Shown: positions 1 through 47,082 of the stretch, piece by piece
How positions within the stretch are numbered: the first letter of the stretch is position 1
How the letters are laid out: every line of letters begins with the position of its first letter
Source of the DNA: Escherichia phage vB_EcoS_WF5505
Reading direction: 5' to 3' (one strand)
Sequence record: NC_073060.1
Length of the DNA stretch: 47,082 bases
The notes under the pieces: generated by a model
Seen by the model: only the letters and a program-made list of their open reading frames with translations
Databases searched by the model: none
Told to the model about the DNA's origin: nothing
Made by a program: the position numbers and the translations under genes

Positions 1-103
1 CAGCAGATAGCGATCAACTTTTTCATACGCATGATTAATATTGGTTGCATTCAGCCTGGCACCCTGCTAGATTGGTTGCACACCAACGAGAGGACCAAAC
101 AAA

Positions 104-274
104 ATGAAATTTCCAGTAACCATCAAAGACGGTAAATCAACTATCACCTTCACCAGCAACGACCAGGGCACCTATGAAAGCGGGGCGACTTGCATGTCTA
201 CCCTGGACGATGTGATGATTCGTGTTAATTCCGGTAAAGCCTCGATTGTTGACGACAACACTAAGAAGGACTGA
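104..274 (+). CDS. Hypothetical small early protein (56 aa, MKFPVTIKDG...)
   Basis: ATG preceded by GAGAGG Shine-Dalgarno; stop 3 nt before next ATG; under 60 aa so absent from ORF track. Confidence 0.5.
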   Translation: MKFPVTIKDGKSTITFTSNDQGTYESGATCMSTLDDVMIRVNSGKASIVDDNTKKD

Positions 275-277
275 ACA

Positions 278-583
278 ATGAGAGCATTAATCTGGAAATA
301 CTCACGGGCCATAGCGAAGCTGGACGAAGCGAAAAACACAAACGGCAACGTAGACTATGCGCGCCAGTTTGCGGCACGGGCACACCAACACATCATGAGT
401 GCGCTCGACGATATGGACGCCAGCATGGATGACCTGGGTCCGCTGCGTAAGGCTATCCATGAATACGCGCTGGCATTCTCCCGTGAGCGCCTGGCCTATC
501 GCTTCGGTATTGGCGATAAGGCAGTGACAAACGTTGCCCGGATTAAAGCCCAGCGTGAGCTATTCGCCCAGCTTGCGAAATAA
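278..583 (+). CDS. Hypothetical early protein (101 aa)
   Basis: Track ORF in a tightly packed same-strand gene run; no recognisable motif. Confidence 0.6.
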   Translation: MRALIWKYSRAIAKLDEAKNTNGNVDYARQFAARAHQHIMSALDDMDASMDDLGPLRKAIHEYALAFSRERLAYRFGIGDKAVTNVARIKAQRELFAQLAK

Positions 584-592
584 GAGGCCAAA

Positions 593-862
593 ATGACCCG
601 TAGACGCGCAAAACAGCTTTCGTGGCATATCCCCCTGCATTGCATACGAATATGGGCTAAGAATGCGAATGAGGGCGATTCAGTGTTCTGGTGCTATCGC
701 GACGACGTTAAGCCGTTGACGCAGACTCGCTACTTGCACCAGTTCGCAGCACAACACGATTTCAGGGTGCGGACTTCCTTGCAACCAATGGGGATCCGTA
801 TTACATTACGCCGGAAGCCCGCCGTTGAGCGGGTAGGCAAACACTGGAGACTGAGCAAATGA
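593..862 (+). CDS. Hypothetical early protein (89 aa)
   Basis: Track ORF; stop overlaps start of next gene (ATGA coupling). Confidence 0.55.
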   Translation: MTRRRAKQLSWHIPLHCIRIWAKNANEGDSVFWCYRDDVKPLTQTRYLHQFAAQHDFRVRTSLQPMGIRITLRRKPAVERVGKHWRLSK

Positions 863-1203
863 TTCGAGTAACCGCACGCCACGAACAATCGGGGGCCACT
901 TACGATGTAATCGACGTTCGCGGCGCGTTCGTCATCTTCGGACGGGGTGACGACCGGCTGGCGCTGCCGATCGGTATGCTGAGCACATACGACTATTTCA
1001 AGCATAACGTCCGGTGTGGCGATGTGCTGCGCGATAAGCGCACCGGTGAGCTATGGACGGTGGCGAGTATTTGGGTGAAAGATAAACGGCAGCACACGTT
1101 ATTGCTCGCCCGCCCGGATTGCAAACAGCAAACTATTAACACTATTGGCCTGGTGGACTACACCCGCGTAGGCCGTAACGCTACCTGGAGACTGAGAAAA
1201 TGA
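859..1203 (+). CDS. Hypothetical protein, paralogue A (114 aa)
   Basis: Track ORF; shares GDVLRD-R-G-LW-V and GL--Y-RVGR motifs with the next gene. Confidence 0.6.
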   Translation: MIRVTARHEQSGATYDVIDVRGAFVIFGRGDDRLALPIGMLSTYDYFKHNVRCGDVLRDKRTGELWTVASIWVKDKRQHTLLLARPDCKQQTINTIGLVDYTRVGRNATWRLRK

Positions 1204-1832
1204 AATTACTATTCCGCCGTAACTCAGATGGCTATATCCTGAAGCCGATCCAGACCCTATCGAACTGGGTACGCCTCCACCACGTTGCGAGTGATAAAGT
1301 CTGGTGGGCGACTAAGGCAAAGCTGCCGGAGTACTACGAAATCCTCACACACGATATCGAGCGCGGCGATGTGCTGCGGGATATTCGCGACGGGCAATTG
1401 TGGGTCGTGGAATACGTGGGTCGGCACGGCCTGCGTATGACGTCCCGCAAGGATGGCGTAGCGGGCAACATGGTCAAGGGCATGACTTACTTCGGGCTAC
1501 TCCACTACGAACGAGTGGGCCGCAAGTACAGCCTGCGTGCGCGCCAGCCTCATGAGCGAGCGAACGCCATAGCGGACGTCGTTAACCGCGTAGCGCGGGA
1601 GGTGGAGCAGAAGACACGCGTTGAGTTCTGCAAGTCCCAGCCAGCCTATGCAACCTACGACGCGAGCAAAGCGCAGGAATTGATCCGCAGTGCCACGCAT
1701 GAAATCATCAATCACGTTGATGCCATGACGAACGCCAAGCGCCAGGCCAGCGAATACGGCGTAGGATTCATCCGTGTCGAACAAGACGGCAACATGACCG
1801 CCATCGACCCGCGCACGGTAATACTGAAATGA
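1200..1832 (+). CDS. Hypothetical protein, paralogue B (210 aa)
   Basis: Track ORF; N-terminal half is paralogous to 859-1203, translationally coupled (ATGA). Confidence 0.6.
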   Translation: MKLLFRRNSDGYILKPIQTLSNWVRLHHVASDKVWWATKAKLPEYYEILTHDIERGDVLRDIRDGQLWVVEYVGRHGLRMTSRKDGVAGNMVKGMTYFGLLHYERVGRKYSLRARQPHERANAIADVVNRVAREVEQKTRVEFCKSQPAYATYDASKAQELIRSATHEIINHVDAMTNAKRQASEYGVGFIRVEQDGNMTAIDPRTVILK

Positions 1833-1953
1833 GCGCAACTATCCGTGATATGCTTATGCATAACCGCTTTGAGATAGGCGGGAGAGTGTTCTGCAATTAC
1901 TTCGTGGCGCGTGCTTGGGCGCGCCATATCGGAAAACCAGTAGGGGCAATACG

Positions 1954-2241
1954 ATGCTACACGATTTGATATTTTGGTTTGGTTTGGGGTGTGCGTCACT
2001 CTTTGCTATAGTGCTGGCGCTGTTGATTTGGATCTTTCTGGTATGGCCCGCGGTGGAAGCCGCCAGCATTACCCGGATGACGTTCCAGATATACAAGCGC
2101 CGAGGCATAACGGAACACCCGACCAGGTTGCGCATGTGGTGGCTATGGTATCTGGATATGCTTGGAGGCCGAAGGTTTGAGGCCGTCCGATCATCCGGGT
2201 GGGAATGGAAAGGCGTCGGCAAGTGGTCCATTTTCGATTAA
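1954..2241 (+). CDS. Small membrane protein (about 95 aa)
   Basis: ATG with AGGGG RBS, in frame with track ORF 1915-2241; hydrophobic helix FWFGLGCASLFAIVLALLIWIFLVW. Confidence 0.5.
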   Translation: MLHDLIFWFGLGCASLFAIVLALLIWIFLVWPAVEAASITRMTFQIYKRRGITEHPTRLRMWWLWYLDMLGGRRFEAVRSSGWEWKGVGKWSIFD

Positions 2242-2258
2242 ATATGCAAGCGTGATAT

Positions 2259-2293
2259 AGTCCCAGTGAACTAAAACTTACTGGGACTTTTTT
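2259..2293 (+). terminator. Rho-independent terminator
   Basis: Inverted repeat AGTCCCAG...CTGGGACT followed by TTTTTT, immediately before the holin start. Confidence 0.6.
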
Positions 2294-2584
2294 ATGGATA
2301 AGCTAAACGAGTGGTTATTCGCCCTCGCGTGTCTTGCAGGTGGCTTCGTTGGCGCTCGCATTCACGGTGAGGCAACGAAAGGGCCGCTAAACTTTGTGTT
2401 GTTTATCGTGGTCGGCTTCTTGTGTGCCGTTTTCGGTGCACCAGCTATTGCCGAGTGGGCTGGCTTATCTGGTGAGCGCACTGTTGCCGGATTGGGCTTC
2501 GTAACCGCAATCTTTTGGATGCCAATCGCCGCCCGGATCAGGGAGACGATTGCGTCTATCCGTCTTCCGGGGGGTGCAAAATGA
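2294..2584 (+). CDS. Putative holin (96 aa, three hydrophobic segments)
   Basis: Small membrane protein directly upstream of the lysozyme gene. Confidence 0.6.
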   Translation: MDKLNEWLFALACLAGGFVGARIHGEATKGPLNFVLFIVVGFLCAVFGAPAIAEWAGLSGERTVAGLGFVTAIFWMPIAARIRETIASIRLPGGAK

Positions 2585-2826
2585 GCCTCGCTATCCTGTT
2601 GTTTGTAATTATCGGGGCGTCGTCCCTGTTTAACGTATATGCGCCATCCGTCCAGGATGGCTTCTTCGGTCGGGTGTTATATCTACTAACGGCAATGACC
2701 TGTATTGTCGGTCTGTTGCAAACTGGAGATGTATCTGACGCCACCTGGACCGCGCTAATCTGGCTATTCGCATTGCGCACACTGCGTAATGCTGTTTTAA
2801 ATGGGGTAAAACATGCGATTCAGTGA
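2581..2826 (+). CDS. Second small membrane protein (holin/antiholin partner, 81 aa)
   Basis: ATG overlaps preceding stop (ATGA), in frame with track ORF 2515-2826; three hydrophobic segments. Confidence 0.5.
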   Translation: MSLAILLFVIIGASSLFNVYAPSVQDGFFGRVLYLLTAMTCIVGLLQTGDVSDATWTALIWLFALRTLRNAVLNGVKHAIQ

Positions 2827-3304
2827 CAACGGTCTAAGATTTACGGCAGCTTGGGAGTCATTCAGCCCGGTGCCGTATTTCGCGACTAAGAAAGAGCAGG
2901 CCCGCGGCCTGTACACCTGGGGCTATGGTCACACCGGCACTAATCCGCCGCAGAGCATTACCCGCGCGGAAGCACTGGAACTACTCAAGCGTGATGTGGC
3001 GTATGCCGAGAACTGGGTGAACAAGTATGCACACCCGAGCGTCAACCAGGCGCAATTCGACGCGCTGGTGGATCTGGTAATCAATGCCGGTCAGGGTCCA
3101 ATCGTACCGGACAACATTGCCAATGACTTCGATGACGCGGTGCGCCTGGGTGACTGGGCGAAAGTCCGAGCTACGCTGCCGCAGTTCCGCAAGCAAGGCG
3201 GGGAAGTGCTCAAGGGTCTTGTCCGTCGTGCAATCGGCAGACAGGCGCTATTCGATGGTAAGCAGTGGGACGTTGCCGAGAAAATCGGTCGTAACGCGGC
3301 ATAA
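2813..3304 (+). CDS. Endolysin, phage lysozyme family (GH24-like)
   Basis: Motifs AWESF...GLYTWGYGHTG...ITRAEALELLKRDV...NQAQFDALVDLVINAG resemble T4/lambda-type lysozymes; follows holins. Confidence 0.8.
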   Translation: MRFSDNGLRFTAAWESFSPVPYFATKKEQARGLYTWGYGHTGTNPPQSITRAEALELLKRDVAYAENWVNKYAHPSVNQAQFDALVDLVINAGQGPIVPDNIANDFDDAVRLGDWAKVRATLPQFRKQGGEVLKGLVRRAIGRQALFDGKQWDVAEKIGRNAA

Positions 3305-3320
3305 TACGAGGAAACACAGT

Positions 3321-3488
3321 ATGTTAAAAAGTATTCTTGATCATAACGCGGACGCGCTTGCCGCACTGGCTAAAACGGAAGACCCAGGCGCGCGCGCCAT
3401 TATCGCGGACACTATCAGTCATGCTGGCGTCTTTGACGCTAAGTTGCCGAGTCCGCCACCGCCGGAAGAACCAGGCCCAACGGTGTGA
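3321..3488 (+). CDS. Small hypothetical protein (55 aa, Pro-rich C-terminus)
   Basis: ATG with GAGGAAA RBS, in frame with track ORF 3084-3488; position after endolysin. Confidence 0.45.
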   Translation: MLKSILDHNADALAALAKTEDPGARAIIADTISHAGVFDAKLPSPPPPEEPGPTV

Positions 3489-3495
3489 AATCACA

Positions 3496-3519
3496 AGCCC
3501 GGCTAATGTCGGGCTTTTT
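3496..3519 (+). terminator. Rho-independent terminator
   Basis: AGCCCG-loop-CGGGCT hairpin followed by TTTT. Confidence 0.6.
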
Positions 3520-3523
3520 ATTG

Positions 3524-3563
3524 CTTGACTTGCAACCAACATAGAGGCCATACTGCAACCAAT
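3524..3563 (+). promoter_or_regulatory. Promoter-like region with two TGCAACCAA(T/C) motif copies
   Basis: TTGACT then TGCAACCAAC (3531-3540) and TGCAACCAAT (3554-3563) upstream of small ORFs. Confidence 0.4.
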
Positions 3564-3585
3564 CAACGAGAAGGAGTAATACACT

Positions 3586-3672
3586 ATGACACGCAATGAT
3601 ATTTATGTACTGGCAATCTGGTCCGCAGCGGCCTTTATCGGAATGGTAATTTGTGAGGTGATGTATGGCTGA
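3586..3672 (+). CDS. Possible 28-aa hydrophobic peptide
   Basis: ATG after AAGGAG RBS; MTRNDIYVLAIWSAAAFIGMVICEVMYG; below track length cut-off. Confidence 0.3.
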   Translation: MTRNDIYVLAIWSAAAFIGMVICEVMYG

Positions 3673-3838
3673 GTTAATCCGCCTGATGGCGCGGGATGAA
3701 CACGTGAAAGTAACATTCTATGAAGGCGGCAAGTGCTGCCGAGTGGAGTGCTGCGACCGTGGCGTTAAAATGCAATTCGAAGGATACACGGACACTATTG
3801 TTGATATTCTTCGAGACCTGGGGACGATCCGCGGCTGA
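3665..3838 (+). CDS. Small Cys-rich hypothetical protein (57 aa)
   Basis: ATG overlaps upstream stop; contains CC...ECC cysteine pairs; not in track. Confidence 0.35.
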   Translation: MAELIRLMARDEHVKVTFYEGGKCCRVECCDRGVKMQFEGYTDTIVDILRDLGTIRG

Positions 3839-3885
3839 GGCCGTGGTATATTGTCCCCGGACCCATAATCAGGAAGTAAATTAAT

Positions 3886-5028
3886 ATGCACCCGCAAACT
3901 AAAATTACCGACGAGCAATTGATCGCTGAAGTGCAATCCGGCACTACCTCGAAAGATATTGCGAAGAAATACGGCCTTTCCCTTCGTAATGTCTATATGC
4001 GCAAAGCCCGCCTGTCGAAGAAAGGTATTGGACACGGCAACGATGCTGTAATCCGTAAGCGCGTTGCCGATGGCTTCGGCGTTAAGCGTGTATCCGCCCT
4101 GGTGCGTGGCAATGGCGAGGAGGTCATGTCCTGGGTCATCACCGAGCAGGACAAGGAGCGCCAACTCGAAGCAATGCGCGCCGTTGTCGAGGGCATGAAT
4201 AGCGAAATCACACCGGCAGCACCAGTGAGCGCTCCGCCAGTCCCGATCCAGGCGCTTGACCTGCTTAACCTGTATACCGTGTCTGACTTCCACCTGGGAA
4301 TGTTGGCGTGGGGCGAGGAAACTGGCGAAGACTGGGATATGGCAATCGCCGAAGACCTTTTTTACCGCTGGTTTGTCGAGGCCTTCGCACGCGCACCGGA
4401 CGCTGGCACTGCCGTTATCAATATCCTCGGTGATATGGCGCATTTTGATAGCCTTGATGCCGTCACGCCAGCCAGTGGTCATGTACTGGATGCCGATACC
4501 CGCTACCAGAAGTTGGTCCGCTACATGATTCGCATGGTGCGCAACGTGGTTGAACTGGCGCTGAAAAAACACCATAAGGTCAAACTGCTAATCGTCCAGG
4601 GTAATCATGATGAGTCCGGTATGATTTGGCTGGCTGAAATGTTCAATACCCTGTACGAGAACGAGCCGCGCGTTGATGTGGACACGTCACCGGACGTATA
4701 CAAAATGGTGCAGCACGGTAAAACAACGCTGTTCTTCCACCACGGACACAAAGCCCGCTTTGACGCCATCGAGCCGGTTATGATTTCTAAATTCAGACAG
4801 GCTTTCGGGTCCAGTGAGTACAGCTACGCGCACGTGGGCCACTTGCACCACCAGAAGATTGTTGAATCCCGCAACATGATTGTTGAACAGCACCGGACCC
4901 TTGCCGCTAAAGATGCATACGCAAGCCGCGGCGGTTGGATGTCTGGTCGTAGTGCTAACGTCATCACCTATAGCGCCAACTACGGCGAAGTAGCGCGCTT
5001 AACCATTAGCCCGGAAATGTTGAAATGA
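3886..5028 (+). CDS. HTH domain fused to calcineurin-like metallophosphoesterase (380 aa)
   Basis: N-terminal HTH-like SKDIAKKYGLSLRNVYMRKA; phosphoesterase motifs SDFHLG, ILGDMAHFD, VQGNHDE, FFHHGH, VGHLHH. Confidence 0.7.
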   Translation: MHPQTKITDEQLIAEVQSGTTSKDIAKKYGLSLRNVYMRKARLSKKGIGHGNDAVIRKRVADGFGVKRVSALVRGNGEEVMSWVITEQDKERQLEAMRAVVEGMNSEITPAAPVSAPPVPIQALDLLNLYTVSDFHLGMLAWGEETGEDWDMAIAEDLFYRWFVEAFARAPDAGTAVINILGDMAHFDSLDAVTPASGHVLDADTRYQKLVRYMIRMVRNVVELALKKHHKVKLLIVQGNHDESGMIWLAEMFNTLYENEPRVDVDTSPDVYKMVQHGKTTLFFHHGHKARFDAIEPVMISKFRQAFGSSEYSYAHVGHLHHQKIVESRNMIVEQHRTLAAKDAYASRGGWMSGRSANVITYSANYGEVARLTISPEMLK

Positions 5029-5237
5029 TTAGACAAGTATTCATGAGCACGCAGGCCACCCGCCTGAAAGAGCTTCGCAAACAGCTTGAAGGCTTGCGCC
5101 GATTCGAACGAACGGCAGCGGCGATCGGCATGTCTATCAGTGAGCGGATCGAGATACTATCGCAAATACGCTACACAGAAGGCGCTATAAGCGAAGTAGA
5201 AAGCATGTTGACCCGATACTACGGTCGCGCCGTTTAA
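5025..5237 (+). CDS. Hypothetical protein (70 aa)
   Basis: Track ORF, translationally coupled to upstream gene. Confidence 0.5.
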   Translation: MIRQVFMSTQATRLKELRKQLEGLRRFERTAAAIGMSISERIEILSQIRYTEGAISEVESMLTRYYGRAV

Positions 5238-5244
5238 CCCTCCC

Positions 5245-5270
5245 AGCCCGCCGATTTGGTGGGCTTTTTT
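5245..5270 (+). terminator. Rho-independent terminator
   Basis: AGCCCGCC...GGTGGGCT hairpin followed by TTTTTT. Confidence 0.55.
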
Positions 5271-5354
5271 GTGCCTGTTATAATCCCCCTTAGATGGCTG
5301 GGCCGTCTCCTATGTTGCCGATGGTCGGCGCATATGCATAAAAGGGCTTATATC

Positions 5355-5906
5355 ATGGCAGAAATCAAAGTTAAGGGCCGTCGTGCCAAACTGGACGGTC
5401 GAGTAGCAGTTACCCCGCGCCGTAAACCAGGCGAGCAAACAGAACACACCAATCTTGGACCCGAGATCGAATACGGCAAGCGTCGTAAAGGCGGCAAATG
5501 CGGACGCCCGACTGACTACCGCACCGTGTATTGTGACCAGCTTCGCCGCTATTTTGCTGATGCCGTAGCCTGGCAGATCAACTACTCCGACAAGGGTGCT
5601 GCGCAAGTCATCCCTCACAACAAGATGCCGACTCTCGGTCGCTTTGCCGCGGATATTGGCGTTGGCATCGCTTGCCTGTACCGCTGGGCGCGTGCACATG
5701 AGGAGTTCGCCGAAGCAATGGCGGACGCTATGGAGTTGCAGAAAACTTTCCTGATGGAGGCAGGCGGCGTGACCATCGCGGCGGGCTTCGCAACGTTCCT
5801 GCTTAAAGCAAACCACGGCATCCGTGACGATGCGCCGCTGGATGACGACGAAGATGATAACGGCGACGTCGTTGTCGAACCTACCGGCAAAGGCCAGGGC
5901 GAATAA
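5355..5906 (+). CDS. Putative terminase small subunit
   Basis: Immediately upstream of and coupled to the large terminase; acidic C-terminus; ATG with AAGGG RBS in frame with track ORF 5256-5906. Confidence 0.5.
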   Translation: MAEIKVKGRRAKLDGRVAVTPRRKPGEQTEHTNLGPEIEYGKRRKGGKCGRPTDYRTVYCDQLRRYFADAVAWQINYSDKGAAQVIPHNKMPTLGRFAADIGVGIACLYRWARAHEEFAEAMADAMELQKTFLMEAGGVTIAAGFATFLLKANHGIRDDAPLDDDEDDNGDVVVEPTGKGQGE

Positions 5907-7291
5907 TGCGTAACTATGCGGCAGAACACCGCGCACTTGAACGCGCGATCGTAAAGCGCAACCGACCGCCACGCCCTACGCGCGTTGCGCAGGCCGTCCG
6001 CCTGTATCAGCCTGATTGCCTTCCGCACCAGGTGGAACTGCTGCGCGACACGAAGACCAAAATCCTCGGCTTGTGTTCCGGCTTCGGTGGCGGCAAGTCA
6101 TGGGTCGCGGCGCGTAAGGTCATCCAGCTTCTCACACTTAACCCTGGCCATGATGGCATCGTTACAGAACCGACTATTCCACTCCTGGTTAAAATCATGT
6201 ACCCGGAGCTTGAGAAGGCTTTCGACGAGGCTGGATTCCGGTGGAAGTTCAACAAGCAAGATAAAATCTATAGCGTGCTGGTGAAAGGCAAATGGACCCG
6301 CGTTATTTGTGAGTCAATGGAGAACTACACCCGCCTGATCGGGGTTAACGCCGCGTGGATTGTTGCCGATGAGTTCGACACCACGAAGCAGGACGTCGCG
6401 ATGGCGGCGTATCACAAATTGCTCGGTCGTCTGCGTGCGGGCCTGGTGCGCCAGTTCGTCATCGTGTCCACGCCTGAAGGCTTCCGGGCGATGTATCAGA
6501 TTTTCGAAGTGGAGAAGGATAGCCAGAAGCGTTTAATCAGGGCGAAGACTACCGATAATCACCACTTACCGGCAGACTTTATCGACACACTGCGAAGCCA
6601 GTACCCAGCAAACCTGATTGACGCGTACCTTAACGGCCTGTTTGTCAACCTCACCTCGGGCGCTGTATACAAGATGTTTAACCGCGAAGAGAACGCCAGC
6701 ACCGAGGAAGTGCAACCGGATGATACGCTGATTATCGGTATGGACTTTAACGTTACGAAAATGGCGGCGGTTGTGTACGTCAGACGGCAGCGCACTACCG
6801 AGAGCAAGGAGTTCCGCGACGAGATCCACGCAGTGGACGAATTTGTGGACCTGTTTGATACCCCGGCTATGGTTGAGGCGATCGAGGAGCGCTACCCCGA
6901 TCATTGTGCTGCCGGTCGGGTCGTCGTTTACCCGGATAGCAGTGGCAAGTCTCGTAAGACTGTTAACGCGTCATCGTCCGATATCGCGCAACTGGAAGAC
7001 GCTGGCTTCGAGGTGGAGTATGACAGCGTCAACCCGCCTGTAAAAGACAGATTGATCGCGATGAATACGATGATGTGCAACTCGAAGGGCGTGCGCCAGT
7101 ATTTTGTCAACATGGATAAATGCCCTACACTAGCGAAATGTCTGGAACAGCAGGTTTATGACCTGAAGAAAGGCGAGCCGGATAAAACCGCCGGTGTGGA
7201 CCACATGAACGATGCCGCAGGCTACCCTGTTGCGCACCTGTTCCCAGTGATTCGTCCAATCGCCGTTGTTCCAACTGTAGACTTCTACTAA
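5906..7291 (+). CDS. Terminase large subunit
   Basis: Walker A-like CSGFGGGKS, Walker B WIVADEFD, C-terminal nuclease-like region; 461 aa; followed by portal. Confidence 0.85.
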   Translation: MRNYAAEHRALERAIVKRNRPPRPTRVAQAVRLYQPDCLPHQVELLRDTKTKILGLCSGFGGGKSWVAARKVIQLLTLNPGHDGIVTEPTIPLLVKIMYPELEKAFDEAGFRWKFNKQDKIYSVLVKGKWTRVICESMENYTRLIGVNAAWIVADEFDTTKQDVAMAAYHKLLGRLRAGLVRQFVIVSTPEGFRAMYQIFEVEKDSQKRLIRAKTTDNHHLPADFIDTLRSQYPANLIDAYLNGLFVNLTSGAVYKMFNREENASTEEVQPDDTLIIGMDFNVTKMAAVVYVRRQRTTESKEFRDEIHAVDEFVDLFDTPAMVEAIEERYPDHCAAGRVVVYPDSSGKSRKTVNASSSDIAQLEDAGFEVEYDSVNPPVKDRLIAMNTMMCNSKGVRQYFVNMDKCPTLAKCLEQQVYDLKKGEPDKTAGVDHMNDAAGYPVAHLFPVIRPIAVVPTVDFY

Positions 7292-7301
7292 GGAAACGAC
7301 C

Positions 7302-8822
7302 ATGACCGTTAACGTTGACAACCAGCACCCACTCTATGCGCGCATCGCGCAGGAATGGAAAATGATCCGGGATTGCGTAGCAGGGGAGCGCGCCGTGAAG
7401 GCGTGCGGCCCCTTATACCTGCCACACCCAGCCAGTGGCGACAATACCGACCCGAAAGCACGGGCGCGATATAAGGCATATAAGCAACGCGCTGTATTCC
7501 TGAACGCCACCGCACGCACGCTTAATGCGCTGTTAGGCGTCGCCTTCGCTAAGCCGGTAAGTCTGGACCTTTCCGGGGCGATGGCTGACCTGATTGATGA
7601 CGTAGACGGCAGCGGAATGCCACTGCCGCAACTCCTGCGCGGTGCTATGTCGGAAGTGCTGCAATCGGGCCGCGCGGGCTTTATGGTGGACTACGACCGC
7701 CAGGCTAACTTTGATGAACTGGGTAACGTAGTGCCGCAGACCGCCGCCGAGATGGCGACGCACCGCCCGCTTATCCGCCTGTATACGGCAGAACAGATCA
7801 TCAACTGGCGGCAGACCCACGGGATTGACACGCTAATCGTGCTGAAGGAAACGGACGAAATCAGCACCGAAGACCCGGACGACTTTGCAAACCACGAAGT
7901 AACGATCTGGACTGAATTGCGCATGATTAACGGCGCGGCACACGCCCGCCGCTGGTTTTACAACGCAGACACGTCCGAGGTGCAGATGGACTTGCCGCGT
8001 GGCTTCACCCGCACCGAGCTTGTGCCGCTGGTGGATGCTGCCGGTCGAGCGCTTACTCAACTTCCGTTTTGCTGGTGTGGCGCGGTGGACAACAACGCAA
8101 CGCCGGACGCCGCGCCGCTGGCGGATATTGCATCCATCAACATTAAGCACTACAACGCTGAGGCGGACGTTGCCGAGATCGCGCACATCGTGGGCCAGCC
8201 TACCCTTGTCGCCACGGGCTTGACTCAATCATGGGCCGACAAAAACCTGAAGGGTGGGATTGCTCTCGGCGCGACTAAGGGCGTTATCCTGGGCCAGAAC
8301 ATGGACGCTAAACTGATTCAGGCCGAGGAGCGCAACTTGTCTGTTGCACTTTGTGAGCGCCGCGAATTGCAGATGGCTAAACTGGGCGCGGCCCTGGTTG
8401 AGAAGGGGACTGCACCAAAGACGGCAACTGAAGCGGCATACGATGCGCAGACTGACAATAGTATCCTGTCGCTCATTGCCGGTAACGTTGAGAAGGCTTT
8501 CAACCGCGCGCTGCAAATCGTCCAGCTATTCACCGGCGACACCGCTGACCAGCGCGTGACGCTGAACAAGTTCTACACCGAAATCACGGTTGACGCGCAG
8601 CTTATGTCCGCAATGATGGCGGGTGTGCAGACCGGTACTGTCCGACTGGCTGACTTTATCAAGTGGATGATGGCGCAGGGTGTTATCGATGACTCGCAAA
8701 CCGTCGAGCAGGTGGAAGACGAATTGCGAAATCAGAATCCATTGCCTCAAATGTCCCCTGATGCGGTAGAATCTACCGAAGAAGACCCGGACAAGGTAAC
8801 GGACAATGGCGAGAACAATTAA
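7302..8822 (+). CDS. Portal protein
   Basis: 506-aa ORF directly after TerL with acidic C-terminus; assigned by position and size. Confidence 0.7.
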   Translation: MTVNVDNQHPLYARIAQEWKMIRDCVAGERAVKACGPLYLPHPASGDNTDPKARARYKAYKQRAVFLNATARTLNALLGVAFAKPVSLDLSGAMADLIDDVDGSGMPLPQLLRGAMSEVLQSGRAGFMVDYDRQANFDELGNVVPQTAAEMATHRPLIRLYTAEQIINWRQTHGIDTLIVLKETDEISTEDPDDFANHEVTIWTELRMINGAAHARRWFYNADTSEVQMDLPRGFTRTELVPLVDAAGRALTQLPFCWCGAVDNNATPDAAPLADIASINIKHYNAEADVAEIAHIVGQPTLVATGLTQSWADKNLKGGIALGATKGVILGQNMDAKLIQAEERNLSVALCERRELQMAKLGAALVEKGTAPKTATEAAYDAQTDNSILSLIAGNVEKAFNRALQIVQLFTGDTADQRVTLNKFYTEITVDAQLMSAMMAGVQTGTVRLADFIKWMMAQGVIDDSQTVEQVEDELRNQNPLPQMSPDAVESTEEDPDKVTDNGENN

Positions 8823-9909
8823 TCAACATATGGCGGATCGTATGATTCGCCGTCACATCTTCACCCAGCGCCTGAGCAATGACCAGGCGCGGCGGGTGTT
8901 GGCTATGTGGGAGAAGTTCCGGCCCACGTTACTTGGTAAGCTGACCGAGTTACTTGATGGCAAAAAGTCCATGAATAACAAGGCACTGACCACACTGTTA
9001 ACGCAAATCGACAAGACCGTCAAAACGGAACTGCGCACCGAGTTTAAGGCGCTGGCTGAAAGCCTTCAGGAGTTCGCCGACACGGAGGCTGATTATCTTG
9101 CCGATACATTAACGGCAGCGATCCAGCCAGCGGTCGCCGTACCGGCTGTTGAGGTTGTTGGCGTAGTGACTGGCGCGCAGATCGCAGCGACGGCTATGAA
9201 AAACCCATTCCAGGGTAACACCATGATGCAATGGCCCGATTCACTTTCGGAGTGGACCAGGACGCAGATCGGTAATCAGGTGCGCGCTGGATTCATCCAG
9301 GGCAAGCCGACTATGGAAATTATCGCGGACGTAAGGCGCGCTCTCGGCGGTCGTAGTGCGCAGGCAATCTCAAGCGTTGTTAAGTCCGCAGTAAACCACT
9401 ATGCGGCGACCGCCCGCGAATTAATGGTAAAAGCTAATGACGATATTCTCGAAGGTCGCCAATGGTTGGCTACATTGGATACGCATACTTCTCCCATGTG
9501 CCAGCTACGCGATCGCCTGTTTTATCCAGTTGATGTTACTCCCGACACCAAAGGAAAGCGCGGCGGGAAAGTGGTGGCTGGGTCACAATATGGCGCTGGT
9601 CCGGGCAAGCTGCATTATTGCTGCCGGTCTACGGAGACGTGGAAAGTCAAAGGCATGGAAGATTGGCCCAGTGGTAAGCGTCCGGCACTGAAGGCTGACG
9701 CGGGTCGATTGCTGAGTGAGCAGGTCGACGCGCAGACTGATTTCTTCTCATGGGTGCAGCGCCAGCCGCGCCATATTCTGGAGGAATTATATGGGGTGCA
9801 GCGCGCAGACCAGATTATGCGCGGCGTGAAAGTGCCTAAGATGTTCACCGATACCGGCGAACTAATGACTATTGCACAGCTTAAAAACCGGGGGTTATGG
9901 CGTGATTAA
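8806..9909 (+). CDS. Head morphogenesis / minor head protein (Mu F- or SPP1 gp7-like)
   Basis: 367-aa ORF following portal; assigned mainly by position. Confidence 0.5.
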   Translation: MARTINQHMADRMIRRHIFTQRLSNDQARRVLAMWEKFRPTLLGKLTELLDGKKSMNNKALTTLLTQIDKTVKTELRTEFKALAESLQEFADTEADYLADTLTAAIQPAVAVPAVEVVGVVTGAQIAATAMKNPFQGNTMMQWPDSLSEWTRTQIGNQVRAGFIQGKPTMEIIADVRRALGGRSAQAISSVVKSAVNHYAATARELMVKANDDILEGRQWLATLDTHTSPMCQLRDRLFYPVDVTPDTKGKRGGKVVAGSQYGAGPGKLHYCCRSTETWKVKGMEDWPSGKRPALKADAGRLLSEQVDAQTDFFSWVQRQPRHILEELYGVQRADQIMRGVKVPKMFTDTGELMTIAQLKNRGLWRD

Positions 9910-10210
9910 ATATGCGGCTATTGGACTGGTTATCGGTCTGGCGGTTGGATTCTGGCAGGGTGATTCCTACCGCACTGGCGTTGTGGCGAAAGCGGCGCAA
10001 GAAGCGCAAGCGAAAGCCCAACGGCAGCAAACTAAGGTTGTTGAGGGGTCGGTGAAGGCTGAGCAAGCCCGCGACGTGGAATACCGGACTATCACGAAAG
10101 AGGTTGTAAAATATGTTACGCGTCCTAACCGTCCTGATTGTAGTTTTGATGCTGAGCGCGTGCGGATCAAGCAAAGCGCCATCGACGCCGCTAACCGAGT
10201 CGGTCTATAG
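9902..10210 (+). CDS. i-spanin (Rz-like)
   Basis: N-terminal TM segment IKYAAIGLVIGLAVGFW then coiled-coil-like region; o-spanin gene embedded at its 3' end; start taken as GTG 9902 with GGGGG RBS (track start 9872). Confidence 0.6.
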   Translation: MIKYAAIGLVIGLAVGFWQGDSYRTGVVAKAAQEAQAKAQRQQTKVVEGSVKAEQARDVEYRTITKEVVKYVTRPNRPDCSFDAERVRIKQSAIDAANRVGL

Positions 10211-10343
10211 ACCGCCTTGCACCTTTGAGAATGCCTCGGCAGATCCAGACGAGGATTTGCTTGTTGATGTTAAGAATATGGAGTGTGGTGCTAAGCTAAG
10301 GGCGCAAGTGCTGGAGTTGCAGAAAATAATTCGGGGGCCGTGA
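10113..10343 (+). CDS. o-spanin (Rz1-like outer-membrane lipoprotein)
   Basis: Signal peptide with lipobox LSAC, Pro- and Cys-containing mature part; overlaps i-spanin out of frame. Confidence 0.65.
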   Translation: MLRVLTVLIVVLMLSACGSSKAPSTPLTESVYRPPCTFENASADPDEDLLVDVKNMECGAKLRAQVLELQKIIRGP

Positions 10344-10356
10344 TGGCCCCTTTTTT
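10333..10356. terminator. Bidirectional rho-independent terminator (GGGGCC-N-GGCCCC family)
   Basis: GGGGGCCGTGATGGCCCC followed by TTTTTT; separates plus-strand spanins from minus-strand island. Confidence 0.65.
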
Positions 10357-10361
10357 GTTAA

Positions 10362-10874
10362 TTACAAACGCATCGGCATGATAACTAAAAAGGCACCTCC
10401 TTTGAACAGCACGCGTGTTGCCTTGTCTACTCCCTGAAATTCCAGTTTTAAGCCCTCAAACTTATGGTCGAACAATTTAGCAATTTTGCAGGCGTCGGAC
10501 AGGTATGCCCCTTTAAACCCGATAGCCTCCACTTTATTGCTGACGAAAGACGTAACTCTTCTCCAGTCTGGAAATCGTCCGTCTACAATCTCGATGGGTA
10601 TGGTAGCTATTAATACGTCTTTACTATCGAAGAACGCGGCGGAGGTGCCGTCTATGTTGCAGTATTCGAATTTAGTAGGTAAGCGGCCTTTAATTGATAC
10701 TATTTTACTTTCACCTTCTGGTACAACCGCAGACCCGCAGAACAAACGGTGACCGTCTGTAGCCACGATGTATCCTTTCTCGTCGAAAAATACACCATTT
10801 AGGAAGTATCGGACGTCATTAGTTGCGGCGCATATCGTAGCGGCTTTAAGATCGGCGTAGTTAACTTTAATCAT
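10362..10874 (-). CDS. Truncated beta sliding-clamp (DnaN)-like protein, 170 aa
   Basis: Matches E. coli DnaN (recalled, not searched): VRYFLNGVFF, ATDGHRL, VDGRFPDWRRV and C-terminal MPMRL; start MIKVNY with GAGGA RBS. Confidence 0.7.
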   Translation of the reverse strand: MIKVNYADLKAATICAATNDVRYFLNGVFFDEKGYIVATDGHRLFCGSAVVPEGESKIVSIKGRLPTKFEYCNIDGTSAAFFDSKDVLIATIPIEIVDGRFPDWRRVTSFVSNKVEAIGFKGAYLSDACKIAKLFDHKFEGLKLEFQGVDKATRVLFKGGAFLVIMPMRL

Positions 10875-10931
10875 TTTAATTTCCTCGTGGTTATGTAGAC
10901 GATAATTCGGGGCCATTACAGCCCCCTTTTG

Positions 10932-11696
10932 TTAGCGCGGAATACCGCAGATTTCGTTTAACGTCTTCACATCCAGCGCTACTGCCGTTGACTTCGGCTT
11001 GTCCGGGTATGGAATGAATTGTTCAACTTCAGGCCACGCCGCGATCAGCTTCTTGTCAGTATTGTGCATATCCAGCACGCCGGTAACGGTTAGTTTGAAC
11101 GCGTCATACTTCGCACGCAATTCACGGCGGGCCTTGTCGTTGTGGTCCAGGCGCTTGCAGAAATCATGCTCTGCCGGGTAGTCTACGCGACCGCGTGGTA
11201 GATATATCGGCAGCGCTTTTCCGTCCTCATCCACTTCACATACTGACGCGAGCATAATTTCCTCGTACCCCGGTACAATATCGCTAACGTCAGGCGCGAG
11301 CGTATTCATATATTTTTCTTCCCAGTATCCGCGGTGCTGGCGGTAGCGGTATCCGTCGCCGCTCATATGCAGGGTACGGATGTTACCGCCTGCGTTGATT
11401 TCGAAAGTGGAGCAGTAAACGCGTCCAATGCCTTTCTGACGGTCTTTGTTATAGCTATACGTCGCCTTGTCGGTGTAAACGCTGACGCCGTACATCTGCG
11501 ACTGGTTATCGCGGATTTCTGCGATATATGCGCGTAGCTCGGCGAACGTGTGAATGCCTTCTGGCATACAGTCCAGCGTAATTGCGTACGCCAGGTCGCG
11601 AGAGGCCATCATGATTGATTTGGCTTCAGTCGCGATTTCGTGGTCGCGCAGGATGTTAGCCAGAATCTGGTTTTTAATGTCTTTTGTCAGTCTCAT
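10932..11696 (-). CDS. Hypothetical protein (254 aa), upstream partner of DnaN-like gene
   Basis: Start MRLTKD with GAGGA RBS inside track ORF 10932-11741; no recognised motif. Confidence 0.55.
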   Translation of the reverse strand: MRLTKDIKNQILANILRDHEIATEAKSIMMASRDLAYAITLDCMPEGIHTFAELRAYIAEIRDNQSQMYGVSVYTDKATYSYNKDRQKGIGRVYCSTFEINAGGNIRTLHMSGDGYRYRQHRGYWEEKYMNTLAPDVSDIVPGYEEIMLASVCEVDEDGKALPIYLPRGRVDYPAEHDFCKRLDHNDKARRELRAKYDAFKLTVTGVLDMHNTDKKLIAAWPEVEQFIPYPDKPKSTAVALDVKTLNEICGIPR

Positions 11697-11845
11697 TTGT
11701 GTTTCCTCATTGTTGGTGTGCAACCAATATAGTGCAACCAATACCTGTATTGCAAGCGAATTTTGCGATTATTTTTATCGCTGATAATATTAAAGGCGTG
11801 AAGTCGAGCGGGTGGCCCGCTCTGCCACGATCCCAGGGGGATAGC
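11697..11845. promoter_or_regulatory. Divergent promoter region with two TGCAACCAAT copies
   Basis: TGCAACCAAT at 11719-11728 and 11733-11742; candidate plus-strand sigma70 elements TTGCGA (11763-11768) and TAATAT (11785-11790). Confidence 0.45.
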
Positions 11846-12550
11846 ATGGAAATTACTAAAGCAGAATATGACGCGTTGCCGGAAGGTATGAAGGCGCTTT
11901 TTGTTGCCAATGGCGACGGGTATAAATCAACATTTATGTCCGCTGAGGAAGTACAGGCGGAAATCAAGGGTCTGAAAGACAACAACGCAAAGCTGGTGAG
12001 CGAGAAGAAAGCAGAAGCTGAACGCCGCGCCGAAGCCGAGCGCCTTGCGAAAGAGAAAGAGGAAGCCGCCGCGCGCAAAAATGGCGACCTCGAAGCGATC
12101 GATAAATCCTGGAAGGATAAGTTGGCAAAACACGAAGCTGACACATCGGGGAAAATCGAATCCTATCGCAAGCAGATCCACGACCTTACTATCGGCAGCG
12201 CTGCCAAAGACCTGGCATCGAAGCTATTTGGTAAGAATGCTGGCATCATGCAACGCCACGTAATGGAGCGCCTCGCGCTGGAAGACGGTGAAGACGGCAG
12301 CTTGAAAGTGCGTGTCTTGCAGGATGGCAAACCGTCCGCGCTGACTATGGACGAGCTTGAAAAAGAGTTCCGTAATAACGCTGATTTTGCATCCGTCCTG
12401 GCTGGCACGCCCGCCGGTGGCGCTCCGAGCAAACCGACACAGGTTATCGAAGATGCGAAGTCTAAAATCACGATGGGCCATAGCTTCGGTATCACGGACC
12501 TGACGAAACAGGCAGGGGATATCATCGCTAAGATGGGCGACGACGAGTAA
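11846..12550 (+). CDS. Putative scaffolding protein
   Basis: Charged, Ala/Glu/Lys-rich coiled-coil-like 234-aa protein directly upstream of major capsid gene; ATG with AGGGGGA RBS. Confidence 0.55.
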   Translation: MEITKAEYDALPEGMKALFVANGDGYKSTFMSAEEVQAEIKGLKDNNAKLVSEKKAEAERRAEAERLAKEKEEAAARKNGDLEAIDKSWKDKLAKHEADTSGKIESYRKQIHDLTIGSAAKDLASKLFGKNAGIMQRHVMERLALEDGEDGSLKVRVLQDGKPSALTMDELEKEFRNNADFASVLAGTPAGGAPSKPTQVIEDAKSKITMGHSFGITDLTKQAGDIIAKMGDDE

Positions 12551-12647
12551 GCAGATCGCCCGCGAAAGCGGGCGATTTTGCGAGCGCGTAAATCTAAGGT
12601 AACATTAACGTCACTGGGCGAATGCTCACAACTCAAAGGATTTCGAT

Positions 12648-13748
12648 ATGTCTTTAACAGTGTTCCAGCGTAAACTCGTTACCGCGGTTACGCAAATGAT
12701 CCCCGACAACCTGAACGTGTTCAACGCTGCCGCTAATGGCGCTGTTGTTCTCGGTACAGGTGAAGTGCTGAAGGACGTTGTAGAAAAAATGTCCGTCGGC
12801 TTGATCGCCAACCTCGTTACTGACCGTAACGCATATGCGCCTGTTGGCACACCGGCAACCGCTAAAGTGCTGGCGCGTATGCTGACTAACTCGGTTAACC
12901 TCTCCGCGAAAGTGGGTCCGGTAGCAATCACTAAGGCTATGATGGCTAAGATCGAAACCAACGTTAACAGCGTTGCGGCTGAGATTGCGGCACAGGCTAC
13001 TCAAGCGATTATGCTGCATTACCTGAAAGCTGGTATCGGCGCAAGTAAAGCGGCGATCGAGAGCAACGCAGCGGCAGCATACACCCAACCGGCGCGCGTA
13101 GATGGCGTTGGCGGTCGAACCTTCCCGACCCTGGCAGACTTCCCGCTGGCGGCTTCTAAGTTCGGCGATCAGGCGTCTTTGATTAAGTCCTGGTTTATGG
13201 ATGGCGTTACCTGGGCTAACTTCATTGCCTATCAGGCGCTTCCTTCCGCTGAGCAGGTATTCGCGATCGGCGATCTGCAAGTAATGGGTGATGGCCTGGG
13301 CCGTCGTTTCATTATCTCCGATGCCGCTGCCGATGCTATGGGCGCTGGTAAAATGCTGGGTCTGGTCCCTGGCGCGGTTGCGGTTACTACCAACGGCCTC
13401 GATATGCTGGCGCAGGAAAAAGGCGGTAATGAGAACATCGAACGCTGGTGGCAGGGTGAGTTCGACTTCAACGTGGCTGTTAAAGGCTATCGTCTGAAGG
13501 CGTCCGCTCGTACTCCGGTTGAAGGTGTCCGCTCGTTCACACTGGCGGATATCACCACCAAGGACAACTGGGAGCTGGATCAGGGCCAGGTAGACAACGC
13601 TCCGGCAACCGTCCAGGATGTTGGCGCGGTGGGTGATGGCGATACTAAAGGCCGTCGCAAGACCCAGGCAGCGCAGGCCGTGCCGACCCGTAACATCAAG
13701 GAAACGGCTGGCGTACTGGTTACGCTGACTGCTACCAGCGCGTCGTAA
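12648..13748 (+). CDS. Major capsid protein
   Basis: 366-aa ORF after scaffold gene and followed by a strong terminator; position and size. Confidence 0.7.
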   Translation: MSLTVFQRKLVTAVTQMIPDNLNVFNAAANGAVVLGTGEVLKDVVEKMSVGLIANLVTDRNAYAPVGTPATAKVLARMLTNSVNLSAKVGPVAITKAMMAKIETNVNSVAAEIAAQATQAIMLHYLKAGIGASKAAIESNAAAAYTQPARVDGVGGRTFPTLADFPLAASKFGDQASLIKSWFMDGVTWANFIAYQALPSAEQVFAIGDLQVMGDGLGRRFIISDAAADAMGAGKMLGLVPGAVAVTTNGLDMLAQEKGGNENIERWWQGEFDFNVAVKGYRLKASARTPVEGVRSFTLADITTKDNWELDQGQVDNAPATVQDVGAVGDGDTKGRRKTQAAQAVPTRNIKETAGVLVTLTATSAS

Positions 13749-13765
13749 TCGGCGCACATCCCAAA

Positions 13766-13792
13766 GGGGCGGGCTTATGCCCGCCTTTTTTA
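13766..13792 (+). terminator. Rho-independent terminator after capsid gene
   Basis: GGGGCGGGC-TTAT-GCCCGCC hairpin followed by TTTTTT. Confidence 0.7.
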
Positions 13793-13806
13793 TAGGAGTG
13801 AATAAA

Positions 13807-14307
13807 ATGTATGGCGACCCGCAAACCTTTACTGATTATGCCGCAGCGCGTGGCATTGAAATTACGCTGGGCGATGCAACGCGACATCTTACCATCGTTA
13901 ATGACTTCCTCAACGGCCTCAACTGGATCGGCGAACAAGCGGACCAGACCGGAATCGACGCATGGCCCCGCATCAATTACCCGTCGGACGGTAAGCCGGT
14001 GCGAGACACGCTCACTGAAGTTGTGGCGGTAGTGCCTGCCGGGCAGATCGTAAACTTCGCATCAATCCCCGTTGCCGTTGAGCAAGCCGTTTACAGGCTG
14101 GCGCTGTTGGTGGCGGACGATATTGACATTTCGCCGATCGGCGGTGGCAAAGAGACTATTCGCGAAACGGTTGGCCCAATCACGATGGAATATGACCCCG
14201 CTACAATCGGCGGATACGTGGCGTTCCCGTGGTGGGATGGCTTGCTTGGCTACTGGGTGAACGTAGACGGCAACGCTTCAGGTAACTTTGACGTATACAG
14301 GGGCTAA
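13807..14307 (+). CDS. Head-associated structural protein (connector/adaptor candidate)
   Basis: 166-aa ORF with GGAG RBS in head-to-tail region; function by position only. Confidence 0.4.
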   Translation: MYGDPQTFTDYAAARGIEITLGDATRHLTIVNDFLNGLNWIGEQADQTGIDAWPRINYPSDGKPVRDTLTEVVAVVPAGQIVNFASIPVAVEQAVYRLALLVADDIDISPIGGGKETIRETVGPITMEYDPATIGGYVAFPWWDGLLGYWVNVDGNASGNFDVYRG

Positions 14308-14308
14308 T

Positions 14309-14428
14309 ATGAATCCGGCTGTTATTGCAGCGTTGCTGGCGGCGCTGGCGACGAAAGAGAAAGAGAAAGAGGAAGAACCAGTACCGCCGGAAGTACCGGC
14401 GCAGGAGGAAGACGATGGCGGGATTTGA
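14309..14428 (+). CDS. Possible 39-aa acidic peptide
   Basis: ATG with AGGGG RBS, Lys/Glu repeat KEKEKEEE; overlaps next gene start; may be spurious. Confidence 0.25.
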   Translation: MNPAVIAALLAALATKEKEKEEEPVPPEVPAQEEDDGGI

Positions 14429-14768
14429 CTACGCAGGCTTAAAGCGGAAAGTAAATCCGCTGATTAAAAAATTCGGCATGACAGTTACCGTGACGCGTCC
14501 TGGATCGGTTGACCGCGTAGACGGCAACGAGATAGTAATCCCGCCAACGTCGTTTGATATCATCGGGCTTCGAGAGGAGTACAAGCCTCGTGAGATCGAC
14601 GGGACTCGGGTCATTGCCGGTGATGTTAAGTTCTTATGTCAGGCGGCGGAGCAAGTGCAGGTAGGCGATCTGGTTAACCTGAATAACACAGATTACCGTG
14701 TTATCAATCCTACCCCACTGCAACCGGCGGGCACTACCATGCTGTTTCAATTACAGCTAAGGGGCTAA
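14415..14768 (+). CDS. Putative head-tail joining protein (117 aa)
   Basis: ATG with AGGAGGA RBS, in frame inside track ORF 14325-14768 whose Arg-rich extension looks like a frame artefact. Confidence 0.45.
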   Translation: MAGFDYAGLKRKVNPLIKKFGMTVTVTRPGSVDRVDGNEIVIPPTSFDIIGLREEYKPREIDGTRVIAGDVKFLCQAAEQVQVGDLVNLNNTDYRVINPTPLQPAGTTMLFQLQLRG

Positions 14769-14769
14769 C

Positions 14770-15363
14770 GTGGCTGAGGTCTACTCGTTCGCCGCTACCA
14801 TTGCAACATGGGTAGATAAGACGAAGGAGAACAACGACAAGGCGGTGCGGGCGACCGGTATGCAAATACTCGGACGCCTGATTGAGATCTCCCCGGTGGG
14901 CGACCCCCGCCGGTGGAAGATAAACAAGGCGTACGCGATGGCCCGCCAGCACGCGAACAAGGTGAACGCCGCACAGCGCCGAAAGAATGGCGGCAAACTG
15001 AAGCGTGGGCAGAAGAAGCACGCCAGTGTGCTCGTATCGTTCAAGACTAAAAACGGCAACGTCACGTTCCGCCAGCGTGGCTGGGCCGCGAAGAATTACA
15101 CCGGCGGGCGCTTCCGGGGAAACTGGCAGGTGTCTTTCGACCGTCCGGCTGTTGGCGCTGTTGACCGGGTGGACAAGGCCGGAACGGCAACATTAGCGGC
15201 GGGGCGTGACGTGCTGGCGCATTACGATTCTGGCGAATATGGGTCTATCTGGTTTACTAACAACGTGCCGTACGCGCAGCGACTGGAGTATGGCTGGAGT
15301 AAACAAGCGCCCGCGGGGATTGTTCGCGTCGTAGCGGCAGAAATCAATTCTAAGGTGAAATAA
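14770..15363 (+). CDS. Putative neck / head-tail connector protein (197 aa)
   Basis: GTG-initiated track ORF in connector gene run; by position. Confidence 0.4.
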   Translation: MAEVYSFAATIATWVDKTKENNDKAVRATGMQILGRLIEISPVGDPRRWKINKAYAMARQHANKVNAAQRRKNGGKLKRGQKKHASVLVSFKTKNGNVTFRQRGWAAKNYTGGRFRGNWQVSFDRPAVGAVDRVDKAGTATLAAGRDVLAHYDSGEYGSIWFTNNVPYAQRLEYGWSKQAPAGIVRVVAAEINSKVK

Positions 15364-15785
15364 TGAGCAATACGCTAATCCGCAAGGCGCTTAACAGCGT
15401 AGTAGAAGAATTATCGGCAAGCCTGAGCACCAACCAGCGCCCGATCAAGGTTAACTGGGAGAACGTGAAGGGCGACCACGCTAACGGCAATGGCGTGTAC
15501 CTGGAGCCGTACTTGCTTCCGGCCCCGACCCAGTTTGTGGGCTTTCAGCAGAAAGGCCGGATCTATGCAGGCGTTTATCAGGTTGCCGTAGTGTTCCCCG
15601 CGGGCGCTGGCACACAGTACGCGAGCGAACTGGCGGACGCCATCGCGACGTCAGCCAAGTGGCAGGGCGTCAAGATTGCTGGCGCGGCTTTCCAGCTTCA
15701 GGACGCGCCCTACACCAGTTCGGTGATTGAAGATATCGACCGCGCCCGCATCGTAGTATCGGTCCTGTATAACTGTTGCGCCTGA
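15363..15785 (+). CDS. Putative tail terminator / completion protein (140 aa)
   Basis: Coupled (ATGA) to upstream gene, immediately before the major tail protein gene. Confidence 0.4.
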   Translation: MSNTLIRKALNSVVEELSASLSTNQRPIKVNWENVKGDHANGNGVYLEPYLLPAPTQFVGFQQKGRIYAGVYQVAVVFPAGAGTQYASELADAIATSAKWQGVKIAGAAFQLQDAPYTSSVIEDIDRARIVVSVLYNCCA

Positions 15786-15845
15786 TTTGGCGCAATTCTG
15801 CGCGTGCTGTATCATTAAACCGTACATCTAAACAGGAGCTTCATT

Positions 15846-16571
15846 ATGGGTTATCAACTTCCTAACGGGTCCAGCGTCCAGATTGGGTCCGTACTGGGCG
15901 ACGGCATCGCTGTTACGGCAGCTACCAACGCCACCGCGTCGATCGCCGACCTTACCACTGGTTGCGTTATTACCTGCGCGGCTTCGCATGGTCTGGTAGT
16001 GGGTGACGTGGTTATGTTCACTAAAACCCCGTGGGTCCGTGCGCTAAACCGCGCGTTCATCGTGGGTAAAGTAGACGTGAACGACGTTACGCTGGCGCGC
16101 TTCGACACCGAAGACGTCACCAAATATCCAACCGGCGCTTTTGGCGTAGGCACTCCGGGTGAAGTGGTGAAGGTGTCGAGCTTTATCGACTTCCCGTTTA
16201 TCACCAACGTTGCTGTTTCGGGTGGCGACCAGCAGACGACTACCTTCCAGCCGTTGCAGGTGAACACCGCGATCAGTCTGAACACCACGAAAAACCCGTT
16301 GGTCCAGACGTACACCTTCACCCACGACGAAGAAGACCCGATCCGCCCTATCCTGGAAGACCTGGACGATACACAGAAAACCACTGTTATTAAGTTCACG
16401 AACCCAGCGGCAGCAAGCGGCAAAGGTGAGATCCGTATTTACCCGGCAAAGGTATCTTTCCAGAAGATTCCGTCCGCTGAAGTAAACAACGTGGAAACGG
16501 TACAATCCACTCTGACCATGCAGTCTGATATGGTTATCTACCGTAAGGATCTGGTCGAGGCACTGTCTTGA
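15846..16571 (+). CDS. Major tail (tube) protein
   Basis: 241-aa Thr/Val/Gly-rich protein upstream of G/GT chaperone genes and tape measure; followed by terminator. Confidence 0.6.
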   Translation: MGYQLPNGSSVQIGSVLGDGIAVTAATNATASIADLTTGCVITCAASHGLVVGDVVMFTKTPWVRALNRAFIVGKVDVNDVTLARFDTEDVTKYPTGAFGVGTPGEVVKVSSFIDFPFITNVAVSGGDQQTTTFQPLQVNTAISLNTTKNPLVQTYTFTHDEEDPIRPILEDLDDTQKTTVIKFTNPAAASGKGEIRIYPAKVSFQKIPSAEVNNVETVQSTLTMQSDMVIYRKDLVEALS

Positions 16572-16601
16572 TTTGGTCGCTTAAATAGCGAGTGTTAATA
16601 T

Positions 16602-16625
16602 GGGGCCAGCACGGCCCCTTTTTTA
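16602..16625 (+). terminator. Rho-independent terminator (GGGGCC-N-GGCCCC family)
   Basis: GGGGCCAGCACGGCCCC followed by TTTTTT. Confidence 0.65.
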
Positions 16626-16640
16626 TTGGAGAATATTACA

Positions 16641-17003
16641 ATGGCTAAAGCACCACTCTTCACACTTGACCCTAAGCCGACCTTTAAGCTGCCGATTGAG
16701 ATCCCGCGCCCTGGTGAGAACGAACCAGGCAAGATGACGTTTACCGTCCGCCACCGCCCGATCGACGAGTTTTCGCAGACCATGCAGGACACCGAACGCA
16801 AGCTATCGGAATATGACGACAATGACCCTGACGGCTTTAACGTTATGGTTGAGGCCATCATGCACGTCGCTGAAGGCTGGAATCTGCCAGACCAATTTAA
16901 CGCTGAGAACGTCCGCCGTCTGGTAGTCAACTACCCCCGTGCGTTCGGCGTGTTCCACACCTCGTACTACCTCGAATTGATGGGACTACGTGAAAAAAAC
17001 TAA
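16641..17003 (+). CDS. Tail assembly chaperone (G-like)
   Basis: 120-aa acidic protein between major tail and tape measure genes; ends with slippery A_AAA_AAC. Confidence 0.7.
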   Translation: MAKAPLFTLDPKPTFKLPIEIPRPGENEPGKMTFTVRHRPIDEFSQTMQDTERKLSEYDDNDPDGFNVMVEAIMHVAEGWNLPDQFNAENVRRLVVNYPRAFGVFHTSYYLELMGLREKN

Positions 17004-17317
17004 TTGAGGCGGCGCGACGCTTTTATGGCCCGCCGCCACCCTCCGAAGATGTAGCCGCAAGTTTATGGGGCGCGGCCCCCGAAGATGTTTGCCCGTCTGT
17101 TGCGCTATGGCCCGACAACGCGAAGATAGTCGCAGTCTTCACAGATTGCTCTACGCAATGGCGCACCGGATTCGGTGGGGCATACGGCATCGACTACGGA
17201 GTTCTGGAGTGGCTATTTAAGATGCACGGCATCGAAAACGAGCAACGTGCATTTAAAGATATAAAGCTAATGGAACGGATCGCGCTTGACGAAATGGCGC
17301 AACAAAACCCCGCATAA
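16641..17317 (+). CDS. Tail assembly chaperone GT-like fusion via programmed -1 frameshift
   Basis: A_AAA_AAC at 16994-17000 just before G stop; the -1 frame is open from 17000 to 17317 with no start codon of its own. Confidence 0.6.
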
Positions 17318-17319
17318 TG

Positions 17320-17645
17320 AAGCGGGACAAGCGGGACGTCCCGATCTGTCCCGTTTTGTCCCGCCCCTGTAAAACTGCATATCTACTCACTTTCATTGCA
17401 TAAACTCAAAGCGGGACAAGCGGGACGTCCCGCTTTGTCCCGCCCCTAAATATGCATACCTATTCAGATTTCGTGCATAAAACAAACGGGACAGAAAGCG
17501 GGACAAACAAGGGGCGGGACAAAGCGGGACAGCACCCCGTCCCCGTCAGTGCTGCCGCGGGTTTCAGCCGATCGGGACAGGCGGGACAACTACCAGTCTT
17601 TCAGACTAGACGGGGGTCAATGGCCCCCCTCGTCTTAGACTGAAT
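17320..17645. repeat. Non-coding iteron/palindrome element A
   Basis: Two tandem units with palindrome GCGGGACAAGCGGGACG/TCCCG.T.TGTCCCGC, then direct GCGGGACA repeats and a GC-rich hairpin; homologous to 44770-44945. Confidence 0.8.
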
Positions 17646-17710
17646 AAGGTTTGTTTGAAATTCGCTGATACAATGTCAATCGGCAACTGCATAAAAAAGG
17701 GGACTGCATA

Positions 17711-20356
17711 ATGGCAGATCAAGCAGCAGGCATCACGCTAAAGGCGGATGTTGCACAAATCAGAACGGCGAATACGGTGCTGGACTCATTCGCGCAGAAG
17801 TCCGAAAACACCGAAAACAAGGTCAAGAAATTAAACGACACCCTCGGCAACTCAAAAAAGGTGACGAGTGACGCCGCGGGCGGAATGGGGAAGCTGGCAA
17901 CTGAATCGCAGCGGGCCGCCGATGGCATGACGAAGCAGGAGCGACTTGCCAACCGCTTAGGCATGTCGACCAAAAACCTGGGCTTCGCATCGCGTAACGC
18001 CGCATTTCAGTTACAAGATATCGCGGTCACGCTCGAGATGGGTATGCCGGTGCACCGCGTCATGATTCAGCAGCTACCGCAGTTAACCGGGGCATTCGGT
18101 GGACTGGGTAACACGCTGCGTTATGTTGCTGGCTTTCTCGGTCCGGTAGGGATCGGCCTTGCTGCGGTAACGGCAACGCTAGGCGTAGGCGTGGCTATTA
18201 CGTCCCGCGCAGAAAACCAGGTAGCGGCGCTGAATAAGACGCTGGCGCTATCCGGTAACATCTCGGGCCTCACCGCTAACCAGATCCTGGTGCTGTCGGA
18301 GAACGCCGAACGAATGGGCGGTTCATTCAGCAAGACGCGTGACACAATTCAGGCGCTGGCGGCGGCAGGTGTGAAAGCGGGTGCTGACTTCGGCGCGCTG
18401 GCGAAAGTAGTGAACGACTTCGCGAAGGTGTCTAATCAGCCGATCGCCGACGTGGTGGAGTCCATCTCCAAATTGTCCAACGACCCGGTGGGCGGCTTGC
18501 GCGCACTGGCGGACAAGTATCACGTCGTTACCGAGGCGCAGATCCAGCAGGTGCAGTCACTGGTTACGACGGGTCGCGAAACGGAAGCGGTTGCGCTGGC
18601 TAACAAAACCGCAGCGGCGTCGTTCACCAGCATGACCAACGAGATCAAGTCCAACATGGGTACGCTTGAGCGGTCGATGAACGTCGTAACATCGGCAGCT
18701 AAATCTATGTGGGACGCCATCCTGGATGTGGGCCGCGCGCAGTCTTCGAATGAATCCGAGATGAAAGCGCGTGAATCATTGCAGCGCATGACCACGGCCT
18801 ACTACGCTGAGATGAAAGCGGTCAACGCTGCCGGTGGGGTAATGACTGAGGCGCAGAAAGCACGAATTAACATGCTTTATAGCGAACTGGTTGCACAGGA
18901 AAAAGTAGTAGCGTCGCTTACCCTGCGCAACCGTGCGGAGCGTGACAACGCCAGCGCCGCGGACAAATCAGCGAAGGCGAACGAGGAGGCCAACCGCACC
19001 GCCCGCGACCGTGCCGCGTTCGAGAAGGAATTTGCCACCAACGCTAAGAAGCGCGCCGACGAGATCGCCCGCCTCAATTTGCTGAATAAGCGCGGTGTGA
19101 TTAACGAGAAAGAACTGGCTGAGGCGGTGAAGCAGGTCAACGAGCGCTACAAAGACCCCGCACCGAAGAAGGCGGCAGCAATTCGCGTCGATGCCGGTGT
19201 TAAAATGCTGGAGGTCGCGCGGAGCGAACTGGCACAGCTTAAGGAGTCCGGCAAGCAGATCGAGGCCAATGCCACAACGCAGACCCGCACGCAGCGCGCA
19301 CAGGCCGCGTTGAATAAGCTGGTGGCGGATAATGAGCAGATGGTCGCAGCAAGCAAGGAGCGCACTCTAACGGCAGCAGAAAAGCAGCAAATGGCTGAGT
19401 TCGAGGCGGTTAAAGCGGTACGAGAGCAGATCGTCGAAGAAGCCAAATTGCTGGACGCGAAAGAGAAGCAGATCAAGGCACACGCCCAGGTCGAGGCATT
19501 CATCAAGAACCAGAATGCCGAGCTAAGGGCCACCGCTGCGGGCTATGCGCTTTCCACTCGCGAAGCGGCTAACCTGCGCGAAGAATTACAGCTAATTGAC
19601 CGCCTTCAGCGTGTCGGGGCTAACGATACCGATATCGACAACGCGGTGTCTAAACTGCGCGAAGTGCAGGAAGCACAGACCGGTGCTAACGCCTCGTTGT
19701 GGGATGGCTTCAGCCGCGGGCTTAAGGATAGCGTGGATGAAATGGGGAACGGCTACACGCAGATGACGTCACTCACAAAATTCACGTTCGGCGCTATGCA
19801 GGACACGATGAACGAGTTTTTCGAGACGGGCAAGCTGAACGCGAAGGATATGGTTAAGTCCATCCTGAGCGAGTTAATCAAGCTGGCTACCTCACAGGCG
19901 TTTAAGTCCATCGTTAGCGCTTTCGGTGGGGACGGCGGCAAAAACGGATTGTTCGGCGCTATCTTCTCTGGCCTTACTAAGAACGCGGACGGCGGAGCGT
20001 ACGCAGGGGGCAATCTCGCGGCCTATTCGGGGCAAGTGGTAAGCCAGCCTACCTTTTTCAGTTATGGCGTTCAGGCGTTCGCTAAGGGCGCTGGATTGAT
20101 GGGTGAGGCGGGGCCTGAGGCAATCATGCCACTGAAGCGCGGGCCGGATGGGAAACTGGGCGTTGCCGCTGCCGGTGCTGGTGGGGGTGGGATGATTGTA
20201 ACAACCAACGTGAACATGGGTACCGGTAAGACGGACACCAGTGTGCGCGGACCGGACCCACGCACCGCGCAGGCGTTCGGAAAGCAAATCACCGAGTCGG
20301 TCAAGGCCGAGATCGTGAAAGCGACGAAACCGGGTGGAGTACTTTACAAACGATGA
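17711..20356 (+). CDS. Tail tape measure protein
   Basis: 881-aa protein with long Ala/Gln/Glu-rich coiled-coil region and Gly-rich C-terminal segment; between GT and tail-tip genes. Confidence 0.85.
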   Translation: MADQAAGITLKADVAQIRTANTVLDSFAQKSENTENKVKKLNDTLGNSKKVTSDAAGGMGKLATESQRAADGMTKQERLANRLGMSTKNLGFASRNAAFQLQDIAVTLEMGMPVHRVMIQQLPQLTGAFGGLGNTLRYVAGFLGPVGIGLAAVTATLGVGVAITSRAENQVAALNKTLALSGNISGLTANQILVLSENAERMGGSFSKTRDTIQALAAAGVKAGADFGALAKVVNDFAKVSNQPIADVVESISKLSNDPVGGLRALADKYHVVTEAQIQQVQSLVTTGRETEAVALANKTAAASFTSMTNEIKSNMGTLERSMNVVTSAAKSMWDAILDVGRAQSSNESEMKARESLQRMTTAYYAEMKAVNAAGGVMTEAQKARINMLYSELVAQEKVVASLTLRNRAERDNASAADKSAKANEEANRTARDRAAFEKEFATNAKKRADEIARLNLLNKRGVINEKELAEAVKQVNERYKDPAPKKAAAIRVDAGVKMLEVARSELAQLKESGKQIEANATTQTRTQRAQAALNKLVADNEQMVAASKERTLTAAEKQQMAEFEAVKAVREQIVEEAKLLDAKEKQIKAHAQVEAFIKNQNAELRATAAGYALSTREAANLREELQLIDRLQRVGANDTDIDNAVSKLREVQEAQTGANASLWDGFSRGLKDSVDEMGNGYTQMTSLTKFTFGAMQDTMNEFFETGKLNAKDMVKSILSELIKLATSQAFKSIVSAFGGDGGKNGLFGAIFSGLTKNADGGAYAGGNLAAYSGQVVSQPTFFSYGVQAFAKGAGLMGEAGPEAIMPLKRGPDGKLGVAAAGAGGGGMIVTTNVNMGTGKTDTSVRGPDPRTAQAFGKQITESVKAEIVKATKPGGVLYKR

Positions 20357-20392
20357 TAAAATGGCCCTCACATACAACGTGGGGGCTTTTTC

Positions 20393-20992
20393 ATGGCACA
20401 AGGTACAATCACACTAACGAACGGAAGTAAGACCGTCACGGGCGCGGGACGGCGTTCCTGGAGCGAGATCGGGAAGGTCCGCGTATTTGCCCGCATCGAC
20501 GGCAACGACTACACCGGCAAAATTGCAGCATTCAACTCTGATACAGTCATCACCCTGGTGGATAACTGGGCCGGTCCGACAAAAGCCGGTGCAGCCTACG
20601 AGCTAATCGAAGCGCACGACCCGCGATCAAACGAATGGCCCTATTACTGGCACATGCAATTGCAAGGTGGCGGCGACGTGCAGTTGGCTTTCCGGTCGGA
20701 GGAATTGCAATTCGGCAATGGCTACGGGCAGAACATCGCGGATGGCCCGAACGCCGAGACGAAACAGTTCCCCGTGCAATTCATCGGACTGACTACTGAC
20801 AAGTGGTGCGACCCTAAACTGGTGTACAACTTCCTTCGCGGGCATTTCGTCAAGCCGTTTGTAGTCACCGCGCCTGATGGTGAAACAGGTTTATTCGTGG
20901 TCGAGCGTTCGAGCTTGTCGTACACTGACAACGGACACTACACGGCAACGGTATCCGCCACCCTTAAGACTGCTATTGGATTTGTAAGATGA
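20393..20992 (+). CDS. Distal tail protein (gpM position)
   Basis: First gene after tape measure; N-terminal MAQGTITLTNGSKTVTGAG shared with the tail fibre. Confidence 0.5.
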   Translation: MAQGTITLTNGSKTVTGAGRRSWSEIGKVRVFARIDGNDYTGKIAAFNSDTVITLVDNWAGPTKAGAAYELIEAHDPRSNEWPYYWHMQLQGGGDVQLAFRSEELQFGNGYGQNIADGPNAETKQFPVQFIGLTTDKWCDPKLVYNFLRGHFVKPFVVTAPDGETGLFVVERSSLSYTDNGHYTATVSATLKTAIGFVR

Positions 20993-21771
20993 ATAAACTC
21001 TATCGTGAGGCGACGCGCTTTGACCCATCGGGCCGCGTTCGCCTGATTCACATTGATGCGCAGGACGTGGAGCCGGGCGACGGCGCGATCGGCGCGGGCC
21101 ACCATTATTTCCATTACTGCTTTATTCCGCACACTGCCGAAGATATTGCTGCCGCTGGGGGTGACGAGGGCAAGCTAAAGCCAAAATCTATCTTCTTCGG
21201 CGGGCAGGAGTTCGAATTTTGGCCCTTCGATTTGTCTGGCCTCAACTTCTCCACATCAACGGCAGCAGAACCGCAGCTAACCATCGTCGATATTGGCGGG
21301 ATTATCACCCGGCTGTCACTGAATCACGACCAGCTACTGGGCGCGAAGGTTGAAATCATCGACACGTTTGCGAAGTTCCTGGACAACGGCCGATCCAGAC
21401 CCGACTCAGAAACGGTCCAGGAGTTTTACATCGACTCACAGGTCGGTCGCAATCCGGGCAAACAAATCACCTTCGCATTATCCTCACCCGCGGATATGGA
21501 GGGGCAAGTCGTCCCGCGCCGCCAAATCATGAATATGTGCGAATGGGCGCTCAACGGAAGTATGCCAGCGGGACGGGTGCACGTGGAACCTGCACAACCA
21601 GGCATCAAGTATTATGACGAACGCGGTAATGAAGTCATCGCGATGGAGATGGACCGGTGCGGCGGCTGTTTGTCCGACTGTTATCTTCGATTCGGACAAG
21701 GGCTTGCAGATCCGAAAGCGGCGGTACTGGATTACGGCGGCTTTCCGGGGTCCAGATTAATTAAGGGGTAG
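20989..21771 (+). CDS. Minor tail protein L-like
   Basis: 260 aa, C-terminal Cys cluster DRCGGCLSDCY like the lambda gpL Fe-S site; position in M-L-K-I-J order. Confidence 0.75.
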   Translation: MNKLYREATRFDPSGRVRLIHIDAQDVEPGDGAIGAGHHYFHYCFIPHTAEDIAAAGGDEGKLKPKSIFFGGQEFEFWPFDLSGLNFSTSTAAEPQLTIVDIGGIITRLSLNHDQLLGAKVEIIDTFAKFLDNGRSRPDSETVQEFYIDSQVGRNPGKQITFALSSPADMEGQVVPRRQIMNMCEWALNGSMPAGRVHVEPAQPGIKYYDERGNEVIAMEMDRCGGCLSDCYLRFGQGLADPKAAVLDYGGFPGSRLIKG

Positions 21772-21773
21772 TC

Positions 21774-22514
21774 ATGTTAACGAAAAAGGTTAAGAGCGAT
21801 ATCGCCGCACACGTTGCGGCATGTCTGCCGGAAGAAGCGTGTGGCCTGGTTGTCATGGTGGGTCGTAAGCAAGTATTCATCCCGTGCCTGAACGTATTCG
21901 AAGACCCTACCGGCGCGCGCTCGCGTAAGGACGCGTTTACAATTAGTGATATGGCATGGATGGACGCCGAGGATATTGGTGACGTCGTGCGCGTAGTCCA
22001 CTCACATCCAGGCCAGCGGGAGTTAACCCCGTCATTGGGCGACGTTAACGGATGCAACGGCAGCGGCATTGTGTGGACCATCGCCAATGAGTATGGCGAC
22101 TTTATCGAGATCGACCCGGAAGACCCGCCGCTGGTAGGTCGCCGATTTGTTCTCGGAATTACGGATTGCTATGGCCTCGTCATGGACTGGCACAAAAAAC
22201 AGGGCGTGATTCTGCCTGACTTCCGCGTGCCGTATAACTGGTGGGAAATGGGCGAAAGCCTGTACATGGATAACTGGTATGATGCGGGATTCAGGGAGTG
22301 CGAGGAGAATACACCGGGGGCAATGGTCATCATGCAGATTAGCGCGCCAGTGCCTAACCATGCTGGGATCTTCCTTCCGGGCAACCAACTACTACACCAT
22401 ATCTACGGCAGCTTGTCGAGCGTGGTCCCCTTCCGGGCAGGATTTTTCCGCGACAATGTGGTTAAATGGGTGCGTCATAAAGACTTACCTGGGGATATTA
22501 CAGAATGGCAATGA
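21774..22514 (+). CDS. Tail assembly protein K-like (MPN/JAB + NlpC/P60 type)
   Basis: HSHPGQ metal-binding motif typical of gpK; 246 aa; between L-like and I-like genes. Confidence 0.8.
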   Translation: MLTKKVKSDIAAHVAACLPEEACGLVVMVGRKQVFIPCLNVFEDPTGARSRKDAFTISDMAWMDAEDIGDVVRVVHSHPGQRELTPSLGDVNGCNGSGIVWTIANEYGDFIEIDPEDPPLVGRRFVLGITDCYGLVMDWHKKQGVILPDFRVPYNWWEMGESLYMDNWYDAGFRECEENTPGAMVIMQISAPVPNHAGIFLPGNQLLHHIYGSLSSVVPFRAGFFRDNVVKWVRHKDLPGDITEWQ

Positions 22515-23122
22515 CCACATTTAAATTGTACGGCGTCTTAGGACGTCGTTTTGGTAAAGTGCATAAGCTGGACTGTTTCACACCTGGCGAGGGTATCACC
22601 GGCCTATGCGTGAAGTTACCAGGCTTACAGGACTTTCTAATGTCGGCCCACCTGAACAGCATGATGTTCAAGGTGCGCAAGGGCAAGCACACAATGACCA
22701 GCTACGACGAGTTGGGCGAGTTCCACGGCGACCGCGTAGTTACCATCGCGCCAGTCATGACTGGTGCTAAAAGCGGACTTGGACAATTGCTGGCGGGCGT
22801 AGCTATCGTGGTGGCGTCGTTCTATACCGGTGGGCTTGCCGCTGCCGCTTTCGGTGCTTCCGCTGCTACCGCTGCCGCTATTGGAACGGCGACGTTTTCG
22901 TTCGGTATGTCGCTTGCGCTGGGCGGCGCTATGCAATTGCTGTCACCGCAGCCGAAAGGATTGCAGACACGGCAGGACGTGGATAACAAGGCGTCGTATG
23001 CGTTTGGCGGGCCTGTAAACACGACCGCGCAAGGTACGGCACTTGGTGTATTATGGGGCGAGCGTGAGATCGGCGGCGCTATTATTTCAGCCGGAATTGT
23101 AACCGAGGATTTGAACGAATGA
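22505..23122 (+). CDS. Tail assembly protein I-like
   Basis: 205 aa with Gly/Ala-rich hydrophobic C-terminal half; immediately upstream of and coupled to J-like gene. Confidence 0.65.
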   Translation: MAMTTFKLYGVLGRRFGKVHKLDCFTPGEGITGLCVKLPGLQDFLMSAHLNSMMFKVRKGKHTMTSYDELGEFHGDRVVTIAPVMTGAKSGLGQLLAGVAIVVASFYTGGLAAAAFGASAATAAAIGTATFSFGMSLALGGAMQLLSPQPKGLQTRQDVDNKASYAFGGPVNTTAQGTALGVLWGEREIGGAIISAGIVTEDLNE

Positions 23123-26100
23123 CGATTGTATACGACGTCACGGGTCATAAAGGCGGCGGTGGCAAACAGCACACCCCACAGGAGACGCCTGATAGCCTGC
23201 ATTCGCTGGCTAAAATCCGCATCTTGCTCGCACTGGGCGAGGGCGAATTTGAAGGCATTCCCGACCCTAACGAATTACGGCAGCGTGTATACCTGGACGG
23301 CACACCGATCCAGAACGCCGACCTGTCGGATAACTTCCCCGGCGCGCGTGTGGAGTTCCGCCCCGGCACGCAGCACCAGGATGTGATTCACGGTTTTTCA
23401 GCGGTGGAAAGCGAGCAAACAGTAGGCGTAAAACTGGAGAACGGCGCGCCGTGGGTGCGCCAGATTTCGGACACCAGTTTGGACGCCGTGCGCATTCGAA
23501 TCGGTATTCCGGCCCTGTACACCAACGAAGATAATGGCGACCTGGTGGGCGGGCGCATCGACTATAAAATCGTTGTGTATACCGACAATGCTGATCCGCG
23601 GGAGTTTACATTCGCTGCCGTTGGTAAAACAATGTCGCTGTATGAGCGCGATCACCGAATCGAATTACCGCCGAACGTTAACACCGGCTGGCGCGTGGAG
23701 GTGCACCGCACAACGGCAGACTCCACATCGGCAAAAGCGGTCAACGATATTCAGGTACAATCCATTACTGAGATTATCGACGCCCGCCTGCGATACCCGC
23801 TAACCGCGCTGTTGTTCGTGGAGTTCGATGCTAAGGCGTTCCAGAACATCCCGCGTGTGTCCATCAAGTGCAAAGGCCGCAAAGTGCTGGTGCCGAACAA
23901 CTACGACCCGATTAATCATACCTATTCTGGTGACTGGGACGGCACATTTAAACGCGCCTGGACGGATAACCCTGCGTGGCACTGGTACGATATTTGTATT
24001 ACTGAGCGCTTCGGCCTCGGTCGTCGTGTCAAGCCACAAATGCTAAACCGTTACGCACTCTACCAGATTTCGCAGCGCTGCGATCAGATGGTCAGTGACG
24101 GCAACGGCGGTCAGGAAATCCGATTTAAGAATGATATGTACATTCAGTCGCAGACCGACGCCTGGACCGTGCTGAAGGATTTAGCGGCTATCTTTGCGGG
24201 CATGACCTGGTGGGGCAACCAGATGTTGAATATCGTCAGTGACCAGCCTGTCGCAGCGGTATCGCATACTATCACCAACGCCTCGGTCATTGATGGTCGA
24301 TTCGACTACGCATCGGGAAGCCAGAAAACTCGGTATTCCACGTTCTCGGTAGCCTACGGCAACCCGAAGAACCACTATGATGACGCCATCGCAACGGGTC
24401 AACGTGTCGAACTGGTGCGCCGCCATAAGATTAACCGCCTTGATATCACGGCGATCGGCTGTACGCGAGAATCTGAAGCGCAACGCCGCGGGCACTGGGC
24501 GCTAATCTCCAACCAGCTTGACCAGCAAGTCAGCTTTAAGGTTGGCATGGAGGGGTTATTCTTTATTCCGGGGAGCGTAGTCGCGATCGCAGATACTAAC
24601 ATTTCTGGCGGCTTCGAGACACGCGGCGGACGCCTGTTGTCAGATCCAGGCACGCGCACCGTGCTGAACACGGACAGCGAAATCACGTTCCGCCCTGGTG
24701 ATAAATTCCTGGTGCGCACCGATAGCGGTAATGTGGAGACTCGCGAGATTGCCAGCGTCAACGGCAACCAGGTCACGCTAAAAACCGCACTGGACTCCGA
24801 CCCGATTCCCGATCAGCCGTTTTGCGTTGATGGCGATGATATCCAGTTGCAGAAGTTCCGCATCACAGACCTGGAATATGACGACGCTACCAGCACTTTT
24901 TCGGTGCGCGGGATTGAGTACAACGATAGCAAATATGATGCCGTTGATAATGGCGCGCGTCTTGATCCGGGTATCTTCACGCAAGTGCCGGACGGAGTAA
25001 TGAAGGGGCCAGAATCCGTTACCATCACCCCGTCGCAGATTTCATCGCAAGGCCAGCTAATCACCAACGTGGACATTGTATTCCCGCCGGTGAAGGATGC
25101 CGTTGTGTACGAAATACAGTGGCGACGTACCAGCTTGCAGAATCTGGAAGTACAGTGGGGCAACGACTGGGTGAACATCCCCCGCACGGCATCGAACGGC
25201 GCGCACATCCCGAACGTGTTTTCTGGTAACTACCAGGCACGCGTCCGCGCTATCGGTATGGGCGAGATTTCATCCCCGTGGGTGTCATCCGAAATCACGC
25301 CGGTCGAGGGCCGTCTTGGCGGGCTAAACGCGCCAATCATTACCAACGCGATTTCGGGCCTTCATCAAATTTTGTGGAAGTGGAATCACAACAACGCCGC
25401 GACGGATATTTCGTATACCGAGCTTGAAGTGCGCAAGCTGGGTGAGACTGAATGGAAATTCTTGACCAACGTCCCATATCCGGGGTCGGACTATGCGCAA
25501 ACGTCGCTGGAATTCGGGATCTACCAGCAGTTGCGCGCACGCGTAGCGGATAAAATCGGCAACCTGTCGGACTGGTCAGACCCGTTTGACGGTCAGGTGA
25601 GTGACAAAGTTGACGAGTACATGCAGGGGCTTGATGACGAGTTCTTGACTTCCGAGGACGGTAAACACTTCCAGGAAGCAATCGACACCATTCCACAAGG
25701 CATTTACGAGGCCATGCTCACCGACGCGCAGCAGTTGTTTAACGCCCGCTCCGAGTATCAAGGGATTTATGCGGAAATCAAGGTGGCGTACAACGTTGCG
25801 GTGGACGCAAACGAGGCCGTAGCGCAACTGGAAACGCTGATCGGCACGCGCCTTGACGATGCGGAAGCGTCAATCCACACGTTGCAGACTGCGCAAAGCA
25901 CGCACGAACAAGCGTTCGCCCAGTATCAACAAACTGTTGCCGCTAAGTTCGGGGAACAGGAAGCTGCCATCCAGCAGGTACAAACGGCAACGGCAGACGT
26001 AGCGGGCGCGCTGGCTGAGTATAAGACCCAGGTAGCGGCACAGTTCGGTCAGCAGTCCGCAGCGATCGAGCAGAAGATGACGTCTTCGTTTAACCATGCT

Positions 26101-26565
26101 GGCGGTAGCGCCACCTACAGCCTTAAAGCTGGCGTGACGTATAACGGGACTTACTATGATGCCGGTATGCAGCTTTCCGTTGTGGCGGAAGGTGGCGCGG
26201 TTAAATCTCGCATCGCGTTCAAGGCGGACCAGTTCTACATCATGCACCCGTCGAATGGGTCGCTTTCGTCCGCGTTTATCGTCGACGGCGGTCAGGTGTA
26301 CATTGACACGGCGCGCATCAAGAATGCGTCCATCAACTTCGCACAGATCACGGACACGCTGCAATCCAATAACTGGAATCCGGGTAACAGCGGCTGGCGA
26401 ATCGCGAAGGATGGCGGGGCGGAGTTCAACAACGTAACGGTACGCGGCAACTTGTTCGCGACTACGGGTAATTTCGGATTCTCCGGCGGGTCCGTTACGA
26501 TCGACGCAACGGGCGTCAACGTGCCATTACCTGGAGGGGGAAGGGTTAAAGTCGGGACGTGGTAA
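23119..26565 (+). CDS. Central tail fibre / host specificity protein J-like
   Basis: 1148 aa; N-terminus KQHTPQETPDSLHSLAKIRILLALGEGEFEG and YSGDWDGTFKRAW resemble lambda gpJ (recalled). Confidence 0.9.
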   Translation: MTIVYDVTGHKGGGGKQHTPQETPDSLHSLAKIRILLALGEGEFEGIPDPNELRQRVYLDGTPIQNADLSDNFPGARVEFRPGTQHQDVIHGFSAVESEQTVGVKLENGAPWVRQISDTSLDAVRIRIGIPALYTNEDNGDLVGGRIDYKIVVYTDNADPREFTFAAVGKTMSLYERDHRIELPPNVNTGWRVEVHRTTADSTSAKAVNDIQVQSITEIIDARLRYPLTALLFVEFDAKAFQNIPRVSIKCKGRKVLVPNNYDPINHTYSGDWDGTFKRAWTDNPAWHWYDICITERFGLGRRVKPQMLNRYALYQISQRCDQMVSDGNGGQEIRFKNDMYIQSQTDAWTVLKDLAAIFAGMTWWGNQMLNIVSDQPVAAVSHTITNASVIDGRFDYASGSQKTRYSTFSVAYGNPKNHYDDAIATGQRVELVRRHKINRLDITAIGCTRESEAQRRGHWALISNQLDQQVSFKVGMEGLFFIPGSVVAIADTNISGGFETRGGRLLSDPGTRTVLNTDSEITFRPGDKFLVRTDSGNVETREIASVNGNQVTLKTALDSDPIPDQPFCVDGDDIQLQKFRITDLEYDDATSTFSVRGIEYNDSKYDAVDNGARLDPGIFTQVPDGVMKGPESVTITPSQISSQGQLITNVDIVFPPVKDAVVYEIQWRRTSLQNLEVQWGNDWVNIPRTASNGAHIPNVFSGNYQARVRAIGMGEISSPWVSSEITPVEGRLGGLNAPIITNAISGLHQILWKWNHNNAATDISYTELEVRKLGETEWKFLTNVPYPGSDYAQTSLEFGIYQQLRARVADKIGNLSDWSDPFDGQVSDKVDEYMQGLDDEFLTSEDGKHFQEAIDTIPQGIYEAMLTDAQQLFNARSEYQGIYAEIKVAYNVAVDANEAVAQLETLIGTRLDDAEASIHTLQTAQSTHEQAFAQYQQTVAAKFGEQEAAIQQVQTATADVAGALAEYKTQVAAQFGQQSAAIEQKMTSSFNHAGGSATYSLKAGVTYNGTYYDAGMQLSVVAEGGAVKSRIAFKADQFYIMHPSNGSLSSAFIVDGGQVYIDTARIKNASINFAQITDTLQSNNWNPGNSGWRIAKDGGAEFNNVTVRGNLFATTGNFGFSGGSVTIDATGVNVPLPGGGRVKVGTW

Positions 26566-26570
26566 ATGAG

Positions 26571-26595
26571 AAGGGGCCATCCGGCCCCTTTTTTA
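26571..26595. terminator. Bidirectional rho-independent terminator (GGGGCC-N-GGCCCC family)
   Basis: AGGGGCCATCCGGCCCCT flanked by A-run and T-run; between J (+) and minus-strand gene. Confidence 0.7.
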
Positions 26596-27558
26596 ATACA
26601 TGTTAGGTATGACGAGTAACGGGGTTGGGACGGCTATGTTGCGGTTAGGCATCTGGAATTGCTGCCGTGAGTAGTTACCGATTACGCGATTACGCGCCGC
26701 ACTAACCACGTTGCCCGCCATGCGTATCCCGTTCATTCGAACGTGGTTGTAGCCGCTGTTGTTCTCAATGAGCGCGCCGGTATATGAAAGCTGTACGAGG
26801 CTATTACCGATATTCTGACCGCCGGTGCCGATATTAATTACCGAATTGAGCACAAACGGCTTGTTAACGGTCGAGAACGTGACCTGCCCCTGGTTGTTCG
26901 TCATGGTGATACCAGTCCCCGGTGATGGAGGCGTATTGTTGAAGATAACCAGATCCAAGTCCACTTCGGCCCCGACGTCATCAATCCCGCCATAAGACGA
27001 ATTGCGGACGATGATACTACTACCATCGAAGCCTACCGATACGTTGCCATTATCCCAGCGCGCGAACGGGATACCGCCCACAGGCAAAGGCATACTACCG
27101 TTCACGTGCACGCGCTGCGCGTAGCGGCAGGTCATTAACCGGGACACGTTGGAAATCGCGGTGAAGTCTGTCGAGTTCGCCACCAGTAAGCCCGCATTGC
27201 GTGACCCCACCGGCAGCACTTCCATAATTATACCAGCCCATTGCGGGAGGCCGCTGTATGCGTTATGCGCGTCCGCGCCTCGAAGGATAATTCCACTATC
27301 CCCGTTGCGCTGTACCGACGTCACGTAGAACGGGTCGGGGAGAACCAGCGTCTGGTCGAACACCTCAAGCACTTCTACCGGGCGCGTGAGTGCAACGACA
27401 AGGTCCGACCCTGGTGTTAGCGGGGTATTAATGGTCAGCGTCTTGTCGGACTGGCAGCGCTGATCAAACGTAGTGCAGTATGACGGAGCGCGCAAACCGG
27501 CAGTTATCTCCATAATCGGTCGTCCGTCGTTGTAGTCGATGAGTATTCCAGCGCCCAT
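26593..27558 (-). CDS. Putative receptor-binding protein (about 321 aa, Gly/Asn/Ser/Val-rich)
   Basis: Minus-strand gene between J and tail fibre, coupled to an upstream lipoprotein gene; ATG with GGGAG RBS. Confidence 0.45.
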   Translation of the reverse strand: MGAGILIDYNDGRPIMEITAGLRAPSYCTTFDQRCQSDKTLTINTPLTPGSDLVVALTRPVEVLEVFDQTLVLPDPFYVTSVQRNGDSGIILRGADAHNAYSGLPQWAGIIMEVLPVGSRNAGLLVANSTDFTAISNVSRLMTCRYAQRVHVNGSMPLPVGGIPFARWDNGNVSVGFDGSSIIVRNSSYGGIDDVGAEVDLDLVIFNNTPPSPGTGITMTNNQGQVTFSTVNKPFVLNSVINIGTGGQNIGNSLVQLSYTGALIENNSGYNHVRMNGIRMAGNVVSAARNRVIGNYSRQQFQMPNRNIAVPTPLLVIPNMY

Positions 27559-27560
27559 TA

Positions 27561-27782
27561 TTACCACTCCCGTGATTTAACAGATACAGTGCCTGAGAAA
27601 TTGCCGTCGCTATCGGCAGATAGGCCCGTGAAGCGCATGTCCACGTCCCCGGCAGGGACTTTTTGCCCGTCAACGTAGCGTAACATGCAGCTACCGTAAG
27701 CAACCGTAATGCAATCGCCGTTGTTGCGTTCTACAGCACAACCGGACAAAAGGACCGCACAAATCATAATTAAAGTTTTCAT
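27561..27782 (-). CDS. Small lipoprotein (73 aa), candidate superinfection-exclusion protein
   Basis: Signal peptide MKTLIMICAVLLSGC with lipobox, strong AGGAGA RBS; adjacent to putative RBP gene. Confidence 0.6.
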   Translation of the reverse strand: MKTLIMICAVLLSGCAVERNNGDCITVAYGSCMLRYVDGQKVPAGDVDMRFTGLSADSDGNFSGTVSVKSREW

Positions 27783-27863
27783 GTTATCATCTCCTATATT
27801 TGGTTGAGTTTTAGTATTGCACCGCTCAATCAAGAATGCAACCAATTTTAAGAGGATTCAGCT
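27783..27863. promoter_or_regulatory. Divergent promoter region between lipoprotein and tail-fibre genes
   Basis: Contains TGCAACCAAT (27837-27846) and inverted partial copy TTGGTTGAG (27799-27807). Confidence 0.4.
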
Positions 27864-29390
27864 ATGGCAGCGGGTACTATCTTATTAACCAATAACAGCC
27901 GGTCGGTAACGGGGACCGGTACGACGTTTTCGGCGTTCAAAGCCGGTGATTTCCTTTCTGTCGTAGTGGGGCAAGTCCCCTACACTATCGCGATTGAATC
28001 TATCGAAAGCAACACCGGGCTTACTTTGGTGCTGCCGTTTGACGGCCCAACGGCATCCGGCCTCGCATGGGATGGCGTTGCGCGCGATACCATGTCGCTG
28101 GCAACGATGGGCGTAACAGTCCAGGCACAGAAAGCACTGCGTATGCTTATTGCGGACGAGAACAACTGGCGTGCAATCTTCGGCGACGCTGAAGAAATCA
28201 CAGTTACGTTACCGAACGGCACAGTGATGCAGGGTATGTCGTGGGGCTACCTGTCGCAGCTAATGAAGCAGATCGACCCGGTGGAAATGCTCAACCTGCA
28301 ACAACAAGCCGCCGCATCTGAGGTCGCAGCGAAAGGATACCGCGACGAGGCCGAAGGCTTCAAGAACGATACTAATACCATCAAGACGCAAACCAACCAG
28401 ATTAAGACTGATACGCAGGCGATCCACGACGCCACCAATACGATCAAGACGCAAACCGACCAGATTAAGACCGATACGCAGGCCATCAAGGACCAGACCA
28501 ACCAGATTAAGACTGACACTGGCGTTATTCGAGATCAGGCCAACACGGCGAAGACTGACGCACAAGCGGCCCGAGATGCAGCGCAGGGATACCGCGACGA
28601 AGCCGAAGGCTTCAAAAACTCAATCGACCCCACTAAGTTCATGCAGAAGTCGCAGAACCTGGCGGACGTTGCCGACAAGTACACCGCGCGCAACATTCTG
28701 GGGGTGGGCGATGACAGTAACGTTAAACACGCAACATTACGCCTGAACGGTGGCGAATCATTAACATTCAATGAAGTGGAGGCTAACGGCTTAATTCTAT
28801 CAAACGCCTCGATGGGAATCGACAATTGGGTAGGCTTCACCATGCATGAATGGTACGCCGACTGGACACGCGCAGGAATTGTGCGTGCGGGTGACACCCA
28901 CGTGTCAGACTACCGCATCCACGTGTGGAAGAATGGGGCTACTGAGGCGCTATTCCGCTTCCTGCCGGACGGGCGTCTGATTCAGGGTAACAGCGGCAAC
29001 CCATCGTCGGCGGAGTTTCAGAAAGCACCGCTATCAGACCGGGACGTGAAGAAAGAAATCCAATACACGGACGGCGCGGAAAGTTACAACCGAGTACGGC
29101 AATGGCTACCAGCAATGTTTAAGTATAAGGAGTCGGACGTACAGCGTTACGGCCTTATCGCGCAGGACCTGGCCATGATTGACCCGGAATATGTGCACTT
29201 GCTGCCAGGACACGGAATCTACGAGGACGTTGTTGTTGGCGTGGACGAGGAAGGGAACGAGATTATCGAGCAAAAGGAGATCGGATACACCGACGATGTG
29301 CTGTCGCTTGACAGTAACGTGCTGTTGATGGATCTATGCGCCGCCTTCGTTCACCTGTTGCAGAAAGTAGAAAAGCTGGAAGGTAAGTAA
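27864..29390 (+). CDS. Tail fibre protein with C-terminal intramolecular chaperone domain
   Basis: N-terminal MAAGTILLTNNSRSVTG; 21-aa tandem repeats; C-terminal LSDRDVKK and GLIAQDL resemble S74 autoproteolytic chaperone domains. Confidence 0.75.
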   Translation: MAAGTILLTNNSRSVTGTGTTFSAFKAGDFLSVVVGQVPYTIAIESIESNTGLTLVLPFDGPTASGLAWDGVARDTMSLATMGVTVQAQKALRMLIADENNWRAIFGDAEEITVTLPNGTVMQGMSWGYLSQLMKQIDPVEMLNLQQQAAASEVAAKGYRDEAEGFKNDTNTIKTQTNQIKTDTQAIHDATNTIKTQTDQIKTDTQAIKDQTNQIKTDTGVIRDQANTAKTDAQAARDAAQGYRDEAEGFKNSIDPTKFMQKSQNLADVADKYTARNILGVGDDSNVKHATLRLNGGESLTFNEVEANGLILSNASMGIDNWVGFTMHEWYADWTRAGIVRAGDTHVSDYRIHVWKNGATEALFRFLPDGRLIQGNSGNPSSAEFQKAPLSDRDVKKEIQYTDGAESYNRVRQWLPAMFKYKESDVQRYGLIAQDLAMIDPEYVHLLPGHGIYEDVVVGVDEEGNEIIEQKEIGYTDDVLSLDSNVLLMDLCAAFVHLLQKVEKLEGK

Positions 29391-29393
29391 TGA

Positions 29394-29418
29394 GAAGGGG
29401 CCATACGGCCCCTTTTTT
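29394..29418. terminator. Bidirectional rho-independent terminator (GGGGCC-N-GGCCCC family)
   Basis: AAGGGGCCATACGGCCCCTT followed by TTTTTT; between tail fibre (+) and minus-strand module. Confidence 0.7.
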
Positions 29419-29992
29419 AGTTTGAGTTTTCCCAGTCCATTTTGCGCCGTACTAACGGGCTTTCGTAATATTCCTTGCCCTCCACTTCCACCAGAGGCCA
29501 GTCGTTGACAATCACGTATGGTTCCGCAATATCCTCAATCACGCCGTGTGCGCTATGTTGCCCGAACGATACGCCCACCAGGATAACACCGGCAACCCGA
29601 CGGGTGAGATACTCGCGAGCGCAACGCGCCTCTACCAGTCCGCGACGGATGCCGCTGGTGGCTTTGACCTCGTAGGTCCAGACGGCATCAATCATGTGCT
29701 CACGGAAGTCGGGGCCGGACTTAACCTTGCGTTTACCGACCATGATAATATCGCCGCGGTCGATAGTATTGGCGCTAAACAGGCCGGTACGCATAAGCAA
29801 GCCTTGCGGGATACAACTACGCCCGCCTGCCTGCCCTTCAAGGTACATGCCAGCAAACATCTCGCCCAGCACACCGACAAGTCGGCTTTGCTTGCACGCG
29901 TCAGACTTTAATCGCCACTGGTCAAACTCGACGCTCGCCAACATTGCCGCTATGTGGAATTGTTTACCGGTTATTTCGTATTCGCCGTACAT
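29417..29992 (-). CDS. Hypothetical protein (191 aa), possible PD-(D/E)XK-like nuclease
   Basis: Track ORF; candidate motif GDIIMV...(about 28 aa)...YEVK; assignment weak. Confidence 0.4.
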   Translation of the reverse strand: MYGEYEITGKQFHIAAMLASVEFDQWRLKSDACKQSRLVGVLGEMFAGMYLEGQAGGRSCIPQGLLMRTGLFSANTIDRGDIIMVGKRKVKSGPDFREHMIDAVWTYEVKATSGIRRGLVEARCAREYLTRRVAGVILVGVSFGQHSAHGVIEDIAEPYVIVNDWPLVEVEGKEYYESPLVRRKMDWENSN

Positions 29993-30034
29993 TGTGAAGC
30001 CCTCATTGCTGCGGGCCGAAGCCCGCTATTAGAA

Positions 30035-30628
30035 TTATTTAAGTGCGCTAGTCACCAGTGTTTTTTCCATATTGCGGAAGTCTTCCGGCGTCATGAGTAT
30101 TTTGGACCCATCCTCGCCAGTGAGCACTACCATAGGCTGGACTTCTTGATCTGCCACACCGAAATTGGCAGCTTTAACCGTCTTTCCGAACGAGGCCACC
30201 GTATCCTCGGCAACGCGCATTGCACTGTTATACGCATTAATCTCGCCATCCAGGCGCACGGACAGGTCCGAAGGCTTGAACGCGCCGCCGGTCTTGATAG
30301 GCCAACCTTTGAGGCTGTCGAATTGCGCTGCCGTTGTATCGATCTGAATCTCGTCATGCACGGTCATGTAAGACTCGCCCAGCAAAGCGGAATACGCAAC
30401 CAGATCAACAATATTGTCTTCCTGGTGCTTACGGTGCTGGCGCACCAGCTTCAGGCAGATCAGGAAGGTCCAGGCTTCTTGCTCGGTAAGGTCGCGACCG
30501 GTAAGCGCGTTAAACACGGCAGCGATTTGCTTCGCGCTGCGTTCTTCTTTCGCGTTATCATAGCCGTTCTCTTTCCCGCGCTGTTCCATAGTGGTGGCGG
30601 CGTTCTTGCAGTATTCAAATGCTTTCAT
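30035..30628 (-). CDS. Hypothetical protein (197 aa)
   Basis: Start MKAFEY with AAAGGAAAAC RBS inside track ORF 30035-30703; no clear motif. Confidence 0.5.
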   Translation of the reverse strand: MKAFEYCKNAATTMEQRGKENGYDNAKEERSAKQIAAVFNALTGRDLTEQEAWTFLICLKLVRQHRKHQEDNIVDLVAYSALLGESYMTVHDEIQIDTTAAQFDSLKGWPIKTGGAFKPSDLSVRLDGEINAYNSAMRVAEDTVASFGKTVKAANFGVADQEVQPMVVLTGEDGSKILMTPEDFRNMEKTLVTSALK

Positions 30629-30680
30629 GATGTTTTCCTTTTTAGTGGGGGCCGGATTGCCCCCGACGAGATAACTATAG

Positions 30681-30702
30681 TGCAACCAACCTATTGGTTG
30701 CA
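30681..30702. promoter_or_regulatory. Perfect 22-bp palindrome TGCAACCAA-CCTA-TTGGTTGCA (operator-like)
   Basis: Read directly; lies about 53 bp upstream of the 30628 minus-strand start and spans the stop of the HAD gene. Confidence 0.6.
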
Positions 30703-31161
30703 AGTAAATTTTGCTACGTTTATAGAATAAATTTTAGGGACCATATCGCTGCACGCCCGACGGATGGCGTCAATATTCTTAGCGCAGTCTTCAATGATGA
30801 CCAGTTCGGACACGTCCGCATAGCAAACCATTTTGAACACCGCGCACGCTTTAAATTCTGGCGGTGGGGTGTCGTCCAGCATGTGGCGCATGAACAACCG
30901 GCCCGTCGGGAATACTTCCAATTGCTTGGCGGTCGTATCCCAGCATTCGCGCTGCCGGTTAGTCAGATACGCTATCTCGAAGCCTTGCTCTTTGTACATG
31001 CGCAGCAACGGCAGCATGTCCATGTTCAGGTCTTCGCGGACGTGCGCTTTGTGCCACTTCGCCCAAAAGGTTGATTTGGTTTTTATGCCGGGCACCAGGT
31101 CAGCACGCGCATCACTTGAACCATTAATAACGCCATCCAGATCACAAATCAGTAGTTTCAT
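30691..31161 (-). CDS. HAD-superfamily phosphatase
   Basis: N-terminal MKLLICDLDGVI (DxDGV HAD motif I); 156 aa. Confidence 0.7.
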   Translation of the reverse strand: MKLLICDLDGVINGSSDARADLVPGIKTKSTFWAKWHKAHVREDLNMDMLPLLRMYKEQGFEIAYLTNRQRECWDTTAKQLEVFPTGRLFMRHMLDDTPPPEFKACAVFKMVCYADVSELVIIEDCAKNIDAIRRACSDMVPKIYSINVAKFTCNQ

Positions 31162-31382
31162 TTTAAGCTCTCAATAAGGGTGTAGCGGGCGCTTCGCGCA
31201 GTAACGGAGTTGCATACAAAATGGCAACGCTTGGTTATGACAAGCCAGCCGGTGAGGTCCAGGCCCAGGATGTATTCCGGGCGGCTGGCGCGCATCACTC
31301 GGTCGCGGCGCGGGTCAATGATGAAGTCCCTTTGCATTTGGTCCACTACCGCGGGGTCGCGGTCAACGATTAAGATATTCAT
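31158..31382 (-). CDS. Hypothetical protein (74 aa)
   Basis: Track ORF coupled to flanking genes. Confidence 0.45.
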   Translation of the reverse strand: MNILIVDRDPAVVDQMQRDFIIDPRRDRVMRASRPEYILGLDLTGWLVITKRCHFVCNSVTARSARYTLIESLK

Positions 31383-31848
31383 GTAGTTCTCTCTCGCTCA
31401 TTATTTCAATTTGTGCGCTGCCGATGGGCGGCGCTTCGTCAAATATTATCAATTGCTGGCACTTGTTATTGCTCGGCCCGACTTCACCGGTGACAGCGTG
31501 TATAAATCTCACCCGCCAGTCCAGAAGAATTATCAGGTTTGCAGTCTTCCGGGCCAGCCTCGCCCACTTCGTCGACGTGTCCTGATTCAGTAGCATGACC
31601 GTCCGGCGTCCGTGCGCTGCGCATTCGACCCACGGCAGCGGATCGGAATACGGCGGATTGCACCACTTCCACCCTTTCAACTCTGCCCAGTCCACATCAA
31701 GCGCGCTATGTTCTGCCGTGAAGTAACGCGGTAGCAGGTGGTTGGCATCGCTTGCCGCCATATCGTAACGGAATCGGTATTTCCGACGAAGCGGTTTGAA
31801 TAAAGCTGGCGGCGTGCGCCAGCTATCTTTTTGCTCACTCTTCTGCAT
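31363..31848 (-). CDS. DNA N6-adenine methyltransferase (phage Dam family)
   Basis: N-terminal DSWRTPPALF and catalytic NPPY motif (CNPPYSD); 161 aa. Confidence 0.75.
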   Translation of the reverse strand: MQKSEQKDSWRTPPALFKPLRRKYRFRYDMAASDANHLLPRYFTAEHSALDVDWAELKGWKWCNPPYSDPLPWVECAAHGRRTVMLLNQDTSTKWARLARKTANLIILLDWRVRFIHAVTGEVGPSNNKCQQLIIFDEAPPIGSAQIEIMSERELHEYLNR

Positions 31849-32299
31849 GACCTGGATCTATCGCGTATAAAGGGACTTTATTGCCGGTTTTCATAACGCG
31901 CTGGACGCGCTTTGACTCCTCGGCGCTCATTGGGCGCATATCAGTGCTATAACCACCGTTTGATGTGTGCCGCCACGCTATCAGCACCAGATCTTTCCGG
32001 TCGATCTTAGACTGGCGGCCCTTCGGTCGCACGTACGCCTCGGCCCGTTTGCAATGCTCGCGCAGACCTTCGGCAGTGATGCGGTTTAGTGCAACGCTGG
32101 TTGTGTATCCGGTGCGCTGCATAATCCCCATCAATTCGAAAAGCAGTTCGAAGCGCTCCTCTAGCTCCTGGCGCACTTTCTTCTCACCTTCATATAGCGC
32201 CTGTTTGGTGTCCGCCAACGCGTTCGCACGTTCGGCCTGTTCGCGGGCTTCGAGGCATTGCGCGGCCCAGTATGCTTTTTCTTCTTGTAAAATTTTCAT
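31835..32299 (-). CDS. Hypothetical coiled-coil protein (about 154 aa)
   Basis: Start MKILQEEK with GGAGA RBS inside track ORF 31835-32380. Confidence 0.5.
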   Translation of the reverse strand: MKILQEEKAYWAAQCLEAREQAERANALADTKQALYEGEKKVRQELEERFELLFELMGIMQRTGYTTSVALNRITAEGLREHCKRAEAYVRPKGRQSKIDRKDLVLIAWRHTSNGGYSTDMRPMSAEESKRVQRVMKTGNKVPLYAIDPGHAEE

Positions 32300-32354
32300 C
32301 GTGTTGTCTCCAGGTATTAAAAAGGGCGTTCCCTTCAGAACACCCCCAATATAA

Positions 32355-32381
32355 TGCAACCAATCTCGCAATGCAACCAAT
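32355..32381. promoter_or_regulatory. Two direct TGCAACCAAT copies, 17 bp apart
   Basis: 32355-32364 and 32372-32381, intergenic, upstream of minus-strand gene starting at 32299. Confidence 0.5.
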
Positions 32382-32705
32382 TTATTCGAAGAAATTTGGG
32401 TCGCTCATCACATCCACAAGATAAAGGTTGTTAAGGCGGTTGCCGTAATGGCCTGGCGTGCGCTGACGGCACACAACAGCGAAGCCTGGAGGGATTGTAT
32501 TGCCAGTCTCGATAATCCACGCCACGCGCGCGCCAGACAGCGTCTTGCCGTTGCATTCGATACGAGTACCGCCATCAGCGGTGTTAAGGTTGCCAATCTT
32601 GCAGCCGGTGGACTTCAGACGGATGACGCCGGTTTTGCTGTCGTAGGTGAATAACTGGTTAGTCATTGCAACCGAGAAGTCGATGGCTTCGAATGTAGTA
32701 TTCAT
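32382..32705 (-). CDS. Small HNH-like endonuclease candidate (107 aa)
   Basis: HNH_3-like pattern GARVAWIIETG...GHYGNRLNNLYL; degenerate, low certainty. Confidence 0.4.
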   Translation of the reverse strand: MNTTFEAIDFSVAMTNQLFTYDSKTGVIRLKSTGCKIGNLNTADGGTRIECNGKTLSGARVAWIIETGNTIPPGFAVVCRQRTPGHYGNRLNNLYLVDVMSDPNFFE

Positions 32706-33397
32706 TTTAAATTTTCCTCATTGACTGCTATTGCGAAGCCGCGCGGAGTGAGCGACCGGATTAATTTGGTGCGGGCAGATTTGCCACCGAGGCGACTATA
32801 CTGCTTCGAGTACCCTTTTTCAACGAATACCGGCTTTTTCTCCGGCATACGAAAGCCATTGCCGGTCCATAAACAGGTCAGCTTTGGATATGAATCGCGG
32901 TCGTTGATGTATTCCGGGAACAACGGATGTACGTCATCCTCCGGCAGATAGCCGCCATACTCCCACGGATCAAACGAGTGGTCTGGCTTGCGCCACTGGG
33001 TGGATAGCACACTGCGCGGATTCTCAATCATATATGGCACTTCAAAGAAGTCACCCAGGTAAGCGGCAATCTTCGCGGTGCGCACTGCCTTAAGCTGAAA
33101 GGCGGGGTCTTTCGCACGCTTGCACGGGAAAGCTGGCGCACCGCTCACCGCCAGATCCGTACACGGCGGAAACGCGTAGATAATATCCGGCGTGCCGAAA
33201 TCGCCATTCATCGCGCGGTCCACGAAGTCCAGATCGATAAACTCGTTACGATAGCGGATACCGCGACCATAAATCCGGTAGTCAAGGTAAGACCCGTGAT
33301 CGGCTTCCGAGTAGTTGAAACAGTAGCATTTATGCCCCATCTCGGCAGCGCGCTCTATCATCAAGCCGCTGCCGTCAAATAATGACCAGATAATCAC
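32702..33397 (-). CDS. Compact DNA cytosine-5 methyltransferase-like protein (231 aa)
   Basis: Motif I-like LFDGSG, motif IV-like FPPC, motif VI-like ENP at C5-MTase-appropriate spacing; too short for a typical target-recognition domain. Confidence 0.45.
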   Translation of the reverse strand: MIIWSLFDGSGLMIERAAEMGHKCYCFNYSEADHGSYLDYRIYGRGIRYRNEFIDLDFVDRAMNGDFGTPDIIYAFPPCTDLAVSGAPAFPCKRAKDPAFQLKAVRTAKIAAYLGDFFEVPYMIENPRSVLSTQWRKPDHSFDPWEYGGYLPEDDVHPLFPEYINDRDSYPKLTCLWTGNGFRMPEKKPVFVEKGYSKQYSRLGGKSARTKLIRSLTPRGFAIAVNEENLK

Positions 33398-34818
33398 TTG
33401 CGCACCTTCTTAGCTTTCATGTATTCCATCAAGTCGTCCTGGATGTCGCGCTTACCATCGCGGCGGTCCGCCACCAGTTCGTCCAGTGTCCCGCGTGCCT
33501 GGATAATATAGACGAATACCGGTCGAGGGTGCCCGGCTTGCATCTGGCGAACTGGCCCGATACGCTCCACGATCTGCGCAAAGTGCTCATAGTTCCACGT
33601 ATCCGAGAAGATAGCCAGGTGATGACCGCCGTCCTGCAAGTTAAGGCCGTGACCAGCCGATGCCGGGTGTGCGAACATGATGGGAATCTCGCCCCTGTTC
33701 CACGCTTCCATATCCTTATTGCCCTGCTTACCCTTACCCATCGCAACGCCGTGGGGAAACTTCTTCTTCAGACGTGCCAGGTCGTGCTTGTACTGGTACG
33801 CAACGAGCAACGGCGCTCCGTTCAACTCCTCTACGATACTTTCCAGCGCGTCCAGCTTGGCGTCGTGAATCTTCTCCCACTCGTCGGTCCGCTCTCCGTC
33901 TTCGTCCACCTTATACACGGCACCGGATGCAAGCTGAAGGCACTTGATGGTCTTAGCCGCAGCGTTCGCCGCTTCCACTGTTCCGCTTTCCAGTTCGGCA
34001 AATAGCTCACTCTCAAACTGGTCATAAATCTTGCGGGCTTTCTTCGGCAGGTCCACGACAACCGGCGTGTAGATTGGCTTGTCACATCCGAAGTATTCAG
34101 CCGCGTCCACGGTAAGGGATACATCGGACAGGCGCTGTTGGATCTCCTTCTCGGAGTTCTTTAGCGGGGCGTGCTGCATAGTGAAGCTGCCTGGCTTAAC
34201 AGGCTTGCTAATAAACCAGCGATCGGTGAATGCCTTATAGCTACTGCCGAGGCGTTCGCCACCGTCGACAAACCACGTCTGACCCCATAAGTCTTTTAGC
34301 CCGTTTGGCGCTGGTGTGCCGGTAAGGTTAATCCAGCGCTTGACGTGTTTATGTGCAATCGCTGCCAGTGCGCGGGCGCGCTTGCTCCCCTGCTTGCTAC
34401 GATAGCCTTTCAGCTTAGTCGATTCATCGGCAACAACCACCGTAAAGGGCCACGCATCGCCGTAATAGTCAACCAGCCACTCAACCACATCGTAGTTAAC
34501 ACAAACCACGTTAGCGTCGCTCTCAAGCGCGGCTATGCGGTCCTTCTCTGGTCCAGTGCCGTCTACGACCAGCAGGGATGAGAACCGCCATTTCTCCTGT
34601 TCCGGGGGCCATGTGCCGGAGGCAACGCGTAGCGGGGCCAGCACCAGTACGCGGTCCTCCTGGTTGGACAGGATGCCAGTCTGGAACATTTTGTTTAGCG
34701 CCCACATAGTCGCGCCGGTTTTACCGGACCCCATTGTCGCCCAAATATTGCAGCGCTCATGCTTGAGAATAAACGCGGTTATCAATTTCTGATATTCGCG
34801 ACGTCGGAATCGTGCCAT
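33394..34818 (-). CDS. SF2 helicase (SNF2/DEAD-like)
   Basis: Walker A MGSGKTG, Walker B-like VVVADEST; start MARFRRREYQK inside track ORF 33394-34908. Confidence 0.7.
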   Translation of the reverse strand: MARFRRREYQKLITAFILKHERCNIWATMGSGKTGATMWALNKMFQTGILSNQEDRVLVLAPLRVASGTWPPEQEKWRFSSLLVVDGTGPEKDRIAALESDANVVCVNYDVVEWLVDYYGDAWPFTVVVADESTKLKGYRSKQGSKRARALAAIAHKHVKRWINLTGTPAPNGLKDLWGQTWFVDGGERLGSSYKAFTDRWFISKPVKPGSFTMQHAPLKNSEKEIQQRLSDVSLTVDAAEYFGCDKPIYTPVVVDLPKKARKIYDQFESELFAELESGTVEAANAAAKTIKCLQLASGAVYKVDEDGERTDEWEKIHDAKLDALESIVEELNGAPLLVAYQYKHDLARLKKKFPHGVAMGKGKQGNKDMEAWNRGEIPIMFAHPASAGHGLNLQDGGHHLAIFSDTWNYEHFAQIVERIGPVRQMQAGHPRPVFVYIIQARGTLDELVADRRDGKRDIQDDLMEYMKAKKVRK

Positions 34819-34822
34819 ATCT

Positions 34823-35047
34823 TTATTCCGCCTTTTTCCAGACTTCGGTTTCACTGTTCCAATTCCTCTTTGTGGCGTCGTAGTTGGTGGCGTGTCCAAT
34901 GTGCACACCGGTCGCGCGGAAGCTCTTAAACTTCTGCCAGCACACTGTCAACGGCAGCGGGTAATTCATGCCTGCGATAAACCATACGCGATCGCCAGGT
35001 TTGCACTCTCCCAGCTTGGTGAGTCGGTAATGTTCTTTCATCGTCAT
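34823..35047 (-). CDS. Hypothetical protein (74 aa)
   Basis: Track ORF between helicase and Zn-ribbon genes. Confidence 0.45.
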   Translation of the reverse strand: MTMKEHYRLTKLGECKPGDRVWFIAGMNYPLPLTVCWQKFKSFRATGVHIGHATNYDATKRNWNSETEVWKKAE

Positions 35048-35083
35048 GCCTCCAAAAATGGCGGGACAAGCCCGCCGTATTGA

Positions 35084-35257
35084 TTATTCTTGTTCTGCGC
35101 GATAGCGGCGCTGCCGATCACGTTCTTTCTTATTGCGGCACGATTTGCACTCGGCCCGATGCCCGTCTGGACTGCGCGCAGTCTTTCCGGTGTATTTGTG
35201 GAACTGGGATAGCGGCTTGATGCATCCGCAATTACTACAACGTTTTTCTTCAATCAT
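35084..35257 (-). CDS. Small zinc-ribbon protein (57 aa)
   Basis: CxxC...CxxC: MIEEKRCSNCGC...ECKSCRNK; GAGGA RBS; in frame inside track ORF 35084-35317. Confidence 0.5.
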   Translation of the reverse strand: MIEEKRCSNCGCIKPLSQFHKYTGKTARSPDGHRAECKSCRNKKERDRQRRYRAEQE

Positions 35258-35297
35258 TTCTAAAATCCTCGATAGGGCTAACCGGCACACTATACCG

Positions 35298-35576
35298 CTA
35301 CGCGACCAATTCAGCAACCAATAAATCGCAGTCGGCTATGTTGTCAATAACGCGAACGTCAGCACCGCGGCGGGCCATTCGCTCATGTTCTCGCACCTGG
35401 TGCGGCTTCGGTTTTCCTCCGGGGCGCTTCACTTCGACGAATACTATGATGCCGTTGATGATAATAATCAGGTCGGGCGCACCTGCGCGCCCCTCCCATG
35501 CCAGCTTGCGGCAGAATCCGCCAACCTCTTTCACCCGTCGCATCAGGTGACTTTGAATATTGCCTTCTGGTGTCAT
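35298..35576 (-). CDS. VRR-NUC domain nuclease
   Basis: 92 aa with IIIINGIIVFVEVKRPGGKPKPHQ (PD-(D/E)XK-type VRR-NUC core). Confidence 0.65.
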   Translation of the reverse strand: MTPEGNIQSHLMRRVKEVGGFCRKLAWEGRAGAPDLIIIINGIIVFVEVKRPGGKPKPHQVREHERMARRGADVRVIDNIADCDLLVAELVA

Positions 35577-35764
35577 TTGGTTTGCAACTCCACGTTACGC
35601 AGACGTAGATCTACCGGTATGTCAGATCTACCGGTTAGCGCCAGCGCCAGGTTTTCAGGCGTGACAAGTGCCGTGATGGTCTTGCCACGTTCCAGTCTAA
35701 GGACGATGCGAATCTCGTCATCGTCCGTCGCGCCAGCGCGCATTATGCTTAATTCTGCTTTCAT
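35573..35764 (-). CDS. Hypothetical protein (63 aa)
   Basis: Start MKAELSIM with AGGAAG RBS, in frame within track ORF 35573-35842; downstream of polymerase. Confidence 0.4.
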   Translation of the reverse strand: MKAELSIMRAGATDDDEIRIVLRLERGKTITALVTPENLALALTGRSDIPVDLRLRNVELQTK

Positions 35765-35768
35765 AATC

Positions 35769-38060
35769 TTACTTCCTGTACCGATACATAATGTCGCCTT
35801 CGGCGGCAAGTGGGAAACCTTTCGCCCATATAGGCAGGTCACACATCAGCGCGCAAAGCTCCTCGGTCGTGTAATCGTCGGTGTCCGGCACTTCGGTGAT
35901 CAATTCATCGTGCACTGACAGGACGATTTCATAGCCCGCAGCTTCAACACCAGGCATGGACCATGCGAGAATATCGCGGCACAACGCCTGTACGATGTTC
36001 TCCGTAAGTTTGCCGCCGTAGGTGTACTGGAATCCCCACTGGCGCGTCGTCTGATTCTCGCCCTGGTATTTGATGCGGGTACTGGTGCGCTTCTTGCCGG
36101 TGTCTTCGTCAATCTCGGTAGTGACAGACAGCGCGATTCCGGGGTAGCTCATGATTCGCCCTGACGGCAACTCAACCTTCAGCCACCAGCCCGCGGCGTT
36201 CGGGTCGTCGCGTTCCTCGTCAAAGGTGGGGTCGTGCTTCGCCTTCGTGCGCACAATCTTGAGCGCTTTCTTGCCATCCGGGCGAACGTTCGCGCCAGCC
36301 CAGTATGCCTTACCTGGATTGCGTATCGCACATAACACCGCCTCCTCAAGCTCGGCCCAAAAGGCTACGGTCTTCGGGTGAGATTCACGCCACATACGTT
36401 TGATCGCGTCGCAGGTCAACCACACGTTTTTAGGCAGTATGTAAGTCGGGCGCTCGTCTTTCTTGCCGGGCTTCGGCGGGCGCTTCGCTTCGTTGATGCG
36501 GGCAAACTCATAACCGCGTTTAGCCGCCGCCCAAATATGATCGGGGAATGTTCCCTTCATGACGTCAGCCATTGCGTACAGGTCGAGGCCCAGGTTTTTA
36601 GCAAACTGCAAGAACGCCGCGACGCCGCCACCATAGCCCAGTCCCAATTCACACGCCTTACCAATCTGGCGTAGGTCTTTGCGGTTGGCTTTGATGTAGT
36701 CCGGGTCAAGGCCAAACATCTTACCGGCAGTTTCACAATAGATATCGCGTCCGGCCTTAAACACCATAAGCGCGGTTTTCTCGCCAGCGATCCAGGCAAG
36801 GCCACGCCCTTCCACGTTGGAGTAGTCCGCTACAACAAACTTCTTGCCCTTAGCCGGGATAATGCACCCGCGAACGGTCGAGGCGGTTAGCTTCGATATG
36901 TCATACGCCCAGTGCGCGGTCCCGCGTAACAGGGAGTTGATGCCGTTGGTGAGCATGTGCGACCGTACCCAAAACGAGACGTCGCTCTCACCTTCGCGGC
37001 GCTTAATCTTCCCTTCGTGGTCATCACTGTACTCGCCACGTGCCAGGTTTTGAGGCTGAAAGCCTTTACCGGCCCAGCGTAGTGTGCGCTTTGCCCCACC
37101 ATACTGAAGACAACCACGGCGGCGACCATCGGCAGAAAGACCATTGACGAGCGGATTGTATTTAGTCGATGCCGTTGATGACGCGCCGAGGCGCATTTCA
37201 ATAAGCACTTTGCCCTCGTCGGGGAAGTCTGGATCTTCCAGCAAGTCATTCAGCGTGGATTTCTGCGCGTTGTGAATGGTGAACGCCGGGGCAATATCAC
37301 GCAGGATTGGCAGGAAGTCATTACCGGTCAGTTTACCGCCGAACAGTTCCCAGGCTTCTTCCTTCAATTCTTCTTTGTGCACCTGCACCGCCTTGATCGC
37401 GGCGTTCGCCAGGTCAACGTCCACATAGAAGCCACGGTCGTTAATCAACTGGTCGATACGCAGGATTTCATCTTCCTTCGGTGAGTTGCCCCAGTCCGGT
37501 ATTCGCCAGTAGACTTCACGCATTGCGATAATATCCAGCGCGGCATAGCGCAGGAATTTAGCCCATTCTTCAGGGTGAGTCTCGCGCGTGTAGCGGCGGA
37601 TTTTGTAGGTCTTAGGGGTCGGCTTACAAAATCGCTTAATCAGCGCCTTGCCTGCCTTATCCTTCGCGTGCTCTGCGTCAACGCCCAGCACCTGGCATTG
37701 CATATCGAGGCCACCCGGCAGCGCGTGACGAAAGGCCATAATCATAGTATCTTCGATCTGGCTTACCGGCAGGTCGATACCCCACTTTTCACGGATAACC
37801 AGGCGGTCAAACAGGAGGCCGTTAGCCATCACTATTTTTGCTTTCTTGCGGGATACGCGGCGGAGCGCCTTGCGTAGTTCGCGCGGCATTGTGGGGGATT
37901 CAGTGGCGTCCCATGTCTGCACGCGGCCCTCGTCGATGGCGTAGGTGCAAATCATAATCTCGGTGGATGGGTGTTCCGCGTAGGCATACGCACCTGCTTT
38001 CTTCAGGTCTACCCCGCTAAACGTCTCGGTGTCTAGAAACAGGCGTTCGAAGTCTTTCAT
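35769..38060 (-). CDS. DNA polymerase, family A, with 3'-5' exonuclease domain
   Basis: 763 aa; N-terminal Exo I motif LFLDTETFSG; polymerase-like motifs further on; within replication gene cluster. Confidence 0.85.
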   Translation of the reverse strand: MKDFERLFLDTETFSGVDLKKAGAYAYAEHPSTEIMICTYAIDEGRVQTWDATESPTMPRELRKALRRVSRKKAKIVMANGLLFDRLVIREKWGIDLPVSQIEDTMIMAFRHALPGGLDMQCQVLGVDAEHAKDKAGKALIKRFCKPTPKTYKIRRYTRETHPEEWAKFLRYAALDIIAMREVYWRIPDWGNSPKEDEILRIDQLINDRGFYVDVDLANAAIKAVQVHKEELKEEAWELFGGKLTGNDFLPILRDIAPAFTIHNAQKSTLNDLLEDPDFPDEGKVLIEMRLGASSTASTKYNPLVNGLSADGRRRGCLQYGGAKRTLRWAGKGFQPQNLARGEYSDDHEGKIKRREGESDVSFWVRSHMLTNGINSLLRGTAHWAYDISKLTASTVRGCIIPAKGKKFVVADYSNVEGRGLAWIAGEKTALMVFKAGRDIYCETAGKMFGLDPDYIKANRKDLRQIGKACELGLGYGGGVAAFLQFAKNLGLDLYAMADVMKGTFPDHIWAAAKRGYEFARINEAKRPPKPGKKDERPTYILPKNVWLTCDAIKRMWRESHPKTVAFWAELEEAVLCAIRNPGKAYWAGANVRPDGKKALKIVRTKAKHDPTFDEERDDPNAAGWWLKVELPSGRIMSYPGIALSVTTEIDEDTGKKRTSTRIKYQGENQTTRQWGFQYTYGGKLTENIVQALCRDILAWSMPGVEAAGYEIVLSVHDELITEVPDTDDYTTEELCALMCDLPIWAKGFPLAAEGDIMYRYRK

Positions 38061-38227
38061 TGCTTTATCCTCACAACGGCGTCAGCGCTGCCGATCATGG
38101 AGAAGATACCGTCGGAAAGGGCAATCTCTTCGCCGTTGTTGCGAATCTCGGCAACGGTAAAATACTCACCCAGCAATTTGGACCACACACGCATTCCGAC
38201 TTTTACTTCACTGGCTTTAATACGCAT
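38057..38227 (-). CDS. Small hypothetical protein (56 aa) coupled to polymerase
   Basis: ATG at 38227, stop overlaps polymerase start (ATGA); below track cut-off; terminator just upstream. Confidence 0.35.
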   Translation of the reverse strand: MRIKASEVKVGMRVWSKLLGEYFTVAEIRNNGEEIALSDGIFSMIGSADAVVRIKQ

Positions 38228-38243
38228 TTTTCATTGTCCTAAT

Positions 38244-38268
38244 AAAAAGCCCGCATTAAGCGGGCTTG
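38244..38268 (-). terminator. Rho-independent terminator (minus strand)
   Basis: AAGCCCGC-TTAAT-GCGGGCTT hairpin followed on minus strand by TTTTTATT; after SSB-like gene. Confidence 0.6.
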
Positions 38269-38285
38269 AATAGTGGGCTTTGCCC

Positions 38286-39074
38286 TTAGCGGCGGCGACG
38301 TTTACGTGGTGCTTCGTCTTCGTCGTCTTCGCCCTCATCTTCGTCATCGCGGGACTTACGACGCTTGCGAGGTTTCTCATCTTCCTCGTCTTCGTCATCG
38401 TCGTCGCGGCGCTTGTACTTCTTGGACTTGCGCGGCTTATCATCTTCGTCATCGTCATCGCGACGTTTGGACTTCTTAGCCTTGCGCGGTGCTTCATCTT
38501 CGTCATCGTCGCCCAGGTCGTCATCGGAACAAGAAGACCCGCCGCCACCGAAGGAATCACCATCATCACGGAAGCGAAGACCCATCAAACCGGCACCGAG
38601 TCCTTTACCGTTGGTGTTGTTCCACGCCCAAATATCCAGGGACACGTTGCAATAACAACCGGAATAGATTTCCTGGCCTTCGATCTCGTCGCCGTCGATG
38701 GTCAGACCCTGTTCGGTCTGCTTCTCGCCCAGTGACGTTTGGATGTTAGGCTGTTTGAACGATTTGGCGTTGATGTACAGCATGCCTTCAAACTCTTCGG
38801 TTACTTCGTCGCGCTCATCACCGTCGCGAACTGCGCATTCCTTAGAATCCTGGGCGTAGTGGCGGTCCATCCACTTATCGGCGTTCTTCTCGGATTTCAG
38901 CTTGTCGGTGAGCACTGCGCGCGCTGCCGCTTCCACTTTGTCCACCTGCGGATCTTCTTTATCAAGAAGAATCACGGCACGGTATGCCGGTTTTTGTCCA
39001 TCCTGTTTAGGGGTATCACGTTCCCAAATTTTCAGGAAGCATACGCGCACGTTTTTCAGGTTGACTTTAGCCAT
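38286..39074 (-). CDS. Putative ssDNA-binding protein (DUF2815-like) with charged repeat tail
   Basis: N-terminus MAKVNLKNVRVCF; C-terminal about 80 aa of alternating (D/E)n and PRK-KK-KRR blocks; adjacent to polymerase and nuclease. Confidence 0.5.
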   Translation of the reverse strand: MAKVNLKNVRVCFLKIWERDTPKQDGQKPAYRAVILLDKEDPQVDKVEAAARAVLTDKLKSEKNADKWMDRHYAQDSKECAVRDGDERDEVTEEFEGMLYINAKSFKQPNIQTSLGEKQTEQGLTIDGDEIEGQEIYSGCYCNVSLDIWAWNNTNGKGLGAGLMGLRFRDDGDSFGGGGSSCSDDDLGDDDEDEAPRKAKKSKRRDDDDEDDKPRKSKKYKRRDDDDEDEEDEKPRKRRKSRDDEDEGEDDEDEAPRKRRRR

Positions 39075-39163
39075 TTTTCATTTCCTCATTTCGCATGTAT
39101 CGGGGTTATTGTGAGCCACCCCGTTCGGCTTGGTTGCTAATTTACTTGGTTGCGCCTAAGCGG

Positions 39164-39406
39164 TCAAGCACTTTTATTAAAAAGATTTCGGGTCACGTAG
39201 TCGGAGGCGTTCTCGATCCAGCTTAACGGCGGGCGGTCTTTATGCTTTAACACCCAGTCTACGGCAACGTCACTGTAGCCATCGTCCAGCCAGCGGGATG
39301 GATGGCGAATCATCCAGGCCACCATTAACACGCCTTGCACGCAATGCAGGATAAATCCCAGCGCGCCGAGCATAATCATCAATACGAATGCAAATACCTT
39401 ATTCAT
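39164..39406 (-). CDS. Small membrane protein (80 aa)
   Basis: Two hydrophobic helices (FAFVLMIMLGALGFILHCV, VLMVAWMI). Confidence 0.45.
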   Translation of the reverse strand: MNKVFAFVLMIMLGALGFILHCVQGVLMVAWMIRHPSRWLDDGYSDVAVDWVLKHKDRPPLSWIENASDYVTRNLFNKSA

Positions 39407-40799
39407 TGCTTAAGTCCTCGTCAGTAGCTTCAGACCACGCGGGGCGCGGGTCATCGATTGGTGCCAACACCGGTTTAGCCGGTGCGCGCGTGATTTTATC
39501 ACACAATTTCGCCCACACTTTCGGTTTCTCGTCCTTCAATACCTTCTCGGCATCGGTAGGACTGAGTAATGTTTCTTTATACATTACGTCACGCTTGATC
39601 CGGGCCTTCGTGAAGACTTCAATCACTTCGCTCTCATCCGCCCACTTGCGAATCCCTTCCTTACCGGCAACCATCTTGAGGCCCAGCGATTCACCATCGC
39701 CCGCCATTACGGCCTTGAATACCGCGGACTCGATAGCCTTGATGTGCTGGCGCATTGCGTCAAGACCTTCATATGCCTTGCGCAGTTCCGCCGCGCTCAT
39801 AGCGCCTGGTGCTTCTTCTTCTTTCTTGCCACGCTTCGCACGTCGTGCCGCTTTCCGGGCTTCGCGATCGGTAGCCTTCGGTGCTTCGTCCGCCAGGTCG
39901 TCGTCTGTTGCCGTTGGTGGGGTCATCGTGTCGATGGCGGCCTTAGCGCGGGCACTACACTGATCCGCAAATCTACACCACTGACAGGCATCAACGCTCG
40001 GTCGGAAGTCGGCACGGGTAAGTCCCTTCTTGCCGCGGGAATACGCGTCCAGTGCGTCAATAGCACGCTTGGATGCAAACTTCGCGAATATCTCCAGCGC
40101 TTCCACGGTAATATCCCACTCCGACGCCCCGCCGCAATACGGCTGGAAGATTACCAGGCGAACGGTTGTAATGTCGTACATGGTTTGCAGCTTGCGCAGC
40201 AGGCCCAGCGCGTACAACATAAGCTGTTTGTTTTCTTTCGCCTCGACCTTATGTCGCCCGGTCTTCAGGTCGCCAACAATAAGCATGTACGTGCCGTCGG
40301 TCTTCTTCATGACCATGACCATATCCGCAGTGCCGAACGTCTTAACCCTGTTGCCGTCTATCTCGAAGCCGGGGTGCAAGATGCGGGTGAGATCGGCGCG
40401 CATTTCAAGCTGGACAAACTCCGCCACTTCAAGGAGCGGTCGCCAGTGGTCGATGTACGCGTCACACTGTTTCACCATATCGTCGTTGACCAGTACGCCG
40501 CCTTTCGGTGCTTTCGGGTGCGCCTTTACCGGCCCCTTACCTTCGTTCTCAACGTAACACCCTTTGTACGTCTTCGCGGATAGCTTCTTCTCTCCGGCAA
40601 TGATGCGGTTTAGCACGACTTCTGATACGGTGTGCATACTCGTACCGTTAATCGCAGCTTGCCCGGATTCGTTCGGGATACCTTTTTCGACTACCAGGGC
40701 GGCGGGGCACCCCATCCATTTTTTAGATCCCGATGGCCCGAGTAATGAGTGTTCGGTATTGCTACCGGATTGCGTTTTGCGCTTTGGTTTAATAGCCAT
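39399..40799 (-). CDS. RecB/Cas4-like PD-(D/E)XK exonuclease (DUF2800-like)
   Basis: 466 aa; C-terminal Cys cluster CQWCRFADQC; family assignment from recalled domain architecture. Confidence 0.55.
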   Translation of the reverse strand: MAIKPKRKTQSGSNTEHSLLGPSGSKKWMGCPAALVVEKGIPNESGQAAINGTSMHTVSEVVLNRIIAGEKKLSAKTYKGCYVENEGKGPVKAHPKAPKGGVLVNDDMVKQCDAYIDHWRPLLEVAEFVQLEMRADLTRILHPGFEIDGNRVKTFGTADMVMVMKKTDGTYMLIVGDLKTGRHKVEAKENKQLMLYALGLLRKLQTMYDITTVRLVIFQPYCGGASEWDITVEALEIFAKFASKRAIDALDAYSRGKKGLTRADFRPSVDACQWCRFADQCSARAKAAIDTMTPPTATDDDLADEAPKATDREARKAARRAKRGKKEEEAPGAMSAAELRKAYEGLDAMRQHIKAIESAVFKAVMAGDGESLGLKMVAGKEGIRKWADESEVIEVFTKARIKRDVMYKETLLSPTDAEKVLKDEKPKVWAKLCDKITRAPAKPVLAPIDDPRPAWSEATDEDLSNE

Positions 40800-40984
40800 T
40801 ATTCCACCCTTGTAAACTGGACAATTACATATTTACAGATATTAGCCATTCCCGCCTGTTCGACACGGCGGTGCACTTCATGCTGCGCATCTATCCAGCA
40901 CATCGAGGCGTCATGGTTAACAACCATAAAAGAGAAGTGGTCGTTTGTTTTGTGGCAAGTTGCCAGCACGAAGAATTTAGCCAT
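40799..40984 (-). CDS. Hypothetical protein (about 61 aa)
   Basis: Start MAKFFVLATCH within track ORF 40799-40999, overlapping upstream stop. Confidence 0.4.
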   Translation of the reverse strand: MAKFFVLATCHKTNDHFSFMVVNHDASMCWIDAQHEVHRRVEQAGMANICKYVIVQFTRVE

Positions 40985-41235
40985 TATTTCGTCTCCCAAC
41001 GGTCAATTACTTTTTCCTCCGACGATACGGCAAAGCGAACATATTCCAGATTGGAGTCCGCCCAAATATAGAAGTCGGGGTTAGTAAATGTGGTGCGCTT
41101 AATTTGCGCGGGGTTATCGCGGCGTTTATCTATTACGGCAACGCGTGATTTAAAGTTGCCGGTACGTTCGAATAGCCAATAATAAGGGCGCTGGTCGCGT
41201 GAATCCACCGCCTCGATTAGCGTGAAGCGTGCCAT
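40984..41235 (-). CDS. Hypothetical protein (83 aa)
   Basis: Track ORF. Confidence 0.45.
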   Translation of the reverse strand: MARFTLIEAVDSRDQRPYYWLFERTGNFKSRVAVIDKRRDNPAQIKRTTFTNPDFYIWADSNLEYVRFAVSSEEKVIDRWETK

Positions 41236-41283
41236 TGTCTCGTCCTCTAAAAATAGGCCCGCAGATTAGCGGGCCGGATAATA

Positions 41284-41805
41284 TTAATCTTCTAATTCGA
41301 AATACGTTTCTACGATTTCTTTTAAATCTTTGTGGAAGTCTTCGACGTCGTCATCTTCCAGCTTGGCAACGGATTTAATTTCGAACGCTTCCAGCAGATC
41401 ATCAAATTCGTCGTTTGCGTCGTCGTCATCACCGCCCGCAATAATAGCGGCATACTGCTTGATTTCGTCGCGCATTTCTTTCAGCGGATCGGCATCTTTC
41501 TTGCCTTTACCTTTCGCCGGTGCTTTCTTAGACTTCGCTGGGGCTTCTTCTTCGTCGTCCGCGTCGTCGTCTTCTTCTACGGCTTCTTTCTTAGCCTTGC
41601 CCTTAGCCGGGGCTTTTTTGGTCTTAGCCGGAGCTTCGTCTTCAGCGTCGTCATCTTCGACCACTTCTTCTTTCGCCTTGCCATTAGCCGGGGCTTTCTT
41701 CGCTTCCTGTTTACCAACGGCAGCGCCAGCAGTTTCATAATGCTTAGCGATTACTTCCAGTGCTACTACGCCGCGTGTGATCAGGTTTACGATTTGCTCA
41801 AACAT
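41284..41805 (-). CDS. Hypothetical acidic protein with tandem charged repeats (173 aa)
   Basis: Two copies of (D/E)n-EAPAK-KKAPAKGK-KK, then acidic C-terminus; first gene of the minus-strand module. Confidence 0.55.
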   Translation of the reverse strand: MFEQIVNLITRGVVALEVIAKHYETAGAAVGKQEAKKAPANGKAKEEVVEDDDAEDEAPAKTKKAPAKGKAKKEAVEEDDDADDEEEAPAKSKKAPAKGKGKKDADPLKEMRDEIKQYAAIIAGGDDDDANDEFDDLLEAFEIKSVAKLEDDDVEDFHKDLKEIVETYFELED

Positions 41806-41906
41806 GGTATATCTCCGATTGGTTAATTTAAGTGTTCGGTGCGGTGTGCCCCGTCAACGAGGTGAATAATAGATTGGTTGCAGGCGGGGTGTCAACAACT
41901 AATTTC

Positions 41907-41942
41907 AAAAAAAAAAGCGCCGAGGCAAAATGCGACGGCGCT
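41907..41942 (-). terminator. Rho-independent terminator (minus strand) in divergent intergenic region
   Basis: On minus strand AGCGCCG-loop-CGGCGCT followed by T10; lies upstream of the 41805 start. Confidence 0.55.
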
Positions 41943-42012
41943 AACCAATAAGAGACAATGAGACGTGATTATTATTACACGCGTGCGCGCCCGTTTCAAT
42001 ATTCAAAAGGAG

Positions 42013-42041
42013 TTGACACCCTGCAATTTTAGGTGTAGTTT
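42013..42041 (+). promoter_or_regulatory. Candidate sigma70 promoter for HTH regulator gene
   Basis: Consensus -35 TTGACA (42013-42018), 17-bp spacer, -10-like TAGTTT; about 30 bp upstream of ATG 42073. Confidence 0.4.
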
Positions 42042-42072
42042 CGTTGGTCATTAACCAATAGGAGACAGAACA

Positions 42073-42402
42073 ATGCATATCAACGACGCAATCGAAATGT
42101 TAACCAATGCTGTTAGCGGTGAGACAAGCCGGTCCTGGGCTTATACCGATGCCGTGGGTGAGGTGCTATTTGAAATCGAACGTCTGCGCAGTGTCGAAAA
42201 AGAATTGCGCGCCAAGCTGGAATTGCTAAACGGTACGGCAGCAAGCAAGTTGCAAAAGCACAATGAAGAAATGGAAGAATACAAAAAGCAGGTTATCCGT
42301 TTGCGCGACGAGGGCAAGTCCTGGGCGATGATTGCCGAGTTGACCGGAATTAATCAAAGCACCGTGCGCTCCTGGGTACGCAATAATAAAACTTCTAAGT
42401 AA
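42073..42402 (+). CDS. HTH DNA-binding protein (putative transcriptional regulator)
   Basis: 109 aa; C-terminal HTH-like SWAMIAELTGINQSTVRSWV; N-terminal coiled-coil-like region. Confidence 0.6.
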   Translation: MHINDAIEMLTNAVSGETSRSWAYTDAVGEVLFEIERLRSVEKELRAKLELLNGTAASKLQKHNEEMEEYKKQVIRLRDEGKSWAMIAELTGINQSTVRSWVRNNKTSK

Positions 42403-42412
42403 GGCATCGGCA

Positions 42413-44677
42413 ATGAGCTTAATTAAATTCGCAGTAACAAGACCCGCTAAAAAAGGCGAAAAAGCCAGGGCGGAAAACTTCGAGATGACCACTGATGAAT
42501 TTTTCGAATTTATCAATGATGCAAAAGAAATCTCGTCGGTGCATATCAACAAGACAGAAGATAAAGCCGAGTATGCGCGCCGCAAGCGTAAGGCCGATGG
42601 TATCGTGGCATATACCAATGACGGATTACGCCGCAAGACCAGTGCGGTCGACCGCTCGATCCTGTTCTTCGATATCGACCGTACTGACACCCGCACTTTA
42701 CGCCGCTGCCGTAAGGCGTTCACCGACGCTGGTCTGGAGCATGTATTTCACACCACGACCGGCGACCGTCACCCGTTGAAAGGCGGAACACGTTGCGCCC
42801 GTTTCCTGGTGCTCACTGATAAGCCTGTACCGGCGGAAGACCTGGGCCGCGTCCAGTATGCATTGTTAGACCAACTGGGCCTGTCAGATGTGGACTTCGA
42901 CGATTGTACAAAAGACACAAACCGCCTTATGTACCTGCCTCACCAGCAGTCTGTCATAAAGTGCCATTATGGCAAGCGCGCCCGTGTCCGTCGTCTGCTT
43001 CGCCTGGCTGACAAGCTGGGAGTTGAGAAAGAGGAAGTGCGCCGCGAACTGACCCAGGGCGACGATGGCGTGGCGGACGGGATTCTGGACTGGTGCTTCC
43101 AGGCTGGCTTTGAACCACTGTCATCCGGTCGCGGTTATGAAGTGCCGTGCCCGAATGAGCACCTGCATAGCGGTGAAGGGTCGACGGCTATCATGGTTAA
43201 GGATGGCGAGATCCGTTTCAAGTGTATGCACACCGGCAACGAATGCTGTTCCGAACTGAATAAACACCAGCACCTGGCGTTACGTCTGATCGGTATCCCG
43301 GACCACTTGAACGTCGAACCACACAACATGTCACGCAAGCAAATCGCCGCCATCCTTCCTGGACTGGACGACGAGGAAGTGGAATCGTGCTACGAGCATA
43401 TTGTTGATGCGGTCGGAGACGGCGACGAGTACGGCGAATGCACCGACGCTGACCTGGACAACGAGCCGGTCGCACTGTTCAGTAAGCACGACCCGATTAT
43501 CGAAGGCCTGGTCAACTTCAAATCGACCTGGTATATGGCGGGTGAGTCGAACATTGGTAAGTCGTTCTACGTGCTGGGCCAGATGGGCGCTGTTGCCGCG
43601 GGCATTCCGTTCGGCGGCGCGAAGGTCGTCCAGTCGCATTGCTTCTATTTCGATGCGGAAGGCGGCGAAGCCTCCAACCAGCGTAAAGAAGCATTGCAGA
43701 TCAAATATGAGCACGACCTCGACAAGCTGCACATTATCGACCTGCAATCACGCGGCTGGGATATTACCAGCAAGTCAGGCTTGCGCGAGGTTATCAGCTT
43801 TATCAACCGCACCGCTAACGGGGAGCCGGTTGGCCTGGTGGCCTTCGACTCACTCAACCAGACTGTAGCGCTGCGGTCCGCTGATGCCAAACCGTTCGAC
43901 GAGAACAACGCAAGCGATATGGGCGAAGTGGTCAAGGCGCTGAAGTCCATTGCGGAAAATACAGGTGGCAGTGCGGGCGTCATCCATCACCCGGCTAAGG
44001 GTGCAAACGGCAGCAGGTCACCACGCGGGTCCGGCGCGCTTCATGGTGCTGTAGATTCTGCGTTCTTCCTGGAACAGCCGGACGATAATCAGCCAGGCCA
44101 GCTTAACCTGTATCACGAAAAGTCACGTAACGGCATCAAGCAAGCGCCGCGTGGCTTCGTCCTGCTCAAGTGCAAAGTTAAGGTGGATCTCCGTAAGTCT
44201 GATGCGTTCGAAGCCCACCAGTCCACCAGCACCGGGCCAGACTTCGGCGATGTGGTTGCCGGTTGGGACGTCAAGCCAATTGCATCCACGCCACGCGACG
44301 AGACTCTCTACCTCGTACCGGTCGCCCTGGCACCGTTCGCTATCGAACAGGCTAAGGCAGCAGGCAAGGCAGCAGTTAAGGAAGAGAACACCGCCGGACC
44401 GCGCAACGAGAAAGAGAAGGTGCTTTATGCGGCACTGGAAAAACTGATGGAAGATAACCCGGACCATACTGGATTCAGTAAATCGGCAATTGTCCGCCAG
44501 GCTGGACTTGCGAAAGGTGGCACATCGACGAAGGCAATCGACGATATGGTAGAGCGCGGAGTGCTCGGATTTTATACAGACCCACACACCGGGGCCATCT
44601 ATGGGTCGTCGAATTTAGTCATCAAATCGGATATACCCATCACGCTTTCAGCGACCGATGACGACCTGAAAGATTAA
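42413..44677 (+). CDS. DNA primase / replicative helicase
   Basis: 754 aa; Cys/His cluster CPNEHLHSGEG...KCMHTGNECC; C-terminal Walker A GESNIGKS; coupled to HTH gene. Confidence 0.7.
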   Translation: MSLIKFAVTRPAKKGEKARAENFEMTTDEFFEFINDAKEISSVHINKTEDKAEYARRKRKADGIVAYTNDGLRRKTSAVDRSILFFDIDRTDTRTLRRCRKAFTDAGLEHVFHTTTGDRHPLKGGTRCARFLVLTDKPVPAEDLGRVQYALLDQLGLSDVDFDDCTKDTNRLMYLPHQQSVIKCHYGKRARVRRLLRLADKLGVEKEEVRRELTQGDDGVADGILDWCFQAGFEPLSSGRGYEVPCPNEHLHSGEGSTAIMVKDGEIRFKCMHTGNECCSELNKHQHLALRLIGIPDHLNVEPHNMSRKQIAAILPGLDDEEVESCYEHIVDAVGDGDEYGECTDADLDNEPVALFSKHDPIIEGLVNFKSTWYMAGESNIGKSFYVLGQMGAVAAGIPFGGAKVVQSHCFYFDAEGGEASNQRKEALQIKYEHDLDKLHIIDLQSRGWDITSKSGLREVISFINRTANGEPVGLVAFDSLNQTVALRSADAKPFDENNASDMGEVVKALKSIAENTGGSAGVIHHPAKGANGSRSPRGSGALHGAVDSAFFLEQPDDNQPGQLNLYHEKSRNGIKQAPRGFVLLKCKVKVDLRKSDAFEAHQSTSTGPDFGDVVAGWDVKPIASTPRDETLYLVPVALAPFAIEQAKAAGKAAVKEENTAGPRNEKEKVLYAALEKLMEDNPDHTGFSKSAIVRQAGLAKGGTSTKAIDDMVERGVLGFYTDPHTGAIYGSSNLVIKSDIPITLSATDDDLKD

Positions 44678-44769
44678 ATTTTGCGCGCATTGGTTGCCAT
44701 TTTGAGTGTTTTTAGCTGGCCGCATTGGTTGCCGTGTAGTGTAAATATAGTGAATAGTTATGCAGTTTT

Positions 44770-44945
44770 ATTGCATAAAACAAACGGGACAAAAAGCGGG
44801 ACAGACAGGGGGCGGGACAAAGCGGGACAGCACCCCTGTCCCGCCCCGGATTACGCGGCTTGCAGGGGTGCGGGACAGGCGGGACAAACCCCAGTCTTTC
44901 AGACTAGACGGGGGTCAGTTGGCCCCCCTCGTCTGAGACTGCATA
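44770..44945. repeat. Non-coding iteron element B
   Basis: TGCATAAAACAAACGGGACA..., four or more GCGGGACA repeats, GC hairpin; about 85-90% identical to 17476-17645; after primase-helicase and before right terminal repeat. Confidence 0.8.
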
Positions 44946-45159
44946 AAATCCTGGATTGCATAATGCACGGCAGCATGATGAGAATTGCGGTCGTTGATGA
45001 ACTAGGCAACCAATGCGAGTTGGATAATGGAGAGTGAAAAATGCAGTTTGCAGTTACAGCAGATAGCGATCAACTTTTTCATACGCATGATTAATATTGG
45101 TTGCATTCAGCCTGGCACCCTGCTAGATTGGTTGCACACCAACGAGAGGACCAAACAAA

Positions 45160-45330
45160 ATGAAATTTCCAGTAACCATCAAAGACGGTAAATCAACTAT
45201 CACCTTCACCAGCAACGACCAGGGCACCTATGAAAGCGGGGCGACTTGCATGTCTACCCTGGACGATGTGATGATTCGTGTTAATTCCGGTAAAGCCTCG
45301 ATTGTTGACGACAACACTAAGAAGGACTGA
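45160..45330 (+). CDS. Duplicate of 104-274 (small early protein)
   Basis: Inside right repeat, identical sequence. Confidence 0.5.
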   Translation: MKFPVTIKDGKSTITFTSNDQGTYESGATCMSTLDDVMIRVNSGKASIVDDNTKKD

Positions 45331-45333
45331 ACA

Positions 45334-45639
45334 ATGAGAGCATTAATCTGGAAATACTCACGGGCCATAGCGAAGCTGGACGAAGCGAAAAACACAAACG
45401 GCAACGTAGACTATGCGCGCCAGTTTGCGGCACGGGCACACCAACACATCATGAGTGCGCTCGACGATATGGACGCCAGCATGGATGACCTGGGTCCGCT
45501 GCGTAAGGCTATCCATGAATACGCGCTGGCATTCTCCCGTGAGCGCCTGGCCTATCGCTTCGGTATTGGCGATAAGGCAGTGACAAACGTTGCCCGGATT
45601 AAAGCCCAGCGTGAGCTATTCGCCCAGCTTGCGAAATAA
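45334..45639 (+). CDS. Duplicate of 278-583
   Basis: Identical translation in ORF track. Confidence 0.6.
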   Translation: MRALIWKYSRAIAKLDEAKNTNGNVDYARQFAARAHQHIMSALDDMDASMDDLGPLRKAIHEYALAFSRERLAYRFGIGDKAVTNVARIKAQRELFAQLAK

Positions 45640-45648
45640 GAGGCCAAA

Positions 45649-45918
45649 ATGACCCGTAGACGCGCAAAACAGCTTTCGTGGCATATCCCCCTGCATTGCA
45701 TACGAATATGGGCTAAGAATGCGAATGAGGGCGATTCAGTGTTCTGGTGCTATCGCGACGACGTTAAGCCGTTGACGCAGACTCGCTACTTGCACCAGTT
45801 CGCAGCACAACACGATTTCAGGGTGCGGACTTCCTTGCAACCAATGGGGATCCGTATTACATTACGCCGGAAGCCCGCCGTTGAGCGGGTAGGCAAACAC
45901 TGGAGACTGAGCAAATGA
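45649..45918 (+). CDS. Duplicate of 593-862
   Basis: Identical translation in ORF track. Confidence 0.55.
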   Translation: MTRRRAKQLSWHIPLHCIRIWAKNANEGDSVFWCYRDDVKPLTQTRYLHQFAAQHDFRVRTSLQPMGIRITLRRKPAVERVGKHWRLSK

Positions 45919-46259
45919 TTCGAGTAACCGCACGCCACGAACAATCGGGGGCCACTTACGATGTAATCGACGTTCGCGGCGCGTTCGTCATCTTCGGACG
46001 GGGTGACGACCGGCTGGCGCTGCCGATCGGTATGCTGAGCACATACGACTATTTCAAGCATAACGTCCGGTGTGGCGATGTGCTGCGCGATAAGCGCACC
46101 GGTGAGCTATGGACGGTGGCGAGTATTTGGGTGAAAGATAAACGGCAGCACACGTTATTGCTCGCCCGCCCGGATTGCAAACAGCAAACTATTAACACTA
46201 TTGGCCTGGTGGACTACACCCGCGTAGGCCGTAACGCTACCTGGAGACTGAGAAAATGA
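45915..46259 (+). CDS. Duplicate of 859-1203 (paralogue A)
   Basis: Identical translation in ORF track. Confidence 0.6.
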   Translation: MIRVTARHEQSGATYDVIDVRGAFVIFGRGDDRLALPIGMLSTYDYFKHNVRCGDVLRDKRTGELWTVASIWVKDKRQHTLLLARPDCKQQTINTIGLVDYTRVGRNATWRLRK

Positions 46260-46888
46260 AATTACTATTCCGCCGTAACTCAGATGGCTATATCCTGAAG
46301 CCGATCCAGACCCTATCGAACTGGGTACGCCTCCACCACGTTGCGAGTGATAAAGTCTGGTGGGCGACTAAGGCAAAGCTGCCGGAGTACTACGAAATCC
46401 TCACACACGATATCGAGCGCGGCGATGTGCTGCGGGATATTCGCGACGGGCAATTGTGGGTCGTGGAATACGTGGGTCGGCACGGCCTGCGTATGACGTC
46501 CCGCAAGGATGGCGTAGCGGGCAACATGGTCAAGGGCATGACTTACTTCGGGCTACTCCACTACGAACGAGTGGGCCGCAAGTACAGCCTGCGTGCGCGC
46601 CAGCCTCATGAGCGAGCGAACGCCATAGCGGACGTCGTTAACCGCGTAGCGCGGGAGGTGGAGCAGAAGACACGCGTTGAGTTCTGCAAGTCCCAGCCAG
46701 CCTATGCAACCTACGACGCGAGCAAAGCGCAGGAATTGATCCGCAGTGCCACGCATGAAATCATCAATCACGTTGATGCCATGACGAACGCCAAGCGCCA
46801 GGCCAGCGAATACGGCGTAGGATTCATCCGTGTCGAACAAGACGGCAACATGACCGCCATCGACCCGCGCACGGTAATACTGAAATGA
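46256..46888 (+). CDS. Duplicate of 1200-1832 (paralogue B)
   Basis: Identical translation in ORF track. Confidence 0.6.
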   Translation: MKLLFRRNSDGYILKPIQTLSNWVRLHHVASDKVWWATKAKLPEYYEILTHDIERGDVLRDIRDGQLWVVEYVGRHGLRMTSRKDGVAGNMVKGMTYFGLLHYERVGRKYSLRARQPHERANAIADVVNRVAREVEQKTRVEFCKSQPAYATYDASKAQELIRSATHEIINHVDAMTNAKRQASEYGVGFIRVEQDGNMTAIDPRTVILK

Positions 46889-47009
46889 GCGCAACTATCC
46901 GTGATATGCTTATGCATAACCGCTTTGAGATAGGCGGGAGAGTGTTCTGCAATTACTTCGTGGCGCGTGCTTGGGCGCGCCATATCGGAAAACCAGTAGG
47001 GGCAATACG

Positions 47010-47082
47010 ATGCTACACGATTTGATATTTTGGTTTGGTTTGGGGTGTGCGTCACTCTTTGCTATAGTGCTGGCGCTGTTGA
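47010..47082 (+). CDS. 5' fragment of duplicate of 1954-2241, truncated by window end
   Basis: Same sequence as 1954-2026; the window (and the repeat) ends inside the gene. Confidence 0.4.
   Translation, partial: MLHDLIFWFGLGCASLFAIVLALL

Follow-up and report, generated by a model that had tools for sequence, protein, structure and literature searches.

What two small genes without assigned function contribute to a phage, when they adjoin a hypervariable lateral tail-fibre locus, is the question raised by the DNA analyzed here, a stretch of 47,082 nucleotides from Escherichia phage vB_EcoS_WF5505 (NC_073060.1; hereafter the window). The original prediction, made from the letters of the sequence, recognized two open reading frames coding for proteins of 191 and 197 aa and proposed, from their position at the boundary of the tail-fibre module, that they could be accessory or anti-defence cargo. 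Both frames (here gene A and gene B) were borne out at the coordinates given in Table 1, on the minus strand of a Dhillonvirus genome that, once circularised, comprises 45,056 bp of unique sequence and shares 99.9% genome identity with Escherichia phage vB_EcoS-CHD5UKE2. The best explanation overall, held with moderate confidence, is that they form a bicistronic DNA-metabolism unit made of a predicted PD-(D/E)XK nuclease and a DUF6378 protein.

Gene order and transcription signals

Genes B and A form the bicistronic 3′-terminal part of a minus-strand DNA replication/modification block, in which a DNA polymerase, an SNF2 helicase, a C5-methylase-like gene, Dam, Ksap1 and a HAD-family phosphatase precede gene B and gene A, in that order. 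The two genes are convergent with the lateral tail-fibre gene of the plus strand and lie outside its transcription unit; they are part of the DNA-metabolism block, and the tail module at whose boundary they had been placed does not include them. The phosphatase matches PF03767 (Acid_phosphat_B) with an E-value of 4.8e-5, under the gathering score, and is labelled polynucleotide kinase/phosphatase in the annotations of UDS3lw and SM_S22. The mechanical ORF of gene B reaches a TTG at 30703; the start at 30628 yields MKA or MRA in 120 of 120 homologues, and the DNA alignment is concordant with it. In one related contig, L017, gene B and gene A overlap by 4 nt. No Rfam family and no tRNA was found in the whole window.

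Table 1. Coordinates of the features of the gene A–gene B locus and its surroundings in the window
Feature	Position	Strand	Description
Bidirectional hairpin terminator, common to the tail-fibre gene (+) and the A/B unit (-)	29392-29418	.	stem GGGGCC-ATAC-GGCCCC
Gene A, 191 aa	29417-29992	-	ATG start; predicted PD-(D/E)XK-fold endonuclease
Intercistronic hairpin, gene B/gene A	30011-30026	-	GCGGGC-UUCG-GCCCGC
Gene B, 197 aa	30035-30628	-	ATG start, AAGGAA ribosome-binding site; DUF6378-domain protein
GC-rich stem-loop, gene B 5′ leader	30645-30667	-	GGGGGC-aauccg-GCCCCC
Sigma-70-like promoter (predicted), gene B-gene A unit	30674-30703	-	-35 TTGCAA 30703-30698, 18-nt spacer, -10 TATAGT 30679-30674
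Perfect 9-bp inverted repeat TGCAACCAA-cctA-TTGGTTGCA	30681-30702	.	clade-specific TGCAACCAA motif
HAD-family phosphatase, 156 aa, upstream neighbour of gene B	30691-31161	-	
Ksap1	31158-31382	-	minus-strand block
Probable anti-Tmn homologue	31835-32299	-	minus-strand block

The perfect palindrome reported upstream of the pair is present, separated from the gene B start by 52 nt on the coding strand. The phosphatase gene ends within it, with the final three codons (C-N-Q) in the upstream half-site and the TAG stop in the 4-nt loop. Read as a terminator on the plus strand, the palindrome gives a match that is oriented antisense to the phosphatase gene. A single perfect 9-bp palindrome in 45 kb is close to the chance level; the 9-mer TGCAACCAA occurs in 13 copies at 8 loci of the unique 45,056 bp, where 0.3 would be expected, and is kept at syntenic sites in SM_S22, L003, L004 and L017. 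At the site of the palindrome, two direct copies of the motif are found in phage slur05 and, with the orientation reversed, in the distant relative L003; half-sites arranged as direct repeats argue for a protein-binding unit acting at the DNA level rather than an RNA hairpin. Paired TGCAACCAA boxes also lie upstream of the probable anti-Tmn homologue. The palindrome overlaps a sigma-70-like promoter predicted by a consensus scan (9 of 12 consensus matches), the sequence of which is near-identical in SM_S22, HK578, SECphi18 and StarDew; the promoter region is conserved in six phages, and the -10 element is retained in a distant relative. Since a recurrent conserved motif overlaps a sigma-70-like promoter, it is reasonable to call the palindrome a putative operator, as the original prediction did; no description of the TGCAACCAA box was found in the literature searched. 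Its reading as an intrinsic terminator or RNA element was rejected: the sequence after the hairpin on the minus strand is CUAUAG instead of a U-run, only four of its nine pairs are G-C, and the direct-repeat half-sites of the relatives cannot form a hairpin.

Three further hairpins are predicted within the unit or at its end. The terminator that it shares with the tail-fibre gene folds with -18.7 kcal/mol on the plus strand (z -4.35), where it is followed by UUUUUU, and with -15.7 kcal/mol on the minus strand (z -4.18), where the weaker UUCUCAUUACUU follows. The intercistronic hairpin reaches -14.6 kcal/mol over a 51-nt segment, with a z of only -1.86. Its stem is invariant or preserved through a G-U pair in nine phages, with a different loop in one phage, and survives in relatives of about 55% identity despite diverged flanks; this hairpin has no U-run in the window and is therefore not a canonical terminator. 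The leader stem-loop of gene B (-14.5 kcal/mol, z only -1.36) has no U-run on either strand, and its stem is retained with two-sided changes in other Dhillonviruses (GGGAGGC...GCCUCCC in slur05, GGGGCGG...CCGCCC in L003).

The predicted nuclease and the DUF6378 protein

A PD-(D/E)XK-like D...EVK arrangement had been pointed out in the 191-aa protein, and it is present, with D81 and D102 preceding E108-V-K110. The AlphaFold2 model of gene A, built on a shallow alignment of 8 sequences, has a pLDDT of 82.8 and a pTM of 0.81. Its elements (helix 31-54, strands 59-61, 82-88 and 100-112, helix 122-130, strand 135-143) give a predicted alpha-beta-beta-beta-alpha-beta core, as the PD-(D/E)XK superfamily requires. 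When the model was compared with the PDB by Foldseek, ranks 1-15 were all PD-(D/E)XK enzymes, the top matches including Hjc ST1444, HincII, SwaI, SPARDA and DpnI, with EcoRV, Mus81, AspBHI and the tRNA-splicing endonuclease as further matches of the superfamily; the matches are weak, the best E being 8.7e-3 and the TM-scores 0.2-0.38. In BFVD, a viral structure library, 16 matches were obtained at E ≤ 1e-3, with TM-scores mostly of 0.44-0.74; all come from phages and are comparable to gene A in size, and a few of lower rank bear the name of a restriction endonuclease, a Holliday junction resolvase or PD-(D/E)XK. G40, E44, D81, E108 and K110 are invariant in the family (19 sequences, 23-96% identity). 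In the model, E44 is placed in helix 31-54, D81 one residue before strand 82-88, and E108 and K110 in strand 100-112, so that the predicted catalytic signature E...(P)D...(D/E)xK appears on the expected helix and strands. D102 was rejected as the catalytic aspartate, since it is variable in distant homologues and, at 6 residues from E108, too near to lie on a neighbouring strand. The guess that gene A belongs to the PD-(D/E)XK fold is thus supported by the predicted structure and by residue conservation.

The nearest solved structure is that of the archaeal resolvase Hjc (PDB 2EO0 ST1444, 1HH1), to which gene A is similar in its predicted core, its small size and the placement of its putative catalytic residues: a glutamate of the first helix within G-x-x-G-E, an aspartate before the second strand and E-x-K on the third. 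However, gene A has 191 aa vs. 143 aa for Hjc, with an additional strand and helix at the N-terminus and a beta-hairpin and helix at the C-terminus, and no profile similarity between the two was detected. Comparison by hhalign of a 19-sequence gene A profile with Sulfolobus Hjc, a sequence confirmed identical to 1HH1, returned a probability of 0.6%, at the low sensitivity that a single-sequence template entails; HMM searches of PDB sequences with the single sequence and with 7- and 19-sequence profiles gave no meaningful match; and Pfam yielded no Hjc match. More generally, gene A matched no family of Pfam or NCBIfam, a Pfam scan of 10 distant homologues returned noise only, and PADLOC gave only a TmtA match of 9.5 bits (E 0.036) that is not meaningful.

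Gene A corresponds to phrog_10558 (E 2e-118), the function label of which is unknown, and its orthologues include HK578 gp26 and SO-1 gp26. The family is small, numbering only about 15 representatives among 1.84 billion proteins, and 185 records spanning at least 80% of gene A were retrieved by tblastn. Neighbourhoods were read from contigs encoding homologues and from an annotated phage collection; IMG/VR offered no loci for three distant homologues. In every context examined, among them Dhillonvirus-like contigs, the homologue lies in a replication, recombination or methylase operon. In T1-like phages of Klebsiella, Enterobacter and Pectobacterium it follows Dam in the operon, with lysis genes just after, and a C5 methylase is also present in the two Klebsiella/Enterobacter loci. 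Another homologue-bearing contig carries polA, a helicase, an MT-A70 methylase and a HAD phosphatase, and contig L020 a helicase, a Toprim primase and RusA.

The 197-aa product of gene B, described beforehand as devoid of any recognisable motif, contains a DUF6378 domain (PF19905) at aa 16-85, scoring 37.0 bits where the gathering threshold is 27.1 (E 4.3e-9), and the domain was found in all 15 diverse homologues scanned. Gene B also matches phrog_9871, phrog_474 (E 9e-19) and phrog_1167, the last two of which, like some GenBank records, carry the label “phosphofructokinase.” Neither gene B nor its 15 homologues have a phosphofructokinase domain, DUF6378 being their sole Pfam family even at E ≤ 10, and the label therefore looks like a propagated misannotation. 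Four helices are predicted in aa 3-86, followed by a variable linker (about aa 108-165) and a conserved beta-beta-alpha tail (aa 167-196); the 123 homologues have 130-235 aa, and their nested length differences are confined to the middle segment. Structure prediction followed by structural search, proposed as a check for both proteins, was informative for gene A, through a confident model with weak PD-(D/E)XK matches. For gene B the model was poor (pLDDT 46.5 from 121 sequences), so that only its secondary structure was used and its fold-search matches were discarded as noise; searches of PDB sequences and of PADLOC gave no match. From these data we infer that gene B codes for a four-helix DUF6378 domain with a disordered, length-variable linker and a small conserved tail. 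As in other phages with DUF6378, gene B is found among genes of DNA and nucleotide metabolism. The domain is N-terminal in gene B vs. C-terminal in proteins of 234-267 aa from T1-like phages, and the linker and tail that follow it are specific to Dhillonviruses and close relatives. DUF6378 is also present in many phages devoid of the gene A nuclease. Our guess is that gene B, expressed together with gene A, assists nucleotide or DNA metabolism as an accessory factor; a kinship of DUF6378 with MazG-like all-alpha NTP pyrophosphohydrolases or with Nmad1 is a suspicion, based on motifs only, that is not claimed.

Function of the pair and rival explanations

In the favored explanation, the B-A unit, which carries a conserved C(UUCG)G hairpin between its cistrons, would be transcribed from a sigma-70-like promoter inside paired TGCAACCAA boxes and would end at the terminator held in common with the convergent tail-fibre gene. 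Gene A would be a Mg2+-dependent DNA endonuclease in which E44, D81 and E108-x-K110 form a metal-binding, water-activating site, and it may cut branched or structured intermediates of replication and recombination or degrade unprotected DNA, most likely acting in the DNA metabolism of the phage itself and not against a host defence system. That gene A is an active PD-(D/E)XK nuclease of the DNA-metabolism gene set appears probable. Granted such a nuclease, its specialization as a structure-specific (debranching or repair) endonuclease is possible though doubtful. T7 endonuclease I (gp3) is a small PD-(D/E)XK nuclease whose gene lies among the DNA-metabolism genes of that phage; it debranches replicating DNA, helps in the breakdown of host DNA and is a domain-swapped dimer. 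It provides a functional analogy for gene A, to which it showed no sequence or fold match in the searches made. The debranching proposal is weakened by the dedicated resolvases with which, unlike Hjc, members of the gene A family share a genome: a VRR-NUC-like gene in Dhillonviruses, endonuclease VII in SM_S22 and RusA in L020.

The accessory anti-defence cargo initially envisaged, with a nuclease that would destroy a component or signal of a defence system or a gene B product that would inhibit a defence protein, is an improbable account of the pair. It has in its favor the adjoining hypervariable tail-fibre locus, the indel-prone middle segment of gene B, the lack of assigned function of both proteins and the company of Ksap1 and the probable anti-Tmn homologue, the presence of which means that defence-related functions do reside in this block. 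Ksap1, a Dhillonvirus product recognised by a host immune sensor, is the trigger of KpAvs2, and Ksap1 and anti-Tmn are the characterised Dhillonvirus genes of the block (PMC11564622, PMC11846954). However, these published genes are different ones, and the identity of gene A or gene B with either was rejected. Although they share the minus-strand block with the pair, Ksap1 and anti-Tmn are faster-evolving or variably present. Against six other Dhillonviruses, at a dS of 0.4-0.6, gene A has a dN/dS of 0.04-0.07 and gene B, over its alignable codons, one of 0.06-0.15, low values which denote strong purifying selection and also indicate that the annotated frames are the coding ones; Ksap1, at 0.12-0.36, is under weaker constraint. 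The 1.5-kb A/B region is covered over at least 80% of its length by 142 of the 155 matching records, most Dhillonvirus records carry the pair, and its synteny persists in relatives of only about 55% identity. Thus, neither the patchy presence nor the fast or diversifying evolution that marks accessory cargo was found, the gene B linker alone varying in length; PADLOC had no meaningful match for either gene, and the nuclease homologues of other phage groups also lie in replication operons. No functional study of gene A or gene B was found in the literature on DUF6378 and Dhillonvirus. The pair looks like conserved core, ordinary-looking DNA-handling genes rather than exotic anti-defence cargo, and an anti-defence role is unlikely.

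A different use of the predicted nuclease would be a restriction-like one, in which gene A, working with the products of the phage Dam and C5-methylase-like genes, would cut unmodified host or competitor DNA and spare methylated phage DNA, in the manner of the restriction-modification pairs of chloroviruses. Several observations point in this direction: fold matches to the type II enzymes HincII, SwaI, EcoRV and DpnI (the EcoRV/HincII/SwaI class occupying PDB ranks 2-11 and 22), the name “restriction endonuclease” given to BFVD matches and, in one GenBank record, to an orthologue of gene A, a narrow, orphan-like family diverging fast between lineages as restriction enzymes do, and a DNA methyltransferase encoded within the operon itself, or no farther than about 6 kb away, in seven of the eight types of gene A context. 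The proposal nonetheless seems rather unlikely. The TM-scores with this class are only 0.2-0.34, and gene A has 191 aa vs. about 240-260. The methylases of the window lie three to six genes upstream and not next to gene A, and methylases are common in such modules whatever else is present. Moreover, contig L017 keeps the nuclease and lacks the C5-methylase-like gene, one of the two methylase genes being dispensable in that relative, and no methylase is visible near the homologue of contig L016. E. coli is Dam+ and Dcm+, and an enzyme linked to GATC or CCWGG would therefore spare host DNA. Finally, the 94-100% protein identity of gene A over most of the genus is unlike that of restriction enzymes that switch specificity. 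Gene A could, on the other hand, be a PD-(D/E)XK-like protein without catalytic activity that binds DNA or plays a structural part, or its fold could be wrongly assigned and its E/D/E/K residues serve another chemistry; the weak PDB matches, the shallow alignment behind the model and the absence of profile similarity to a characterised nuclease in the searches made would fit such a case. It is hard to reconcile with the superfamily filling the first 15 PDB ranks and with four canonical catalytic residues that stay invariant down to 23% identity and are modelled on the expected elements, since inactive derivatives of PD-(D/E)XK enzymes usually lose these residues, and we give it little credence. 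A more elaborate proposal, of similarly low probability, would make the DUF6378 protein and the nuclease a two-component unit, in which gene B targets or regulates gene A through its linker and tail, host or competitor DNA is cut, phage DNA marked by the methylases is spared and expression is switched on by a regulator of the TGCAACCAA boxes.

Significance for Dhillonvirus biology

That phage replication modules hold small orphan PD-(D/E)XK nucleases and DUF proteins is common and will not surprise the specialist. Should the prediction hold, an uncharacterised, phage-restricted family without a Pfam family, PHROG 10558, would join the PD-(D/E)XK superfamily, and a testable core-gene annotation would become available for Dhillonvirus genomes, which are widely used in the BASEL and SECphi collections. 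Were the two-component proposal true, the pair would represent a restriction-like module, encoded by the phage for host takeover, in which the nuclease has a new partner protein. The analysis also gives a sharper map of a block already known for the Avs2 trigger Ksap1 and for a probable anti-Tmn gene; within it, genes A and B, with their likely functions in DNA metabolism, are poor first choices for counter-defence screens, and the recurrent TGCAACCAA box offers a handle on the transcriptional control of Dhillonviruses.

The gene pair and its neighbourhood

The first 2,026 bases of the window (1-2026) recur at its end (45057-47082), so that the genome measures 45,056 bp and the record is an assembly of it that was circularised or extended too far. 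Both open reading frames named in the original prediction are present at the coordinates it gave, on the minus strand, and are referred to here as gene B and gene A in order of transcription. The 1.5-kb region around them shares 99.9% identity with Escherichia phage vB_EcoS-CHD5UKE2 and is matched by 155 phage records, nearly all Dhillonviruses of Escherichia or Shigella (HK578, SSL-2009a, JL1, SECphi and BASEL isolates), 142 of which cover at least 80% of it. Both frames are true coding frames, and the genes are real, conserved and under purifying selection, with Nei-Gojobori dN/dS ratios against six other Dhillonviruses (dS 0.4-0.6) of 0.04-0.07 (gene A) and 0.06-0.15 (gene B). The mechanical frame of gene B extends upstream to a TTG at 30703; its start is the ATG (or GTG) at position 30628, which opens MKA or MRA in all homologues and has an AAGGAA ribosome-binding site.

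The minus-strand block reads SNF2 helicase, C5-methylase-like gene, 107-aa gene, 154-aa gene, Dam, Ksap1 homologue, HAD phosphatase, gene B and gene A. The C5-methylase-like product, which relatives annotate as a C5 cytosine methyltransferase, has no Pfam match at E <= 0.01, and its gene is absent from contig L017. Contigs with a gene A about 55% identical retain the order Dam, small gene, (phosphatase), DUF6378 gene and nuclease gene together with the convergent tail fibre, and in L017 the last two genes of this series overlap by 4 nt. In T1-like phages of Klebsiella, Enterobacter and Pectobacterium, an operon running from primase through Dam and small genes to the nuclease lies directly before the lysis genes, a C5 methylase being additionally present in the two Klebsiella/Enterobacter loci. 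Other gene A homologues occur on a contig with polA, a helicase, an MT-A70 methylase and a HAD phosphatase, on one with a helicase, a Toprim primase and RusA, and on one where small genes face a tailspike gene. The BASEL study treats Dhillonviruses as related to Drexlerviridae (PMC8594841), so some of the recurrence may reflect synteny inherited from common ancestors and not associations that arose independently.

Features of the gene pair, its control region and its neighbours
Feature	Position	Strand	Remarks
Lateral tail-fibre gene	27864-29390	+	Peptidase_S74 chaperone domain; convergent with genes A and B
Gene A	29417-29992	-	191-aa ORF; after gene B
Intercistronic hairpin GCGGGC-UUCG-GCCCGC	30011-30026	-	between genes B and A
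Gene B	30035-30628	-	197-aa ORF; 5' of gene A
Gene B variable segment	30134-30307	-	residues ~108-165; predicted disordered
Palindrome TGCAACCAA-cctA-TTGGTTGCA	30681-30702		52 nt 5' of gene B on its coding strand
Sigma-70-like promoter (predicted)	over palindrome region	-	TTGCAA, 18 nt, TATAGT
HAD phosphatase	30691-31161	-	directly before gene B
Ksap1 homologue	31158-31382	-	74 aa
Dam	31363-31848	-
154-aa gene	31835-32299	-	77% identical to CDS0035 of the related phage SM_S22
107-aa gene		-	between C5-methylase-like and 154-aa genes
C5-methylase-like gene	32702-33397	-	231 aa; methylase label in GenBank relatives; FPPC and ENP motifs
SNF2 helicase	33394-34908	-	head of listed block
TGCAACCAA copies	41, 72, 780, 3531, 3554, 11719, 11733, 27837, 30681, 30694, 32355, 32372, 41874		repeated in duplicated end: 45097, 45128, 45836
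C-terminal-DUF6378 proteins (T1-like phages)	L014 7727-8530; L015 8266-9009; L005 9172-9876	-

Fold and family of the gene A product

Neither Pfam nor NCBIfam has a family for gene A, and PADLOC gave only noise; the gene falls in PHROG 10558, where no function is assigned. Its family is very small: 5.8 billion proteins yield 8 clusters, and a set of 1.84 billion yields 15 representatives at E <= 1e-3. The AlphaFold2 model, built on an alignment of 8 sequences, is confident (pLDDT 82.8, pTM 0.81) and places a strand (3-8), two helices (10-21, 31-54), a strand (59-61), a helix (63-68), two strands (82-88, 100-112), a helix (122-130) and a strand (135-143) before further strands and helices. Structure prediction and fold search, which were among the checks proposed with the original prediction, lead to PD-(D/E)XK enzymes at all of ranks 1-15 in the PDB (Hjc ST1444, HincII, SwaI, SPARDA, DpnI), the best being the Hjc resolvase ST1444 (E 8.7e-3, probability 0.90), with EcoRV, Mus81, AspBHI and tRNA-splicing endonuclease at lower ranks and TM-scores of just 0.2-0.38. 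Among predicted viral structures (BFVD), 16 matches at E <= 1e-3, with TM-scores mostly of 0.44-0.74, are uncharacterised phage proteins of similar size, and a few lower-ranked ones are named restriction endonuclease, Holliday junction resolvase or PD-(D/E)XK. Membership in the Hjc family itself is not supported: HMM searches against PDB sequences gave no match, and hhalign of the gene A profile against Sulfolobus Hjc returned a probability of 0.6%.

Across 19 family members (23-96% identity), G40, E44, G64, R68, D81, E108, K110, Y128, I161 and W165 are invariant. The model sets E44 within helix 31-54, D81 directly before strand 82-88 and E108-V-K110 within strand 100-112, the canonical E...D...ExK arrangement, so that the D...EVK suspected earlier was correctly read, with D81 as the predicted catalytic aspartate. 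D102 was rejected for that role, being absent in distant homologues. Gene A adds a new and uncharacterised family to a superfamily that is already very well known.

Partial matches were also observed. A fragment in the record of the lambdoid Enterobacteria phage mEp021 (MH706966.1, 54408-54518) shares 86.5% identity with the C-terminal 37 residues of gene A, and the 68-aa metagenomic protein P0132 ends in the same segment; both may be recombination remnants. Thirteen separate stretches of P0139, a 4,001-aa protein from the representative search, match the gene A profile, the best at positions 16-71 (E 1.4e-5), which may be a repeat or low-complexity artefact.

The DUF6378 protein and the probable control elements

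Gene B had been described as lacking any recognisable motif, a description that does not hold: residues 16-85 match Pfam DUF6378 at 37 bits against a threshold of 27.1, making it a member of an already catalogued DUF. The same region matches PHROG 474 and 1167, both labelled 'phosphofructokinase'; gene B contains no PFK domain. T1-like Pectobacterium and Klebsiella phages encode 234-267-aa proteins with DUF6378 at the C-terminus (in three of the four T1-like phages checked, on the opposite strand just past the lysis genes), one of them annotated 'phosphofructokinase'; no PFK domain is detectable in these either, and the label, which they have in common with PHROG 474 and 1167, therefore looks like a propagated misannotation. 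The DUF6378 domain is widespread: it adjoins ThyX and methylases in a Faecalibacterium phage and lies 5' of the RNA polymerase gene in podophages, and one other phage has it close to a HAD/PNKP-like phosphatase.

The 123 gene B homologues are 130-235 aa long. In Dhillonviruses otherwise 70-96% identical, lengths of 130-199 aa arise from nested in-frame indels confined to the variable segment, the N-terminal domain and the tail VVLTGEDGSKILMTPEDFRNMEKTLVTSALK being conserved; the version in the window is among the longest. The AlphaFold2 model is unreliable (pLDDT 46.5) and its fold search gave only noise; all that it suggests is a run of four helices (3-86), then a disordered middle part, then a beta-beta-alpha tail.

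The palindrome reported upstream of the pair is indeed there. Its upstream half forms the final three codons of the phosphatase gene (C-N-Q), whose TAG stop follows within the 4-nt loop, and the palindrome/promoter region is near-invariant in SM_S22, HK578, SECphi18 and StarDew. The relative slur05 carries the two 9-mers as direct repeats, as does the distant contig L003, in opposite orientation and still abutting TATATT. These forms exclude a conserved RNA hairpin and fit a putative DNA-level protein-binding unit. The unique genome has 13 copies of the 9-mer TGCAACCAA, in most cases with a T after it, spread over 8 loci, compared with an expectation of 0.3; five loci hold direct or inverted pairs whose starts are separated by 13-31 bp. 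The sites lie between genes or at their ends, adjoining -10-like hexamers 5' of genes, for example the tail-fibre gene, the 154-aa anti-Tmn-like gene (a direct pair) and the Nmad5/scaffold divergent region. They are kept at syntenic positions in SM_S22 (12 copies) and in the ~55%-identity relatives L003, L004 and L017, and are essentially absent from T1-like loci. The 9-mer resembles a promoter or operator box specific to this clade, and because it is recurrent, promoter-associated and conserved at syntenic sites, 'operator' was a fair label for what is a real regulatory motif, with a putative binding factor.

The gene B leader has a GC stem that is conserved despite changes in both of its arms. 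The intercistronic C(UUCG)G hairpin is kept in ~55%-identity relatives despite diverged flanks, and there a T-rich stretch follows it; in the window no U-run follows either structure. The intercistronic hairpin might act in RNA stability or processing, or as an attenuator. The hairpin at the junction with the tail-fibre gene folds well on either strand (plus, -18.7 kcal/mol with a U6 tail; minus, -15.7 kcal/mol).

Role of the pair

Beyond the reality, conservation and purifying selection of the genes, the sequence shows their domain content, the conservation of the motifs and how the operon is laid out; nuclease activity of the gene A product and its role are inferred. The leaning is towards structure-specific or general DNA processing in replication or recombination, although gene A and its homologues occur alongside resolvases (a VRR-NUC-like gene, endonuclease VII, RusA). 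A restriction-like endonuclease is attractive given the methylase neighbours and the type II enzymes among the fold matches, but is weakened because the E. coli host is itself Dam+/Dcm+ and one methylase is lost in L017.

The accessory or anti-defence cargo originally proposed is the least supported reading. Neither the published anti-Tmn gene nor Ksap1, the trigger of KpAvs2, belongs to the pair: they are neighbours that evolve faster or are variably present. SM_S22 CDS0035 probably represents ORF35, the published anti-Tmn protein, since gene numbering and the described architecture of long N-terminal helices and a small C-terminal sheet agree (PMC11846954); the corresponding 154-aa gene is missing in HK578. 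Ksap1 of SECphi18 activates the Klebsiella Avs2 immune sensor, K30 and F60 matter for its recognition, and V60 is the state of the non-recognised SECphi6 (PMC11564622). The homologue in the window is 89% identical to the SECphi18 copy and, by our own position count, keeps L39, L47 and T50 with M30 and V60 instead.

We conclude that genes B and A form a bicistronic unit that closes the DNA-metabolism block and encodes a DUF6378 protein and a probable active PD-(D/E)XK DNA endonuclease. None of this would hold a surprise for a specialist; the most unusual details are the recurrence of the TGCAACCAA box and the varying length of the DUF6378 linker.

Follow-up and report, generated by a model that had tools for sequence, protein, structure and literature searches.

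A nine-base motif recurring in predicted promoters of Dhillonvirus phages and its candidate role as an operator

What is the function of the inverted repeat at positions 30681-30702 of Escherichia phage vB_EcoS_WF5505, and why does half of it recur at so many other sites in the same DNA? A sequence-only reading of record NC_073060.1 (all 47,082 nucleotides, hereafter the window) had proposed a phage-specific regulatory element, either an operator for a dimeric helix-turn-helix (HTH) regulator, with the protein encoded at 42073-42402 as the candidate, or a promoter box analogous to that of T4 MotA. The window belongs to Dhillonvirus, the HK578/JL1-like E. coli siphophages; about 160 phage records match it at 80-97% identity, with vB_EcoS-CHD5UKE2 and 101114BS4 as its nearest relatives over 27-35 kb, and Escherichia phage Haito_Bas83 encodes a primase-helicase with 100% identity to its own. 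Members of the genus are common among E. coli phages; the BASEL collection includes some, and they serve in work on defence systems and in screens for therapy. In the searchable literature (genus name with promoter, motif strings, HK578/SSL-2009a and Jerseyvirinae) we found no description of the motif and nothing on the regulation of transcription in Dhillonvirus.

Recurrence and distribution of the motif

The last part of the window, 45057-47082, is an exact copy of positions 1-2026 (2,026 bp), leaving a unique genome of 45,056 bp; the window over-runs the genome, by terminal redundancy or by circular wrap, and motif counts are therefore inflated by three. The gene map, drawn from the list of open reading frames and the annotations of relatives, places early small genes, lysis, packaging, head and tail on the rightward strand and replication and DNA metabolism on the leftward strand (29.4-41.8 kb), with a divergent control region at 41806-42072. 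Of the genome, 3,556 bp (7.9%) are non-coding.

Shuffling gave an expectation of 0.49 copies of the word TGCAACCAA and never more than 3, whereas the window has 16. Copies starting at 41, 72 and 780 are the same as those at 45097, 45128 and 45836, so that 13 unique exact 9-mers remain, and the recurrence claimed from inspection is borne out. The informative core is GCAACCAA(T), the flanks being without information; GCAACCAA itself is present in 20 copies where about 1.3 are expected. Sixteen of these 20 lie wholly within the 7.9% of the genome that is non-coding (binomial P = 8e-15), as do 11 of the 13 exact 9-mers (P = 5e-11), and two of the four "coding" core copies (30694 and 35314) fall in terminal (last or first) codons beside promoters. 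Against a shuffled background the motif is thus enriched, with a density biased to non-coding DNA rather than equal in coding DNA, consistent with the earlier description of it as mostly intergenic.

The copies are indeed often paired, at start-to-start spacings of 13 (inverted), 14, 16, 17, 23, 31 and 35 bp, a range somewhat wider than the 14-31 bp first given. The site at 30681-30702 had been read as a perfect 22-bp palindrome; its actual structure is TGCAACCAA-CCTA-TTGGTTGCA, in which 9-nt inverted arms enclose a 4-nt asymmetric spacer. Every site in the original list exists, but those at 44689, 44724 and 45006 are the one-mismatch form GGCAACCAATGCG, and two others duplicate the first two. 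The GGCAACCAATGCG variants (44690-44698 and 44725-44733 on the minus strand, 45005-45013 on the plus strand) flank a GGGAC-repeat region, "region B", just 3' of the primase-helicase gene. Additional to that list are an exact plus-strand copy at 780-788, which lies within a gene (593-862; duplicate at 45836-45844) and is kept in SO-1 and Gluttony, and copies of the form AGCAACCAA/CGCAACCAA at 35313(+), 39130(-) and 39146(-).

The typical site is one asymmetric 9-mer, and a promoter usually has two of them at variable spacing. A scan for TTGGT-N(0-8)-ACCAA returned the N5 form alone, exactly three times and each time directly after a -10 hexamer; these dyads belong to promoters A and C and to the promoter of the HTH gene.

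Placement within predicted sigma-70-type promoters

Each intergenic locus that bears the motif, ten in all, has a sigma-70-like promoter enclosing it. These promoters, which we infer to fire, are consensus predictions from a scanner supplemented by sub-threshold loci. The scanner independently calls promoters over the motif at 3525-3554, 11755-11726, 30703-30674, 39167-39139 and 41895-41866, all near consensus (9-11 of 12), and the remaining motif promoters lie one match under its threshold; over the window, promoter-like sites are overall no commoner than in shuffled sequence. Relative to the -10 element, the 8-mer is found at -39..-32, -34..-22, -22..-14 or -8..+2, and both of its orientations are used at -22..-14.

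In one class of loci (A, D, F and K, with one copy each at C and I) the reverse-oriented motif, ATTGGTTGCA(T), constitutes the -35 hexamer. In 6 of the 20 copies the hexamer TTGCNN lies upstream of a -10-like hexamer, at a distance of 17 nt in five and 18 nt in one, compared with a background of 6.8% (P = 0.0016). At promoter A (40-87, plus strand; duplicate at 45096-45143), ATTGGTTGCAT provides the -35 TTGCAT (45-50), followed by a 17-nt spacer and the -10 TAGATT (68-73), which overlaps a second copy that forms a TTGGT-N5-ACCAA dyad (72-86); this predicted promoter would drive the block of small genes beginning at 104. Promoter D (27813-27845, minus strand) lies in a divergent region and serves the gene for a cor-like lipoprotein. 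Its motif (27837-27845) supplies the -35 TTGCAT, 17 nt from AATACT (27818-27813), and the same copy lies 19 nt 5' of the tail-fibre ATG (27864). Promoter F (32348-32380, minus strand) has the same arrangement, with TTGCAT from the motif at 32372-32380, a 17-nt spacer and TATATT (32353-32348), and a second copy (32355-32363) adjoins its -10. Directly 3' of promoter F, at 32310-32347 on the minus strand, is a terminator-like hairpin with a T-run, and the predicted start lies inside its 5' arm, so that transcripts arriving from upstream would terminate and those initiated at F would be without the hairpin; compared with relatives, the stem has apparent paired changes (TTC/GAA to TCC/GGA). In promoter K (35289-35321, minus strand), AGCAACCAA at 35313-35321 provides the -35 TTGCTG, again with a 17-nt spacer, before TATAGT (35294-35289).

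Promoter C (11712-11755, minus strand) consists of TTGCAA (11755-11750), an 18-nt spacer and TATATT (11731-11726). One copy occupies the spacer (11733-11741) and a second spans -8..-1 (11719-11727), where it is widened to a TTGGT-N5-ACCAA dyad (11713-11727). The minus-strand genes served by this promoter, at 10362-11696, encode Nmad5, which is nucleotide-modification-associated, and a DNA polymerase III beta clamp-like fragment, and lie antisense within the head-gene block; both are missing from SO-1 and HK578.

In a second class (B, G and H) the -35 is a canonical TTGAC(A/T/C), the -10 is a good one, and the spacer between them holds a copy in forward orientation; a second copy often lies across the start site. 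Promoter B (3525-3562, plus strand) has TTGACT (3525-3530), an 18-nt spacer and CATACT (3549-3554), with copies adjoining the -35 (3531-3539) and at -7..+2 (3554-3562); a terminator lies upstream at 3495-3516. Promoter G (39130-39167, minus strand), 5' of a gp2.5-like SSB gene, combines TTGACC, a 17-nt spacer and TAAATT with copies adjoining the -10 (39146-39154) and at -5..+2 (39130-39138). Promoter H (41866-41895, minus strand; TTGACA, 18-nt spacer, TATTAT), with its copy in the spacer (41874-41882), is the best match to consensus (11/12) and the first promoter of the leftward early/replication operon. Its orthologue was annotated as a promoter by the depositors of HK578, whose record marks three promoters in the control region and does not mention the motif word. 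Between the start of gp46 and promoter H (around 41835 of the window), most relatives, including L002, L005 and L006, carry an insertion of about 150 bp that is missing from the window and from L007, L010, L013 and L018.

The inverted repeat from which we set out belongs to promoter E (30674-30703, minus strand), where TTGCAA (30703-30698) is separated by 18 nt from TATAGT (30679-30674). Its inverted 9-mers, at 30694-30702 and 30681-30689, occupy the -35 and the spacer, and a leader hairpin follows. Upstream of the HTH gene, the predicted promoter at 42013-42059 (plus strand) has TTGACA (42013-42018), a 17-nt spacer and TAGTTT (42036-42041); next comes a degenerate dyad, TTGGTCATTAACCAAT (42044-42059), directly 5' of the ribosome-binding site. 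The distant contigs L021, L023 and L024 have a perfect GCAACCAAT at the position of this dyad, which is absent from HK578; it is possible that the dyad serves as an autoregulatory site. The sequence TAACCAATA(A/G)GAGACA occurs twice here as a direct repeat (41942-41960 and 42050-42072), with one copy preceding the HTH gene and the other an unannotated open reading frame of about 30 codons inside the divergent control region.

The presence of both orientations within unidirectional gene blocks indicates a signal that is read on DNA rather than RNA. An RNA-level signal was rejected on this ground and for want of any Rfam match at the gathering threshold.

Conservation within Dhillonvirus and presence in a second subfamily

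How strongly is the motif retained? The genomes of SO-1, HK578, Gluttony, CHD5UKE2 and 101114BS4 contain 19-21 copies each (21 in SO-1, 19 in HK578), and the distant syntenic contigs L021, L023, L024 and L146 have 6-15 per 10 kb. Nine orthologous intergenic regions were aligned, each represented by 3-17 distinct sequences. Identity to the window is 99.4% in motif columns compared with 87.2% in other intergenic columns (120 versus 883 columns; Mann-Whitney P = 9e-10, with neither columns nor sequences being independent). RNA polymerase does not read promoter spacers, and the constraint on the motif holds inside them, while the bases between paired copies and the rest of the spacers vary freely. 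As judged from these alignments, the motif is under purifying selection. Taken together with its intergenic location in promoter cores, this gives good support to its designation as a regulatory element.

Motif position and copy number shift between orthologous promoters. Promoter H, with one copy here, has two tandem copies that fill the spacer in L021, L023 and L024 (TTGAC-GCAACCAAC-GCAACCAAT-c-TAGTAT), and the copy at promoter G adjoins the -10 here and the -35 in L021. Such variability of position within a fixed promoter would suit an occluding operator and not the site of a geometry-dependent activator.

The proposal that the element is phage-specific has to be broadened: the same core and architecture are also found in another subfamily, in the Klebsiella phage VLCpiS11a (Guernseyvirinae), whose replication module is shared with the window at 30-68% protein identity. 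VLCpiS11a has 13 copies of GCAACCAA, 10 of them in 3.2 kb of intergenic DNA, with the consensus ATTGCAACCAAC-n-T. It uses the same promoter designs, including recurrent GTTGGTTGCAAT-17-TATAGT, and by gene order its copies lie at corresponding positions, 5' of gp46-like, SSB, Lar-like and scaffold genes and after methyltransferases. (Its Nmad5 gene is located in the early operon instead.) Two unclassified Guernseyvirinae, phiEap-2 and SenTO17, have a one-base variant, (G)CAGCCAAC(A), clustered 3' of the primase-helicase gene (L150, SenTO17, 3669-3995; L151, phiEap-2, 9340-9721). A scan of IMG/VR for the pair pattern returned Dhillonvirus contigs; the other multi-copy loci that we examined were chance pairs or same-strand repeats at multiples of 9 bp, which we read as coding repeats.

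Candidate readers of the motif and competing explanations

The reading that we favor, and to which we give an even chance, is that GCAACCAA(T) is an operator, where a sequence-specific protein would bind and keep RNA polymerase off sigma-70-type promoters. Occupying -39..-32, -22..-14 or -8..+2, this protein would be in competition with the polymerase. The motif promoters head most early, replication and accessory transcription units, and accumulation of the factor would turn them down together in a Cro-like or global circuit for shut-off and timing, with the sign of regulation being presumably negative. Structural genes would be read from motif-free promoters. Two candidates were picked by eye from the intergenic sequences: the gap at 5238-5333, 5' of the small terminase gene, has an extended -10, TGTTATAAT, and the gap at 11697-11845 has TTGCGA-16-TAATAT. 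One argument against an operator is that, if a repressor is to cover almost every promoter of a virulent phage, its late promoters have to be free of the motif, and those named here are themselves guesses. The use of both orientations and of several positions from -39 to +2, shifting between orthologues and within near-consensus promoters, favors the operator among the two roles originally suggested. A MotA-like box was ruled out on geometry, as the motif takes at least four positions and both orientations instead of a single orientation at a fixed position near -30.

Which protein would bind? Probably the factor is encoded by the phage, and the leading, albeit unproven, candidate is the 109-residue protein with a C-terminal HTH encoded at 42073-42402 (plus strand), the first gene of the rightward early operon, directly 5' of the primase-helicase gene. 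Its residues 65-105 match HTH_23, HTH_28 and Sigma70_r4_2, the sole recognisable DNA-binding domain among about 30 small or unknown proteins scanned. An AlphaFold model (pLDDT 86.7) has a 57-residue helix leading into a three-helix HTH, from which we infer that the protein may be dimeric; searches by structure and fold gave generic tri-helical HTH matches alone (E > 0.6), and a PDB search by sequence was uninformative. Among homologues the last 65 residues are near-invariant, with N-x-S-T-[VI]-[RK]-x-W invariant in all, and the first 45 or so are hypervariable, being swapped for an unrelated longer segment in HK578 and CHD5UKE2, which keep the HTH. A near-invariant HTH would be compatible with an invariant DNA target. 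An attempt to find covariation met a motif and a recognition helix that are both invariant, even where the HTH protein is only 46% identical. In various records the homologues are annotated as transposase, resolvase or Gam, and we found no support for any of these.

The motif and the 109-residue protein co-occur in all Dhillonvirus-like genomes examined. The candidate of the sequence-only reading is a real HTH protein with an invariant recognition helix. Its proposed link to the motif is weakened by VLCpiS11a, which carries the motif but in whose six-frame open reading frames, all of them searched, the protein found no homologue (best E = 2.4). Its slot 5' of the primase-helicase gene is taken by an XRE-type HTH, which in turn has no homologue in the window. 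To our surprise, the motif persists in two subfamilies despite replacement of the adjacent regulator gene, by one of another HTH class, which poses the question of its reader. We consider it a minority possibility that neither neighbouring HTH protein reads the 9-mer and that a so far unrecognised conserved protein, of phage or host, gates essentially all sigma-70 promoters of Dhillonvirus and of a Guernseyvirinae lineage at once; if true, virulent siphophages would have an ancient global switch of transcription that spans lineages and has no described counterpart among them so far. The recognition helices of the XRE-type proteins read S-H-[IL]-C in SenTO17 and phiEap-2 and S-F-V-Q in VLCpiS11a, which could be covariation with the motif variant across three genomes. 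Nmad5, suggested as binder by a small presence/absence profile of about ten genomes, was rejected, since SO-1 and HK578 lack the gene yet keep their 21 and 19 copies.

Several other mechanisms deserve consideration. Instead of a repressor, an activator or a sigma-region-4-like appropriator might dock at the motif and exert positive or dual control, replacing the weak -35 at promoters of the first class (ATTGGTTGCAT-17-[-10]) and perhaps repressing at the second, in the manner of lambda CII, phi29 p4 or T4 MotA. The -35 role of six of the 20 copies would suit an activator equally well; in addition, the -35 hexamers of this class match consensus at just three of six positions, the GTTGGTTGCAAT-17-TATAGT design is shared with VLCpiS11a, and the HTH protein matches Sigma70_r4_2. 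We nevertheless find an activator unlikely, given that the remaining copies sit in spacers or at start sites of near-consensus promoters in both orientations, that no Pfam MotA or AsiA family matches any of the approximately 30 small or unknown proteins scanned, and that TTGCA resembles TTGACA, so that any site lying over the -35 may pass for such a hexamer through mere coincidence of sequence. Less probable still is a host-factor site, an enterobacterial DNA-binding protein reading the 9-mer and the phages exploiting it. Such a reader would account for a motif common to phages with non-homologous neighbouring regulators and invariant while phage proteins diverge to 30-60% identity, and the hosts are all Enterobacterales. 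On the other hand, PdhR/GntR-type dyads (ATTGGT-N3-ACCAAT) have 0 copies at N3; the related phages examined have no promoter-type motif (0 copies in a Salmonella Jerseyvirus, and three in an E. coli Kagunavirus, none apparently promoter-associated); the one-base variant CAGCCAAC in two relatives suggests lineage-specific recognition; and the IMG/VR scan led back to Dhillonvirus. We know of no E. coli factor that matches the motif: the CytR octamer, AATGCAAC, overlaps just its less-conserved 5' edge, and the sites of NtrC (TGCACCA), sigma-54 (-12 TTGCA), OmpR (GTTACA) and the marbox differ from it in spacing or key bases.

A replication-linked site, coupling promoters to origin firing or helicase loading, seems improbable to us by a further step. 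Its reader would be the primase-helicase, by way of a C-terminal winged helix like that of P4 alpha, or else some other initiator. In the window and in relatives, the variant copies flank the repeat region directly 3' of the primase-helicase gene, which is also where the one-base variant is clustered in phiEap-2 and SenTO17, and the enzyme is a shared orthologue (49% identity in VLCpiS11a) with a winged-helix-like C-terminus. Most copies, however, lie in promoter cores distant from the repeat regions; three variant copies flank region B, none lies in region A, and the rest are at dispersed promoters, a distribution unlike that of origin iterons. The lineage-specific repeats GGGACAA, GGTGCCA and ACTCGCAA are better iteron candidates, and the C-terminal domain is just 36% identical in VLCpiS11a despite the same core motif. 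Finally, the likeness might reflect no trans-acting factor at all, if promoter cassettes had multiplied within the genome by copying and recombination had held the copies uniform. Near-duplicate promoters do exist, such as two 40-bp promoters in VLCpiS11a, and modules of promoter plus hairpin recur, but the likeness is limited to 9 bp with uninformative flanks, occurs in both orientations and at differing promoter positions, and in alignments the 9-mer is kept while adjoining spacer bases vary. We regard this as the most improbable of the mechanisms considered.

How would an operator of this kind compare with known systems? By analogy, its logic would be nearer to the P1 C1 operators and lambda Cro than to the T4 MotA box. 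P1 is a temperate phage whose C1 protein maintains lysogeny through asymmetric 17-bp operators dispersed over the genome. The likeness lies in many scattered asymmetric sites, single or paired, overlapping promoters and under one controlling protein, here a proposed one. The difference lies in a site of 9-10 bp rather than 17 bp and a binder that is a candidate only; among the annotations we read for this phage, none indicated lysogeny genes. Lambda Cro turns down early transcription in lytic growth, and the lambda operators are 17-bp dyads limited to two control regions (OR and OL). As with Cro, a small early HTH protein is encoded beside divergent early promoters and the sites overlap -35 and -10 elements, whereas here ten or more promoters across the genome carry sites, for the most part lone 9-mers that resemble half-sites, and the HTH is of a sigma-4/resolvase-like fold class. 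The stoperators of L5 gp71 and Bxb1 gp69 have one orientation relative to transcription and block elongation. They share with the present motif dozens of short asymmetric sites in short intergenic gaps, but the latter is used in both orientations and falls on promoter cores. With the T4 MotA box the motif has in common a lineage-specific word near -30/-35, a host-type -10 and, in the first promoter class, use of the motif as -35; unlike MotA boxes, with their fixed position and orientation, it also occupies spacers and start sites.

The P4 alpha system bears on the repeat regions. In P4, type I iterons are confined to ori and crr, and the window likewise combines a primase-helicase having a putative C-terminal winged helix with two distant repeat regions, A and B, with motif variants beside B; the arrangement of the two regions recalls ori and crr. 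The difference is that GCAACCAAT stands mainly at promoters, and the GGGAC repeats would better suit an iteron role. These non-coding regions, at 17300-17640 and 44750-44930, share 82% identity over 177 nt, contain dense (A)GCGGGACAA / GTCCCG repeats (15 and 7 copies of CGGGAC, respectively) and are labelled repeat regions A and B in the SO-1 record. The repeat unit is specific to the lineage, being GGTGCCA in L146 and L021 and ACTCGCAA in VLCpiS11a, there again in two regions. Residues ~665-735 of the primase-helicase (42413-44677) are winged-helix-like, with a weak eS25 match (E = 0.17), and are the most divergent part of the protein among relatives; this C-terminus may be an origin-binding domain.

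What is the relevance of a single 9-mer at about ten promoters? It offers a map of transcription units and a testable regulon. It could also provide an engineering handle, as mutation or transplantation of the operator should de-repress or co-regulate genes. A second over-represented word, ACGGCA(A/G)C, is about 19-fold in excess. Its 52 copies (e.g., at 342, 5112, 9112, 22057 and 41717), of which the top strand has 40 and the bottom strand 12, lie in coding DNA and in more than one reading frame; in VLCpiS11a, a Jerseyvirus and a Kagunavirus, related words likewise rank first among k-mers. This excess could be a codon-pair effect or an oriented signal.

Follow-up and report, generated by a model that had tools for sequence, protein, structure and literature searches.

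A characterised relative of the short cytosine methyltransferase considered here is the Dcm protein of phage K42. It is encoded by a 711-bp gene, its catalytic residues are C82, E128, K175 and K176, and acting alone it produced 5mC on msDNA, as measured by LC-MS with catalytic-mutant controls in a preprint (bioRxiv 10.1101/2023.08.16.553469). K42 Dcm triggers the retron Ec86 (Eco1), for which a CCTGG site is needed; its site preference is only inferred, from the loss of defence once CCTGG had been mutated (bioRxiv 10.1101/2023.08.16.553469). The host strain MG1655 is dcm+ yet shows little msDNA methylation (bioRxiv 10.1101/2023.08.16.553469), such that the phage enzyme may differ from the host Dcm in its site or substrate preference. 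The E. coli host Dcm (M.EcoKDcm, 472 aa, CCWGG) is the presumed functional analogue, forming 5mC at CCWGG-type sites, and it is the source of the annotators' name for the phage protein. The two are not close homologues: hhalign covers only the PC motif at a probability of 0.4%, and the host enzyme, with a long extension at its N-terminus, has a complete target-recognition domain (TRD), unlike the 231-aa phage protein described in the following.

We analysed a window of 47,082 nucleotides from Escherichia phage vB_EcoS_WF5505 (NC_073060.1), which comprises a complete 45,056-bp Dhillonvirus (HK578-like) genome and 2 kb of wrap-around. The genome shares approximately 95% identity with published E. 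coli phages that already carry annotations for the genes in question, and the region itself has 94.8% identity to vB_EcoS-CHD5UKE2. Four ORFs of interest lie within 2.7 kb on the minus strand. They encode a compact Dcm-like DNA C5-cytosine methyltransferase (231 aa, 32702..33397), an HNH_3/I-HmuI-like protein (107 aa, 32382..32705), a phage-type N6-adenine DNA methyltransferase (Dam, 161 aa, 31363..31848) and a stand-alone HAD phosphatase (156 aa, 30691..31161). An SNF2-family DNA helicase gene of the replication module (33394..34908, minus strand; Pfam SNF2-rel_dom, 8.2e-11; "DNA helicase" in relatives) precedes them. Stop and start codons overlap among the block genes: the start of the C5-methyltransferase gene overlaps the helicase stop (GTGA), and its own stop overlaps the start of the HNH-like gene (ATGA). 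The first-pass annotation had named these four ORFs together with their motifs, all of which were recovered (DLDGV of the HAD protein, NPPY of Dam, and FDGSG, PPC and ENP of the 231-aa protein). Pfam and PHROG matches, together with 156 phage records in which the whole block is conserved (88-95% nucleotide identity), show that these features are not due to chance.

Two further minus-strand ORFs, which the first-pass annotation had left unnamed, lie between the four. One encodes 74 aa (31158..31382, phrog_10685) and overlaps the stop of the Dam gene on one side and the start of the HAD gene on the other. The other encodes 154 aa with a coiled-coil-like N-terminal half (31835..32299, phrog_10530). 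For the latter, the ORF list places the start at a TTG (32380), which gives 181 aa; it is the ATG at 32299 that fits the start of the PHROG profile, whose positions 1-154 align with residues 28-181 of the 181-aa version. The "DNA ligase" label of phrog_10530 found no backing in Pfam or NCBIfam searches, and a Rfam scan of the whole window returned no RNA family.

The 231-aa protein carries the core motifs of a C5-methyltransferase. Motif I (FDGSG, aa 7-11, 33365-33379) aligns with motif I of M.HaeIII, and 27 homologues all share F7, G9, S10 and G11. Motif IV (PPC, aa 77-79, 33161-33169) contains the catalytic Cys79, its PC aligning with the PC of M.HaeIII, and motif VI (ENP, aa 125-127, 33017-33025) contains Glu125. 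FDGSG, PPC and ENP are invariant across the 27 homologues. Among 49 members at 35-55% identity Cys79, Glu125 and Lys172 (codon 32882-32884) are invariant, as are E125 and P127 within ENP, while at least 90% of them keep N126. QxRxR (motif VIII) and GNxV (motif X) are not recognisable in the sequence. Possible counterparts are W135-R136 and a C-terminal motif-IX-like RSLTPRGFAxAV, in which RSLTPRG occupies 32738-32758. A separate TRD is absent; it would take at least some 80-100 aa in the interval from motif VIII to motif IX, where only about 65 residues (aa ~140-205) are found.

The AF2 model of the protein (pLDDT 87.6, pTM 0.87) adopts the class-I methyltransferase fold shared by DNMT3A/DNMT3B, M.HaeIII and M.HhaI (PF00145), with the same order of FxGxG, PC and ENV elements. 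In a Foldseek search the best 43 matches were all DNMT3A/B, with E-values down to 2.4e-6; M.HaeIII and M.HhaI were matched as well, and the C5-methyltransferase fold ranked above other Rossmann folds. The residues at ~140-205 form mostly loops, one strand and short helices in the model, and a small recognition region is also seen in DNMT3. M.HhaI and M.HaeIII are longer by approximately 100 aa (324-330 versus 231 aa), and the protein has ENP and PCT where PF00145 enzymes have ENV and PCQ. Its sequence similarity to PF00145 enzymes stays under the HMMER and Pfam thresholds. The protein itself gave no Pfam or NCBIfam match and no PF00145 match at E<=1; PF00145 was detected weakly in 18 of 27 relatives (best E 1.3e-6). 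Searches of the PDB with phmmer and a family profile returned only M.HaeIII (E=0.5-0.8), and hhalign comparisons with E. coli Dcm and with the PF00145 enzyme of phage eiAU-183 (gp16) were insignificant, such that the attempt to tie the compact family to canonical C5-methyltransferases by sequence was dropped. Taken with the invariant Cys and Glu, the modelled fold points to a genuine, very divergent C5-methyltransferase with an abnormally small recognition region, in agreement with the initial reading of an enzyme too small for the usual TRD.

The same reading had called the enzyme "minimal or unusual", which does not hold with regard to novelty. The protein matches phrog_757 at 1.2e-81, and this family (phrog_757 / VOG4567) occurs in 1,508 phage records, with at least 2,882 homologous clusters of approximately 225-250 aa. 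Longer members (300-450 aa) carry extensions without a Pfam domain. Records of BASEL Dhillonviruses already label the protein "Dcm-like C5 cytosine methyltransferase". The Dcm of KarlJaspers (Bas06, 236 aa) has 53% identity to the 231-aa protein over the full length (E=1e-84), and C82, E128 and K175 of KarlJaspers/K42 Dcm align to C79, E125 and K172. By its full-length homology, its length and the conserved C/E/K residues the 231-aa protein belongs to this compact family. The KarlJaspers/K42 enzyme has the same build without a conventional TRD, and its gene also lies in the replication region near a helicase gene. It differs in belonging to Drexlerviridae rather than Dhillonvirus, in Lys176, which is Leu173 here, and in a variable loop at aa ~190-200 (EKGYSKQ-YS versus KEDDKDNPGWA). 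The short methyltransferase is therefore already known, as an abundant family with an experimentally active member. With its 231 aa it ranks with the smallest stand-alone DNA C5-methyltransferases, in a family without a solved structure. Pfam and NCBIfam miss this abundant family, such that its members are often left as "hypothetical protein".

The Dam protein, with NPPY at aa 64-67 (31648-31659), matched Pfam PF05869 at 120.7 bits (cut-off 28.1, E=6.5e-35) and phrog_111 at 3.8e-54, while the NCBIfam equivalog TIGR01712 scored 83.6 bits, under its cut-off of 97.05. A sequence search of the PDB with this protein gave no match, and a literature search on the specificity of PF05869 yielded nothing useful. 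A kinship with the non-specific adenine methyltransferases Hia5/Hin1523 was dropped, these being DPPY enzymes related to EcoDam/MboIA (PMC3299994). Two DNA methyltransferases are thus present, as had been proposed, and their pairing beside a helicase gene recurs in three phage lineages. In the Guernseyvirinae phage VLCpiS11a a C5-methyltransferase and PF05869 Dam pair adjoins the helicase gene; in Eiauvirus the same helicase-side pair is found with the slot filled by a canonical 330-aa PF00145 enzyme. The PF05869 Dam orthologues adjoin a C5-methyltransferase gene in both VLCpiS11a and eiAU-183.

The HNH-like protein matches phrog_99 at 8e-15. Compared with HNH_3 / I-HmuI-type homing endonucleases of this family, a NUMOD-like N-terminal beta-hairpin and an 'ARVAW...G..IPPG' core align with VLCpiS11a gp29 (hhalign E=2.9e-5), whereas an AP2 or other C-terminal DNA-binding domain is missing. 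In the hhalign alignment FAVVCRQR (VVCRQR at 32460-32477) stands opposite FEIDHKDR of a real HNH protein, with V78-C79 opposite the D-H of VLCpiS11a gp29, and every family member has V-C or T-L at the position of the catalytic Asp-His of the beta-beta-alpha-metal motif. A Pfam search returned no HNH match and a sequence search of the PDB no match at all. The protein occurs in 160 phage records, nearly all of them Dhillonvirus, and falls into just 6 protein clusters. Its gene belongs to the core of the genus and is fixed at one locus genus-wide, in contrast to sporadic homing endonucleases. Judged from its sequence, the protein is a catalytically dead homing-endonuclease relic, which bears out the earlier description of a degenerate HNH-like ORF.

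In the HAD protein we found motif I (DLDGV, aa 7-11, 31129-31143), motif II (LTNR, 30955-30966), a conserved Lys104 and motif IV (ED, 30784-30792), i.e. all four motifs of the superfamily (DxD, S/T, K, D/E-D), together with a HAD Rossmannoid fold and a PHROG-family match at 1e-35. Its nearest structures are polynucleotide 3'-phosphatases (T4 Pnkp-type) and acid-phosphatase-type nucleotidases. The closest assignment is hence a putative phosphatase of the T4 Pnkp 3'-phosphatase or class B/C acid phosphatase type. The 156 aa comprise only the HAD domain, which begins at residue 1, and an N-terminal P-loop 5'-kinase domain is absent. In contrast to T4 Pnkp and to Pnkp1 of the Pnkp1/Rnl/Hen1 RNA-repair complex, the protein has neither kinase domain nor P-loop nor an identified ligase partner. 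Relatives carry the label "polynucleotide kinase" through transfer of a PHROG name, and this label, like "DNA ligase" for the neighbouring 154-aa ORF, lacks support. Candidate substrates are 3'-phosphorylated nucleic-acid ends or mononucleotides.

Two minus-strand elements that resemble promoters or operators flank or divide the block. Two TTGGTTGCA repeats, accompanied by a TATATT hexamer resembling a -10 box, lie upstream of the 154-aa ORF (32355..32380) and are found at the same place in relatives. A palindromic pair, TGCAACCAA-ccta-TTGGTTGCA, with TTGCAA-18-TATAGT lies between the HAD gene, which it follows, and the DUF6378 gene, which it precedes (30674..30703). A generic scan for promoters and terminators gave results at chance level. 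The promoter/operator-like element at 32355..32380 separates a helicase-methyltransferase-HNH unit from a Dam-HAD unit.

These data bear on how the genes are to be grouped. The first-pass annotation had taken the HAD phosphatase, Dam, the compact C5-methyltransferase and the HNH-like protein as one coordinated modification and anti-restriction cassette. The density of the block agrees with this, four same-strand genes packed into 2.7 kb, with stop-start overlaps, and kept together in approximately 150 Dhillonvirus genomes. Outside the genus, however, the methyltransferases occur without the HAD gene and, Eiauvirus excepted, without the HNH-like gene. Moreover, the promoter/operator-like repeats cut the block, the fold of the HAD protein most resembles those of Pnkp 3'-phosphatases and acid phosphatases, the catalytic Asp-His is gone from the HNH relic, and the genus has been described as comparatively RM-sensitive (PMC8594841). 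We consider a four-part cassette highly improbable. What stands of it is that the two methyltransferases would modify DNA; the HAD and HNH-like proteins are not partners. The region is, with good confidence, part of the early/replication arm of Dhillonvirus, in which two orphan methyltransferases sit among functionally separate neighbours. The genes belong to the core of a well-sampled genus and are annotated in approximately 150 near-identical phages, such that the finding is real but ordinary and already known.

Another explanation would make the dead HNH-like protein a trans-acting DNA-recognition or regulatory subunit that compensates for the missing TRD of the compact methyltransferase, as in the split enzymes M.AquI and M.EcoHK31I. 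The ATGA overlap couples the two genes, they are always adjacent in Dhillonvirus, and the sole homologue outside, gp17 of Edwardsiella phage eiAU-183, also lies between helicase and C5-methyltransferase genes. Yet the neighbouring methyltransferase in eiAU has the full length of a PF00145 enzyme and no need of a helper, and the shared position is therefore better explained by inherited synteny. Approximately 1,350 phage records contain the methyltransferase family without the HNH-like protein (1,508 versus 160), the gene downstream of the methyltransferase is unrelated in aaroes and KarlJaspers, and K42 Dcm was active when expressed alone (bioRxiv 10.1101/2023.08.16.553469). With a family about ten times more widespread than the proposed subunit and a relative that works alone, a trans-acting TRD was rejected as the main model and ranks slightly below the cassette in probability. 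The least probable of the readings is that the 231-aa protein uses the C5-methyltransferase fold for another function, such as a different C5 adduct (e.g. carboxymethyl), methylation of RNA/tRNA in the manner of DNMT2, or DNA binding without catalysis. Such a function would be compatible with the lack of a Pfam match and of a conventional TRD. It is at odds with the LC-MS result for the K42 enzyme (53% identity), 5mC on DNA that required the catalytic residues (bioRxiv 10.1101/2023.08.16.553469), and with the invariance of Cys, Glu and Lys across the family.

Under the preferred reading of two orphan methyltransferases, which draws on the ORFs, motifs, folds, homology, distribution and synteny seen in this analysis, the 231-aa protein probably works alone on CCWGG-like sites, by analogy with its homologue, whose enzymatic activity we take from the literature. 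SAM would bind the FDGSG loop, Cys79 would attack C6 of a flipped-out cytosine and Glu125 would protonate N3. The DNA would be read by the conserved residues ~140-205 (with invariant Tyr170, Lys172, Thr174 and Trp177) and the C-terminal RSLTPRG helix; we infer for this stretch of about 65 residues that, together with the helix, it stands in for a conventional TRD of 80-100 aa. The 161-aa PF05869 Dam would make m6A, with GATC as the assumed target. Given the translational coupling between the C5-methyltransferase gene and that of the SNF2 helicase, the two enzymes would be expected to methylate phage DNA while it replicates. The HAD protein would be a neighbour only, acting as a Pnkp-type 3'-phosphatase or nucleotidase in end-healing or on the nucleotide pool. 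There is a slim chance that the HNH-derived protein was domesticated as a DNA-binding accessory of the minimal methyltransferase, altering its site choice or regulating the enzyme in a two-component modification system; one form of such regulation would be to limit off-target methylation sensed by retrons. In a weaker version, the conserved ~65-residue insert may be a new minimal type of TRD with a specificity unlike that of the host Dcm.

In the genome, GATC (157 copies, O/E 0.73) and CCWGG (161 copies, O/E 0.93) are retained, while palindromic hexamers are depleted (527 observed versus 787 expected), with a median O/E of 0.61 compared with 0.99 for non-palindromes. The genome thus relies visibly on avoidance of 6-bp palindromes, and methylation would protect short sites that it cannot avoid. 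Dhillonviruses have been reported as comparatively sensitive to type I/II RM (PMC8594841), which argues for a limited protective benefit. The earlier proposal that the DNA is modified to evade restriction remains plausible for GATC and CCWGG-type sites only. A literature search for Dhillonvirus methylomes or methyltransferase phenotypes returned only annotation-level mentions and BASEL phenotypes, and no methylome data. The same methylation would expose the phage to detection by the retron Ec86/Eco1, which E. coli BL21 carries. Carriage of the compact methyltransferase hence predicts sensitivity to this retron as well as protected CCWGG-type sites, and both properties matter for the choice of therapy phages.

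The segment 30691-33397 had been proposed in the first-pass annotation to hold a DNA-modification and anti-restriction gene set. Upon checking the ORF and motif coordinates, all ORFs and motifs named there were found to be present. On the minus strand these are the HAD phosphatase gene (30691-31161, DLDGV at residues 7-11), the Dam gene (31363-31848, NPPY at residues 64-67), the HNH-like ORF (32382-32705) and the gene of the 231-aa C5-methyltransferase-like protein (32702-33397, with FDGSG at residues 7-11, PPC at 77-79 and ENP at 125-127). Between them lie two further ORFs of 74 and 154 aa that had not been named. Overall, the observation is confirmed and its interpretation partly supported, and the neighbourhood is already known and well annotated.

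The region lies on the minus strand, within the early/replication arm. Its order there is DNA polymerase, VRR-NUC-type endonuclease, small ORFs, the SNF2 helicase, then those described here, a DUF6378 gene and a 191-aa ORF. Genes are tightly packed: a GTGA overlap connects the helicase and the compact methyltransferase genes, an ATGA overlap connects the latter with the HNH-like ORF, and overlaps also occur at the 154-aa/Dam, Dam/74-aa and 74-aa/HAD junctions. The region 30000-34000 shares 94.8% identity with Escherichia phage vB_EcoS-CHD5UKE2, and 156 phage records match it at 80-95% identity; almost every one is from a phage of E. coli or Shigella that belongs to Dhillonvirus (HK578-like genus). 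Bases 1-2026 of the window are identical to bases 45057-47082 (2,026 bp). It therefore spans a whole genome of 45,056 bp and runs on beyond an arbitrary start, and the identical ends point to an assembly that is circularly permuted or derived from a concatemer.

The 231-aa protein had no match in Pfam or NCBIfam nor in a sequence search of the PDB, and its divergence is too great for HMMER to connect it with canonical C5-methyltransferases. Against PHROG it matched phrog_757 (‘DNA methyltransferase’, 1e-81). Clustering of the family at 90% identity gave at least 2,882 clusters, nearly all of 225-250 aa, and at 50% identity there are 792 representatives. It occurs in 1,508 phage records, among whose carriers are Drexlerviridae, Guernseyvirinae, Vequintavirinae, Klebsiella siphophages and some large myophages. 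FDGSG, PPCTD, ENP and LGGK...IRSLTPRG are invariant in 27 close homologues, as are C79, G86, E125, P127, P144, Y170, K172, T174, W177 and P185 in 49 members of 35-55% identity. PF00145 was weakly detected in 18 of the 27 relatives (best E 1.3e-6). Fold comparison gave scores of 13.0 for DNMT3B, 12.3 for the DNA C5-carboxymethyltransferase 8yf3, 11.9 for the prophage methyltransferase 3g7u, 11.6 for DNMT3A, 11.0 for M.HaeIII and 10.9 for M.HhaI; generic SDR Rossmann proteins reached at most 11.3, over shorter alignments. With Foldseek the best 43 matches were all DNMT3A/B catalytic domains (E 2e-6 to 3e-4). The protein thus has a true C5-methyltransferase fold, complete with catalytic Cys and Glu. 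Only about 65 residues occupy the usual place of the target-recognition domain, so the earlier statement that the protein is too short for a conventional domain of this kind is correct.

The activity of such compact enzymes has been described in a preprint on phage K42, whose identity to KarlJaspers (Bas06) is 95%. Among mutants of K42 that escape the retron Ec86, all carried a disrupted 711-bp dcm gene, and K42 Dcm expressed alone was toxic in Ec86+ cells only. LC-MS revealed 5mC on the msDNA that depended on C82, E128, K175 and K176 of K42 Dcm, and changing the CCTGG site of the msDNA abolished defence. The CCWGG specificity was inferred, not mapped, and little msDNA methylation came from a dcm+ host (10.1101/2023.08.16.553469). 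From end to end, the 231-aa protein shares 53% identity with the 236-aa Dcm of KarlJaspers (E=1e-84). C82, E128 and K175 of that Dcm correspond to C79, E125 and K172, and its K176 is replaced by Leu; the homologue of phage aaroes aligns in the same way. Given the activity of K42 Dcm and this identity, the compact enzyme is by analogy expected to be a stand-alone, active DNA 5mC methyltransferase with a putative CCWGG-type target. The Dhillonvirus gene is already labelled ‘Dcm-like C5 cytosine methyltransferase’ in records of the BASEL phage collection (KarlBarth), as are homologues in KarlJaspers, JakobBernoulli, FritzSarasin and AlexBoehm. The unusual minimal cytosine-modifying enzyme that had been proposed is real, but it is not new: it belongs to a Dcm-like family that is abundant in phages and has been characterised before.

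The 161-aa Dam protein, with its NPPY motif, is an unambiguous member of the Pfam family PF05869 (120.7 bits, E=6.5e-35); its score lies under the TIGR01712 equivalog cut-off. We assume GATC as its target from the family name only. A description of PF05869 as including the non-specific methyltransferases Hia5/Hin1523 was considered and found to be wrong.

In other lineages only the methyltransferase pair recurs, not the set of four genes. Klebsiella phage VLCpiS11a (Guernseyvirinae) carries a helicase, the compact Dcm and a PF05869 Dam; the compact Dcm adjoins the helicase in Salmonella phage S55 and the primase/helicase in the Vequintavirus AlexBoehm. Edwardsiella phage eiAU-183 (locus L010, 2860-4882) has a helicase, an HNH-like homologue, a 330-aa canonical PF00145 C5-methyltransferase whose sequence is unrelated to that of the compact enzymes, and a PF05869 Dam. 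The ‘C5-MTase slot’ is conserved there and its enzyme is a non-orthologous replacement. The HAD gene is absent from the methyltransferase neighbourhoods of all four phages.

The HAD gene is a core gene of Dhillonvirus with distant relatives in N4-like phages. Its product is named ‘putative phosphatase’ in BASEL and elsewhere, after a PHROG label, ‘polynucleotide kinase’; the protein is without a kinase domain. No link to DNA modification was found for it, and it is more likely to act in end-healing or as a nucleotidase. Directly downstream lies the DUF6378 gene (30035-30628, minus strand; Pfam E=5.5e-9), whose matching PHROG families carry an implausible ‘phosphofructokinase’ label. A pairing of both proteins in nucleotide metabolism is conceivable. 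Likewise on the minus strand, the 154-aa ORF (31835-32299) is called ‘DNA ligase’ in several relatives via phrog_10530; this label looks spurious, the ORF being without ligase-like features and without Pfam or NCBIfam support for a ligase.

The HNH-like ORF is confined to Dhillonvirus (156 records at ≥85% identity, only 6 protein clusters) apart from one distant homologue, in eiAU-183. In a profile alignment it aligns with the bona fide HNH endonuclease VLCpiS11a gp29 (E=2.9e-5). The position of the catalytic Asp-His is Val-Cys, and Thr-Leu in one relative, which bears out its earlier description as degenerate. The ORF is the relic of a homing endonuclease, inactivated and fixed in place.

Palindromic hexamers are strongly depleted genome-wide (527 observed versus 787 expected), with a median observed/expected ratio of 0.61 compared to 0.99 for non-palindromic hexamers. 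AAGCTT, CTGCAG, CCCGGG, GCCGGC, GGCGCC, GGGCCC, TCCGGA and CAGCTG do not occur in the window and GAATTC occurs once; CTAG is depleted as well (10 versus 61). GATC (157 copies, ratio 0.73) and CCWGG (161 copies, ratio 0.93) are not avoided. In the most parsimonious view, 6-bp enzymes are handled by site avoidance and, as we infer, the methyltransferase pair covers the frequent short sites. For Drexlerviridae no simple link between methyltransferase genes and restriction resistance was seen (PMC8594841).

The 9-mer TTGGTTGCA occurs in 16 copies in the window, 13 of them unique, versus 0.47 expected. Its sites are 41-49, 72-80, 780-788, 3531-3562, 11719-11741, 27837-27845, 30681-30702, 32355-32380 and 41874-41882, with wrap-around copies at 45097, 45128 and 45836. 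They are mostly paired or palindromic, intergenic and beside -10-like hexamers (TATAGT/TATATT), and the 9-mer probably serves a phage regulator as its operator or promoter. Two pairs, upstream of the 154-aa ORF and of the DUF6378 gene, are kept at the same positions in other Dhillonviruses; the VLCpiS11a locus has two copies. Both pairs sit inside the proposed segment, and the arrangement suggests that this segment and the DNA next to it hold at least three putative units of transcription or regulation.

Several minor features were seen nearby. The 191-aa ORF (29417-29992, minus strand; phrog_10558, unknown function) had no Pfam match; its D...EVK pattern resembles that of PD-(D/E)xK nucleases, and in phage UDS3lw it carries the name ‘restriction endonuclease’. 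A small Cys-rich ORF (35084-35317, minus strand) between the VRR-NUC and helicase genes has counterparts called ‘Lar-like restriction alleviation protein’ in Bas85 and VLCpiS11a and ‘HNH endonuclease’ in UDS3lw. In a 508-aa tail-fibre-like gene, tandem repeats of 63 nt encode repeated TNQIKTDTQAI units (28366-28533, plus strand). The sequence GGGGCCATCCGGCCCCTTTTTTA, a GC-rich hairpin with a T-run after it, is found in two copies (26529-26595 and 29353-29419) at the ends of neighbouring genes; these copies are probably shared terminators.

Follow-up and report, generated by a model that had tools for sequence, protein, structure and literature searches.

Alternating charge blocks and a shared acidic-hydrophobic peptide in the tail of the gp2.5/Enc34-type SSB of Escherichia phage vB_EcoS_WF5505

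The SSB gene and its module

The window, i.e., the whole stretch of 47,082 nt analysed here (NC_073060.1), is the complete genome of a Dhillonvirus, an HK578-like E. coli phage. The gene for its SSB (single-stranded DNA-binding protein), together with the adjacent signals, is as follows:

38286..39074, minus strand: gene of a gp2.5/Enc34-type ssDNA-binding, probable annealing protein (ORF of 262 aa; matches to PF10991, phrog_112 and PDB entries)
38547..39074, minus strand: predicted OB-fold ssDNA-binding domain, aa 1-176 (AlphaFold2; Pfam match to aa 3-193)
38237..38267, minus strand: intrinsic-terminator-like hairpin with a T run, just 3′ of the SSB stop codon (annotated as a terminator in related records)
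39139..39167, minus strand: sigma-70-like promoter match upstream of the SSB gene (9/12 positions, weak on its own)

The Pfam family PF10991 (Enc34_ssDNA-bd, formerly DUF2815) matched aa 3-193 of the SSB with E=6e-32 and 111.2 bits (cutoff 26), the alignment spanning profile positions 2-172 of 176, which bears out the DUF2815-like identity proposed in the first-pass annotation. PF10991 was the sole Pfam hit, so the PF00436 domain was absent. The protein also matched phrog_112, “Gp2.5-like ssDNA binding and annealing protein”, in PHROG (E=1.6e-52), and 4KLK (6e-13) and the Enc34 protein 5ODJ (1e-9) in the PDB. These matches assign it to the T7-gp2.5/Enc34-type (PF10991) phage proteins, and by family membership it is expected to prefer ssDNA. 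In the AlphaFold2 model, computed from an alignment of 86 sequences, aa 1-170 were strand-rich with two helices and had pLDDT values mostly >90, and aa 177-262 (~86 aa) had a pLDDT of ~50, the charge-block part being devoid of secondary structure. In the predicted architecture, an unstructured C-terminal segment thus extends from a compact beta-rich domain of the OB type.

The gene belongs to the previously described duf2800-gp2.5-polA gene module (PMC8093625), which lies entirely on the minus strand here: DUF2800 at 39399-40799, SSB at 38286-39074 and a family A polymerase at 35769-38060.

A disordered tail of alternating charge blocks

The tail begins with GGGG-SS-CSDDDLG and continues with four units that make up the final 74 residues of the protein, each following the plan of an acidic run, (A/K)P and a basic run. 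The units were read from the translation:

38460..38510, minus strand: repeat unit 1, DDDEDEAPRKAKKSKRR (DDDEDE-AP-RKAKKSKRR)
38406..38459, minus strand: repeat unit 2, DDDDEDDKPRKSKKYKRR (DDDDEDD-KP-RKSKKYKRR), inside the 54-nt array found by Tandem Repeats Finder
38349..38405, minus strand: repeat unit 3, DDDDEDEEDEKPRKRRKSR (DDDDEDEEDE-KP-RKRRKSR)
38289..38348, minus strand: repeat unit 4 and conserved basic C-terminus, DDEDEGEDDEDEAPRKRRRR (DDEDEGEDDEDE-AP-RKRRRR)

The four acidic/basic units had been noticed on first reading and placed at 38286-38520, an interval that is correct and corresponds to aa ~186-262 plus the stop codon. Their arrangement departs strongly from chance: the 77-aa tail contains 8 runs of same-sign charge compared with 32.1 +/- 3.9 in 20,000 composition-preserving shuffles, none of which reached 8, and “PRK” occurs 4 times against 0.13 expected (0/20,000 shuffles). 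Charged residues account for 63 of the 77 positions, with a kappa-like index (an in-house measure) of 0.61; each basic block holds 6-8 K/R within 7-9 residues, and the net charge of the tail is -9. Structure prediction, a check suggested by the first-pass annotation, returned coil at low pLDDT here. The tail is a blocky polyampholyte that is predicted to be disordered. A charged single alpha-helix was rejected as a description in view of the proline at each junction, the Asp-rich one-sign blocks of 6-12 residues and the coil in the AlphaFold2 model. The protein ends in APRKRRRR and lacks an acidic tip with a hydrophobic or aromatic anchor, so it does not carry a classical SSB acidic tail of the kind known from T7 gp2.5, T4 gp32 and E. 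coli SSB.

At the DNA level, Tandem Repeats Finder detected a 54-nt period with 2.3 copies and 84% matches at 38389-38511, together with 6- and 9-nt periods of the GA[CT] type, in line with the imperfect GA[CT]-rich repeats described at the outset. A separate observation concerns annotation: an alternative reading frame is open across the SSB repeats, and at least one mis-annotated protein has already resulted from it.

Variation of the tail among relatives

The first-pass annotation had expected the repeats to vary between isolates and proposed a comparison of related phages, and on both points the relatives were informative. We drew the copy-number comparison from INPHARED records (a single-protein IMG/VR scan gave 14 loci only). 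Among Dhillonvirus isolates, welsh has 1 unit, EP23 has 2, HK578 and Envy have 3, and the phage analysed here has 4, like most others. The OB domains of isolates carrying 1-4 units are 96-100% identical, and variation in this otherwise conserved protein is greatest in the tail. The ending “...EDEAPRKRRRR” was kept in every in-frame Dhillonvirus SSB examined, the one-unit variant included. In the record of vB_EcoS-22664B1, a 2-nt insertion puts the whole array out of frame, which a sequencing error may explain. Copy number shifts easily and in frame, probably because the 54-nt DNA repeats slip or recombine unequally. Because a viable isolate with one unit exists, most units are numerically dispensable.

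Such units are widespread in PF10991 proteins. At least one basic block was present in 107 of the 110 relatives analysed, at copy numbers from 0 to 9, and at least one unit was retained in almost all proteobacterial-phage members sampled. Family tails have a charged fraction of ~0.63 and a charge-segregation index (kappa) of ~0.53, and whatever their copy number they are net negative (-1 to -26) in all in-frame relatives with the exception of P0016 (+7). In 117 relatives, 381 of 399 acidic-to-basic junctions (95%) had a proline at most 4 residues after the acidic run, against a background of 4.7% Pro; 56 of these 117 had Arg-rich C-terminal ends. The acidic-Pro-basic pattern persists at 27-40% OB identity, although codon usage and the choice between K and R differ, and arrays grow to as many as ~9 basic blocks. 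Sequence comparison thus identifies the acidic-Pro-basic unit as a family-wide module, and the charge-block tail as a trait that is not peculiar to WF5505. We found no description of charge-block tails and shared motifs of DUF2815/DUF2800 proteins in the literature searched, an absence which is not proof that none exists.

An acidic-hydrophobic peptide shared with the nuclease and the primase-helicase

Directly ahead of the repeat units, at aa 182-187, lies the peptide CSDDDL, hereafter motif A, which is internal in the SSB and forms a small helical turn at aa 184-186 in the AlphaFold2 model. Copies or close variants of it are present in two further proteins of the phage:

38511..38546, minus strand: glycine linker and motif A of the SSB, GGGSSCSDDDLG, with the core CSDDDLG at 38511-38531 (translation, conservation, co-variation)
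39402..39431, minus strand: C-terminus of the DUF2800 PD-(D/E)XK nuclease with motif A, EATDEDLSNE (PF10926, E=1.8e-66; conserved in Dhillonviruses)
39807..39914, minus strand: insert of the DUF2800 nuclease with an internal motif A and one acidic/basic unit, TATDDDLADEAPKATDREARKAARRAKRGKKEEEAP (translation)
44648..44674, plus strand: C-terminus of the primase-helicase with motif A, SATDDDLKD (translation, conservation)
43439..43468, plus strand: internal motif-A-like copy CTDADLDNEP in the interdomain region of the primase-helicase (also CTDEDLEDEP in eiAU and CQDEDLMDEP in phiEap-2)

In the SSB, the corresponding peptide is CSDDDLGDDDEDE, and the matched set of the window reads CSDDDLGD (SSB) / ATDEDLSNE (nuclease) / ATDDDLKD (primase-helicase). 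The pattern [ST]D.DL, which was defined post hoc, occurs 5 times in the 14.5-kaa proteome, always in one of these three proteins, against 0.48 occurrences expected and with 0/2000 shuffles reaching 5.

Motif A is conserved in the form [ST]D[DE]DL or as a DDF-type peptide in most SSB relatives. Other Dhillonviruses keep the nuclease insert as TATDEDLGDD...AREARKAARRAKRGK. The final ATDDDLKD of the primase-helicase was identical in 10/10 related loci, one of them with T for S just before it, and matching termini were found in Jersey, K1G, eiAU, phiEap-2, Scapp and L028. Matched variants across the SSB and its partners occur in 13 further lineages, for example ADDFDELDE / KSDFENLE / KEEFEELE in Scapp, SAKQDFKGFYAES / SAQSDFSQFIEVE in L024 and VDDLEDD / AEDLE / ERDLE in Jersey. 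Permutation of hand-checked segments gave P ~1e-4 for the co-variation of the SSB motif with that of the cognate nuclease and P 0.03-0.12 for the SSB and the primase-helicase, in both cases for partly related lineages; roughly 4-5 motif types were distributed among 10 lineages, which are not independent. On this evidence, SSB, nuclease and primase-helicase carry a shared acidic-hydrophobic peptide that changes together between phages. As candidate docking peptides, GSSCSDDDLGDDDEDE, WSEATDEDLSNE, TLSATDDDLKD and DEDEAPRKRRRR were singled out.

A conserved 173-aa protein with similar units

Charge blocks of a related kind occur in another gene of the same strand:

41284..41805, minus strand: 173-aa protein, phrog_3127 (E=9.5e-50; annotated “function unknown”)
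41491..41733, minus strand: charged, length-variable disordered region of this protein, aa 25-105, with ~2.5 units (Tandem Repeats Finder, translation)

No Pfam domain was matched by this protein. Its AlphaFold2 model comprises an N-terminal helix (2-24), a charged disordered middle (pLDDT <50 for aa 24-101) and an acidic three-helix C-terminal domain (helices within 107-169, pLDDT ~90). A Foldseek search of BFVD returned uncharacterised phage proteins only, some of them mislabelled “TolA”, and the PDB contained nothing at E<0.4. Syntenic counterparts were found in Jersey, K1G, eiAU, phiEap-2, Scapp and metagenomic phages; it is a conserved, uncharacterised member of the SSB's module.

Its units consist of the K/A/P-rich basic block KKAPAKGKAKK and the acidic EAVEEDDDADDEEEAP, encoded by a DNA repeat with a 90-nt period and 2.0 copies at 41490-41668 (Tandem Repeats Finder). 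In 95 relatives the charged region measures 23-87 aa, with acidic blocks ranging from none to more than two. The junction “DEAP[RA]K” is common to the SSB tail and this protein, so the resemblance pointed out in the first-pass annotation holds in kind. Gene conversion between the two repeat regions was rejected: the best local DNA alignment scored 38, where codon shuffles reached at most 35, and no shared exact word exceeded 13 nt. The likeness is one of pattern, and convincing DNA homology is absent.

A second correspondence links the two proteins in the Prim-Pol clade. There, the SSB has a far tip that is separated from motif A by the repeats and matches the C-terminus of the 173-aa-like protein, with the pairs SRRDDDDI/SRRDDDDI, DDDDVV/EEDDVV and DDYDY/DDDTY (SSB tip and 173-aa-like end, respectively; permutation 6/720).

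Comparison with known systems

The closest structural counterparts are the ORF6 SSB of Enterobacter/Hafnia phage Enc34 (5ODJ/5ODL), 4KLK and 4JG2, which belong to the same Pfam family and combine an OB fold with an unstructured C-terminal segment; Enc34 also shares the duf2800-gp2.5-polA neighbourhood. Enc34 ORF6 prefers ssDNA, and in the crystal its tail inserts in the beta-sheet groove of a neighbouring molecule, while deletion of the tail allows dsDNA binding (PMC5686142). Unlike the tail described here, that of Enc34 is short and purely acidic, with 16 of the last 29 residues acidic and the ending ...WDEDEV (as read from the cloning primer of that paper). The solved DUF2815 chains have 180-208 aa and no basic blocks, whereas the WF5505 tail of ~86 aa runs through four alternations and ends in RRRR.

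T7 gp2.5 has the same fold class, although its sequence identity to the WF5505 SSB is too low for detection here, and in both systems SSB and primase-helicase have similar acidic tails that end near a hydrophobic residue. The tail of T7 gp4 resembles the acidic tail of gp2.5. The acidic tails of T7 contact DNA polymerase and the SSB's own DNA-binding cleft, and the gp2.5 tail contacts polymerase and helicase (PMC10359462). WF5505 differs from T7 in that the SSB motif is internal, the nuclease also carries it and a long polyampholyte array follows.

Like E. coli SSB, the protein combines a DNA-binding core, a variable disordered linker and a short, putative docking peptide, a layout that is exact in relatives, where SSB tips after the repeats (in another clade) read DDDVA, DDDDI or even DDDDDLPF. 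The OB families are unrelated, however (no PF00436), and the WF5505 SSB has no acidic tip of the DDDIPF type. The disordered linker of E. coli SSB drives cooperativity and condensation; that linker, in bacteria, is rich in Gly/Pro/Gln and has little charge, in contrast to the WF5505 tail, which is ~75-80% charged, in blocks. Alternating acidic and Lys/Arg(/Ala/Pro)-rich tracts are found in the disordered regions of Nopp140, nucleophosmin and nucleolin, which are thought to engage in multivalent electrostatic interactions. The KKAPAKGKAKK-plus-acidic units of the 173-aa protein are especially similar to Nopp140-type regions, a compositional likeness only, across kingdoms and with neither homology nor phosphoserines.

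Possible roles of motif A and of the repeats

The explanation that we favour, and to which we give about even chances, separates two elements of the tail: motif A would dock partners, and the repeats, their charges close to cancelling out, would serve as an electrostatic tether or sticker whose length can be tuned. This mechanism is an inference. Motif A may be a partner-docking peptide that does what the acidic tails do in T7 gp2.5 and gp4. As the same peptide is found at the C-termini of nuclease and primase-helicase, a single motif-A receptor would be shared by the three proteins or be the object of competition between them; candidates are the SSB's OB domain, through its peptide-accepting groove, and the DNA polymerase. 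As a counterpart of the disordered linker in bacterial SSB, the repeat array could act as a flexible tether that lengthens the tail while adding little net charge; in related clades it would link motif A to the second tip motif. This linker role is borrowed from the relatives because the WF5505 tail ends in RRRR and has no second tip to tether. The alternating blocks may in addition pair with blocks of opposite charge in the tails of adjacent SSB molecules, in the similar regions of the 173-aa protein or in the nuclease. Such pairing could tune cooperativity and the way in which replication and recombination proteins cluster on ssDNA, the valency being set by the number of units. Evidence against a tether comes from Enc34 and the other solved family members, which work without any basic block.

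The one-unit natural variant indicates that most of the array is non-essential, a finding that fits tuning and near-neutral expansion equally well. According to the latter, GA[CT]/CG-rich 54-nt repeats slip or recombine, and selection acts only on the frame, the net-acidic tail and the last unit, the number and detail of the units being functionless. The large copy-number variation over a very short evolutionary distance and the 84% identity of the DNA repeats, which favours slippage, would be explained, as would the shrinkage of the 173-aa protein region to 23 aa with zero acidic blocks and the frameshifted array of vB_EcoS-22664B1, if the latter is not a sequencing error. We nevertheless regard near-neutrality as quite unlikely, since the acidic-Pro-basic pattern is maintained at 27-40% OB identity with proline at 95% of the junctions, and almost all proteobacterial-phage members sampled keep at least one unit.

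Of equally low probability, in our estimation, is recruitment by the units themselves, each acidic run acting as an SSB acidic tail so that several partners, such as polymerase and primase-helicase, are engaged at once. The acidic runs do resemble the acidic tails of T7 gp2.5 and Enc34, the conserved junction-proline signature could be a recognition motif, and both the 173-aa protein and the insert of the nuclease have similar “[DE][DE]xP[KR]” junctions. Yet viable phages that are nearly identical carry anything from 1 to 4 copies, the units have no hydrophobic anchor residue as needed by known SSB tips, and the peptide truly common to the partners is motif A, upstream of the units. The first-pass annotation had suggested recruitment in the manner of SSB acidic tails; this idea suits the short motif A (CSDDDL), shared with and co-varying between the partners, and probably not the repeat array.

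Its other suggestion, nucleic-acid condensation by the tail, found no support, given the net negative charge of the tail in WF5505 (-9) and, P0016 excepted, in all in-frame relatives. The same charge balance (+7 in P0016) weighs against the decidedly improbable reading of the basic blocks as auxiliary nucleic-acid-binding arms for affinity, bridging or annealing, which the acidic runs would autoinhibit until ssDNA is bound. An acidic run of equal or greater length flanks every basic block, and Enc34 and other members without a basic block bind ssDNA well. For such arms speak the density of 6-8 K/R in 7-9 residues per block, the annotation of the family as SSB plus annealing protein, the conservation of an Arg-rich C-terminus in 56/117 relatives and the altered DNA specificity of Enc34 after deletion of its tail.

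Finally, the SSB is a target of host defence. The SECphi4 orthologue has been shown experimentally to trigger Retron-Eco8, and escape changes in the SSB (T56P in SECphi4, D25_P29dup in SECphi6) lie in the OB domain; SECphi18 and SECphi6 have escape mutations in what is described as the “intergenic region upstream” of this gene. As the escape mutations lie outside the tail, the latter is without a known phenotype. The tail as the determinant sensed by Retron-Eco8 was rejected, the escape mutations seen lying in OB domain or promoter and the T7 tail being dispensable for activation. Diversification driven by host defence, with the hypervariable charged tail as decoy or means of sensor evasion, is thus highly improbable: the Dhillonvirus SSB triggers both Retron-Eco8 and a type III Sir2-HerA system and the tail is its most variable part, but none of the Eco8 escape changes sits there and deletion of the T7 tail leaves Eco8 activation unaffected.

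Implications

Docking through motif A combined with a tether of variable length can be extended to a broader, and as a whole rather unlikely, proposal. Two co-evolving motifs, A on SSB, nuclease and primase-helicase and B on the far SSB tip and the 173-aa-like protein, might wire replication and recombination proteins together in the large group of duf2800-gp2.5-polA phages, and the charge-block tethers might build a condensate-like compartment by multivalent acid-base pairing. If this were true, valency would be adjusted by the rapidly evolving repeat number of the SSB tail, and the 173-aa protein would be a scaffold of the compartment that had escaped recognition.

Phage SSBs play a central part in replication and recombination and serve as tools in recombineering, and several bacterial defence systems sense them; those of Dhillonvirus trigger Retron-Eco8 and Sir2-HerA. 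Our results suggest that the tail of PF10991 SSBs is modular, consisting of a docking motif, charge-block repeats of variable number and then a tip. Should the repeats prove neutral, the result keeps its value for annotation. For a replisome that has yet to be reconstituted, the shared motifs give concrete and cheap hypotheses on which protein binds which, and the natural allelic series of 1-4 units in near-identical phages would be ideal for probing charge-block disordered regions in bacteria.

Genome and replication module

The window consists of a 45,056-bp phage genome plus an exact repeat of its first 2,026 bp (1-2026 at 45057-47082), which represents either the wrap-around of a circularly permuted assembly or terminal redundancy. 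It is a whole Dhillonvirus genome, and its replication module is 89-97% identical to that of many Dhillonvirus (HK578-like) E. coli phages. The SSB gene and its neighbours form the previously described duf2800-gp2.5-polA module (PMC8093625):

35769-38060, family A polymerase
38286-39074, minus strand, SSB, 262 aa
39399-40799, DUF2800 PD-(D/E)XK nuclease
42413-44677, AAA_25-type primase-helicase

Two Dhillonvirus contigs (L005, 7997-11185; L007, 7901-11089) carry a polymerase ORF of 1,062 aa vs the usual 763 aa; Pfam shows only the usual DNA_pol_A segment, and the extra ~300 aa are possibly an intein, a homing endonuclease fusion or read-through. Two polymerase pieces are annotated in some GenBank relatives. 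In one metagenomic relative (L027), a Tad2-like (anti-Thoeris) gene (7254-7517) lies between the nuclease and SSB genes.

SSB residues 3-193 match PF10991 (Enc34_ssDNA-bd, formerly DUF2815; Pfam, E=6e-32). The protein matches phrog_112, "Gp2.5-like ssDNA binding and annealing protein", and matches the solved DUF2815/Enc34 chains 4KLK, 4JG2 and 5ODJ in sequence. Residues 1-170 were modelled with pLDDT >90 (AlphaFold2, 86-sequence alignment).

Charge-block tail of the SSB

The OB domain is followed by a short linker and four units, each an acidic run, x-Pro and a basic run.

Layout of the SSB
OB domain: aa 1-176
Directly after it: GGG-SS-CSDDDLG
Unit 1: DDDEDE-AP-RKAKKSKRR
Unit 2: DDDDEDD-KP-RKSKKYKRR
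Unit 3: DDDDEDEEDE-KP-RKRRKSR
Unit 4: DDEDEGEDDEDE-AP-RKRRRR, then at once the stop codon

The four acidic/basic tandem units seen in the first-pass annotation were confirmed by translation, by a 54-nt period at 38389-38511 (2.3 copies, 84% matches; Tandem Repeats Finder) and by shuffling. The 77-aa tail holds 35 D/E and 28 K/R in only 8 same-sign runs, compared with 32.1 +/- 3.9 in shuffled tails (0 of 20,000 reached 8), and "PRK" occurs four times (0.13 expected from shuffles). The disorder prediction that the annotation had proposed gave a pLDDT of about 50 for aa 177-262, without secondary structure except a helical turn at 184-186. Because of the few charge runs and this low-confidence model, the tail is predicted to be a disordered, blocky polyampholyte. 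On its own (38286-38522, minus strand; aa 184-260), it weakly matches the C-terminal part of phrog_15004 (E=2.7e-4), a distinct and far longer "single strand DNA binding protein" family; unrelated phage SSBs may have acquired similar charge-block tails, or the resemblance may reflect composition alone.

Repeat number across relatives

Among isolates with OB domains 96-100% identical, the number of units varies between one and four, in line with the variability expected from the DNA alone.

Units in Dhillonvirus SSB tails
Phage welsh: 1 (SSB of 202 aa, ...CSDEDLDNDDEDEAPRKRRRR)
EP23: 2
HK578 and Envy: 3
Window and most other isolates: 4

Small in-frame indels are also present, and the first acidic run and the final "EDEAPRKRRRR" are kept in all tails compared, apart from the frameshifted vB_EcoS-22664B1 (L021, GenBank MZ234008). 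There, a 2-nt "CG" insertion right after DDDLGD shifts the array into an open alternative frame, whose translation is the annotated SSB. In the window no stop interrupts this frame (38231-38569, minus strand; MTKMKHRARLRSPN...LLGQ) anywhere in the repeats, and it runs on beyond the SSB stop codon and the terminator. The metagenomic cluster representative P0010 is frameshifted as well; either the sequence is in error or the repeats have been knocked out naturally.

Of 110 PF10991 proteins surveyed more widely in public genomic and metagenomic data, 107 had at least one basic block (range 0 to 9), with a charged-residue fraction of about 0.63 and high charge segregation. A few short relatives have no more than a plain acidic tail, as do Enc34 and the other solved members. 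Since Pro occurs within 4 residues after the acidic run preceding a basic block in 381 of 399 cases, against a background Pro frequency of 4.7%, the unit has a defined signature beyond mere compositional bias.

A motif shared with nuclease and primase-helicase

The peptide just before the repeats, here called motif A, recurs in two neighbouring proteins, a feature that the first-pass annotation did not see.

Motif A in the window
SSB, just before the repeats: CSDDDL
Nuclease C-terminus: EATDEDLSNE
Inside the nuclease insert: TATDDDLADE
Primase-helicase C-terminus: SATDDDLKD
Primase-helicase interdomain region: CTDADLDNEP

Across the 14.5-kaa proteome, [ST]D.DL has five matches, all of them in these three proteins (0.48 expected; 0 of 2,000 shuffles reached five). 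Because the pattern was defined post hoc, what counts is whether it holds up in other phages. There, motif A does recur and varies jointly in the three proteins.

Motif A in other phages (SSB after the OB domain; nuclease C-terminus; primase-helicase C-terminus where present)
Jersey: SVDDLEDD; TAEDLE; TERDLE
K1G: SVNDLEDD; SEEDLE; TEEDLE
eiAU: ATDDDLSDD; KDDDLVD; TNSDLED
phiEap-2: ATDDDLDDE; SDDDLSN; EDDDLAD
Scapp: ADDFDELDE; KSDFENLE; KEEFEELE
L028: ASEDDLGG; ADESDLN; TEEDLN
L024: SAKQDFKGFYAES; SAQSDFSQFIEVE; no entry
L025-L027, L029-L031: [DE][DE]F[DE]D types; DEFNED, DLFDD, DMFDD or EMFED; no entry

With hand-checked segments, cognate SSB-nuclease pairs exceeded permuted pairs (P about 1e-4), and permutation gave P about 0.01-0.02 for nuclease vs primase-helicase and 0.03-0.12 for SSB vs primase-helicase; these values overstate independence, because the lineages are not fully unrelated and fall into about four or five motif types.

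The 173-aa protein and other charged regions

Similar units had also been proposed for the 173-aa protein (41284-41805, minus strand), and this holds: its gene contains a 90-nt tandem repeat (2.0 copies; Tandem Repeats Finder), with units of KKAPAKGKAKK plus EAVEEDDDADDEEEAP. No DNA-level relation between this repeat region and that of the SSB was detected. The protein belongs to phrog_3127 (function unknown), with no Pfam family found. In the AlphaFold2 model, an N-terminal helix (2-24) leads into a disordered stretch (24-101), followed by a confidently predicted acidic domain of three helices (107-169). Foldseek returned only uncharacterised phage proteins, including eiAU Gp46, one of Salmonella phage St162 and the MB78 "13.88 kDa late protein", and no match in the PDB. 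Across 95 relatives, this charged middle is 23 to 87 aa long and holds anything from no acidic block to more than two, between nearly invariant flanks. Proteins at the same position in Jersey, K1G, eiAU, phiEap-2, Scapp and metagenomic phages share this three-part layout. Some phage records label such proteins "TolA" (L019 7400-7858, Xoo-sp2 gp68; BFVD A0A0K0PVI6), likely a mis-annotation probably caused by the Lys/Ala/Pro/Glu-rich low-complexity region.

The nuclease insert (39807-39914, minus strand) contains one acidic/basic unit, TATDDDLADEAPKATDREARKAARRAKRGKKEEEAP. It is also indel-prone: most Dhillonviruses have 10 residues more at this place (window …DDDLADEAPKATDREARK… vs …DEDLGDDVSIATEEECANHDRNMAREARK…, L001-L012). 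Within the window proteome, the SSB and the 173-aa protein are the only ones with dense acidic clusters, and dense basic clusters are confined to the SSB, the nuclease and one unrelated 147-aa ORF of the structural-gene region (14325-14768, plus strand; extremely Arg/Lys/Trp-rich start WRRWRRKRKRKRKNQYRRKYRRRRKT), which has no Pfam match.

A tip motif in Prim-Pol-type phages

In phages with a Prim-Pol-type primase (L025-L027, L029-L031), the SSB carries motif A, 4-10 repeat units and a far acidic-hydrophobic C-terminal tip; the 173-aa-like protein encoded in that genome has a matching C-terminus.

SSB tip; C-terminus of the 173-aa-like protein
L029: SRRDDDDI; SRRDDDDI (identical)
L026: DDDDVV; EEDDVV
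L025: DDDVA; EEDLA
L027: DDDMA; EESLA
L030: DDDDLV; EDDLA
L031: DDYDY; DDDTY

Only 6 of 720 permutations paired the tips as well, and the shared tip links both proteins in this clade. From this layout, the family architecture, as read from sequence, is therefore OB domain, motif A, polyampholyte repeats and tip. The window lacks the shared tip: its SSB ends in PRKRRRR and its 173-aa protein in TYFELED. A distant PF10991 SSB (P0100, L024 10001-10879) ends in DDDDDLPF, close to the E. coli SSB tip DDDIPF, and may hijack host proteins binding the latter.

Possible function of the tail

Motif A could be a docking peptide for a common receptor, for which the OB-domain groove and the polymerase are candidates. 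In the Enc34 crystal, the tail lies in the beta-sheet groove of a neighbour, and its deletion allows dsDNA binding (PMC5686142); the polymerase is suggested by analogy to T7 gp2.5 and gp4. The repeat array would act as a flexible tether or sticker, giving reach and multivalent acid-base contacts at little net-charge cost, by analogy with the disordered linker of E. coli SSB, which acts in cooperativity and condensation. We consider the chances of this docking-and-tether mechanism about even. That one to four units are tolerated speaks against an exact structural or stoichiometric function of each unit, and the deep conservation of the pattern and its junction Pro argues against pure neutrality.

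Near-neutral slippage would fit the short-range variation but not the long-range conservation, and appears unlikely. Equally doubtful is the first-pass suggestion that the acidic runs themselves are recruiting tails, as unit number varies, the units have no hydrophobic anchor and the shared peptide is located upstream of them. Slightly less probable still are basic blocks serving as DNA-binding or condensing arms, given a net charge of -1 to -26 in all in-frame relatives except P0016 (+7), whatever the copy number. Diversification driven by host defence is very improbable, with no support from Retron-Eco8 escape mutants.

SECphi4, SECphi6 and SECphi18 belong to the same genus, and their SSB, almost identical to that of the window in the OB domain, is the experimentally identified Retron-Eco8 trigger. 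In one SECphi18 escaper, the mutation hits the stop codon of a hydrophobic 80-aa ORF (39164-39406, minus strand) that immediately precedes the SSB gene, and other escapers carry mutations between the two genes. This suggests that the changes act on SSB expression; a promoter-like site lies upstream of the SSB gene at 39139-39167. A 56-aa ORF between the SSB and polymerase genes (38057-38227, minus strand) corresponds to the "SECphi4 56aa protein of unknown function", whose E21fs frameshift appears in a list of mutants that escape defence (Stokar-Avihail et al., bioRxiv 2022.08.27.505566, supplement).

The literature covers the OB domain, the Enc34 acidic tail (PMC5686142) and the gene module (PMC8093625), and the Dhillonvirus tail appears in published work only as "flexible C-terminal residues", omitted from the figure. 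No description of the charge-block repeats or shared motifs was found in the searchable literature; the nearest parallels are the tails of T7 gp2.5 and gp4 and the linker and tip of bacterial SSBs. These findings allow direct tests of how a very common yet unstudied phage replication module is wired together.

Follow-up and report, generated by a model that had tools for sequence, protein, structure and literature searches.

The gene at 41284..41805 on the minus strand encodes a 173-aa charged-repeat protein, which we tentatively propose to be a non-enzymatic accessory of the phage replication-recombination module, acting by SSB-tail-like docking. As this protein seems to share a unit with the tail of the phage's own SSB, and as the tips of homolog and SSB match in related lineages, docking of this kind seems the most likely of the explanations we considered. 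The repeats themselves are a length-variable flexible tether and not the functional core of the protein. An anonymous low-complexity ORF is in this way turned into a specific and cheap-to-test hypothesis on the regulation of T7-type SSB tails, and should this hypothesis prove wrong, the protein would still be, among the uncharacterised proteins of these phages, one of the most strongly expressed. The window analyzed here is a stretch of 47,082 nucleotides (NC_073060.1, Escherichia phage vB_EcoS_WF5505), and the gene belongs to a complete 45,056-bp genome of a Dhillonvirus, an HK578-like coliphage.

Records disagree on the first gene of this module: some call it hypothetical, 'prohead core protein' or 'TonB', and others place it on the wrong strand; our analysis corrects the annotation of the 173-aa gene. 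The ORF list places it at the coordinates given above, with the stop codon at 41284-41286, and it is a real gene with its own promoter and terminator. Its reading frame is kept in 101 of 104 close homologs, and the substitutions among seven Dhillonvirus sequences fall on positions 1, 2 and 3 of the minus-strand codons 88, 50 and 507 times, respectively. An antisense ORF, 41332-41826(+), is annotated instead in the Bas83 record; this codon-position analysis rules it out, because the wobble position of the minus frame is its first codon position. A further antisense frame, 41330-41740(+), shares that wobble position, so that the same test does not separate it; it is serine-rich, which is an expected by-product of GAN and AAR sense codons, and it is devoid of matching expression signals.

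A sigma-70-type promoter, TTGACA-18 nt-TATTAT, was found by a scan (11/12 matches) at 41866..41895 (minus strand) and is kept in Dhillonviruses, as seen in an alignment of 22 upstream regions. The Shine-Dalgarno sequence GGAG (41813..41816, minus strand) precedes the ATG by 7 nt and is part of a leader motif, TAACCAATCGGAGA (41812-41825), revealed by a motif scan. Directly 3' of the stop codon there is an intrinsic terminator (41256..41275, minus strand), in which the hairpin GGCCCGC-TAATCT-GCGGGCC is followed by TATTTTT. Almost every Dhillonvirus locus examined has an identical hairpin at this place, and other clades bear GC-rich hairpins at the corresponding place after the stop codon. A search of the gene and its control region against Rfam gave nothing near the gathering score.

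A homolog of the gene is also expressed. At 25 min into an infection by phage EE09, only four phage proteins were detected in cells, namely CDS29, CDS40, CDS56 and CDS61 (PMC10673088), of which CDS56 is the homolog of the 173-aa protein and CDS61 is the SSB (the coordinates of CDS56 come from the supplement of this proteomics paper, which has no peptide list). For the homolog, this answers the doubt, raised in the first-pass annotation, whether the gene might be silent during infection. Judging by this homolog, the 173-aa protein is an abundant early phage protein. CDS56, present in infected cells, was missing from the 24 proteins of the cell-free lysate (PMC10673088), and a prohead core or other virion protein, as annotated in PQ658967.1, is rejected on this ground.

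AlphaFold2, together with alignment and charge analysis, divides the protein into three parts. Residues 1-30 (41716..41805, minus strand) hold a conserved amphipathic helix (2-26), predicted with only moderate confidence (pLDDT about 67), with a hydrophobic moment of 0.43 and with R11, V13, A15, E17 and A20 invariant in the alignment of the wider family. It is followed by a linker, residues 31-104 (41494..41715, minus strand), which is predicted to be disordered (pLDDT below 50) and in which acidic and basic blocks are segregated. Residues 105-173 (41287..41493, minus strand) form an acidic C-terminal domain of three helices, H107-124, H128-140 and H151-169, for which the block-mean pLDDT is about 88-93 over residues 111-170. 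The first-pass annotation had described an acidic C-terminal helix; its acidity was confirmed (net charge about -19 to -20 for the domain, and -23 with a pI of 4.4 for the whole protein), whereas the single helix has to be replaced by a three-helix domain, and the N-terminal helix had been overlooked. The protein has no OB fold, and its C-terminus (...TYFELED) lies inside the last helix, without an acidic tip ending in a hydrophobic residue. The loop GGDDDDANDEF was inspected as a possible EF-hand, and the consensus positions do not fit.

Conservation is distributed unevenly over these parts. Among 101 intact homologs, the N-terminal part shows a mean pairwise identity of 95.7% and the C-terminal part is 89.3% identical; the linker varies in length from 16 to 80 aa and in net charge from -6 to +8 (mean +0.86). 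The lower end of this range is represented by P0097 (115 aa), a natural variant with a linker of 16 aa, i.e. nearly without one (an AlphaFold2 model of this shortest variant reached a pLDDT of 45.8 and was left out of the analysis). Since such near-linkerless variants exist in nature, the repeat units must be dispensable or redundant.

The repeats comprise two full units and a partial third, in accordance with the two copies reported in the first-pass annotation. Unit 1, EEVVEDDDAEDEAPAKTKKAPAKGKAKK, covers residues 46-73 (41587..41670), unit 2, EAVEEDDDADDEEEAPAKSKKAPAKGKGKK, covers residues 74-103 (41497..41586), both on the minus strand and both defined by Tandem Repeats Finder and unit comparison, and the partial unit, QEAKKAPANGKAK, is a basic half seen in the translation at residues 33-45 (41671..41709, minus strand). 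Tandem Repeats Finder reports a span of 41490-41668 (period 90, 2.0 copies, 74% matches, score 195), and therefore the repeat region of 41440-41720 proposed earlier does bracket the repeats. The two units agree at 23 residues, with a single gap of two residues. As DNA the copies are 74% identical versus about 82% as peptides, and many differences between them are synonymous, e.g. GCT CCG GCT AAG versus GCC CCA GCG AAG; judging from this comparison, the repeats are maintained as peptide and not as DNA. As a tandem 90-bp repeat near divergent promoters of replication genes, it might be assumed that the DNA repeats themselves are functional, for instance as origin iterons placed within a gene, as in lambda O, with the peptide being incidental. 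We reject this idea as hardly conceivable, since most differences between the copies are synonymous and their number is free (viable relatives have anywhere from zero to about three units); the frame, moreover, is preserved in 101/104 homologs.

It needs to be considered as well whether the KKAPAKGK blocks could bind DNA in the manner of H1- or AlgP-type lysine-rich repeats, a histone-like role having been suggested from the start. Of the linker residues, 30% are lysine, and PAK/KK motifs are present. However, every basic block has an acidic neighbour of the same size, and therefore the linker, with a charged fraction of 0.55, is about neutral (net -3) and the repeat region is not net basic. 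Against this role speak also the strongly negative charge and low pI of the whole protein, and the Pfam search, in which no DNA-binding domain was found. We thus abandon the histone-like role as very improbable. What does distinguish the linker is the segregation of its charges (kappa 0.49, z = 7.0), a value reached in 0/1000 shuffles and so not due to chance. The acid-then-basic pattern is kept across genera, which speaks against the suspicion that the repeats are a simple low-complexity artefact without conservation; copy number is not kept.

Profile searches, proposed as a check in the first-pass annotation, assign the protein to a family. The phrog_3127 profile HMM matches residues 1-173 over profile positions 1-178 of 178 (E 9.5e-50), and the homolog from Kagunavirus Sciku matches it too (E 9.6e-67); Pfam returned no domain and no enzymatic motif, in line with the earlier statement that no such motif can be recognised. 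The function of phrog_3127 is unknown. The family has at least 2323 members, none functionally named, and a search with residues 102-173 gave 32 matches in 1.8 billion representative proteins. Comparison of the family alignment with that of phrog_7721-type proteins by hhalign gave a probability of 83.7% (E 8e-6, 39 columns), with the aligned region corresponding to the last two helices of the C-terminal domain. This moderately supports, without proving, that the phrog_3127 and phrog_7721 types make up one superfamily defined here by its head-of-module C-domain. Neither phrog family has a described function, and therefore membership names the protein without explaining what it does. Foldseek against viral models (BFVD) retrieved only family members, eiAU Gp46, St162 and the MB78 '13.88 kDa late protein'; a literature search on phage MB78 yielded nothing useful on the latter.

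As claimed in the first-pass annotation and confirmed by gene order, the gene is the first one after the divergent promoter region, at the head of the minus-strand replication module. Downstream on the same strand lie a DUF2800 / PD-(D/E)XK exonuclease (39399..40799; Pfam, synteny in 51 loci), an Enc34/gp2.5-type SSB (38286-39074; Pfam PF10991 on its OB part) and a family A DNA polymerase (35769..38060; Pfam, synteny). On the plus strand, a 109-aa helix-turn-helix protein (42073-42402; ORF list, Pfam) precedes the divergent AAA_25 primase-helicase (42413..44677; Pfam, synteny). In 51/51 loci with enough flank, DUF2800, SSB, PolA and SNF2 come after the family gene in the same orientation, an order which holds with either divergent or co-directional primase-helicase; in lineages L048-L058, the family gene is located between co-directional primase-helicase and exonuclease genes. 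With the C-domain HMM, an ORF was recognised 1.1-2.3 kb upstream of the SSB gene in 71 of 88 loci that had been retrieved via the SSB or an SSB match. In many phage lineages, phrog_7721-type proteins occupy this slot, just ahead of the DUF2800 exonuclease, the gp2.5-type SSB and PolA.

Because it adjoins the helix-turn-helix gene and a promoter cluster, the protein could be imagined to regulate transcription or the host nucleoid, binding RNA polymerase, a sigma factor or H-NS at the divergent early control region. Small acidic helical domains do occur in such regulators. However, in L048-L058 the gene is not at a divergent control region, Foldseek found only weak matches to RNA-polymerase-related chains (TM-scores 0.17 or below), and the co-variation with SSB tips described below would be left unexplained. 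We regard such a regulatory function as improbable.

In its repeats, the 173-aa protein does resemble the SSB tail. The C-terminal tail of this SSB, residues 186-262 (38289..38519, minus strand), consists in translation of four acid-then-basic units ending with RKRRRR; SSB tails of this clade have 1-4 units composed of an acidic run, xPR(K/R) and a basic run. Units of the tail include DDDEDEAPRKAKK and EDDEDEAPRKRRR, with EDEAPAKTKK and DDEEEAPAKSKK as their counterparts in the 173-aa protein. The motif common to both is E-D-E-A-P-[AR]-K (EDEAPAK-basic versus EDEAPRK-basic), within a general unit of (D/E)n-[AK]P[AR]K-basic, and the charge segregation of the tail (kappa 0.55, z 10.3) resembles that of the linker. 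The repeat chemistry does match, as noted at first pass. T7-type SSB tails (T7 gp2.5; Enc34 ORF6, PF10991/DUF2815) are disordered and highly charged, like the linker of the 173-aa protein. Still, the tails of Enc34 and T7 are purely acidic, in contrast to the alternating acidic and basic blocks of the 173-aa protein and its cognate SSB, and SSB tails are C-terminal, whereas the segment considered here connects two conserved helical modules inside the protein.

A second line of evidence comes from phrog_7721-type relatives which possess an acidic tip. In 17/20 dereplicated lineages, this tip ends in the residue that also ends the cognate SSB (relative/SSB pairs such as DDDEV/DDDEV, DDDEDM/DDEEEM and ADDDI/DDDDI), with a permutation mean of 8.15 and 0/100,000 permutations reaching 17, a test inflated by shared ancestry. 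In 20/20 lineages with an acidic tip on the family protein, SSB tips are without F, and in 16/16 lineages with F-type SSB tips the family protein has no acidic tip. Only a few independent switches may account for the I, V and M tips. The likeness is internal and not C-terminal in the clade studied here, and extrapolation from tip-bearing lineages rests on the 39-column remote homology mentioned above. We infer that the similarity may reflect a binding site common to the protein and the SSB tail. The shared interaction partner hinted at in the first-pass annotation is indirectly supported by the superfamily's position upstream of exonuclease-SSB-PolA and by the 17/20 tip matches. Similar composition could also come from shared mutational bias or from ectopic recombination between both genes. 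Smith-Waterman similarity of family proteins to cognate versus non-cognate SSB tails did not differ significantly in 11 lineages (p 0.07-0.25). In Dhillonviruses, no correlation was seen between unit numbers of the 173-aa family and the SSB, and in lineage L013 there are 5 acidic and 4 basic blocks versus 2 and 2 in its SSB.

How could such a protein work? In T7-type SSBs, the acidic tail makes contacts with polymerase and helicase, and it also docks into the OB sheet of adjacent SSB molecules (PMC5686142, PMC10359462). The 173-aa protein would offer its SSB-tail-like segment at the same site or sites where the SSB tail docks, the candidates being the SSB's own OB groove, the polymerase, the primase-helicase and the exonuclease, and EDEAPAKTKKAPAKGK and DEDEAPRKRRRR would be candidate peptides competing for one partner. 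The N-terminal helix and the C-terminal domain would then make a second contact, either by self-association or with another partner. In such a scenario, the protein may serve as an adaptor or as a competitor, tuning the traffic between SSB and its partners at replication forks or recombination intermediates; both the partner involved and the direction of the effect are what we infer from the likeness. In a bolder and more doubtful version, the protein would be the Dhillonvirus member of a class of small phage proteins, widespread and undescribed, which display a copy of the tail of their own SSB, being decoys or adaptors at T7-type SSB tail docking sites that control how SSB, polymerase, helicase and exonuclease hand over to one another, and to which the blocky version of Dhillonvirus and Guernseyvirinae may add an electrostatic co-assembly with SSB.

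The last point may be taken further, to an electrostatic condensate scaffold in which the protein and the SSB tail co-assemble by complex coacervation and gather replication proteins into a compartment without a membrane, an idea compatible with SSB-tail docking. Both disordered regions are strongly blocky (kappa 0.49 and 0.55, z 7 and 10), both belong to the four phage proteins found in infected cells, and unit numbers have expanded in the same clades. However, the natural variants nearly devoid of linker, and relatives from other lineages with lysine-rich, non-blocky linkers and short acidic tips, speak against a scaffold, which we consider quite unlikely.

The SSB of the exonuclease-SSB-PolA module was found in 1375 sequence records, that is in well over a thousand phages, and carriers of the module include therapy-relevant coliphages and Salmonella phages. 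The SSB and polymerase of this module are known triggers of the defence systems Retron-Eco8, Hachiman and Borvo.

The strong acidity of the C-terminal domain invites yet another explanation, also present in the first-pass annotation, namely an anti-host or anti-defence DNA mimic blocking a host nuclease, either RecBCD, like lambda Gam and T7 gp5.9, or restriction enzymes, like Ocr. On one hand, the 173-aa protein resembles T7 Ocr, T7 gp5.9 and lambda Gam in being early, abundant, strongly acidic and non-enzymatic, it is encoded by the first gene behind a strong early promoter and has its own terminator, and it sits upstream of exonuclease and annealing/SSB genes, as gam does before bet and exo in lambda. 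On the other hand, it is unrelated to these proteins in sequence and fold, and neither PDB sequence searches nor Foldseek gave a similarity to any solved mimic. Alignment to lambda Gam by hhalign gave a probability of 0.3%, with only a 16-residue local likeness, KSITRAFDDDVEFQER versus KSVAKLEDDDVEDFHKD. The acidity is not kept in the superfamily either (median C-domain net charge -1 versus about -20 here), and the gene is a fixed member of a syntenic core across genera and not a variable accessory gene. In the literature, Dhillonviruses are also portrayed, in contrast to Queuovirinae, as susceptible to restriction-modification of types I and II (PMC8594841), on which basis an Ocr-type anti-restriction function was rejected. 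The mimic proposal is thereby weakened to the point of being unlikely, and SSB-tail-like docking remains the reading we prefer.

Searches for known structures were of little help. The best PDB sequence match (E 0.14) was to a designed protein, the best profile match had an E of 0.77, and Foldseek against PDB gave a best E of 0.58, with none at or below 0.001. Like the recombination mediators lambda Orf and the Red-beta C-terminal domain, a three-helix domain which binds lambda Exo and SSB, the protein is a small helical module encoded beside an exonuclease and an ssDNA-binding or annealing gene, and by this analogy a role at the interface of SSB and its partner is plausible. Membership in the group of Red-beta C-terminal domain or Orf-like mediators was rejected (hhalign to lambda Red-beta, probability 0.25%; Foldseek match 6m9k_E, E 5.3, not significant).

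Several candidates known from defence studies were considered and rejected. Ksap1, the Dhillonvirus trigger of KpAvs2 (PMC11564622), is confined to Dhillonvirus and has a response-regulator-like fold versus the all-helical plus disordered structure predicted here, and our family extends far beyond Dhillonvirus. As for anti-Tmn, the Dhillonvirus ORF35 (PMC11846954), the 173-aa protein is a core gene product and its AlphaFold2 model has no beta-strands. The trigger of RAZR is the portal protein, thus a different protein. TonB, as one relative was auto-named by JGI, was rejected as well, since Pfam reveals no TonB C-terminal domain and there is no membrane anchor; the likeness is one of composition only, and the 173-aa protein, unlike TonB, is a cytoplasmic phage protein. 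The N-terminal helix, amphipathic and bearing R11 and E17, also argues against a TonB membrane anchor. The compositional likeness itself is real, since relatives such as EPEPEPEQEEEEEAPKPKAKAKAK have an acidic run followed by a proline-rich basic run, much as in the Glu-Pro/Lys-Pro spacers of TonB.

The 173-aa charged-repeat protein (41284-41805, minus strand) is a near-identical member of an already catalogued family with unknown function, phrog_3127 of PHROGs. A search with residues 102-173, that is, the C-domain and the three linker residues before it, against 1.8 billion representatives recovered 32 proteins, down to 35% identity, and nearly all full-length proteins among them have in common an N-helix motif (ERFVVAHELIA-like) and a charged middle. 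Profile searching gave at least 2323 family members, some with two C-domains; none of them bears a functional name, one having been auto-named TonB from its composition. The absence of a recognisable enzymatic motif, proposed in the first-pass annotation, was borne out by a Pfam search that gave no match, while PDB sequence and fold searches found no relative of the protein, and a BFVD structure search returned family members and nothing else. Identification as Ksap1 or anti-Tmn was rejected, as these are different proteins.

The genome is complete at 45,056 bp. Positions 1-2026 of the window are identical to 45057-47082, and thus the window is the whole genome with a 2,026-bp wrap-around whose genes are present twice, reflecting either terminal redundancy or circular assembly. 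The phage belongs to the Dhillonviruses (HK578-like E. coli siphophages); over 39000-45000 its identity to Escherichia phage SP1 is 96.9%, and matches were obtained to 157 phage records. The charged-repeat gene opens the minus-strand module and is followed on that strand by an 83-aa and then a ~60-aa ORF, a DUF2800/PD-(D/E)XK exonuclease (39399-40799), the phage's own Enc34/gp2.5-type single-strand DNA-binding protein (SSB; 38286-39074) and a family A DNA polymerase (35769-38060), with an SNF2 helicase next in order; a 109-aa helix-turn-helix protein and an AAA_25 primase-helicase lie on the plus strand across a 267-bp control region. The position first after the divergent promoter is therefore as originally described, but there is more to it than that. 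In all 51 loci fetched through the family, wherever the flank suffices, DUF2800, SSB, PolA and SNF2 come next on the same strand, and the primase-helicase lies upstream of the head-of-module gene (the 173-aa gene or its counterpart), divergently or, in one clade, co-directionally. This constant order makes the head-of-module gene a fixed member of a replication-recombination module. The 83-aa protein (40984-41235, minus strand), a phrog_4965 member (unknown function) encoded beyond the terminator, is a second constant companion of the module: in Guernseyvirinae-type loci, too, a counterpart with 27-36% identity is kept beside the head-of-module gene.

The SSB, found in 1375 phage records, offered a route to more distant phages. 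In Chi-like, Xanthomonas, Pseudomonas, Loktanella and Streptococcus phages the same slot holds a protein of 110-160 aa with a shared layout of N-helix, lysine-rich low-complexity linker and small helical C-domain, and both slot proteins scanned against PHROGs (Chi-like and Xanthomonas) fall into phrog_7721. When 88 SSB-anchored loci were scanned with a C-domain HMM, 71 proved to have such an ORF, at 1.1-2.3 kb upstream of the SSB, and a profile-profile comparison of the phrog_3127 and phrog_7721 types gave a probability of 83.7% (E 8e-6), spanning the last two helices.

The reading frame and its translation match the first description, and so do the two acid-then-basic copies of the unit, at residues 46-73 and 74-103 (23 identities, one 2-residue gap), which are preceded by a partial basic copy at residues 33-45. 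In Tandem Repeats Finder the period is 90 bp, with 2.0 copies and 74% matches. Charges in residues 31-104 are segregated far more than chance would give, with a kappa of 0.49 (z 7.0) that none of 1000 shuffles reached. Many of the differences between the DNA copies are synonymous, and thus the duplication is old and maintained as peptide. An origin or iteron function of the repeat DNA conflicts with this synonymous divergence, as well as with the free copy number. Seven Dhillonvirus sequences, compared over their conserved N- and C-terminal parts, differ by 88/50/507 substitutions at codon positions 1/2/3 in the minus-strand frame, whose wobble position is codon position 1 of the Bas83-type ORF at 41332-41826 on the plus strand. 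This pattern rules out the antisense ORF; both its annotation in the Bas83 record and the name "prohead core protein" that PQ658967.1 gives to the real, minus-strand gene are errors.

AlphaFold2, run with an alignment of 68 sequences (mean pLDDT 62.4), predicts an N-helix at residues 2-26 (pLDDT about 67), then pLDDT below 50 over residues 24-102 with the exception of one residue, and finally three helices with block-mean pLDDT of about 88-93 over residues 111-170. The C-terminal part is thus acidic as proposed (C-domain net charge about -19), but it forms three helices rather than one. The set of 104 close homologs includes 101 intact ones, 115-179 aa long, with 95.7% identity in the first 30 residues and 89.3% in the last 69, while the linker between them varies from 16 to 80 residues and from 0 to 4 acidic blocks (lysine 30%, mean net charge about 0). 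The repeats are therefore a freely growing and shrinking tether that joins two constrained modules. The whole 173-aa protein has a net charge of -23 and a pI of 4.4; histone-like DNA binding, one of the initial hints, clashes with this charge and is not favoured.

The likeness to the SSB tail is real. Four acid-then-basic units (DDDEDEAPRKAKK... EDDEDEAPRKRRRR) close the SSB of the window; they and the units of the 173-aa protein have E-D-E-A-P-[AR]-K in common, and the SSB tail is as blocky as the disordered region of the 173-aa protein. Across the clade an SSB tail has 1-4 such units; within Dhillonvirus, unit numbers in the two proteins showed no co-variation. In the phrog_7721-type lineages the SSB tail is classically acidic and the head-of-module protein has an acidic C-terminal tip of its own, as in the pairs DDDEV/DDDEV, DDDEDM/DDEEEM, ADDDI/DDDDI, GEGEDL/GGDDDL, ASDDI/APDDI and SRKRDDIT/GRDDDIA. 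The tip and the cognate SSB have the same last residue in 17 of 20 dereplicated tip-bearing lineages (permutation mean 8.15; 17 reached in none of 100,000 permutations), a statistic inflated by shared ancestry. Tips are restricted to lineages whose SSB tip lacks phenylalanine (20 lineages) and are missing in all 16 with F-type SSB tips. A generic test of similarity between head-of-module protein and SSB tail in 11 lineages was not significant. In Loktanella phage pCB2051-A the SSB tail (locus L066, 5980-7008) consists of about eight (D/E)n-EPRGRGR units and is the extreme of the acid-then-basic design; its head-of-module protein ends in ...DEDPAPSRKRDDIT and its SSB in ...EPKSSRRRRSTGRDDDIA. 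Xanthomonas phage XAP3_005 encodes, upstream of the exonuclease, a further small protein (locus L062, 4623-4997) whose end, EWDDDIPF, resembles the C-terminal tip of bacterial SSB (DDDIPF); it could imitate the tail of the host SSB.

T7-type SSBs touch polymerase and helicase with their acidic tails, and crystals of Enc34 ORF6, other DUF2815 proteins and T7 gp2.5 show these tails docked in the OB sheet of a neighbouring SSB (PMC5686142; PMC10359462). The best-supported reading, as we infer it, is that the 173-aa protein is a non-enzymatic accessory factor whose SSB-tail-like segment would be shown to the putative docking sites used by the SSB tail, with the N-helix and C-domain providing a second contact. 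T7 gp4 has a tail like that of the SSB, serving the polymerase site that the SSB tail contacts. The initial interpretation is supported in part, its hint of a shared interaction partner being the favoured one. A DNA mimic of the Ocr, gp5.9 or Gam type, hinted at as well, is weakened: PDB sequence and fold searches and a comparison with Gam revealed no homology to mimics, Dhillonviruses are reported to be restriction-sensitive (PMC8594841), and the acidity of the C-domain is not conserved, its net charge having a near-neutral superfamily median of -1 versus about -20 here, where SSB tails have basic blocks. A condensate scaffold would be compatible with the data. The new elements are the view of the family as a whole and an SSB-tail likeness that leads to a testable mechanism.

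Proteomics of cells infected with Dhillonvirus EE09 detected only four phage proteins at 25 min, namely CDS29, CDS40, CDS56 and CDS61 (PMC10673088). CDS61 is the SSB, and CDS56 (34845-35543), annotated with a spurious N-terminal extension, is the homolog of the 173-aa protein; this homolog is thus expressed in infection, and it is not among the 24 proteins of the cell-free lysate (PMC10673088). The 173-aa gene has its own terminator right behind it, a seven-pair all-GC hairpin with a T-run (41256-41275, minus strand) that follows the stop codon, and this fits bulk, stoichiometric production. Almost every Dhillonvirus locus has this terminator, and in other clades hairpins rich in GC lie 3' of the gene. 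Its loop occurs among Dhillonviruses (loci L012-L040) in two mirror forms, TAATCT or AGATTA, with no difference in the stems, as would result from inversion of the hairpin.

Upstream, a promoter (TTGACA-18-TATTAT, 41895-41866, minus strand) is kept in 22 aligned regions, and GGAG stands at the Shine-Dalgarno position 7 nt 5' of the ATG. The motif TAACCAATNRGAGA occurs three times in the whole window (0.09 expected), each time inside the 260-bp divergent control region and just 5' of a start: at 41812-41825 (minus) before the 173-aa gene, at 41942-41955 (plus) before a 24-codon ORF at 41958, and at 42052-42065 (plus) before the helix-turn-helix gene at 42073. The three copies may represent a common leader or operator element that overlaps the ribosome-binding sites. 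Within 41906-41999 (minus strand), upstream of the 173-aa gene's promoter, a hairpin (41916-41942) followed by a ten-T run is kept in all aligned Dhillonviruses and matched no Rfam family; together with a promoter-like site at 41999-41971 it could yield a predicted RNA, about 58 nt long, that would be antisense to the ribosome-binding site of the small ORF and complementary at 15 of 16 positions to that of the helix-turn-helix gene. The 109-aa neighbour itself (42073-42402, plus strand) is called "transposase", "DNA recombination nuclease inhibitor gamma" or "resolvase" in records; only its C-terminal helix-turn-helix (HTH_23 / Sigma70_r4_2) is recognised, and the protein probably regulates the divergent promoters. 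Many Dhillonviruses (EE09, locus L011, 34700-34850; loci L002, L003, L006 and L013-L025) have about 140 extra nt between the promoter and the ribosome-binding site of the head-of-module gene, which are missing from the window and which several records give as a 60-aa N-terminal extension (MQDANWRG...). Read as protein, the changes in this insert are non-conservative; one predicted stem pair occurs in four pair types (A-U, C-G, U-A, U-G) amid low overall variation, and the insert looks like a putative structured RNA leader.
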